Part shown: piece after piece, positions 1-31,332 of the stretch
Layout: each line of letters starts with the position of its first letter
Position numbering within the stretch: the first letter of the stretch is position 1
Source: a virus
Lineage: Duplodnaviria; Caudoviricetes
Virus record (IMG/VR): IMGVR_UViG_3300047290_000194
Location: 1-31,332 of that record
Strand: one strand, 5' to 3'
Length of the DNA stretch: 31,332 nucleotides
Position numbers and translations under genes: made by a program
The notes under the pieces: model-generated
What the model was told of the DNA's origin: nothing
Database searches by the model: none
The model's input: only the letters and a program-made list of their open reading frames with translations

Positions 1-18
1 GCTCGTGCTGCGGCTGCC

Positions 19-68
19 TAAGTTATTGATTTTACAGAACATTTTTTCTGTGCAAAATCAATGACTTA
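19..68. repeat. Inverted repeat containing two opposed IHF-consensus boxes
   Basis: TAAGTTATTGATTTTACAGAA...TTCTGTGCAAAATCAATGACTTA. Each arm matches WATCAA-N4-TTR (19-31 on -, 56-68 on +). Confidence 0.75.
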
Positions 69-84
69 CAACGCCTAATTTTGG

Positions 85-113
85 TTGACCAAAAACCCCA
101 ATTCTGGTATAAT
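85..113 (+). promoter_or_regulatory. sigma70-type early promoter
   Basis: TTGACC-17 nt-TATAAT. Confidence 0.85.
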
Positions 114-141
114 AGCTCTATTACATTAGAGAGCTTGAACA

Positions 142-459
142 TTGGCCAGAACCCGTAAAGCCCGCTCAGATCGCAATCACGTGATCTACTGCATCATGAA
201 CACCGCTACCAATCAACACTATATCGGAGTCACGGTGTGCGCAGGGGGCATCAATCGCGCGGTCAAGGTGCGTTTCCAAAAGCATGTGCGGCGCGCACTG
301 ACTGAAAATCGAGATTGGGCTCTGTGTCGCAGCATCCGTGAGTGGGGCGCAGATGCTCACTTGTGCCTGGTGCTGGAAAAGGTGCGGGGCAAGGGCCAGG
401 CGCATGCTCGGGAGCGTGAGATCACGCGGGAAACCAGCCCCGTGCTGAACAGCCTGTGA
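142..459 (+). CDS. Small GIY-YIG nuclease-domain protein
   Basis: VIYCI...HYIGVT, then RFQKH and the late E (AHARERE) and N (VLN) residues of the GIY-YIG fold. TTG start. Confidence 0.75.
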   Translation: MARTRKARSDRNHVIYCIMNTATNQHYIGVTVCAGGINRAVKVRFQKHVRRALTENRDWALCRSIREWGADAHLCLVLEKVRGKGQAHAREREITRETSPVLNSL

Positions 460-462
460 TGG

Positions 463-491
463 TTGACCAAAATCATCAGATCCCATACAAT
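463..491 (+). promoter_or_regulatory. sigma70-type early promoter
   Basis: GG-TTGACC-17 nt-TACAAT. Confidence 0.8.
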
Positions 492-521
492 AGCATTATA
501 GTTGATAACAAGGAGCAGTCA

Positions 522-863
522 ATGGACTATACTCAAGAGCAGATCAACAACATCGTGAGCGAAGCCAAACACGAGGCCGCGCATGCCGCAACCAAATTCT
601 TTGAGGAACGCCTGGGCGGGCAAGATCAGTATGCCTGCGGGTTTGCCTGGGTCAATATCTATGGGGTCAAAGGCAACACCCGGCTGGGCAAGATGCTCAA
701 GGCCGCAGGTGTGCGCCAGGACTACACCAAGGCCTTCCAGCTGTGGAATCCCAGCGGGCATCACTGCCAGAACGTGGACACCAAGGAAGAAGGTGCGCGA
801 GCCGCGGCCAAGGTTTTTGAACGATACGGGTTCCGCGCCTATGCCGGCAGCCGTTTGGACTAA
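522..863 (+). CDS. Hypothetical phage protein (ACGFAWV motif)
   Basis: AAGGAG RBS before ATG 522. The track's 456 start overlaps the promoter. Confidence 0.8.
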   Translation: MDYTQEQINNIVSEAKHEAAHAATKFFEERLGGQDQYACGFAWVNIYGVKGNTRLGKMLKAAGVRQDYTKAFQLWNPSGHHCQNVDTKEEGARAAAKVFERYGFRAYAGSRLD

Positions 864-876
864 CAGGAGAATCCAG

Positions 877-1146
877 ATGAAATCCATCAAGATCCATGTG
901 TTTGAAGACCCTGGTCATGGCTGGGCTCGTTTCCCCAAGGCACGACTGGCTCGTTTGGGTATCGCGGACAAGATTTCCAGCTACTCCTATCAACGCGGCG
1001 CCATGGCCTTTCTAGAAGAAGACTGTGATCTGACAGTGCTGGTCCAGGCCCTAAAACACAAAGGCTATGAAGTCAAGTTGACCAGCAGCCATACCGATCG
1101 CCAAAGCAAGATCCGCAATTACCAAACCTACACTGCCACGGTGTGA
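877..1146 (+). CDS. Hypothetical phage protein (DPGHGW...LEEDCD motif)
   Basis: AGGAG RBS before ATG 877. This is the 3' part of track ORF 583..1146. Confidence 0.8.
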   Translation: MKSIKIHVFEDPGHGWARFPKARLARLGIADKISSYSYQRGAMAFLEEDCDLTVLVQALKHKGYEVKLTSSHTDRQSKIRNYQTYTATV

Positions 1147-1169
1147 CGGCATTTCACAGGAGAATGGCC

Positions 1170-1394
1170 ATGCGTGGTCGCACCATCTACATAGATAAAG
1201 AAGTGGAAGTGGAAGTGTCCCTGGAGGACTTTGACACAGATGACCTCATGGAAGAACTGGCCCAGAGAGATATGGTCTTGGGTCACAGCGCCCATGACCT
1301 GTTGCTGAAAATCTACGAAGCGCGTAGACTGGGACTAGACTATCAACAACACCTGGACCAGCTGATCTGGGACCAATTGGGAAGGATCGCCTAA
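1170..1394 (+). CDS. Small acidic hypothetical protein
   Basis: AGGAGA RBS at 1158-1163. Fills the gap before the ligase. Confidence 0.7.
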   Translation: MRGRTIYIDKEVEVEVSLEDFDTDDLMEELAQRDMVLGHSAHDLLLKIYEARRLGLDYQQHLDQLIWDQLGRIA

Positions 1395-2782
1395 TGGGCA
1401 TGACCCTTGCGGGAGTAGTAAATATGATTGATACCAATGACCAAAGGTATCAAGGAGTGCGATTGGCTGCAGGTTGGATCCGGGATCTTGAAAGTTCGGA
1501 CAGCAGGCTGCACAAAGAGCGCGTGATCGAAAAGGCCCTGATGGCGGCCAAGTTGGGCAGCGCAGATGCCCAGATTTTCCTTTTCAACGCCTATGCTGCC
1601 TACAATCCCTTTTGGACTTTCAACGTCAAAAAGGTTGACGAAACAGAGGGCATCACCCAAGGCCAAAACCCTTGGCCGGAATTTTGGGCCCTGCTGGAGG
1701 CCTGCAGGACCCGCAGCATCTCGGGCAATGCCATGCGCCAGCAGATCGATCAGCTGAGTCGCAAGTTTGACAGCGACGAATGGAATCAGCTGGCTCGCAG
1801 GGTATTGATCAAGGATCTCCGCTGCGGCATCAGCGACAAAACCCTCAACAAGGTCCTGGGCAAAACGGCCTGGGCTATCCCCGTGTTTGGGTGTCAGCTG
1901 GCCAAAGACAGCGATCAAAATCCCAACAAGATGAAAGGAATCAAGCGCCTGGAAGTCAAGTTGGATGGTGTGCGGGTGCTGGCGGTGGTCACAGCCAACA
2001 ACGTCACGCTCTACAGCAGAAACGGCAAGGTGTTTGAAAACTTCCCCCAGATCGAGCTGGATCTATTTGAGAATCGTGCGGCATTCCCCGTTAGGGGCAG
2101 TTTTGTGCTGGACGGTGAGGTAGTGGGCGACAGTTTCCAGAAGCTGATGCGTCAAGCTCATCGCAAGACCGACGCCCAAACACAGGGCATGGTCTACCAT
2201 GTGTTTGATATCCTTCCGCTCAGTGCGCTGGAGCAGGGTCATTACAACACATCGCAGAGCCTACGTCTGAATCTGCTGGAGCAGGTCCGGTCTAAGATTC
2301 AGCAGGTGCCCAGTGTCAAGATCATGAACGGACTCATAGTGGATCTGGATACCAACCAGGGCCATGATCAGCTGCGGCGTTTTGCCCTCGAAAGTGTGGC
2401 CCAGGGGTTTGAGGGCATCATGATCAAAGATCTAGGGGCGCCCTACGAGTGCAAGCGCAGCAGTTTTTGGATGAAGTGGAAACCCACTATCACAGTGGAT
2501 CTCAAGATAGTGGACGTGGAAGAAGGCACCGGCCGCAATGAGGGCAGATTGGGTGCATTTATCTGTGAAGGAGAAGATGGTGGACGTCATATCAATGTCA
2601 ATGTTGGCAGCGGTTTTTCTGATAGCGATCGCGATAACTTCTGGCACAGCCAGTCCCAGATCGTTGGTCACTTGGTTGAAGTGGAAGCTGACGCGATCAC
2701 GCAAAACCAAGACGGTTCCTGGAGCCTGAGATTTCCCAGATTCCTGCGCTTCAGGGATTTTGAGTCGGGAGACAAGATCTAA
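1394..2782 (+). CDS. lig: ATP-dependent DNA ligase (start may be 1424)
   Basis: Motif I EVKLDGVR (KxDG), LDGE, FDIL, GFEGIMIKD, WMKWKP and C-terminal SLRFPRF. Confidence 0.95.
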   Translation: MGMTLAGVVNMIDTNDQRYQGVRLAAGWIRDLESSDSRLHKERVIEKALMAAKLGSADAQIFLFNAYAAYNPFWTFNVKKVDETEGITQGQNPWPEFWALLEACRTRSISGNAMRQQIDQLSRKFDSDEWNQLARRVLIKDLRCGISDKTLNKVLGKTAWAIPVFGCQLAKDSDQNPNKMKGIKRLEVKLDGVRVLAVVTANNVTLYSRNGKVFENFPQIELDLFENRAAFPVRGSFVLDGEVVGDSFQKLMRQAHRKTDAQTQGMVYHVFDILPLSALEQGHYNTSQSLRLNLLEQVRSKIQQVPSVKIMNGLIVDLDTNQGHDQLRRFALESVAQGFEGIMIKDLGAPYECKRSSFWMKWKPTITVDLKIVDVEEGTGRNEGRLGAFICEGEDGGRHINVNVGSGFSDSDRDNFWHSQSQIVGHLVEVEADAITQNQDGSWSLRFPRFLRFRDFESGDKI

Positions 2783-2785
2783 CCG

Positions 2786-2814
2786 TTGACCTAGACGGCA
2801 TCTGATGCTATTAT
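2786..2814 (+). promoter_or_regulatory. sigma70-type promoter with extended -10
   Basis: TTGACC-17 nt-TATTAT, with TGn before the -10. Confidence 0.7.
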
Positions 2815-2880
2815 CGTAGCATGGGTTGAACTTTAGTAGACCCGCAACGCCGAAATCGAGTAGGCTCACAAGGAGAAGTT

Positions 2881-4062
2881 ATGAAAACAGTCAAGGCCGC
2901 GACTCACAATCGCAAACAGGCCATCGTGCAATACATGCGTCAGTTCCAGCATCGTTTTTACATGGATGCTGACTGCATCGATCTCAGAGACATGTCCAAA
3001 AATTACGGAGATGGGCCCATACCTGTGCAAGAAGTGCACAAGGCCATCACCACCGTGTTGGGTCCGGGTCTGGATCAGATCACCCCAAATGTTGACCCCA
3101 GCGGCGGCAGTTATCTGGGCTACGGGCCAGGTGCTCGCCCCAAAGAATATTTTGACTACGTGCATTGGGACCAAATCTATCTGTGGACCATATTCCAACG
3201 CGATGTCTCACCCAATCATGTGCACAAGATCTACCGGGACTTTGACAGCAGTGCGGTAATCGTGCCCTGTTTGATCAAGATCACCATGATCAGCGGCGAT
3301 GTGATCTACTGTGTGTGGGACGGACATCATACCATCCAGACCTGTAGGCTCCAGGGTTGGAGCAAGTTTCCCGCCTGGGTGATCGACGTGGATCAGTTCA
3401 GCGCACAACAGATCCAAGATGCGGGGTTCGGGACCAGCGACCAGGATCGCATCCAATTCGCCTGCTGGGTAGCTGGTCGCAACATGCGTCGCATCAATGG
3501 TCTAAACAAATTGGCTCTGAATCCCTACGACGATTTCATGATCGGTCTCCAGACCAATGATGCCAAATGCGTGGCCATGAACAACATCTTGCTCAGCCAT
3601 TCCTGCATGCCCCGACGGCATAGCAGCGGCCCTGGCGCTTGGAGCCAGATCAAAAGTGGTATTGAATGCTACGATCTTGAAAGTGTGCAAGGACCCAGTA
3701 ATGGATTGTTTTGGTCTCGTGCGCTGGCCCTGCATCGCAAACATTGGTCCGCATTGCCCTTGACTTTGGAAGTTTATCGCCCGTTCAGCTATCTCTTTAG
3801 AGAGGCCAACGTGCAAGGTTTCCAATTGCCCTCCACTTTTGATGATGAGCTGGCTGGCATGCTCAAAAAACGTTGGGGCGATACAGAAAGCATACAGTCT
3901 GGCATCAAAGACAGCTATTGGACCGCGGTGCACAACAACAGCTTGGTGGGTGATCAACCCCAGCACGATAAATTCCGTGTGCTAGCAGGTTTGATCAATT
4001 TTTACCGACAGCAGGGCGGCAAGTTTCTGCTGCCAGCCCCCAGCTGCCAGTGGGCAGTGTGA
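2881..4062 (+). CDS. ParB/Srx-like (DGQHR-type) domain protein
   Basis: FQR...(VIVPCLI)...YCVWDGHHT resembles the QR...DGQHR signature of ParB-N/DndB-like domains. AAGGAG RBS. Confidence 0.6.
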   Translation: MKTVKAATHNRKQAIVQYMRQFQHRFYMDADCIDLRDMSKNYGDGPIPVQEVHKAITTVLGPGLDQITPNVDPSGGSYLGYGPGARPKEYFDYVHWDQIYLWTIFQRDVSPNHVHKIYRDFDSSAVIVPCLIKITMISGDVIYCVWDGHHTIQTCRLQGWSKFPAWVIDVDQFSAQQIQDAGFGTSDQDRIQFACWVAGRNMRRINGLNKLALNPYDDFMIGLQTNDAKCVAMNNILLSHSCMPRRHSSGPGAWSQIKSGIECYDLESVQGPSNGLFWSRALALHRKHWSALPLTLEVYRPFSYLFREANVQGFQLPSTFDDELAGMLKKRWGDTESIQSGIKDSYWTAVHNNSLVGDQPQHDKFRVLAGLINFYRQQGGKFLLPAPSCQWAV

Positions 4063-4063
4063 C

Positions 4064-4459
4064 ATGAGCCAAAACAACATCAATCTGTTTTATCTGTTTG
4101 GAGATCCCATGGGATCTCCCGACACCAAAGTGGGGATCACGGGCTCACCCATAGAACGGCTGGGAACCTATCAGAATAGTGTCAGTAGGAACAGTCACGT
4201 GTTTGGCTTTGACAAGGCCTGGTGGGGGCCTGCCCAGGCCGTGAGCGGTCTTGAACGCTTGGTCATACAGGAGTTGAACTGGGAGATTCAACGAGACGGC
4301 CGGGGCCATAGCGAATGGGTTTATTTGCCTTGGCAGCAAGTGGCTGAGCATGTGAGCCAGCTGATCCTGGGTGGTGGTTTCCTACTGCAACCGGTTCCTG
4401 ACCAATTCTTGCCGCTGACCGTGGACAATTACCATAGATGGGAGGAGCCGTTCAGATGA
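4064..4459 (+). CDS. T5orf172/GIY-YIG-like domain protein
   Basis: FYLF...KVGIT...ERLGTYQ...LER...SEW pattern. Confidence 0.55.
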   Translation: MSQNNINLFYLFGDPMGSPDTKVGITGSPIERLGTYQNSVSRNSHVFGFDKAWWGPAQAVSGLERLVIQELNWEIQRDGRGHSEWVYLPWQQVAEHVSQLILGGGFLLQPVPDQFLPLTVDNYHRWEEPFR

Positions 4460-4821
4460 GCATGTATGATCCCGATGTATGGGCAGTGATACGATTTACT
4501 GGTGCTGATGTGCCGGATGGCGAACTGTACAAGATCCTTGCGGGTTGGCATGGTGGTTTTGCGGACAGCGACCACTGGAAGATCAACAGCGGAATCACGC
4601 AGATTGAACAGCAGGGTGATTGGTATCTGATAGGCGGTTACTCTGGCAGCGTGTATAGATGCCACAAGAACGCAGAACGTACCAACGGCCTTACCCAGTC
4701 CATTTTCGATCAATATCAGCGGGGCTATGCTGCCCAGGGCCGCGCAGTTACCATGCAGATCGTGACTATTGATTCAATTCCCTTTGAAATCAAACACTTA
4801 GCAGACCCAGTTTCCAGCTGA
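4456..4821 (+). CDS. Conserved hypothetical phage protein (YKILAGWxGG...WKINSGI...GYSGSVYxC)
   Basis: ATGA overlap with the upstream stop. The motif is one I recall from large myoviruses. Confidence 0.8.
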   Translation: MSMYDPDVWAVIRFTGADVPDGELYKILAGWHGGFADSDHWKINSGITQIEQQGDWYLIGGYSGSVYRCHKNAERTNGLTQSIFDQYQRGYAAQGRAVTMQIVTIDSIPFEIKHLADPVSS

Positions 4822-4891
4822 TTTTTTAGCTAATTCGGTTGACCAGAATCCCGCTCTAGCCTATAATATGGGTATAGTGAACAGCAAGGAG
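4788..4891 (+). promoter_or_regulatory. IHF box + sigma70 promoter + conserved leader cassette
   Basis: AATCAAACACTTA (4788-4800), TTGACC(4839)-17-TATAAT(4862), then ATGGGTATAGTGAACAGCAAGGAG. Confidence 0.85.
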
Positions 4892-4896
4892 CGCAA

Positions 4897-5166
4897 ATGG
4901 AACTGACCAAAGTTTTCAAAGTTTACAGCGGAAAACCGGGCTGCATGTGTGGCTGCAATGGCCGATACAAGATGGCCTCTGCGCATGCTGAGTTGGCTGG
5001 TACTGAGCGCGGTTATGCTGTGGATGACGAAGACATCAGCGATCGCAGCGTCAAGATCATCTTCAACAAAATCATGAAGAACCCTGCCCACAAGTATGAC
5101 GCTGATGCCAACTGCGTCTACGTTGAATCGGCCACCCGTAACCTCGTTGCTTTCTTTGTCAAGTAA
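4897..5166 (+). CDS. Hypothetical protein with YSGKPGCMCGC motif
   Basis: RBS present and first gene of the cassette. CxCxC suggests metal binding. Confidence 0.8.
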   Translation: MELTKVFKVYSGKPGCMCGCNGRYKMASAHAELAGTERGYAVDDEDISDRSVKIIFNKIMKNPAHKYDADANCVYVESATRNLVAFFVK

Positions 5167-5191
5167 TTCAACTGTCTACTAGGAGCAAGTC

Positions 5192-5470
5192 ATGACCCAG
5201 TCGATCCAGGACATCAACCACTCGATCATGTTTGGTAACTTCACCAATGATCAGCTGAATTCCATAGTAATGGCCGTGAAATATGCGCGGGGCCAGCTGG
5301 TGCGGCGCAACAAAAGTCAGATCAGGCTGGGACAGATGGTCAAATTCAACAGCACCAAGACCGGCCAAATCCTAGTAGGTGACGTGACCAAGATCGCGGT
5401 CAAATATGTCACGGTGAGGACTCCCGTGGGTCAGTGGCGCGTTCCGGCCAATATGCTGGAAGCCGCGTGA
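5192..5470 (+). CDS. Hypothetical protein, C-terminal SH3/KOW-like beta barrel
   Basis: AGGAG RBS. GQMVKF...GDVTKI...VTV...WRVP strand pattern. Confidence 0.75.
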   Translation: MTQSIQDINHSIMFGNFTNDQLNSIVMAVKYARGQLVRRNKSQIRLGQMVKFNSTKTGQILVGDVTKIAVKYVTVRTPVGQWRVPANMLEAA

Positions 5471-5649
5471 TGCGTACCATGAGCCAGGCCCAATACGCGG
5501 TGCTGCAGGATCTGCGGCGCATGCGTGACAGCCAGGGTCGCATCCGTAACAGCCAGGTACAGCACCTGGACGGGCGCACCCTGCGTGGCCTGGAGCGCCG
5601 CGGACTGATTGAATCGGATCACACAGGTTGGAGGATGACTGGTGCCTAA
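5470..5649 (+). CDS. Small basic protein, possible winged helix
   Basis: TGATG overlap with the upstream stop. RTLRGLERRGLI...WRMT. Confidence 0.55.
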   Translation: MRTMSQAQYAVLQDLRRMRDSQGRIRNSQVQHLDGRTLRGLERRGLIESDHTGWRMTGA

Positions 5650-6037
5650 ACAATTCGCGCAGCCCACCCCGGGCAAAAGCATACGGGTGACCACCCGTTT
5701 TCCGGACCACTATTACTGGGCTACCAGCCCCTGGCAGGACAACACCTATCAAGGTGTGGTAGGCAGGCCTGATCGTTCGGTGCCCGAAGGCAGCTTCATG
5801 CTGCTCACGCCCCAGGATCGCAACATGCCCACCCGCGTGATCGCCTTGTGCCGTGTGATCGCCCTGGAGTATGCAGATGGCACCCAGGCCCGGACCAGTG
5901 ACACCAAAGATGAAGTGCGGGTGTGGCAGGTGCAGGGCAGCAAAGGCAATGTCTACACCGTGACCCAGCGCGGCGCTAGCAAGACCTGCACCTGCCCGGG
6001 ATTTCAATTTCGCAAAGATTGCAAGCATGTCCACTAA
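5642..6037 (+). CDS. SWIM zinc-finger protein
   Basis: GSKGNVYTV...CTCPGFQFRKDCKH (CxC...CxH). GTG start after GGAGG. Confidence 0.8.
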   Translation: MPKQFAQPTPGKSIRVTTRFPDHYYWATSPWQDNTYQGVVGRPDRSVPEGSFMLLTPQDRNMPTRVIALCRVIALEYADGTQARTSDTKDEVRVWQVQGSKGNVYTVTQRGASKTCTCPGFQFRKDCKHVH

Positions 6038-6302
6038 AGTCGCAGTTCAACATCAAGATTATTTTGGCCGTGATCTGGCCGTGAATGATTGCGTGGTGTT
6101 TTCGGTGCGCAACCTTTTCCAGGTAGGACGCATCGTCCGCTTGGGTCAGCGACAGGTCATGGTAGTGGGTTATGATCACGCCAAACAGAATTGGCGCACC
6201 GGCGAGGCCCGCGCAGATCGCAAGTATGGCAATCAAGTGCTCAAAGTAGATCCACAAGAAGTGACCATGTATCTTTTGCGCAAGCCGGAAAAGAATGGCT
6301 GA
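6027..6302 (+). CDS. Hypothetical protein (DYFGRDLAVNDCVV, SH3-like)
   Basis: Overlapping operon ORF. Confidence 0.7.
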   Translation: MSTKVAVQHQDYFGRDLAVNDCVVFSVRNLFQVGRIVRLGQRQVMVVGYDHAKQNWRTGEARADRKYGNQVLKVDPQEVTMYLLRKPEKNG

Positions 6303-6343
6303 TCCAAGCTGGTCGCACATCTCTTGAAGAAGATACCACAACG

Positions 6344-6991
6344 ATGAACTACAAACAACAAAACAAAAAACGGATAACGCAAATCTGGGGCGGAGAACCC
6401 AGCAGTCTGGACGAATTGGCCCAATGCGTGATTGCCGTGATCAACCAGCAGCCTGCTGACCGTTGGCGCTCGAAAAACAGCCGCGTGTGCCGGGTAGCTG
6501 GATTTGCCTGGCGCATAGTTTGGACAGACGTCAGTAACACTCACGACGCCCCCATAAACGGGGTCACTAACTGGGGAGGGCGGTCCCAGGATGCCCCGCG
6601 CAGTTATCCCGGTTGGACCGGTCGCGTGTGGATCCGCTACGCCAAACCAGTTGATAGCTTCGGCAGCGATCCATTTCAAGCCACCCTAACCTATCCCGGT
6701 ACCGGGGGCTGGGGCAGCTATGATGGTCCTTGGGAACAGATCAGCCGGGTGCATTTTAAAACATTCGGGCATGACCGGAAATGCGCCTATCCCCAACCCC
6801 AGATTTATAGCTGGGACTATCGCTTGTTTGCTGGGGATTGGCCCCAAGTCACTCAAAGTTTGGAGAAACAGCGGGTTTGGTCCATATTACAGAGCCAGCC
6901 TGTGAAGGGTGACCACCATTTCCTCTGGGAAGACCCCGAGATCAAACAGCAGGACCAGGCCTTTATCAAAAGTCTAAGGGAGACAGCGTGA
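6344..6991 (+). CDS. Trp/Gly-rich hypothetical phage protein (start uncertain)
   Basis: SNTHDAP..G.TNWG...YPGW.GRVWIRY. Lies in the frame of track ORF 6191..6991. Confidence 0.7.
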   Translation: MNYKQQNKKRITQIWGGEPSSLDELAQCVIAVINQQPADRWRSKNSRVCRVAGFAWRIVWTDVSNTHDAPINGVTNWGGRSQDAPRSYPGWTGRVWIRYAKPVDSFGSDPFQATLTYPGTGGWGSYDGPWEQISRVHFKTFGHDRKCAYPQPQIYSWDYRLFAGDWPQVTQSLEKQRVWSILQSQPVKGDHHFLWEDPEIKQQDQAFIKSLRETA

Positions 6992-7275
6992 CACAGCAGT
7001 TGAGAGTGTGGTGGATACCGCAGGTTCCGGGACACCCGTTCCACGTTCCGGTGGGCACGGTTGAAGAAGGTGTCAAGATCATGGATGTGTTGGCCAAGTA
7101 TGATCTTTTCCAATACAACAACCACATCAAGGGCGACTATGCCAACGTGGGCGGGCTTGAAATGTGGGATGTCAACAGTGATGGTGAAGGCACCCCGGGT
7201 TGGTGCAGCTGGTGCGATGAAGAAACTGGTATTGACGATCCCCGTGAATACCTTGATCAAAAGGAGGAAGCATGA
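6988..7275 (+). CDS. P22 gp17-like (superinfection-exclusion-countering) protein
   Basis: LRVWWIPQVP..PF.V.V.TVEEGV.IMD.LA.YD.FQY.N.IK.DY.N.GGLEMWD matches my recollection of the P22 gene 17 family. Confidence 0.75.
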   Translation: MTQQLRVWWIPQVPGHPFHVPVGTVEEGVKIMDVLAKYDLFQYNNHIKGDYANVGGLEMWDVNSDGEGTPGWCSWCDEETGIDDPREYLDQKEEA

Positions 7276-7448
7276 CAAGGATGTTTTTGGTATTTGCAGT
7301 GTTAGCAATAGGTATCGGGTTGGCAGTACAGGCCTGGCGCACCCTCAGTGGTCGGGAAAAATGGCAGTTGACAAAAATAGCGGCATTCAGTATAGTGTGT
7401 GCTGCACTGGCGGTGGGCTTGCTCACTATGATCGTAATCTTATTCTAA
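7272..7448 (+). CDS. 58-aa two-TM membrane protein (not in ORF track)
   Basis: AAGGAGG RBS. MTRMFLVFAVLAIGIGLAVQAWRTLSGREKWQLTKIAAFSIVCAALAVGLLTMIVILF. Confidence 0.8.
   Translation: MTRMFLVFAVLAIGIGLAVQAWRTLSGREKWQLTKIAAFSIVCAALAVGLLTMIVILF
7368..7396 (+). promoter_or_regulatory. sigma70 promoter embedded in CDS, upstream of the SPFH gene
   Basis: TTGACA-17 nt-TATAGT. Confidence 0.7.
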
Positions 7449-7458
7449 AAGGACTCAA

Positions 7459-8253
7459 ATGAAAAACATTTTTGGTATCACAGTAGTGGCTCTGGCCCTA
7501 GTAATAACCGGTTGCACCCGTATTGAAACCGGTGAAGTGGGTGTGCGCGTGGGCTTCGACAAACAGATCCGACCCGGCGAGCTCATGCCTGGATCGTTCA
7601 ATCAGACCCTGATCGGGGATGTGCTCACGTTCCCGGTCAAAGACGTCAACGTCAAGATCGAAGATATGACGCCCATCGCCCGGGATAACAGCACCATGAA
7701 AGACGTGGATATGGTGGTAATCTACAATATTAATCCCAACCAAGTTAGTGAAATTTATACCACCAAGAGCCGGGCTTTCCACGTGGATCATGGGGGTGAT
7801 ACTTACCTCATGTTCAACTATGTTACCCAGCTGAGTCGCAATGCACTCTATAAAGTGGCTCGCGACTACGATGCGCTGGACATGAACGACAATCGCGCAG
7901 CCATGGAACAGAAGATGCGTGAGATCATGACTCGTAACTTGGCTGATGAAAAGCTGGACGGTAGTATTACCGTGACCCAGGTCCTGATCCGTAACATCCA
8001 GCCTGCTGACAGTGTGGTGGCATCGGCCAATGCTCTGGTACGTGCCAAGAACGAGCTCAAACAGAAAGAGGTCGAAGTGCAGACTGCCCGCAAAGAAGCC
8101 GAACGTATGGCCGCCCTAACCAACCAGAGCGCCCAGAGCATCGCTTACATGCAGGCCCAGGCCGCACTCAACATCTCGGAAGGTGTGAAAAACGGCAAGG
8201 TGCAGACCATAGTGGTGCCCAGCAATTTCAACGCACTGATGCTGAACAAGTAA
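7459..8253 (+). CDS. SPFH/band 7/prohibitin-domain lipoprotein
   Basis: Lipobox-like LVITGC, then RIETGEVGVRV, SPFH core and a C-terminal coiled coil. Confidence 0.9.
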   Translation: MKNIFGITVVALALVITGCTRIETGEVGVRVGFDKQIRPGELMPGSFNQTLIGDVLTFPVKDVNVKIEDMTPIARDNSTMKDVDMVVIYNINPNQVSEIYTTKSRAFHVDHGGDTYLMFNYVTQLSRNALYKVARDYDALDMNDNRAAMEQKMREIMTRNLADEKLDGSITVTQVLIRNIQPADSVVASANALVRAKNELKQKEVEVQTARKEAERMAALTNQSAQSIAYMQAQAALNISEGVKNGKVQTIVVPSNFNALMLNK

Positions 8254-8263
8254 TCGCAACCAG

Positions 8264-8289
8264 ACACCGGGGGTCTTAGACCCCGGTGT
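8264..8289 (+). terminator. GC-rich hairpin after SPFH gene
   Basis: ACACCGGGGGTC-TTA-GACCCCGGTGT with one bulge. Weak U tail. Confidence 0.55.
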
Positions 8290-8308
8290 GTCTATCTAGG
8301 AGAATCGC

Positions 8309-8632
8309 ATGTTTGGAATCTTTGCACGCGAAATAAAACGTCTCAAAGCCGGTCTGGCGGACCGCGATCAGCGCATCGAGCTGTTGCAGGAACAGCTGGC
8401 TGCCCTGCGTAGTGAACAGGCCAAGGCCGTGGCCGATTCTGGTTTTGCTGTGGACTGGAACCGCATGGGCGCCTACAGCATTGAGCGCATAGTCCAGGAT
8501 GGGCGCCCAGTCACCGTGATCGGCCACTGGACAGGCCCCAACCACGAAAACGTGAGTGAATGGTGTTTCCACTGCAATCAGGACACCCACGAGCGTCTGG
8601 TAGAAGAATTCCGCAAGTATCGGGGCATTTGA
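8309..8632 (+). CDS. Hypothetical protein with N-terminal coiled coil
   Basis: AGGAG RBS, 107 aa. Confidence 0.75.
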   Translation: MFGIFAREIKRLKAGLADRDQRIELLQEQLAALRSEQAKAVADSGFAVDWNRMGAYSIERIVQDGRPVTVIGHWTGPNHENVSEWCFHCNQDTHERLVEEFRKYRGI

Positions 8633-8657
8633 CCTCTAATTCCAAGACTGCTATAAT
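8629..8657 (+). promoter_or_regulatory. sigma70 promoter with extended -10
   Basis: TTGACC-17 nt-TATAAT, TGn. Confidence 0.85.
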
Positions 8658-8689
8658 AACTTCATAGTCAACTACAACAAGGGAACAAC

Positions 8690-8935
8690 ATGAAACGTCT
8701 TAGCGGCTTCACACTGATCGAACTCATGATCGTGATCGCGATCTTGGGCATACTGCTTTCAATAGCCATTCCGGCCGTCACGGGCACCCGGTCCGGCACC
8801 CCTGTTGATCTAACCTGGGGCTTCAACGGCGTGACTGAGAGTCGCTGCATCGATGGCTACCGCTTTGTGGTGGGCCATGACGGTGGAGCGCGCCAGATCA
8901 TGGATGAAATGGGCCGTGGCGTGAAGTGCCAGTAA
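8690..8935 (+). CDS. Type IV pilin-like protein (class III signal peptide)
   Basis: MKRLSG|FTLIELMIVIAILGILLSIAIP: G-1/F+1/E+5 methylation motif. Small head with two Cys. Confidence 0.9.
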   Translation: MKRLSGFTLIELMIVIAILGILLSIAIPAVTGTRSGTPVDLTWGFNGVTESRCIDGYRFVVGHDGGARQIMDEMGRGVKCQ

Positions 8936-8936
8936 C

Positions 8937-9575
8937 ATGCGCACCCTGATCACTACCCTAGTGTCAGTGGCTCTGGTCATGCCGGCCCTGGCCAAAGGCG
9001 GCAGCTCTAGTTCGAGTGGGCGCAGCTTCAGTTCAAGCAGCAGCCGCAGCTATTCGGCCCCGGCACCGCGACCCAGCACACCCGCACCTGCTCCGCGTCC
9101 GGCCACTCCGCCCCCGCCCAAACCTGCTGCACCAGTACCGGCGCCTGCTGCCAAAGAACAGCCCAAGGCCGCACCTGCTGCCGCACCCAAACCTGCACCT
9201 TCGGCCGCTCCCGCGCAGTCTCAGAAAGACGACCGCAACAAAGATGCGGCAAGGCCCGCAGCCGCTGCACCAGCCGCACCCACTGTGGTGGTGCAAGAGA
9301 GCAGCTGGTTTGATCGCAATCTGCCCTGGTTGGTCACCATGTGGGCAGTGAGCCGGCCGGCACCTGCGGCAGTAGCGGCGCCTGTCAAACAGCCCCCGGA
9401 ATGTGTGCCCAACATACCTCTGGAGCAGCAGAAAGGTTGTGTCACACCCACTGCATCCGCACCACCGGTCAAGACCGATACACAGGCCAAGCCTCAGGCC
9501 GCGCCCCAAGCCGAAAAGGCCACGGTCATGCAGCAGGGTCGCAGCTCGGGCAACCAACCCCAATCTACATGGTGA
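8937..9575 (+). CDS. Exported Ser/Pro/Ala-rich low-complexity protein
   Basis: Signal peptide ending MPALA, SSSS tract, long PAPAP linkers. Confidence 0.75.
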   Translation: MRTLITTLVSVALVMPALAKGGSSSSSGRSFSSSSSRSYSAPAPRPSTPAPAPRPATPPPPKPAAPVPAPAAKEQPKAAPAAAPKPAPSAAPAQSQKDDRNKDAARPAAAAPAAPTVVVQESSWFDRNLPWLVTMWAVSRPAPAAVAAPVKQPPECVPNIPLEQQKGCVTPTASAPPVKTDTQAKPQAAPQAEKATVMQQGRSSGNQPQSTW

Positions 9576-9579
9576 TATC

Positions 9580-10035
9580 ATGGAAGAACTGATCATAGCA
9601 CTAATCCTATTGAGTTTCTTGTCACTGGTAGTGGTGGCGATCTGGAACAGCCTACGCCAGCAACGTCGTGAGCGTGAACGAGACCGGCAGGAACATCAGC
9701 GTCGTCAGCAAGAGGCTCTACGAGAGATCCGATCCAGTTACTCTTCGGCTCCGGTCCCCCGGGCTGTGCCGGCCAGCACCACTGCTACCAGCACCTCATC
9801 CAGCAGCCCAGACCTAGTGACCTTGGCCATGCTGGCAGCAGCAGTGTCTTCAAGTACCAGCTCTGCCAGCACACAGTCAGAACCCGCACCAGTAGGTTTG
9901 CCTGAACCACGTGAAAGCTGGACTAGCGGCCCCAGCTCTAGCGACAGCTGGAGTTCGCCCTCGGACAGCGCCAGCAGCTGGAGCAGCGACAGTGGCAGCA
10001 GTTTTGGTGGCGGCGATTCTGGCAGCAGCTTCTAA
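9580..10035 (+). CDS. Single-TM protein with coiled coil and Ser/Gly-rich tail
   Basis: MEELIIALILLSFLSLVVVAIW...DSGSSFGGGDSGSSF. This is the 3' part of track ORF 9403..10035. Confidence 0.75.
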   Translation: MEELIIALILLSFLSLVVVAIWNSLRQQRRERERDRQEHQRRQQEALREIRSSYSSAPVPRAVPASTTATSTSSSSPDLVTLAMLAAAVSSSTSSASTQSEPAPVGLPEPRESWTSGPSSSDSWSSPSDSASSWSSDSGSSFGGGDSGSSF

Positions 10036-10044
10036 TTTCCACGA

Positions 10045-10073
10045 TTGACAGCTAATGGTCAAAGTGGTATAAT
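10045..10073 (+). promoter_or_regulatory. Consensus sigma70 promoter
   Basis: TTGACA-17 nt-TATAAT with TGn. Confidence 0.9.
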
Positions 10074-10104
10074 TAGCTCAGATGTGCAATAGGTAAGGCG
10101 ACCA

Positions 10105-10251
10105 ATGAAAATGAGTCACTTCAATCTGTTTATTTCCGGCTTTGCTGTGAGTGTGGCCCTGGGCGCCGTCAAGCTGGGGCTGGTGTGGCCAGCGGTGTTG
10201 ATGACTGTGCTGGCGGCCGTGAACTTTTGGATGTATTGGAGATGCCGATGA
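10105..10251 (+). CDS. 48-aa hydrophobic membrane peptide (not in track)
   Basis: MKMSHFNLFISGFAVSVALGAVKLGLVWPAVLMTVLAAVNFWMYWRCR. ATGA-coupled to the next gene. Confidence 0.65.
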   Translation: MKMSHFNLFISGFAVSVALGAVKLGLVWPAVLMTVLAAVNFWMYWRCR

Positions 10252-10631
10252 AGATCAAGATTTTGAGTTACGTAGGCGACTACGACAGCAACGATGACTA
10301 TATCCACATCCTCCGCGGTGTAACCGACTGGGAAGAAGTGGATGCGGATACTTACCACAAGCTGGCAGGTTGGTGTGCCATGAAGAATCGCACCACCAGC
10401 ATGGACGATGTGCGTTATACCATCTTCCGCCAAGACCAAATCAACGTCATGAGCTGCGTCCAGGAATACTTGGATCACATGGCCGCCGAGGAAAAGAAGC
10501 GAGCCGATGCCGCTAAGAAGCGTCTTGAAAATAAGCGTCTGAAGCTGGCCAAGAAGCAAAAGCTGGCCGAAGATCAGGAACGCAAGCTGCTTCAAGATCT
10601 CAAGAAAAAATACGAGGAACAACATGACTAA
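10248..10631 (+). CDS. Hypothetical protein with Lys-rich coiled-coil C-terminus
   Basis: GGAG RBS and ATGA overlap. Confidence 0.75.
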   Translation: MKIKILSYVGDYDSNDDYIHILRGVTDWEEVDADTYHKLAGWCAMKNRTTSMDDVRYTIFRQDQINVMSCVQEYLDHMAAEEKKRADAAKKRLENKRLKLAKKQKLAEDQERKLLQDLKKKYEEQHD

Positions 10632-10935
10632 CGAATACACCGAACAAGACCGCGCCTGCGTCAACTGTCGACATTTCCGACGCCGCTGGAATCCCATCGC
10701 CTTGATCGATACTGTCATCAGCGATGGCAGTCTGCATTATCGTTGCACTCACGAAGGAATTGACGAACGGATCAATCCAGTCACTGGTCGCAAAAAAATA
10801 ATCATACGTGATTCGTCCTGTAAGGGCATGCGCCAGCATGGTCATATCTGCGGAGTCCAAGGCAATCATTGGCAACCCAACGAACATTTCAAACGGCAAA
10901 AAGCAAATCTGTTCAAGATACTGAAGAATCAGTGA
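10624..10935 (+). CDS. Cys-rich (CxxC) hypothetical protein
   Basis: ACVNCRHF...RC...SC...ICG. GAGG RBS. Confidence 0.75.
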   Translation: MTNEYTEQDRACVNCRHFRRRWNPIALIDTVISDGSLHYRCTHEGIDERINPVTGRKKIIIRDSSCKGMRQHGHICGVQGNHWQPNEHFKRQKANLFKILKNQ

Positions 10936-10937
10936 CG

Positions 10938-11017
10938 GATCAATGACTTAGCGCGCCTGTATCCAGGTTGACCAAAATCTTGGTTTCACCTATAATAGCG
11001 GTATAGTGAATAAGGGG
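10938..11017 (+). promoter_or_regulatory. IHF-like box + sigma70 promoter cassette
   Basis: GATCAATGACTTA (10938-10950), TTGACC(10968)-17-TATAAT(10991), then GGTATAGTGAA. Confidence 0.85.
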
Positions 11018-11023
11018 CGTGAG

Positions 11024-11155
11024 ATGAAGACATTCTGCATTGTTGCCTCGGTTGGTGGTATGTTGCTGGGATTAACATCGGGCGCCACGGATGTTTTTGT
11101 GGTATTCGGCCTGTTCTACGTTTTTTTGCTGCATATGATAGCCAAAGGTTACTAA
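11024..11155 (+). CDS. 43-aa hydrophobic peptide (not in track)
   Basis: MKTFCIVASVGGMLLGLTSGATDVFVVFGLFYVFLLHMIAKGY, after AAGGGG. Confidence 0.6.
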   Translation: MKTFCIVASVGGMLLGLTSGATDVFVVFGLFYVFLLHMIAKGY

Positions 11156-11167
11156 AAAGGAATAGCG

Positions 11168-12358
11168 ATGACCATCAAACAAGTAATGAGCGGCAACGAA
11201 CTGCGAGTACCGGTAAAGATCTGGACGCAGGATATTGAACTGCAAGCTCTTGAGCAGGCTCGCAAGCTGGCTCAGCTGCCCTTCATTCACAAAAACGGCG
11301 TGGCCTTGATGCCCGACGTGCATGCTGGTATTGGCTCTACGGTGGGCTCGGTGATAGCGACTGAACATGCTGTGATCCCGGCGGCTGTGGGTGTGGATAT
11401 TGGCTGCGGCATGAACGCGGTTCGCACTAGCCTGCGCGCCGAAGACCTGCCGGATAGCCTGCGTGATGTGCGTCTGCAGATCGAGCGCGACGTGCCCCTG
11501 GGCGCAGGTGGTGCTCACAAGGAAGACCTGTCTGTGTTCCCGCAGCCCTTGGGCACTCGGGCTCGCCAACTGTTCGCAAAGCATCCCGACTTGGAAACCC
11601 GGCAATGGCATCGCCAGCTGGGCACCCTGGGCTCGGGCAACCACTTTATCGAGCTGTGCCTGGACGAAGAGGGCGCGGTGTGGATCATGCTGCATTCGGG
11701 TAGCCGTGGTGTTGGCAACACGATTGGTCGTCACTTTATCGATCAAGCCAAGCGCCTGATGGAACGGTTCTTCATCACGCTGCCGGATCGTGACTTGGCA
11801 TATTTGCCGGATGGTACCCAGGAATTCGCTGACTACATCGAAGCGATCGGTTGGGCGCAGGACTATGCTCGTGAAAATCGTGCTATCATGATGACTGCGG
11901 TGATCGCGTCGCTGCGCCGGCATATCCCGGTAGAGTTTGAGCTGACCTCCGAAGCGGTCAATGCACATCATAACTACCTGGAGATCGAGAACCACTTTGG
12001 CACCAACATGTATATCACTCGCAAGGGTGCTATCCGTGCGCGTCGAGGTGATCTTGGTATTATTCCCGGTAGCATGGGCGCCAAGAGCTACATCGTCCAG
12101 GGTCTGGGCAATCCGGAATCCTACTGCTCGTGTAGCCATGGTGCGGGTCGCAAGATGTCGCGCACCGAAGCGACTCGGCGTTTCACTGTGGAGGATTTGA
12201 AGGCACAGACTGCGGGTGTGGAATGCAACAAGACGTCCGCGGTTATCGACGAGATTCCGGGTGCATACAAGGACATTGATGTGGTCATGGAGAACCAGCG
12301 GGACTTGGTTCGTGTGGTGCATACCCTGAAGCAGGTCATGTGCGTTAAAGGTGCGTAA
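11168..12358 (+). CDS. rtcB: RNA-splicing/repair ligase RtcB
   Basis: MPDVHAG.G, GVDIGCGM, GTLGSGNHF, HSGSRG, HHNY, RKGA, IPGSMG, SCSHGAGR, DEIPGAYK. Confidence 0.97.
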   Translation: MTIKQVMSGNELRVPVKIWTQDIELQALEQARKLAQLPFIHKNGVALMPDVHAGIGSTVGSVIATEHAVIPAAVGVDIGCGMNAVRTSLRAEDLPDSLRDVRLQIERDVPLGAGGAHKEDLSVFPQPLGTRARQLFAKHPDLETRQWHRQLGTLGSGNHFIELCLDEEGAVWIMLHSGSRGVGNTIGRHFIDQAKRLMERFFITLPDRDLAYLPDGTQEFADYIEAIGWAQDYARENRAIMMTAVIASLRRHIPVEFELTSEAVNAHHNYLEIENHFGTNMYITRKGAIRARRGDLGIIPGSMGAKSYIVQGLGNPESYCSCSHGAGRKMSRTEATRRFTVEDLKAQTAGVECNKTSAVIDEIPGAYKDIDVVMENQRDLVRVVHTLKQVMCVKGA

Positions 12359-12382
12359 TTTTTCATAACAAAGGAGTGAATC

Positions 12383-12850
12383 ATGGGTTTGGACATGTAT
12401 CTCAATGGTAAGCGGTTTCTCAGCGAGTATCTTCACAAGGGTGACGACGGGATCAAACAGGCCGTGGGCCAGCTATTTCCCGAGCTCGCGGCCATGCAGA
12501 GCGGGAGTGACGAGGGCCTGGTCAAACAGATCGAGATCGAGGCCGGCTATTGGCGCAAGGCCAACCAGATCCATGCGTGGTTCGTGCGGAACGTGCAGGG
12601 TGGCCGGGACGAATGTCAACCTCATCATGTGGAACGCGATCAGCTGCGCGAGCTCCGAGATAGGTGTCAGCGGGTGCTAGACAATCATGCCCTTGCTGAA
12701 GATCTCCTGCCTGCGCAGTCGGGGTTCTTTTTTGGTGGTACCGATTACAACGAGTATTATTTCCAGGACCTGGAGCATACAATCCTGATCATCGATAAAT
12801 GCCTGGCCCTGCCCCGAGACTGGTCTTTCGAATACTGTTCCAGCTGGTAG
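12383..12850 (+). CDS. Conserved hypothetical protein (MGLDMY...YWRKANQIH.WF)
   Basis: AAGGAG RBS. Motif pattern recalled from phage hypothetical proteins. Confidence 0.85.
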   Translation: MGLDMYLNGKRFLSEYLHKGDDGIKQAVGQLFPELAAMQSGSDEGLVKQIEIEAGYWRKANQIHAWFVRNVQGGRDECQPHHVERDQLRELRDRCQRVLDNHALAEDLLPAQSGFFFGGTDYNEYYFQDLEHTILIIDKCLALPRDWSFEYCSSW

Positions 12851-12891
12851 AGCAGTTATAATCTGATCAGCTGAAAGAGAGGTTTTGCATA

Positions 12892-13332
12892 ATGACAGAA
12901 CTGAAACCCTGGATCGAAAACGTGGCCGCAGCCGACATTCCGCAAGGTTGGCACCATGACTGCGGCGCCAACGCCATGCTGATCCAGATCCGCGATCCCC
13001 ACACCAACTGGTGGCCCCAACCTCTGCATCAATTCCGGGAAGTGCACCAGTTTGAATTCCTTGATGCGGACTGGGAGGATGGCTTCCCGGAAGCGGACAA
13101 GATCCAGCCGGACCAGGCCCAGGCTTTGGTAACCCTATTGCAGCGGGCCTTGGAACATGATATGAACGTGGTGGTGCACTGCATGGCTGGAGTGTGCAGA
13201 TCGGGCGCGGTGGCTGAAGTGGGCACCATGATGGGATTCCGTGATGCGGGTCGCATGCGTATACCCAACATCCGGGTCAAGAAGATGATGATGCAGGCGT
13301 TGGGATGGTGCTATGACGAACAAACGGTTTAA
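12892..13332 (+). CDS. Cys-dependent (PTP/dual-specificity-like) phosphatase
   Basis: VVHCMAGVCRSG = HCX5R P-loop. Confidence 0.85.
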   Translation: MTELKPWIENVAAADIPQGWHHDCGANAMLIQIRDPHTNWWPQPLHQFREVHQFEFLDADWEDGFPEADKIQPDQAQALVTLLQRALEHDMNVVVHCMAGVCRSGAVAEVGTMMGFRDAGRMRIPNIRVKKMMMQALGWCYDEQTV

Positions 13333-13540
13333 GCGCCCCCCGCAGTGGTTCTTGATCCGGACCTGGCAATTCCTGCATCAGCGGGTCAGCCACTCGGATG
13401 ATCGCTACCCCAACGTCCGCCGGCGCTGGCTCAGGGCCATGCAGAGATTCAACGATCATCACTTTGCCGAGCGCGGTCTACGTTGCCGGCGAGCCACTGC
13501 TCGTTTCGTGAACCGCTATACCGCGCATCGTTGGATGTGA
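13313..13540 (+). CDS. Small Arg-rich hypothetical protein
   Basis: Overlaps the upstream stop and ends just before the convergent gene. Confidence 0.55.
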   Translation: MTNKRFKRPPQWFLIRTWQFLHQRVSHSDDRYPNVRRRWLRAMQRFNDHHFAERGLRCRRATARFVNRYTAHRWM

Positions 13541-13544
13541 TCGG

Positions 13545-14114
13545 TTACAGTCTACCAACCACTATTTCGATCAGGCCATCTGAGCCTGTAAAATCTTCCA
13601 AGCTCTTGCCCAGAAGTGCACCCGTGCGCGGATCCGCGTCTGATCGAGCCACGCCGTTGCCAGCCGACACCATCATGTCGCCCTTGCGCACATTACCGAT
13701 CACGCTGACAGGTACCCTGCCCTGAAGTGTGACCAGGACTGGATGTTGGGCTTCCAGTCCCGCGTTCATCACATAACTGGGTTTGGTCGATATCACTCCT
13801 GCCACGGTTCTGTCGCTGTCTGTGACACTCATGGTAATTTCTTGGTTGCCACCAAAGCTGACCACCGTGCCTGGCGCATAGGCTTGATCACCTGCATAGG
13901 TCTCGGCCAAGTCAGCGTACTGTGCTGATGTGGCCTTGGCGAATATGGTGTTGAAGCAGCTGGTGGAACTACCAATATTACCTACACCGTTGGCCGCAGC
14001 ATTATCAATTGCAGTAGCTATATTTGCCACGTTGACATTGAGAGTGCCAGCACTGGTGATACGCACCTTTTCACTGGGTGCTGTATTGAGACTGGAGCTG
14101 GTACTAAATGTCAT
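13545..14114 (-). CDS. Orphan fibre C-terminal module with autocleavage/chaperone-like (peptidase G2-type) domain
   Basis: EKVRITSAG fibre repeat, AQYADLAETY...PGTVVSFGG...GVIST.P...LQGRVPV...GDMMVS. ATG 14114 overlaps the TGA of the upstream micro-ORF. Confidence 0.7.
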   Translation of the reverse strand: MTFSTSSSLNTAPSEKVRITSAGTLNVNVANIATAIDNAAANGVGNIGSSTSCFNTIFAKATSAQYADLAETYAGDQAYAPGTVVSFGGNQEITMSVTDSDRTVAGVISTKPSYVMNAGLEAQHPVLVTLQGRVPVSVIGNVRKGDMMVSAGNGVARSDADPRTGALLGKSLEDFTGSDGLIEIVVGRL

Positions 14115-14191
14115 TGTCCCAGTAGGATATTGACAACACAACCATTCAGGGGATTTCTTTCTAATTGTGCTATTGAATATTTAATTTCCAT
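14111..14191 (-). pseudogene. Truncated 5' fragment of a fibre-associated gene (26 aa)
   Basis: MEIKYSIAQLERNPLNGCVVNILLGQ. AT-rich like the donor segment; resembles the N-terminus of small proteins that follow fibre genes. Confidence 0.45.
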
Positions 14192-14207
14192 TTAAATCTA
14201 CATTATT

Positions 14208-15866
14208 TTAGACTTGAGCATTTTTAGCCTCCAGTGCGGCAACTTTTGCGTTGAGTTCTTGGATAGATTTCATTAAGGCAAACATTAAGTCTGTTGTATA
14301 AACGGATTTAAGGGGTATTTCGCCTTCTTTTGTTTCCCCAAAACCATCATTATTTACAAATTCAGGTGCCACAGCTTCTACATCTTGAGCAATTACACCA
14401 AGTGTTTTTTGTTCTCCTGCTGGTTCGTCTTTGTAATTAAATGTTTTAACTGGTATAGCGCATATTTTATTAAGATAAGAACTAGCCGGCTCAATGTTTT
14501 CTTTTGTTCTTTCGTCTGAAAGATTTGTATTGTTACCAGAATAGTTTGCCACTCCACCATTTGCTTGAACATAAAAACGATAGCCGTTATTTGTAGCATT
14601 AGTGTTATATAGCAAGTAATAGTTTGAACCAGTAGAATCGTTTACAACATCGATCATATAAGGAACAGTTGCACTATAAATTTGTTTTAATCCTACACCT
14701 GTTGTGCTTCCAGAATCAGTTGTTCCAACCAGCAGATTCCCGTTGGAGTCGATGCGCATACGTTCTGAGCCACCCGTAGAGGCAGCAACGGTATCAGCGG
14801 CAGGAAACCATATTCCCGTATTCAAATCGCCTTTTGCGGCAACACTAGGAGCACTAGCCGACCCTGCGCCAAAAGATGCAACGGTATTGACAGTCAGTAA
14901 TGCGTCCGGCGAACTCGTCCCAACTCCTAGATTCGTCCCATCAAACGTCAGCGCACTCCCGCTCGTCGCAACCTTGCTGCCGTTGAGATAGAGAACGCCG
15001 TTTGCTGTGCCTGCGGAAAGAGTGGCACCATTCGTTACAGACAAAGCATTGGCAGTTAACGTCGTGCCGTCAAAAGTAAGGTTAGATGCTCCCGCTAATA
15101 CACCAGATGAGTTGTATTGAACTTGTGTATTAGAACCACCAATTGCGGGTGTTGAACCTTGAGGTCCTGTTGGTCCAGTCGATCCCGTAGCACCTTGAGC
15201 ACCTGTTGCACCTGTGGTTCCCTGCGCACCCGTAGTGCCTTGAGCTCCGGTAGTGCCTTGAGTGCCCACAGCGCCCTGTGCACCTGTTGCACCTGTGGTT
15301 CCCTGCGCACCCGTAGTGCCTTGAGCTCCGGTAGTGCCCTGAGCTCCTGTAGTTCCTTGTGTTCCAGTAGTGCCTTGGGTACCAGTTGCGCCCTGGGCCC
15401 CAGTAGTGCCCTGAGCTCCTGTTGTGCCTTGCGTTCCGGTAATGCCCTGAGCTCCTGTAGTGCCTTGAGCTCCTGTGGCACCTGTGGCACCTGTGGTTCC
15501 TTGTGCACCGGTTGCGCCTTGTGCGCCTGTATCGCCCTGTATACCTTGAGTACCTTGGGTACCAGTGGTACCTTGAGCACCCACAGTGCCTTGTGTTCCC
15601 GTGGTGCCTTGAACGCCTTGGATTCCATCTGTGCCTTGTACACCTTGTGTGCCCTGTGTACCTGTAGTACCTTGCGCACCCGTAGTACCTTGTGCACCTG
15701 TAGTGCCTTGCGTGCCGCCGCTTATGGGCGCGCCGTTGGCCAGGGCGAAACTGGCCCCTATCACGTTGCCCAATGCGGTAAAGGTGGCTGAATCGATGAC
15801 TACGTTGCCCTGTGCGCTCACAGTCTTGATAGTGTAATCACCGCTGATGCGTTTGGTTGTGCCCAT
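14208..15866 (-). CDS. Collagen-like tail/virion fibre protein with C-terminal S74 intramolecular chaperone
   Basis: Start [11 protein letters not shown] after AAAGGA. About 60 G-X-Y triplets, then [41 protein letters not shown] and GVIAQDVE. Confidence 0.88.
15156..15716 (-). repeat. Collagen G-X-Y (GTT/GAQ) coding repeat with an exact 59-bp duplication
   Basis: 9/18-nt periodicity. 15199-15257 is identical to 15280-15338. Confidence 0.9.
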
Positions 15867-15883
15867 TACCTGGTCCTTTTGAA

Positions 15884-15889
15884 TATTTA
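15884..15889 (-). promoter_or_regulatory. T4-late-like promoter hexamer TAAATA for the fibre gene
   Basis: CTAAATATTCAAAAGGACCAGGTAATG on - strand, with no -35. Confidence 0.6.
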
Positions 15890-15958
15890 GCACGCCCTGC
15901 AGGCAGCTGGCACCAATCGGTGATCTATTGGCCCCGATTACTGGGTGATTTACAGCAG

Positions 15959-16040
15959 AATCAAACACTTAGCGGGCACATTTTGGTTGACCACAATAGT
16001 CGTTTAGCCTATAATATGGGTATAGTGAACAGTTAGGAGC
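15959..16040 (+). promoter_or_regulatory. IHF box + sigma70 promoter + conserved leader cassette
   Basis: AATCAAACACTTA (15959-15971), TTGACC(15987)-17-TATAAT(16010), ATGGGTATAGTGAACAGTTAGGAG. Near-identical to the 4788 cassette. Confidence 0.85.
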
Positions 16041-16045
16041 AGGCA

Positions 16046-16819
16046 ATGTATCGCACAACCGCCGCAGATCGCAAGGCTGAAGCTGCCCGCTATCGTCAAA
16101 TGACTGAACTGGCGCAGCGCCACACGCCGACCCCATCATTTTACACGCCAGGTCCCCGGAGCAAAACCATGAAACCACCCCAAATGGCCACTGTGTTAGG
16201 TGCGGAAATCATGTGGGGCTTGGCAGCCTACGCAGACCGCGTGAATGGCGGCTATGTCCGAGAGACCCAGCGCGATGAACTGGGTGCAGTGGTGCGCGAG
16301 CGCAATCGAGACGTGATCAAACTGGAAGTGGCAGCGGGCCTGCCCAACGTGACCGATGCTGACATCCAGCTGGGCCGCCAGGCCCGTGACTGGCATCAGT
16401 ACCGGCTCACCCTGAAGAAACTGCGCGGCGAGCCGCTGTCGGAGTTTGAGGTCACGCTGAAAGACGCGGTGCAGCAGGAAGAATTTTCCAATCGGACCGA
16501 CGGGCTCAACATCGCTGTGGTGGCCAGCCAGATCTCTGCCTACCGCAAAGGGCAGGAACAAGAGCAGATGATGGACACCGTCGACAAGACGCCCCTGGCC
16601 CCAGTGGGTGCCAAGGTCGCAGTGGAAGCCACTGTGGTGCGCTCGGTGTATAGCCATAATTGGAACGTATTTTTTGTCACTGCTCGGACCCAGTGCAATC
16701 GCCTGGTGTTCTTTAGCTTCCGTGAAAAGCTGGAAGCTGGCACCCCGATCCGGGCGCGTGGCACTGTCAAAGCACATCGCCCGGACTCGACCCAACTGAA
16801 CCGCGTGAAACTGGTATAA
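16046..16819 (+). CDS. Hypothetical protein with probable C-terminal OB fold
   Basis: AGGAG RBS. VGAKVAVEATV...IRARGTVKAH...TQLNRVK. Confidence 0.7.
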   Translation: MYRTTAADRKAEAARYRQMTELAQRHTPTPSFYTPGPRSKTMKPPQMATVLGAEIMWGLAAYADRVNGGYVRETQRDELGAVVRERNRDVIKLEVAAGLPNVTDADIQLGRQARDWHQYRLTLKKLRGEPLSEFEVTLKDAVQQEEFSNRTDGLNIAVVASQISAYRKGQEQEQMMDTVDKTPLAPVGAKVAVEATVVRSVYSHNWNVFFVTARTQCNRLVFFSFREKLEAGTPIRARGTVKAHRPDSTQLNRVKLV

Positions 16820-16828
16820 GGAACTAGC

Positions 16829-17056
16829 ATGGGTATCCGCGTATTCGAAAATCGGGACAGGCTGCTGGAACTGGGATTTCACGTCGTGGAAGTGCCCTGG
16901 AACCAAGGATGGCTGGCCGGGATGAATCCCGTGGACTCCTGGTGCCAGCAGCATCTCCAGGGTGAATACGATGTCCGGATGCATCGGTCGCGTCAGCTCA
17001 CCGGGTTTTTTCGCTCCGATGCCGATGCCATGCTGTTCAAGTTGAAGTGGTCATAA
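16829..17056 (+). CDS. Small protein of a WC...F..(E/D).D...F.L(K/R)W family
   Basis: SWCQQHL...FFRSDADAMLFKLKWS. Confidence 0.75.
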   Translation: MGIRVFENRDRLLELGFHVVEVPWNQGWLAGMNPVDSWCQQHLQGEYDVRMHRSRQLTGFFRSDADAMLFKLKWS

Positions 17057-17065
17057 GGATTGTAG

Positions 17066-17233
17066 ATGGTTTATAAGGCCAAGATGCCCCGAGCTTGGGC
17101 TAGGATGGAATGGTGCCGGCAGACTTTTGGACCACCCGTAAAAGGTGGTAACTGGTGGCGGCATCGCGGACATCTTTATTTCCGCGAAGAACGGGATTAT
17201 GCGTTCTATCTTTTGAGATGGATCTCCGAATGA
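17066..17233 (+). CDS. 55-aa paralog of the same family (not in track)
   Basis: MVYKAKMPRAWARMEWCRQTFGPPVKGGNWWRHRGHLYFREERDYAFYLLRWISE. AAGGA RBS. Confidence 0.75.
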   Translation: MVYKAKMPRAWARMEWCRQTFGPPVKGGNWWRHRGHLYFREERDYAFYLLRWISE

Positions 17234-17243
17234 GTCAAGATGG

Positions 17244-17284
17244 TTGACAAGAAACCGCTGATAAGCTATACTAGCGGCTAAATA
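17244..17284 (+). promoter_or_regulatory. sigma70 promoter plus downstream TAAATA late-type hexamer
   Basis: TTGACA-17-TATACT (17244-17272) and TAAATA (17279-17284). Confidence 0.8.
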
Positions 17285-17287
17285 AAC

Positions 17288-17336
17288 ATGCAGGTGGGAT
17301 AGACCCACCCCGCATCAACCCTATAGGAGTTATAGG
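17288..17336 (+). ncRNA. Candidate cis-regulatory leader RNA (GAUAGA hairpin + GGAGU-loop hairpin)
   Basis: GGTGGG-ATAGA-CCCACC, then CCTATA-GGAGT-TATAGG just before the ATG. Confidence 0.6.
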
Positions 17337-17339
17337 ACC

Positions 17340-18377
17340 ATGAAGAAATACGATCTAGCAGTGGTGATCGGACGTTTCCAACCCGTTCACAACGCCCACG
17401 TGGAAATGCTTCGACGTGCCGGCGAGCAAGCCAATCGAGTAGTAATCATCGTGGGCAGCGCCAACCGTCCGCGCACCTTCAAAAACCCCTGGCTCAGCCG
17501 CGAACGTGCAGCCATGCTGATCGAAGCTGTGGCGCCGCTTCAGAAAACCACCGGGGCCACCTACCACATCGAACACAACATCGACACCATCTACAATGAC
17601 CAGGCCTGGGTGGTGCGAGTGCAAGAACTGGTGGGCCGGCATTGCCAAGAGGGTGACCGTGTGGCCCTGTTTGGTCACAAGAAAGATTCCAGCAGCTTCT
17701 ATCTCAATATGTTCCCGCAGTGGCAATTCGTGCCCCAGGATCTAATTGAAAACCTCAACGCCACTGAGATTCGCAAGATCTACTTTACCCCGGATCTGTG
17801 CAACCTCAACTGGTTCCGCGGCGTGGTACCCGAAAGCACCGTGGCATATCTGCGCTGGTTCAAAGACTCACCCGAATACAACCAAGTGGTTCGCGAGAAG
17901 GAATTCTTAGAGAAGTACAAGCAGCAGCAGGCTGCCTATCCCTACCCCATCATCTTCGTCACTGCCGATGCGGTGGTCATACAGAGCGGTCACGTGCTCA
18001 TGGTCAAGCGCGGTGCCGACCCCGGCAATGGGCTCTGGGCCTTGCCCGGCGGCTTTGTAGATGCGGTGGGTGATCGCACCATGGAAGATGCTGCCCTGCG
18101 CGAACTCCGCGAAGAGACTGGTATCAAGGTTCCGGAAAAGGTCTTGCGTGGCAGCATCGTGGGCAACCGGGTGTTTGACTCCCCGGATCGCAGCCAGCGT
18201 GGTCGCACCATCACCCATGCGTTCCACATCAGCCTGCAAGAAGGTGAATGGAACCTACCCAAAGTAAAAGGTGCCGACGACGCAGAACGGGCGCAGTGGA
18301 TTCCCATCAGCCAGCTCAAGAGCGAAGTGATCTTTGAAGATCACTACGACATCATCATGCACTTTTTGGGCAAGTAG
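17340..18377 (+). CDS. nadM: Bifunctional NMN adenylyltransferase / Nudix ADP-ribose pyrophosphatase (NadM-Nudix, NatV-like)
   Basis: GRFQPVHNAH, GSAN, KNPW, GHKKDSSSFYL, NATEIR; Nudix box GG...AALRELREETG; GADDA; FEDH. Confidence 0.95.
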   Translation: MKKYDLAVVIGRFQPVHNAHVEMLRRAGEQANRVVIIVGSANRPRTFKNPWLSRERAAMLIEAVAPLQKTTGATYHIEHNIDTIYNDQAWVVRVQELVGRHCQEGDRVALFGHKKDSSSFYLNMFPQWQFVPQDLIENLNATEIRKIYFTPDLCNLNWFRGVVPESTVAYLRWFKDSPEYNQVVREKEFLEKYKQQQAAYPYPIIFVTADAVVIQSGHVLMVKRGADPGNGLWALPGGFVDAVGDRTMEDAALRELREETGIKVPEKVLRGSIVGNRVFDSPDRSQRGRTITHAFHISLQEGEWNLPKVKGADDAERAQWIPISQLKSEVIFEDHYDIIMHFLGK

Positions 18378-18383
18378 CAGCAG

Positions 18384-18412
18384 TTGACCTGTTATGGCAA
18401 GGGTGCTATAAT
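18384..18412 (+). promoter_or_regulatory. sigma70 promoter with extended -10
   Basis: TTGACC-17-TATAAT, TGn, followed by GGTATAGT. Confidence 0.85.
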
Positions 18413-18430
18413 AAGGTATAGTAGCAAAAA

Positions 18431-18473
18431 GTCCCGGCGATAGAGCTGGGCACATTTGATAAGGAGTTTATCA
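18431..18473 (+). ncRNA. Second copy of the candidate leader RNA
   Basis: CCCGGC-GATAGA-GCTGGG (one G.U pair), then TGATAA-GGAGT-TTATCA, which includes the A of the ATG. Confidence 0.6.
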
Positions 18474-19852
18474 TGAAATTGGCAAAAAACATCATCCTCA
18501 ATACTGACAGCTACAAGTGCAGTCAGTGGCAGCAATATCCTGCTGGTACCGAACGCATCTACAGCTACATCGAATCGCGTGGTGGACGCTGGAAAGAAAC
18601 TGTGTTCTTTGGTCTCCAAGCATTCCTGCGTGAATATCTGTCCGAACCTATTACGATGGCGGACATCGACATCGCGGAAAAAATCATCACCGCACACGGC
18701 GAACCCTTCAACCGTGCGGGCTGGGAATATATCGTCAAGCAACATGGCGGAAAACTGCCGGTAGAGATCCGCGCAGTGCCGGAAGGTACCGTGATCGAAA
18801 CCCAAAACGTCTTGGTCACGATCGTCAACACTGACCCTGAGTGCTACTGGCTTACCAGCTACTTGGAAACTGCCCTGCTCCGCGCAGTGTGGTATCCTAC
18901 CACTGTGGCCACCAACAGCTATTCCAGTAAACAAATCATCCAGCGTGGTCTTGAAGAAACCGGTGACCCGTCGCAGATCAGCTTCAAGCTGCATGACTTC
19001 GGTGCGCGTGGCGTATCCAGCCAAGAAAGTGCTGCTCTTGGTGGTGCTGCTCACTTGATCAACTTCATGGGCACTGACACTATGGCTGGTATCCTTGCTG
19101 CCATGGAATACTACGATGCCGAAGTTTGTGGTTTTTCGATCCCTGCCATGGAACACAGCACGGTGACTTCGTGGGGTCGTGAAAACGAAGTGGAGGCCTA
19201 CCGCAACATGCTGAGCAAGTATGCCAAACCTGGTGCGCTTTTGGCCTGTGTCAGCGACAGCTACGACATCTACAACGCCTGTAAGCTCTGGGGTACCGAG
19301 CTCAAGCAACAGGTCATTGACTCAGGTGCTATGGTAGTGATCCGTCCGGACTCGGGCGATCCTGCCACGGTGGTGGTCAAGTGTGCGCGTATCCTGGACG
19401 AACACTTTGGTCACACGCTCAACGACAAGCGGTACCGTGTGCTCAACAACGTGCGCATCATCCAGGGCGATGGCATCGATGACGTCACTATCCGTGGTAT
19501 CCTGTTGGCACTGCAAATGGCTGGATACAGCGCCGACAACGTGGCGTTTGGTCAGGGTGGTGCCTTGCTGCAACAGGTCAATCGTGACACGCTCAAGTTC
19601 GCTATGAAGTGTTCGGCTGCATACATCAATGGTGCTTGGCGCGATGTTTACAAGGATCCGGTTACGGATTCGGGCAAACGCAGCAAGCGTGGTCGCCTGC
19701 AATTGATCCGCGAACAGGGTGGCGAGTTCCAGACTGTAAGTTACTCTGAAAGCCAAGCCAGCAAGGATCAGCTGCAAGTGGTGTATCGCAATGGTGAGCT
19801 TGTGAACCAAACCACGTTCCAAGCCGTGCGCGATCGCGCAGCCCAGGGCTAA
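18473..19852 (+). CDS. nadV: Nicotinamide phosphoribosyltransferase (NAMPT)
   Basis: TDSYK, YSYIESRGG, LHDFGARG, GTDT, SIPAMEHS, VSDSYD, IRPDSGDP, IIQGDGI, RDTLKFAMK, KDPVTD.GK.SK.G. Confidence 0.97.
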   Translation: MKLAKNIILNTDSYKCSQWQQYPAGTERIYSYIESRGGRWKETVFFGLQAFLREYLSEPITMADIDIAEKIITAHGEPFNRAGWEYIVKQHGGKLPVEIRAVPEGTVIETQNVLVTIVNTDPECYWLTSYLETALLRAVWYPTTVATNSYSSKQIIQRGLEETGDPSQISFKLHDFGARGVSSQESAALGGAAHLINFMGTDTMAGILAAMEYYDAEVCGFSIPAMEHSTVTSWGRENEVEAYRNMLSKYAKPGALLACVSDSYDIYNACKLWGTELKQQVIDSGAMVVIRPDSGDPATVVVKCARILDEHFGHTLNDKRYRVLNNVRIIQGDGIDDVTIRGILLALQMAGYSADNVAFGQGGALLQQVNRDTLKFAMKCSAAYINGAWRDVYKDPVTDSGKRSKRGRLQLIREQGGEFQTVSYSESQASKDQLQVVYRNGELVNQTTFQAVRDRAAQG

Positions 19853-19858
19853 TCCACA

Positions 19859-19880
19859 GGGGTGGGAGCGATCCCACCCC
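19859..19880 (+). terminator. 9-bp hairpin with GNRA loop after nadV
   Basis: GGGGTGGGA-GCGA-TCCCACCCC, no U tract. Confidence 0.55.
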
Positions 19881-19893
19881 ACACGAGAATGAC

Positions 19894-20163
19894 ATGAAAT
19901 ACCGAGTTATCCAACGCAATAAGAATTTCGAGCTGCGCGAAGAGCAGGTGCGTGGTCAGAACAGCAAGAAGACCCGGCGCATGTATCGCCTACGCTACCT
20001 GGGCTGGGTCACTCCTGATGTGATCGAACGCATGAACCGCCTGATCGATCCCGATGCCAATCGGGGCATCAGGCATCTCAAACGTTTTCGATCGCATGAG
20101 CGTGCTTTGCAGGCGTTTATGACATTGACTCTGGCTTGGCCCGTTGACAAGTCCCAAAACTGA
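19894..20163 (+). CDS. Basic hypothetical protein
   Basis: 89 aa. The C-terminal F......AFMTLTLAW loosely resembles the 16829/17066 family. Confidence 0.65.
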   Translation: MKYRVIQRNKNFELREEQVRGQNSKKTRRMYRLRYLGWVTPDVIERMNRLIDPDANRGIRHLKRFRSHERALQAFMTLTLAWPVDKSQN

Positions 20164-20172
20164 TCATAAAAT
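20144..20172 (+). promoter_or_regulatory. sigma70 promoter (leaderless transcript likely)
   Basis: TTGACA-17-TAAAAT, with the ATG 6 nt after the -10. Confidence 0.75.
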
Positions 20173-20178
20173 CATCAT

Positions 20179-20361
20179 ATGAATACCTGGATCTTGATCT
20201 TAGTGCTCAACTACACCCAACCCTTGGCACCTGTGGTCATACAGGGTTTTGCCACAGAAGCTGACTGTCAAGCCACCGCTGATCAACTACACGAGAGGCC
20301 CGTTCGCCTGGCACCTGCCGTTGTCACGGTTTGTGTGCCCGCTAAAATCGCAGCTAAGTAA
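20179..20361 (+). CDS. Small protein with hydrophobic N-terminus and two Cys
   Basis: MNTWILILVL...FATEADCQ...CVP. Confidence 0.65.
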   Translation: MNTWILILVLNYTQPLAPVVIQGFATEADCQATADQLHERPVRLAPAVVTVCVPAKIAAK

Positions 20362-20378
20362 GGCATAAGGAGATTTCT

Positions 20379-21641
20379 ATGCCCACTGTGCTTCGAACCC
20401 AACGCTACTCAGCTGACACCGCTATAGGCAGCTTTCATCCACCCCGCCGCACTCTCATGGGTCCGGGACCTACTGAAATCCATCCCCGTGTGCTGACCAC
20501 CATGAGCCAACCAGCTGTGGGGTATCTTGACCCGGTTTTCGTGGTCATGATGGAAGAGCTCAAGAGCCTGCTGCGCTATGCTTATCAAACACAAAACCCC
20601 CTGACTTTTCCTGTGTCGGGACCGGGATCTGTGGGAATGGAGTACTGTTTTGTCAACATGGTGGCGCCCGGCGATCGCACGATAGTGTGCCGCAACGGTG
20701 TTTTTGGTGGTCGCATGATTGAAAACGTGTTGCGTGTGGGCGGGCAACCAGTGGTAGTGGAAGCTGAATGGGGTCAGCCCATAGATCCGCAACGACTGGA
20801 AGATGCCCTGCGCGCCAACCCCGATGTGCGAGTGGTAGCTTTCGTACACGCCGAGACCAGCACCGGCGTGTTGAGCGACGCGGCCAGTTTGGTCGAAGTG
20901 GCTCACTCACACGGAGCCATGACCATCGTGGACTGCGTGACCAGCCTAGCTGGATCTCCGGTCTTGGTGGATGAATGGGGCATAGATGCTGCCTACTCCG
21001 CCAGTCAAAAGTGCCTGAGCTGCACACCGGGGCTGAGCCCCGTGACCTTCAGCGATCGAGTAGTAGACCACGTGAAGTCACGCAAGGACAAGATCCGCAG
21101 CTGGTTTATGGACATGAATCTCTTGCTGGGCTACTGGGGCGAGACCACCCGTACCTATCATCATACCGCACCCACCAACAGCCTGTTCGCCCTGCATGAA
21201 GCTCTGGTTTTGCTGGCCGAAGAAGGTCTAGACCAAGCCTGGGCCCGTGTGCGCAGAGATCACACTGCGCTCAAGGCCGGGCTAGAAGCCATGGGTCTCA
21301 AATTTTTGGTAGACCCGCAGTATCAGATCCCCCAGATGAACGCGGTATTGTGCCCCCAAGGAGTCAACGAAGCTGAAGTGCGGCAACGACTCTTGCGTGA
21401 CTTTGGTCTTGAAATTGGTGCGGGATTGGGACCACTGGCTGGCAAGATCTGGCGCTTTGGTCTCATGGGCTACTCATGTCGCCCGGCCAATGTGATGCTG
21501 TGCCTGTCTGCTCTGGGTTCGGTCCTGGAAGACATGGGTCATCCGGTACATGTGGGCGACGCCGAGGCCGCTGCTCATGCGGCCTATGCCAAACTGCAAT
21601 TGGAAGAAGTACAGAATCATTATCGCCGCATGGCAATCTAA
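20379..21641 (+). CDS. Alanine/serine-glyoxylate aminotransferase (class V PLP)
   Basis: LMGPGP, SGPGSVGME, VHAETSTGV, VDCVTSL, SASQKCL (PLP Lys), YHHTAP, IWRFGLMG. Confidence 0.93.
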   Translation: MPTVLRTQRYSADTAIGSFHPPRRTLMGPGPTEIHPRVLTTMSQPAVGYLDPVFVVMMEELKSLLRYAYQTQNPLTFPVSGPGSVGMEYCFVNMVAPGDRTIVCRNGVFGGRMIENVLRVGGQPVVVEAEWGQPIDPQRLEDALRANPDVRVVAFVHAETSTGVLSDAASLVEVAHSHGAMTIVDCVTSLAGSPVLVDEWGIDAAYSASQKCLSCTPGLSPVTFSDRVVDHVKSRKDKIRSWFMDMNLLLGYWGETTRTYHHTAPTNSLFALHEALVLLAEEGLDQAWARVRRDHTALKAGLEAMGLKFLVDPQYQIPQMNAVLCPQGVNEAEVRQRLLRDFGLEIGAGLGPLAGKIWRFGLMGYSCRPANVMLCLSALGSVLEDMGHPVHVGDAEAAAHAAYAKLQLEEVQNHYRRMAI

Positions 21642-21663
21642 TTGATCAGTTGGTCCAATATCA

Positions 21664-21731
21664 TTGACAAACGCCGCTGATCACTGTAGCATAGTCTATG
21701 CAGTGATTTGCGGTGTTTTGGCCTATAAATA
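21664..21731 (+). promoter_or_regulatory. Promoter region with long inverted repeat and TATAAATA late-type promoter
   Basis: TTGACA-17-TAGCAT, inverted repeat 21669-21718, TATAAATA 21724-21731. Confidence 0.7.
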
Positions 21732-21737
21732 TTTGAT

Positions 21738-23207
21738 ATGATATTGACCATGCTCATGTTCGTGGTCGCCCTGTGTCTCAGCTCAGTGGCGGCCTTTTAT
21801 TCCATAGTGGGGCTGACCGCCATATTCGCCGCGGCTGTGGTACCCATCGTGATCATGGGCTCCTTTTTGGAAGTGGCCAAACTGGTTGTCACGGTATGGC
21901 TGCACGAATACTGGCGCCAATGCCGTTGGGTCATGAAACTGTATTTGGTGCCTGCTGTGGGTGTGCTCATGCTCTTGACCAGCATGGGCATATTTGGATT
22001 TCTCAGCAAGGCTCATCTGGACCAGGCCGTGCCCACCGGAGATGTGGCCGCGCAGGTGGCCCTGATAGATGAGAAAATCAAAACCCAGCGTGATAATGTG
22101 GAAGCTGCCCGTCGTGCCCTGGCCCAGATGGATGCTCAGGTGGATCAGCGACTGAGCCGCAGCGACGATGACAAAGGCGCCGAACGTGCGGTACAGATAC
22201 GCCGAGCCCAGGCTCGCGAGCGCCAGCAACTACAGGCCGACATAGCCGAGGCACAGAAACGCATAGCGGCTCTGAACGAAGAACGTGCACCCGTAGCCAG
22301 CCAGCTGCGCCGAGTTGAGGCCGAAGTGGGTCCTATCAAATACATAGCGGCCCTGATCTACGGTGACAATCCCGATGCCAATCTGCTGGAACGTGCGGTG
22401 CGCTGGGTGATCATAGTGTTGGTGGCGGTGTTTGACCCCTTGGCCGTGATCATGCTCCTAGCAGCCACAGAAAGCCTGACCTGGGAGCGCCGGGCACGCC
22501 GTGAGGCAGCACCCACACAAGAACCAGACGCTGTGCAGCAACCACCCGAGGATCCACCCGGAAAACCCTGCCCCAAGTGTGCCACGCCCATGCTGGACGC
22601 GCCAGGTATAGGACCATTCTGCCCCAACAAAGCCTGTGACGTGTTAGACGGGCCCGATCTCTATCCAGAACAGCAGCAGACCGCCCGGGAACCATGGCGG
22701 AATCCGCCCATAGTGCCCTACCAGATCCTGGATGAAAACCCAGTTGACATTCCCGATGGTCACATCCTGCGCGACGATGATCCCGAGGACGAGCAGAACC
22801 CACGTGTCAAACAGGCCATGGCCCTGTGGAAAAGCCAGAATCCCGGTAAAACGCTCAAAGAGCAGAGAGCTCTGCTGCGAGCGGGCAAGATCGATCACTT
22901 GCCCTGGTTGGCGCTGCTGGATCAACTGCCACCGCGATTCAGTTTTGGGGATGATGCACCTCCTGAACCACACAAAGGAGACATGTGGATCAATACCCAA
23001 CCTAGGCCCCACCATGTGTGCAAGTGGAATGGCGATCAGTGGCTACAGGTTGACAAAGACCAAAACACCTCATATACTCAAGAACTGCCATACATAGACT
23101 ATCTCATACAACAACTGCATCAATCACGCTATGAAAGTGCATGGCTGACTGACGCAGAGGCCGATGCTATTACCAATCGTGTTGACACCCAACGGGACAC
23201 CCAATGA
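21738..23207 (+). CDS. Multi-TM coiled-coil membrane protein of large myoviruses, with CxxC insert
   Basis: Three N-terminal TMs ending GFLSKAH, a coiled coil, EVGPIKYIA, TM VFDPLAV, then CPKC...CPNKAC. Confidence 0.8.
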   Translation: MILTMLMFVVALCLSSVAAFYSIVGLTAIFAAAVVPIVIMGSFLEVAKLVVTVWLHEYWRQCRWVMKLYLVPAVGVLMLLTSMGIFGFLSKAHLDQAVPTGDVAAQVALIDEKIKTQRDNVEAARRALAQMDAQVDQRLSRSDDDKGAERAVQIRRAQARERQQLQADIAEAQKRIAALNEERAPVASQLRRVEAEVGPIKYIAALIYGDNPDANLLERAVRWVIIVLVAVFDPLAVIMLLAATESLTWERRARREAAPTQEPDAVQQPPEDPPGKPCPKCATPMLDAPGIGPFCPNKACDVLDGPDLYPEQQQTAREPWRNPPIVPYQILDENPVDIPDGHILRDDDPEDEQNPRVKQAMALWKSQNPGKTLKEQRALLRAGKIDHLPWLALLDQLPPRFSFGDDAPPEPHKGDMWINTQPRPHHVCKWNGDQWLQVDKDQNTSYTQELPYIDYLIQQLHQSRYESAWLTDAEADAITNRVDTQRDTQ

Positions 23208-24394
23208 CAGCTGAACAGACTTGTAGTTTTTGCGGCAAACCCAAAGGTACCGTGGCCCGTTTGATCGTGAGCGAGACGGTGGCCATCTGCAATGAGTGTG
23301 TGAGTTTGTGCGACACCCTGCTGGTGCAAGATCAGCAACAGGACACCGAAGTCAAGACCCAACTGGATCCTGTGGCCATCAAAGAATATCTGGATCAATA
23401 TGTGATAGGTCAAGAGCGAGCCAAGATGGTGTTGGCCGTGGCCATCGTGAATCACTACAAACGTATCAACAATCCCACCATCTGCGTGGAAAAAAGCAAC
23501 ATCCTGCTGATCGGTCCAACTGGATCGGGCAAAACACTGTTGGCACGCACGGTGGCCAAGTATCTAGACGTACCTTTTGTGATAGCCGACGCTACCAGCC
23601 TAACCGAAGCGGGCTACGTGGGTGATGACGTTGAGAGCCTGATCAGTAGACTCTATGCCGCGGCCGACTATGATGTCAACCGCTGTCAGCGGGGCATCGT
23701 GTTCATCGACGAAATCGACAAGATCACTCGCAAGAGCGAAAGCGCCAGTATCACCCGGGACGTGTCGGGCGAGGGCGTGCAACAGGCCCTGCTCAAACTG
23801 GTAGAAGGTACCAAGTGCAGGGTAGTGCCCCAGGGTGGTCGCAAACATCCCCAGGGCGACACAGTGGAGATTGATACCACCAACATCCTGTTCATGGCAG
23901 GTGGCGCCTTTATAGGTTTAGACAATCTGATCAAACGCAGAGTCCGGGGAACCAGCATGGGATTCGGCGCCAAAGTCAATGACAATCAGCGCGAAGACTA
24001 CCTGGCCAGTACCAATCCCGAAGATATCATTAGCTACGGTATGATCCCAGAGTTCGTGGGTCGCTTCCCCACTTGGGTCAGCCTGGCTGAACTGTCACGC
24101 CAAGAGCTGATAGAAATACTGATGCAGGTCAAAAACAGCTACATCGACCAATATCGTTGGTTGTTTGAGCAAGATGAAGTTGAGCTGGAGTTCAGCCAGC
24201 CGGCCCTGGAGCAGGTGGCCGACAACGCAATCCTCAACCGAACTGGTGCACGTGGTCTGCACAGCGAGTTGGAAAAGGTGCTCATGCCCCACATGTATCA
24301 GTTGGCCCGATATCGCAAGCAGGGCATAAAACGTGTGACCATCGACATCGATCTCGTAAATACCCCCAAGGAGTTGAAACAAGCCAATGCATAA
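23204..24394 (+). CDS. clpX: ClpX ATP-dependent unfoldase
   Basis: CSFCGK/ICNEC zinc domain, [47 protein letters not shown] loop, GARGL. Confidence 0.97.
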
Positions 24395-24611
24395 AGTCCA
24401 AGGCAATACCGTGTACGTAACTGATGGTAACTTTGAAAAAGCCATCCGTAAATTCAAGAAAAAAGTGCAGACCAGCGGCGTCCTCCAGGATCTGCGCGAC
24501 AAAGAGTGCTATATCAAACCCACCACCCGGCGCAAGATCAAGGCCGCAGCCGCTAGAGCTCGCTGGCGCAAGCAATTGAAATCCCAGCAGCTACCGGTCA
24601 AACCCTACTGA
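24387..24611 (+). CDS. rpsU: Ribosomal protein bS21
   Basis: V.V.DGNFEKAIRKFKKKV...G.LQDLR.KE.Y.KPTT.RK.K.AAA..RW.K. Confidence 0.9.
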   Translation: MHKVQGNTVYVTDGNFEKAIRKFKKKVQTSGVLQDLRDKECYIKPTTRRKIKAAAARARWRKQLKSQQLPVKPY

Positions 24612-24668
24612 CCCCGGATTTTTTGAAAGATCGGGGATTGACAGCCCTGTGATTTTGCTGTATAAATA
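24612..24668 (+). promoter_or_regulatory. Hairpin (24612-24636), then promoter TTGACA-17-TATAAA(TA)
   Basis: CCCCG...CGGGG arms; TTGACA at 24638; TATAAATA 24661-24668 is also the T4 late consensus. Confidence 0.7.
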
Positions 24669-24672
24669 CACA

Positions 24673-24730
24673 TGCAGTGCCGATGGTCGGGCTGCACAGA
24701 GTCTAACTTGCTTACTGAAAGGAGATAATT
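24673..24730 (+). ncRNA. ROSE-like RNA thermometer in the hsp20 leader
   Basis: 5' hairpin TGCAG..CCGA-TGG-TCGG.CTGCA; 3' hairpin CTTGCTT...AAGGAG with U(U/C)GCU opposite the SD. Confidence 0.7.
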
Positions 24731-25171
24731 ATGACTCGTATCACTTCGCTTGATCTACAACCCTTCTACCGCACCTCCATTGGTGTGGATCGTTTGTTCG
24801 ACCGCATCCTGAGTCAGATGGATACCGCGGCCACAAACAACTACCCGCCCTACAACATAGTCAAAATCACAGACACTGTTTTTGAGCTGCAACTGGCTGT
24901 GGCTGGTTTCCGCCAAGGTGATCTAGAAATCACGGTCAAAGACGGCGTGTTGACCGTGGCCGGGCAGCGCACCGAGGAACTGCTCGAGGGACAGGAGTAC
25001 ATGTACCGCGGCATTGGTGCTCGCAAATTCAGCCGCACTTGGCCCCTGGGCGAGTATGTGGAAGTGCGTGATGCAGCGGTGGAGAACGGCATACTCACGG
25101 TCACACTGGAACAGGTGGTGCCCGAGAGTGCTCGTCCCAAAACCATTGCAATCACCTACAAAAACTCGTAA
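24731..25171 (+). CDS. Small heat-shock protein Hsp20 (IbpA-like)
   Basis: IGVDRLF, NYPPYNI, LAVAGF, YRGI..R.F.R, A.VENGIL. Confidence 0.95.
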   Translation: MTRITSLDLQPFYRTSIGVDRLFDRILSQMDTAATNNYPPYNIVKITDTVFELQLAVAGFRQGDLEITVKDGVLTVAGQRTEELLEGQEYMYRGIGARKFSRTWPLGEYVEVRDAAVENGILTVTLEQVVPESARPKTIAITYKNS

Positions 25172-25178
25172 CATAGCG

Positions 25179-25208
25179 TAAATACAGTGGCGGCACCTGC
25201 CGCCACTG
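25179..25208 (+). terminator. TAAATA hexamer followed by a perfect GC hairpin
   Basis: CAGTGGCGGC-ACCT-GCCGCCACTG. Confidence 0.55.
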
Positions 25209-25226
25209 AAACTACTAGGAGTCAGC

Positions 25227-25538
25227 ATGCCTCAAGTTGAAAGCCACACGCGCACGCGGGTCAATGAAAAAGCCAAAGAACCTCCCATGTTTCGCGTGAT
25301 TTACCTCAATGACAATCAGACCCACATGGATTTCGTGGTCGAAAGTCTCATGGAATTCTTCAACTACACGCAGGAATTGGCCACCCAGATTACCTTGGAC
25401 ATACATCAAGAAGGATCTGCCTGCGTAGCGGTGCTACCATTTGAGATAGCAGAACAAAAGGGTATCGAAGTCACGGTGAGCGCACGCAGCCAGAACTATC
25501 CACTCCAGGTCAAATTGGAACCCGAAACCACACACTAG
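25227..25538 (+). CDS. clpS: ClpS N-degron adaptor
   Basis: PPMFRVIYLNDNQTHMDFVVESL...IHQEGSA....FEIAEQK...YPL. Confidence 0.93.
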   Translation: MPQVESHTRTRVNEKAKEPPMFRVIYLNDNQTHMDFVVESLMEFFNYTQELATQITLDIHQEGSACVAVLPFEIAEQKGIEVTVSARSQNYPLQVKLEPETTH

Positions 25539-26359
25539 GCCAACACGATCCGGAGAGGATTGTAGGCCAGGTTGTTCCAGGGGGTGCCTGATCTGCCCCG
25601 ACAGTTATTGACATAACGCACCCCATTGATCGTGCGGTCCACACCAAGGTGATAGTGACCAAAGCACCAGGTGTGGACCTTGCGTTCCACATCTTCATCT
25701 AGTACCTCCCTCATGTAAGCATTGCCCATGAGGGACAAACGGGGATTGTGCTCCAGATGAATGTCATGGCTGACCAGTTCAGGCAAGGGCACCGTATGGG
25801 TCATTATGATGATTTTGTTCACGTCCCCGTGTGTCTGGAGCCGTTTGACGGATCTTTTGAGATATTGGGCATCGTTGATCGCGCTTTTGATCATCCATGT
25901 CGCGTCCAACTCGCTCACGCTGCTGGGGTAACTGGGATCTTGATCCACCGTGTGCTGCCACTTTTGTCTGTACCACTGTATGGTCTCATCAACGTCTTGG
26001 GCTGGATCAAAATCAAATCCCCACCAACCATTGGTGGCCAAAATGGCCACGCCATTTACGATGACCACATTGTCTTGCATCCACACCACGTCAGATATAT
26101 TTTTGATTTTCTGCGCCAGTAGCTGATAGCTTTGACCCAAGCGACCCCAGTAATGCACATGCTCGTCGTTGCCATCTATATAGAAGACCGCTTGATAACA
26201 TTGACCCAGATGTTTGAGAGTCTGTAACAAAAGGCCGCGGTCCTTGGCAATGTCCCCTGCCACTAGGCAGTAGGGACTGGTAGCTCTATGGGTCCAATCG
26301 AACCTGTCGGGCCAGGTGTCAAGGTGTAGATCTGAAATTAGATCGAATGCCAGTTCCAT
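25535..26359 (-). CDS. Calcineurin-like metallophosphoesterase (start 26359 or 26368)
   Basis: SDLH, AGDI, GNDEH (variant of GNHE), THTVP, FGHYH. Confidence 0.88.
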   Translation of the reverse strand: MELAFDLISDLHLDTWPDRFDWTHRATSPYCLVAGDIAKDRGLLLQTLKHLGQCYQAVFYIDGNDEHVHYWGRLGQSYQLLAQKIKNISDVVWMQDNVVIVNGVAILATNGWWGFDFDPAQDVDETIQWYRQKWQHTVDQDPSYPSSVSELDATWMIKSAINDAQYLKRSVKRLQTHGDVNKIIIMTHTVPLPELVSHDIHLEHNPRLSLMGNAYMREVLDEDVERKVHTWCFGHYHLGVDRTINGVRYVNNCRGRSGTPWNNLAYNPLRIVLA

Positions 26360-26386
26360 AACATACATACTTACGAGGAAACTGCC

Positions 26387-26749
26387 ATGAACATAATTTT
26401 CGATCACCAAACCCAACATGTGCCCCAAGGTCATACCTTGCTGGAGTTAGACTCGTTTCGCCAGAGTCCCAGCGGTAGCACCCGTACCGCCTACTGCCTC
26501 ATAGAAAAAATACCTCTAGATGAATTTCCGCTGCTAGAGTACCTGGTCAAGTGTCACGGCGATCTTATGTCGGCCTATCGCGAGCAAAACTGGGAATACT
26601 GTGAGTGCGCTATCCAAGGTCTCATGGGCAAGTTCGCTGGCGAGATGGACAGTTTTTATCAAGACCTAGCACACAGGGTGCAGCATTTCAAACTAAATCC
26701 ACCTGGTCCAGATTGGGATGCAGTAAGAGATTCAGCTCATTTGACCTGA
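26387..26749 (+). CDS. Hypothetical protein resembling the helical C-terminal tail of adenylate/guanylate cyclases
   Basis: ELD.F...AYREQNW...FY...R...PPGPDWDAV. No catalytic core present. Confidence 0.6.
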   Translation: MNIIFDHQTQHVPQGHTLLELDSFRQSPSGSTRTAYCLIEKIPLDEFPLLEYLVKCHGDLMSAYREQNWEYCECAIQGLMGKFAGEMDSFYQDLAHRVQHFKLNPPGPDWDAVRDSAHLT

Positions 26750-27960
26750 CTTGCCAACCAGGCCATACAGGCTTGGTACTGAGTCTGCACCAAGGGAGTG
26801 GGTGTGATTACTGACCATCGATCATTGATGTAACGACCATCTGCGTGATCCCGTACTCGCGCCAACGCTGAACCGATGTTCTGCTGATACTCATCAACTA
26901 CCTGCCGGAAAAAACTTCTGCTAAAGAATCGGCGCTTGTTGAACTGCGCGATCGCATACAGCTCATGGCTGATCTGGGTTCTATAGGCGCAGGTGCTCAG
27001 TCGTTGCATCTCGTCCAATATCATACCAAGGCGCTTGACCGGATCTGGTTCAAGATCATAGTCCTCATTGATCACACCCTGCCATGTTCTAAATCCATAG
27101 CCACGTAGGAATCTTAGGGCTCCGGGCCCAGCTGCCAGCAAGAAAGGTTTACCACAAGCGATGGGGCGTAAAACCTTTTCAGTGAGATGCACTGTGTTGG
27201 TGTCAAACAGGGTTTCCAACACTACTTCTAGCCAGCAGTTGGCATAATCGCGATTGACATAGTCAGCAGAGCTGGTGGCTGGGTGATTGTTAGGAGGCAG
27301 TAATCTCTCTAGGTCGGACCTAGTGATCTGCAAGCGATCATTGGCAAAGGTGTGTTGGTTGTAGTGATGGGGATCATGGGCTCTGAACGCGGTCTCACAG
27401 CGATGTTGCAGTCCCCTATCCACCATCATTTCTGCGAATTTCAATCGATATTCCCTAGTGCCCGACCAAGCTCGATTGTAGATCAAGAAGTCTTTGGTCC
27501 AGCTGTGTTTGTGATCAAGAGCCGGATCCAATCTCGCATAGCGGAACCAGTCCCTGGCGATCAGCGCGTGGCTCCAGTAAAAAGCTGGTTCAGCACCCTG
27601 CGCCCTGAACAGATCCACTTGATCACTGTTGATTTCTGAATGCAACAACACATACTTACTGTGAACATTGATTCCAGTGAGATGCACCAAGTGCCAGTAT
27701 TGGCTGGATGGCTTCATGTTTTTGTGTTGCAACCATTGATCCAGGCGCCACGTCATGTCCCCGTAATTGAGAGGTTCCTGATCGTGGCAGATCACTATGG
27801 GATTGATCTGCGTAAAAAAAGGCGCCAGAGCCTCATAATCTCGTAGCAGAGTACAGTGTTCTATTTTTCTTGAACCATGCGGGTGCCAGCGATAAATTAC
27901 CATATCATGGTCGACACTGTCATCAAGAAAGTTATATAATCTATCTAAAGGAATAGTCAT
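26737..27960 (-). CDS. Putative glycosyltransferase-like protein (TEK..RP family)
   Basis: EVVLET....HLTEKVLRPIACGKPFL....L..LR.YGFRT resembles GT-B (GT10-like) C-terminal motifs. Confidence 0.6.
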   Translation of the reverse strand: MTIPLDRLYNFLDDSVDHDMVIYRWHPHGSRKIEHCTLLRDYEALAPFFTQINPIVICHDQEPLNYGDMTWRLDQWLQHKNMKPSSQYWHLVHLTGINVHSKYVLLHSEINSDQVDLFRAQGAEPAFYWSHALIARDWFRYARLDPALDHKHSWTKDFLIYNRAWSGTREYRLKFAEMMVDRGLQHRCETAFRAHDPHHYNQHTFANDRLQITRSDLERLLPPNNHPATSSADYVNRDYANCWLEVVLETLFDTNTVHLTEKVLRPIACGKPFLLAAGPGALRFLRGYGFRTWQGVINEDYDLEPDPVKRLGMILDEMQRLSTCAYRTQISHELYAIAQFNKRRFFSRSFFRQVVDEYQQNIGSALARVRDHADGRYINDRWSVITPTPLVQTQYQACMAWLASQVK

Positions 27961-29202
27961 ATGGCAAATATTGGTTTTATTGGACTAGGCAAGTTGGGCC
28001 TGGACTGTGCGGAAGTTTTCGCTGAACGGCACACGGTACGAGGTTTCGATATTTACCCGAGGTCCAGCTCGCTGGTCAAAGTATGCGATATCCACGAAGT
28101 GGTCAATCACAGTGAATGGATCTTTATCGCGGTGCCCACACCGCATGCCGCAGGCTACGATGGATCTGTTCCCAGCAGCCATATGGAGCCCCGAGATTTT
28201 GGCCATGAAGCTGTGATAGACGCCATCAATCAGATCAACCAGCATGCGCAGACATCCAAAAAGGTGGTATTGATCAGCACCGTGTTGCCCGGGACCACCC
28301 GACGTCATTTTTATCCCTTGTTGGACAAGCGACACCAGTTCTTGTACAACCCTTATCTGATCGCCATGGGATCAGTCAAGTGGGACATGGTCAACCCCGA
28401 AATGATCATGATCGGTACTGAGGACGGCAACCCCAATACTCTAGCGCAGGAACTGATAGAAATCTATCGCACCATCATGCAGAACGATCCGCGCTATGAA
28501 ATCGGCACCTGGGATGAGTGCGAGGCCATCAAGATCTTCTACAACACCTTTATCTCGGCCAAGGTGGGCTTGGCCAACATGATCCAAGATTTCGCCATGC
28601 GGATCGGTCATATCAATGTGGACGTGGTGACCACTGCTCTAGCCCGTAGCACCATGCGCATCATGGGACCAAAATACATGACCGCGGGCATGGGCGATGC
28701 TGGCGCTTGCCATCCCAGAGACAACATAGCCCTGCGCTGGTTGGCCCAGGAGTATGATCTGGGCTATGACCTATTTGATACTATCATGCATGCGCGAGAG
28801 GTCCAGGCACGCAACCTAGCCCAGTACCTAATCTCTTGCAAGGTCACTCCTGACATGCAGATAGCGATCCACGGCAAGGCCTACAAGCCCGATGTGCCCT
28901 ACTGTATCGGCTCCTACTCCACGCTGGTGGGACACTATGTGGCCGAAGCTGGACACGATGTGATGTATGTGGATCCCATGGCCGACGATCGTACGGACTG
29001 CGTGGATCAACTGCAACTGCCCGCAGTGATCCTGATGGCGCACAATCGCAAGGTCACCTACGGTTACACTGGCCAACAAGCCCAGGACAAGTTTTATTTT
29101 GAAATTCCCGTGGGCAGCATAGTGGTAGACCCCTGGCGTACACTGACTTCAGCAGATGTGGCTGGGTCATGGGTTATCCACTATGGCAACAGCCGTGCCT
29201 AG
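27961..29202 (+). CDS. UDP-glucose/GDP-mannose dehydrogenase family protein
   Basis: IGLGKLG Rossmann, FIAVPTP, STVLPGT, YNP, E.IK.FYN, catalytic GACHPRD, AYKP, VDPW. Confidence 0.92.
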   Translation: MANIGFIGLGKLGLDCAEVFAERHTVRGFDIYPRSSSLVKVCDIHEVVNHSEWIFIAVPTPHAAGYDGSVPSSHMEPRDFGHEAVIDAINQINQHAQTSKKVVLISTVLPGTTRRHFYPLLDKRHQFLYNPYLIAMGSVKWDMVNPEMIMIGTEDGNPNTLAQELIEIYRTIMQNDPRYEIGTWDECEAIKIFYNTFISAKVGLANMIQDFAMRIGHINVDVVTTALARSTMRIMGPKYMTAGMGDAGACHPRDNIALRWLAQEYDLGYDLFDTIMHAREVQARNLAQYLISCKVTPDMQIAIHGKAYKPDVPYCIGSYSTLVGHYVAEAGHDVMYVDPMADDRTDCVDQLQLPAVILMAHNRKVTYGYTGQQAQDKFYFEIPVGSIVVDPWRTLTSADVAGSWVIHYGNSRA

Positions 29203-29716
29203 AGTGCTGAGGGGTAGCATGATGCCCCATTGGGGCTATCAACATCGAGATCTTGCATTTGTGAACGAAGATTTCAATGACCCCCAGTCGGTGCAGCAGT
29301 GGCGGTCCGCGGGGTTTACCCAAACACGCTTTACGGGTGACATGTACGACATGCGCAGGCCCGAACCCAAATGGATAGATGCATTCAGGGATCAATTTGC
29401 TTGGTCGATTTTCAGTTGGTCAGTCTATCGCATGGGCCCGGGTACTGTGTTGCCCAATCATGCAGATACCTACAACAGGTTTAGGATGTTGCACCAGATC
29501 CAAGAAGTCAACCACATATTCAGAGCCGTAGTATTCCTCGAAGATTGGCAGAGTGGACACTATGCAGAATATGATGGCCGCGCCCTGGTCAATTGGAAGC
29601 AGGGAGACTGGGTGATATGGCAAGGTGATACCCAGCACGCAGCAGCCAACGTGGGTTTTACAGATCGTTACACCCTCCAGATAACAGGGATTCCCAATGA
29701 AAATCCATTCTTATAA
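29183..29716 (+). CDS. 2OG-Fe(II) oxygenase / cupin-fold hydroxylase
   Basis: PG.VLP.HADT (HxD)...HAAAN.G...RYTLQITG (distal His, Arg). Confidence 0.75.
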   Translation: MATAVPRVLRGSMMPHWGYQHRDLAFVNEDFNDPQSVQQWRSAGFTQTRFTGDMYDMRRPEPKWIDAFRDQFAWSIFSWSVYRMGPGTVLPNHADTYNRFRMLHQIQEVNHIFRAVVFLEDWQSGHYAEYDGRALVNWKQGDWVIWQGDTQHAAANVGFTDRYTLQITGIPNENPFL

Positions 29717-30617
29717 CGAGTGGGACACGCTGCGCGAAGTGATCGTAGGCAGCGCGACCAAGGCCAACTGGCCCACGCACGACCCCGTATGGGCCAAAGA
29801 AAGCCAAAAGACCACCTGGACCCAGACACCTGTGCCCAGTGGACCAGTAAGCCAGTTCATAATCGATGAAGCCAACGAAGATCTAGAAGCCCTGTGCGAT
29901 CTGTTGCGTGCCGCAGGGGTGGTAGTGCATCGGCCCCAACCCATGGATTTCCAAGCAGCGGGTGGTATGTACAACTACTGCCCCAGGGATAGGTTGCTGA
30001 TCTGGGGTGACAGCGTGATTGATCCAGCCATGATGTATCCCTGCAGAGACATGGAATTGGATGCCTACCACAATGTGGTGGACAGCGCGGTGCGTTACTA
30101 TCACATGCCCAGACATGAGGGCATGATCCTGGATGCGGCCAACGTGTGCCGTCTGGGCGACACCTGGCTCTATCTCCTCAGCTGGAGCGGCAATCAAGCT
30201 GCTTTGGAATGGCTGCAACACACCATGCCCCACATTACTATCGAGAGCTGCAATTTTTACTCGGGCGTGCACATAGACAGCACTATCGTGCCCTTGAGAG
30301 AAGGGCTGGTCATGATCAACGCCAGCCGGGTGCGTCCAGAACAAGTGCCCAAAGCCATCCAGGGATGGAGCAAGATCTGGGTAGATGATGTAGTGGCCCA
30401 AGGTTTCGTGGACTATCCCTATGCATCAAAATGGATAGGGATGAATTGTCTCAGCATCGACAGCCGTACCGTGATCATGGATGCGGCCCAAAGTGATCTA
30501 AGGAGAACTTTGGAAAGATTGGGTTTTACCGTGATCCCCCACACCCTGCGCCACAGTCGCACTTTGGGCGGGGGGTTTCATTGCGTGACCTTGGATACCT
30601 GGCGAGAAAATAGGTAG
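29697..30617 (+). CDS. Amidinotransferase (glycine/inosamine-phosphate amidinotransferase family)
   Basis: SYNEWDTLREVIVG, CPRD, DAA, HIDST, GGGFHCVTLD (Asp-His-Cys triad). Confidence 0.93.
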   Translation: MKIHSYNEWDTLREVIVGSATKANWPTHDPVWAKESQKTTWTQTPVPSGPVSQFIIDEANEDLEALCDLLRAAGVVVHRPQPMDFQAAGGMYNYCPRDRLLIWGDSVIDPAMMYPCRDMELDAYHNVVDSAVRYYHMPRHEGMILDAANVCRLGDTWLYLLSWSGNQAALEWLQHTMPHITIESCNFYSGVHIDSTIVPLREGLVMINASRVRPEQVPKAIQGWSKIWVDDVVAQGFVDYPYASKWIGMNCLSIDSRTVIMDAAQSDLRRTLERLGFTVIPHTLRHSRTLGGGFHCVTLDTWRENR

Positions 30618-30643
30618 ACCAGAAACCTAGGTTGTGCTACAAT
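30615..30643 (+). promoter_or_regulatory. sigma70-type promoter (leaderless transcript likely)
   Basis: TAGACC-17-TACAAT with TGn; ATG 6 nt downstream. Confidence 0.65.
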
Positions 30644-30649
30644 GCTAGC

Positions 30650-31332
30650 ATGACTACTCCACGCATAGGTTTTTGCTGTAAATGGCTCACTGATCCCACC
30701 GAATGTGGCGGGATGAAAGTGAACGCTGCCAACCGCGAACTAAATGGTCGCAGCACCACCATGCGATGGCTGCGCGAACACAAAAACGAAGCCGAACAGC
30801 GCCAATGGGACATCATGAACCACAATGCCCGAGCAGCTCTACGCATGGTAGAGACCGTGGGCGCCTTGAGACCCGAACTGAGGATGGTGCGCCTGGGCAG
30901 CGAAATGCTGCAAGGCTATACGGAGAAAGACTGGAAGGCGTGGTGGCAGCAGGCTGATGTGCAGCGACATTGCGAACAGATCTTTCGACCCATAGGTGAT
31001 CGTGCACGTGAACTGGGTGTGCGCCTCAGCTTCCATCCGGGCCAGTTCTGTGTACTGGCTTCGGATAGCGATGACATCGTTGAGCGCAGCATGGAAGAGT
31101 TTGAATATCATGCAGACATGGCTCGCTGGATGGGCTATGGTGCCAACTGGCATGATTGGGGTTTCAAGATCAACGTGCATCTGTCGGGTCGCGCTGGCCC
31201 GGCCAAATTCCTGCAGACCCTGGGACGACTCACACCTGAGGCCCGCAACCTTATCACAATTGAAAACGACGAGATGTCAAATGGTTTGGACGTTACTTTG
31301 GATGTGGCTGGGCATGTGGCTCTTGTGCTGGA
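30650..31332 (+). CDS. uvsE: UV damage endonuclease UvsE/UVDE (partial, runs off window)
   Basis: Translated by hand: RIGFCCK, RMVRLGS, RLSFHPGQFCVLAS, VERS.EEFEYH, INVH, ITIENDE. Confidence 0.92.
   Translation, partial: MTTPRIGFCCKWLTDPTECGGMKVNAANRELNGRSTTMRWLREHKNEAEQRQWDIMNHNARAALRMVETVGALRPELRMVRLGSEMLQGYTEKDWKAWWQQADVQRHCEQIFRPIGDRARELGVRLSFHPGQFCVLASDSDDIVERSMEEFEYHADMARWMGYGANWHDWGFKINVHLSGRAGPAKFLQTLGRLTPEARNLITIENDEMSNGLDVTLDVAGHVALVL

Follow-up and report, generated by a model that had tools for sequence, protein, structure and literature searches.

The window analysed here is a stretch of 31,332 nucleotides from a freshwater phage (Caudoviricetes), in which both NAD-rebuilding genes, nadM-Nudix and nadV, are preceded by one type of leader (Table 1). 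Domain and PRK models place the gene content of NARP2 (Nampt plus Nmnat) in the phage genome, and each of the two genes has a predicted sigma70-type promoter of its own, in agreement with an earlier note on this DNA.

Table 1. Features of the nadM-nadV region (positions refer to the window)
Feature	Position	Strand	Basis
Predicted sigma70-type promoter of nadM-Nudix, TTGACA-17-TATACT	17244..17272	+	11/12 consensus matches
TAAATA, possible T4-type late promoter core immediately 5' of hairpin 1	17279..17284	+	
Copy 1 hairpin 1, G-AUAGA-C pentaloop on a 6-bp stem; longer form with an internal loop spans 17288-17315	17293..17309	+	fold, model R1
Copy 1 hairpin 2, 6-bp stem, A-GGAGU-U pentaloop containing the Shine-Dalgarno	17320..17336	+	fold, word scan
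nadM-Nudix, bifunctional NMN adenylyltransferase / ADP-ribose pyrophosphatase, 345 aa	17340..18377	+	PF01467+PF00293; PRK05379 model
Predicted sigma70-type promoter of nadV, TTGACC-17-TATAAT, extended TG	18384..18412	+	11/12 consensus matches
Copy 2 hairpin 1, GAUAGA loop of 6 nt (a minority form) on a 6-bp stem that includes one G.U	18433..18450	+	fold
Copy 2 hairpin 2, Shine-Dalgarno within an A-GGAGU-U pentaloop; last stem base is the A of AUG	18457..18473	+	fold
nadV, nicotinamide phosphoribosyltransferase, 459 aa	18473..19852	+	PF18127+PF04095; PRK09198 model
9-bp GC-rich hairpin directly past the nadV stop, no U tail	19859..19880	+	fold, z -4.56

The two hairpins form the minimum-energy as well as the centroid structure of both leaders (z -3.19 and -2.66, 200 shuffles), and the shared architecture that the earlier note had described was borne out in coordinates, sequences and folds. 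This includes the GGAGU loop of hairpin 2, which bears the Shine-Dalgarno on a 6-bp stem in both leaders. The GAUAGA apex ascribed to hairpin 1 held only in part: both leaders have the hairpin, but the loops differ, being the canonical G-AUAGA-C pentaloop in copy 1 and a 6-nt loop in copy 2. Forms like that of copy 2 are rare (G-AUAGA-G in 2 and A-AUAGA-G in 3 of 209 instances of the element). The statement that the combination precedes no other gene of the window also stands. A covariance model (R1) gave only two strong matches, the leaders themselves (37.2 and 27.9 bits; next-best match 14.6 bits), and scans of the + strand agree: 2 of 23 GGAGT words form a pentaloop on a 6-bp stem and 2 of 19 ATAGA words cap such a stem, in each case only in the two leaders.

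Judged from sequence comparison, the leader is a conserved RNA motif, in which the stem sequences vary yet stay paired, each stem carrying a purine-rich pentaloop. Each of the 14 stem pairs has changed on both sides and also occurs as G.U, and the pairing between differing stems, noted for the two copies, is seen in the family at large. Such freedom in the arms, G.U pairing included, makes the site an RNA one, and a DNA operator or cruciform was rejected on these grounds, as was an operator of the NrtR kind (a DNA palindrome near the promoter). Only about ten loop positions are conserved, half of which are the Shine-Dalgarno. Among the 209 instances the GGA of the hairpin 2 loop is conserved to 100, 97 and 96 percent (G, G and A, respectively), the hairpin 1 loop is G-AUAGA-C in 123, and the loop-to-loop distance is 23-33 nt in 201, while the linker between the hairpins is unconserved.

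The two loop types can replace one another: a loop of the hairpin 2 type (GGAGN) occurs in hairpin 1 in 32 of the 209 instances, and phage RSL1 has an AGAGA loop of the hairpin 1 type in hairpin 2. The loop classes of the nadM and nadV leaders agree in 77 of 81 same-locus pairs (shuffled mean 35, maximum 46), an agreement that rests on about three independent switches; an Erwinia phage provides further joint switches on both leaders. The stems of the two leaders of one locus share 2.4 of 6 nt, compared with 1.6 between genomes.

Phages carry the element, as do Proteobacteria, Cyanobacteria, Acidobacteria and Myxococcota. It stands mostly before nadM-Nudix and nadV, and also before pnuC, nadE and nadA; nadA follows it directly in G082/L412 and L389, whereas one small ORF intervenes in G502. 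In 81 viral loci the two-hairpin rule was passed by 66 of 111 nadM/nadV leaders versus 10 of 274 other Shine-Dalgarno-bearing ORFs, several of which head nadM or nadV operons; nadM genes that escaped the filter may account for some of them. The motif is thus found upstream of homologs and is not equally common before unrelated genes, and with the same counts a general phage leader or promoter stem-loop was rejected. Confinement to NAD genes and the Shine-Dalgarno within hairpin 2 uphold the proposal of an RNA-level, NAD-pathway-specific element placed for translational control. The accompanying idea, that it serves the phage in rebuilding NAD under host defence, fared less well: as the element is present in bacteria of at least four phyla and is not phage-specific, anti-defence timing is at most one of its uses. 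A whole-genome RNA search of 50 bacterial genomes with strict filters found only 12 and missed a locus scoring 24.9 bits (in G706), and blanks of that search were therefore left out as evidence of absence.

Comparison with the families of Rfam 15 gave 7 matches with E<=10 in positions 16000-21000, all far below the gathering score and none on either leader, and a literature search found no description of the element, which therefore appears to be uncatalogued. As far as the consulted parts of the respective papers describe them, the two NAD riboswitches are different RNAs, again as supposed from the start. NAD+-I (the nadA motif) comprises tandem stem-bulge domains, each with a ACANCCCC internal bulge, and is located exclusively upstream of nadA (PMC6859854). 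The leaders likewise place tandem stem-loops before a NAD gene, with the ribosome site in the second, but neither the two copies nor the column profile show the ACANCCCC bulge, and the leaders have conserved terminal loops in place of this bulge and the AGYG loop; their gene set, mostly nadM-Nudix and nadV, is wider and tied to NadM-Nudix. NAD+-II (the pnuC motif) has a conserved internal bulge between two stems and a pseudoknot with the ribosome site, and is known from Streptococcus (PMC8632094). It shares with the leaders the translational control (predicted for the latter) of NAD-related genes, once including pnuC, but they have neither its bulge nor its ribosome-site pseudoknot and are not confined to Streptococcus.

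NadM-Nudix is the one gene that accompanies the element in nearly every genome examined. In three genomes drawn at a requested completeness of 90% (G706, G976 and G897) nadM-Nudix is preceded by the motif (24.6-24.9 bits), and nadV was not found with a protein query or PF18127, for which G908 served as positive control. In G897 the NadM-Nudix has lost the NMNAT HxxH, and the motif is also present on a downstream LuxR-type HTH gene. In Azospirillum B510, where the operon reads nadM-nadE-pncB-pncA, both nadM-Nudix and nadE have it, and in phage G503 it stands before nadM-Nudix in a pncB/pncA/nadE cluster. Conversely, no two-hairpin leader was found on nadV in 34 genomes in which NadM-Nudix was not found (22 without a full NadM-Nudix, 11 further genomes and 1 cyanobacterium), and nadV leaders without the motif nest among motif-bearing nadV clades. 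Two incomplete records, phage G501 (55% complete) and the MAG G007, have the motif or its hairpin 1 and no NadM-Nudix match. NadM-Nudix is not sufficient for the element, since all 13 nadM-only genomes in a sample of 401 Pseudomonadota genomes are without it; most of these proteins also lack the basic sites discussed below and four have a degenerate Nudix site, so that general divergence explains the missing motif as well. The two-hairpin form, found in 0 of 34 nadV genomes without NadM-Nudix and in 3 without nadV, is also compatible with co-inheritance, i.e. the element and the NAD genes may travel together as one module.

Candidate RNA-reading basic sites of NadM-Nudix lie around residues 257, 263, 270, 308, 310 and 317. 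On average 4.9 of these six sites, chosen post hoc from the same data and with variant leaders labelled by eye, are basic in motif-bearing proteins, 3.5 in those with hairpin 2 only and 1.2 in motif-less ones; residue 310 is K or R in 97/99, 6/13 and 4/13, respectively. The net charge of residues 255-320 differs (+1.1 vs -3.8), whereas the NMNAT half does not. The presence of the motif is tracked by 7 of 139 columns in NadM and 1 of 223 in NadV. Out of sample, all three new proteins with a non-basic residue 310 were without the motif, though their loci carry nadV; against the trend, among new proteins with R310, that of L547 is without the motif and three have hairpin 2 only. An independent-pairs test for residue 310 yielded 2 pairs on supported branches and 7 on the best tree, and was not significant (sign test, p 0.5). 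A single-sequence structure model was unusable (pLDDT 43.6), and a single surface formed by the basic residues is a candidate arrangement.

We are inclined to think that NadM-Nudix binds the leader hairpins and represses translation of its own gene and of its pathway partners. Of the two options offered in the earlier note, an enzyme binding its own mRNAs is thus the one that the comparative data favour over direct ligand binding, although the phylogenetic residue test does not reach significance. An oligomer of the protein would grip the two similar pentaloops at their roughly fixed spacing, through a surface that includes the basic residues of the Nudix half. Binding would stabilise hairpin 2 and so hide the Shine-Dalgarno and AUG, which makes repression the expected sign. 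The least certain step is that a metabolite bound in the Nudix pocket, by analogy with the related DNA-binding NrtR domain ADP-ribose, frees the RNA; NAD synthesis would in that case rise when NAD+ is cleaved, e.g. by host defence. The full version, in which NadM-Nudix is an RNA-level counterpart of NrtR that governs a NAD regulon (nadM, nadV, nadE, nadA, pnuC) via twin pentaloop hairpins and is freed by ADP-ribose when NAD+ is destroyed, is possible but doubtful.

Autogenous translational operators read by enzymes are known from the T4 gp43 DNA polymerase and from E. coli thrS. As in these, the hairpin 2 that contains the Shine-Dalgarno of nadM-Nudix lies at the ribosome site of the candidate regulator's own gene, would be the target of the encoded enzyme and would mediate negative feedback. 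Unlike them, the leader serves a multi-gene metabolic regulon in bacteria as well as phages and has two interchangeable pentaloops, and the enzyme proposed as its reader makes a cofactor and is not known to act on nucleic acids. Metabolic enzyme folds that moonlight as metabolite-gated binders of hairpin loops are exemplified by aconitase (IRP1) on the IRE and PyrR on the pyr leader. NadM-Nudix would by analogy be such a regulator of its own pathway, with a different RNA and fold, another pathway, no conserved terminator switch in the leader, and a binding activity that is predicted. The nearest relative in the same pathway is NrtR, described in the consulted passages as an ADP-ribose-sensing Nudix repressor of NAD gene transcription (PMC9503650, PMC13464706). 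Residues 184-339 of NadM-Nudix match the NrtR model (E 1.6e-16), but NrtR has a DNA-binding domain and recognises a sequence-specific DNA palindrome, whereas in NadM-Nudix an NMNAT domain replaces the HTH and the site is RNA.

The element represents a cis-regulatory RNA family that is widespread and for which no catalogue entry was found, on a pathway central to phage-host conflict. New here is the comparative evidence on its reader, which likely points to NadM-Nudix, and the resulting proposal specifies protein, RNA and residues. If NadM-Nudix reads the element, a structurally known NAD enzyme gains an unrecognised RNA-binding role, and NAD homeostasis would add a translational feedback loop to NadR, NrtR and the two NAD riboswitches. 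The two genes behind the leaders encode the NARP2 activities, whose protection against NAD+-depleting defence is established for other phages; the consulted passages of that account describe no leader RNA or regulation (10.1101/2024.02.11.579819). With NadM-Nudix as the reader, the cost of NARP2 in engineered phages might be regulated away in nature. In KVP40, the tested NARP2 source, natV carries hairpin 2 alone, and the genome as a whole gave no model match.

It is rather unlikely that another conserved host protein, an RNA-binding factor or a CsrA-like binder of GGA loops, reads the leaders and that NadM-Nudix co-travels with them. CsrA sites expose GGA in a hairpin loop with the consensus ANGGAN hexaloop, and the strongly conserved GGA of hairpin 2 is similarly exposed; module inheritance could produce the co-occurrence, and hairpin 2 is often the only one retained by phages that have both genes (KVP40, RB16, phiN3). 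The leaders nevertheless differ from CsrA/RsmA sites, having this GGA in a pentaloop and mostly no GGA in hairpin 1. Against any host factor stands the spread of the motif over bacteria of at least four phyla and over their phages, and such a factor leaves unexplained both the loss of the motif on nadV without nadM-Nudix and its tracking by NadM residues.

Quite unlikely is a small riboswitch, with NAD+, NMN, nicotinamide, ADP-ribose or PRPP as ligand of the RNA itself and the Shine-Dalgarno as the part that is switched. The place of the element before the genes of several enzymes and of a transporter, all of one pathway, and its overlap with the ribosome site would suit it. The pseudoknot switch once suggested for copy 2 can be drawn on paper, but is not conserved across the 209 instances: the longest pairing between the hairpin 1 loop and the start region averages 3.48 nt vs 3.58 in shuffled tails (3 nt in copy 1), i.e. 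it is at chance, and the switch was rejected. Pairings of at least 6 nt are in excess (13/209 vs 7.4 in shuffles), not traced to a clade. Loop-loop kissing was rejected too, the loops pairing over at most 2 nt. The few conserved positions, the free linker, the interchangeable loops and the joint switching of loop type on both leaders of a lineage make ligand binding unlikely, for a ligand would not vary by lineage as the loops do; there is no Rfam match, and a self-contained sensor should outlast the loss of NadM-Nudix, yet the element was not found in the 34 nadV-only genomes.

More improbable still is the absence of any reader, hairpin 1 protecting the 5' end and hairpin 2 fixing a low initiation rate for a costly pathway. 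Hairpin 1 lies near the predicted transcript starts, and a brake would be useful in view of the overproduction of NAD+ and consumption of PRPP on NARP2 expression and the toxicity of the KVP40 operon in E. coli, reported in the consulted passages (10.1101/2024.02.11.579819); yet many bacteria have hairpin 1 within an operon, between two genes, and a passive hairpin requires neither a conserved loop sequence, nor joint loop switching on two genes, nor dependence on a particular gene. Equally improbable is reading by NadV, alone or in complex with NadM, which would parallel the phosphoribosyltransferase PyrR: the Pseudomonadota sample has the motif only with both genes (8/9, vs 0/13 nadM-only and 0/11 nadV-only), but three genomes and two partial records carry it with nadV not found, and NadV residues hardly track it.

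Contigs of two other freshwater DNA sequencing runs cover both leaders, and among the differences listed against them none falls within the copy 1 hairpins. The runs were compared as contigs; a true RNA run had no coverage of the leaders, and one 'RNA' run that covers them is probably DNA. The hairpin past nadV, outside the two-hairpin motif, is possibly the 3' end of the nadM-nadV unit. In viral leaders TAAATA, a possible T4-type late promoter core, is found at most about 30 nt upstream of the hairpin 1 loop in 37 of 54 cases for nadM versus 3 of 50 for nadV.

The two NAD+ salvage genes of the window, which is the entire record (a phage fragment of 31,332 bases, its source stretch detected in freshwater, reservoir and lake sequencing runs), each have a predicted near-consensus sigma70 promoter and a leader that, as the earlier note had described, folds into two hairpins (H1 and H2), the second presenting the Shine-Dalgarno sequence in its loop (z of -3.19 for copy 1, before nadM-Nudix, and -2.66 for copy 2, before nadV). 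No further GGAGT or ATAGA word of the + strand of the window lies in such a loop. The two H1 loops are not identical: the canonical G-AUAGA-C pentaloop is found in copy 1, and a less common form with a 6-nt loop in copy 2. PDB 2QJO is a close relative of the NadM-Nudix enzyme encoded here (E 8e-84).

Salvage genes and other features of the window
Feature	Position	Strand	Basis or remark
nadM-Nudix	17340-18377	+	domain/profile matches
nadV	18473-19852	+	domain/profile matches
TTGACC-17 nt-TATAAT promoter-leader cassettes	4836-4899; 15985-16048		near-identical; both with same 17-nt downstream run, then AGGAG; unrelated genes downstream
Further TTGACC/TATAAT-like promoters	85; 8629; 10968; 18384
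Strong GC-rich intergenic hairpins	19859-19880; upstream of 8309; upstream of 25227		without U tail
Tail-fibre-like collagen-repeat protein	14208-15968	-	C-terminal Peptidase_S74 chaperone domain; neighbours on opposite strand
RtcB	11168-12358		host-like gene
Class-V aminotransferase	20379-21641		host-like gene
ClpX with zinc finger	23204-24394		host-like gene
Hsp20	24731-25171		host-like gene
UDP-glucose dehydrogenase	27961-29202		host-like gene

The element is a real, widespread and NAD-specific RNA. Among leaders drawn from 80 viral nadV loci, a simple two-hairpin rule was satisfied by 35 of the 54 distinct ones before nadV and by 24 of the 49 before nadM, and in a survey of 80 bacterial nadV loci the motif headed nadM-Nudix and nadV alike in alpha-, beta- and gammaproteobacteria, cyanobacteria, Acidobacteria and Myxococcota. 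The stems covary: when 120 of 161 instances were aligned (near-duplicates, off-register rows and 6-nt-loop rows left out), 85.5% of the cells paired, compared with 48.8% after shuffling and no more than 43% for slid controls. Covariation was 0.873 vs 0.198, with two-sided changes at all 14 pairs. The figures are partly circular because the rows were selected for having stems.

Gene-blind searches escape this circularity, because their patterns specify just the loops plus three or four base pairs. The first viral pattern gave 91 matches; nadM or nadV followed 27 of the 31 with an H2 stem of at least 5 bp, and 3 of the remaining 60. In metagenomes 47 of 70 matches preceded either gene, including 28 of the 29 with both stems, the last of which lay at a contig end. 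A second viral pattern had at least 125 matches in at least 123 loci; among the matches listed, 24 of 31 with both stems stood directly before nadM or nadV, and in the other seven (six distinct) a small ORF intervened, backed by nadM-nadV (3), nadA (2) or ORF-nadA-NAD kinase (1). Run on 50 whole viral records, R1, a covariance model of the motif, found 70 matches in 34 records; the gene downstream of 43 of them was nadM or nadV (30), nadA (1), pnuC (1), a small or short ORF inside a NAD cluster (10) or unrelated (1, the weakest of the 43 at 19.2 bits). With nadE as a further motif-headed gene in Azospirillum B510, the element marks a NAD regulon.

Exceptions to this gene set come from two alphaproteobacterial genomes. 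In G897 the motif also precedes a LuxR-type HTH gene downstream of nadM-Nudix. In G821 three copies (L559, L560, L562) head ORFs of 8-24 codons, 110-290 nt ahead of nadV, a CoaD/CoaE-like fusion and a gene of no known function, one each; the sequence after the copy is alike in L559 and L562, and these copies may represent a duplicated cassette or a variant with a leader peptide. Elsewhere, three consecutive copies (L253, G077:C1:77947-78958) stand before two unknown small ORFs followed by nadV, as if each inserted ORF had acquired the leader.

A profile of 209 distinct instances placed the conservation in the loops (H1: A82 U65 A96 G97 A84 percent, with G-C as closing pair in about 86%; H2: G100 G97 A96 G80 U67 percent), stems and linker being conserved at the closing pairs only, and the loops lay 23-33 nt apart in 201 of 209. 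The loops can be exchanged: GGAGN occupies H1 in 32 instances, from sphingomonads and relatives, and H2 of phage RSL1 carries AGAGA. Of 81 pairs of nadM and nadV leaders from one locus, 77 agree in loop class (mean 35 and maximum 46 after shuffling), an agreement equivalent to roughly three independent switches, while the paired leaders differ in their stems (2.4 of 6 positions identical, against 1.6 between genomes). The pseudoknot switch suggested for copy 2 fared poorly: copy 1 lacks it and mean pairing is at chance (3.48 vs 3.58 nt), with 13 pairings of at least 6 nt vs 7.4 expected. We infer from this profile a site repeated for a protein whose identity of loop preference changes with lineage, rather than a ligand pocket; a riboswitch is unlikely.

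The RNA family appears to be new. Both leaders fall outside the known families of Rfam 15, which gave no match, and no description of the motif was found in the literature searched, including parts of PMC6859854. Main-text passages retrieved by term from PMC8632094, PMC11109978, PMC10690425, PMC5737381, PMC9503650 and PMC13464706 contained no such motif, and one PMC8632094 supplement had no match; the motif may sit unnamed in the large candidate sets of PMC11109978, PMC5737381 and PMC10690425.

Among 401 Pseudomonadota genomes, the motif occurred in 8 of 9 with both genes, in none of 13 with nadM-Nudix only and in none of 11 with nadV only (Fisher p 6e-7, kinship ignored). Of the 50 genomes from which the bacterial nadV loci came, 22 yielded no full-length NadM-Nudix, and no nadV leader of these 22 had the two-hairpin form, H1 alone being retained in one incomplete Acidobacteria MAG; the motif was likewise absent from one nadV-only cyanobacterium. 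These losses are nested within motif-bearing nadV clades. Conversely, of six NadM-Nudix genomes in an alphaproteobacterial sample of 401, three (G706, G976, G897) carry the motif on nadM, with a degenerate H2 in G976, and two queries, positive control included, found no nadV in them. Kept without nadV and gone from nadV without NadM-Nudix, the motif thus has NadM-Nudix as its common gene. In partial views of the B510 plasmid and phage G503, pncA, pncB and nadE take the place of nadV beside the motif and NadM-Nudix. The G503 locus (L521, G503:C1:54085-60250) holds a full deamidating salvage set (nadM-Nudix, pncB, pncA, glutamine-dependent nadE) and adjoins a Ros/MucR gene. In phage G501 (55% complete) the motif heads nadA, with neither nadM-Nudix nor nadV in the recovered part.

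After thinning at 75% identity, 125 NadM-Nudix sequences (99 with the full motif, 13 with H2 only, 13 with none) were compared; the columns tracking the motif best follow the Nudix helix (257, 263, 265, 268, 271) or lie in the vicinity of the GxDDA loop (308, 310, 317). Residue 310 is basic in 97/99, 6/13 and 4/13, respectively; six basic sites, picked post hoc, average 4.9, 3.5 and 1.2, and the net charge of residues 255-320 is +1.1, +1.1 and -3.8, the motif-less proteins being more divergent overall and four having a broken Nudix site. Columns 2, 225, 230 and 261 also lose basic residues in motif-less proteins, in which ten other basic columns remain at 0.92 or more. The NMNAT half does not differ between motif groups, and NadV has 1 discriminating column in 223 vs 7 in 139 for NadM. 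Residue 310, chosen on earlier proteins, was checked on 16 new ones: the three with a non-basic residue lacked the motif, and the 13 with a basic one comprised nine with the full motif or a variant of it (variants labelled by eye), three with H2 only and one with none. It was basic in five of five additional proteins, all from motif-bearing genomes; a phylogenetic pairs test had only two supported independent pairs (p 0.5). An insertion in segment 261-271 accompanies the GGAGN loop class, and one NadM-Nudix (L556, G897:C5:8708-9866) has lost the NMNAT HxxH motif and kept the RNA motif and basic sites. Homologues L481, L483, L484 and L486, from genomes without nadV or motif, have a degenerate Nudix site (210, 259 and 313-315 changed) and an altered NMNAT loop.

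On these sequence patterns NadM-Nudix is the best-supported candidate reader of the RNA, and the mechanism is likely a variant of enzyme-mediated translational autoregulation. We consider it fairly probable that the enzyme would bind both loops and repress translation initiation. Its binding may further be gated by a metabolite, most simply through release of the RNA by ADP-ribose, because the Nudix half is related, by profile match, to the ADP-ribose sensor of NrtR, an ADP-ribose-sensing regulator according to PMC9503650 and PMC13464706. A translational brake would make sense, since the phage NAD+ reconstitution pathway NARP2 overproduces NAD+ and consumes PRPP, as stated in 10.1101/2024.02.11.579819.

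Upstream of H1, 37 of the 54 viral leaders of nadM carry TAAATA, vs 3 of the 50 of nadV; copy 1 also has it (17279). This word, which we take to be the T4-type late promoter consensus, hints by its enrichment that nadM is also transcribed late. In the window TAAATA words stand upstream of genes at 17279, 21726, 24357, 24663 and 25179 (two being TATAAATA), which suggests T4-type late promoters. Three cyanobacterial nadM promoters (L526, L529, L530), two of them with the RNA motif, have in common, ahead of the leader, a conserved and partly palindromic word that is possibly an NrtR box.
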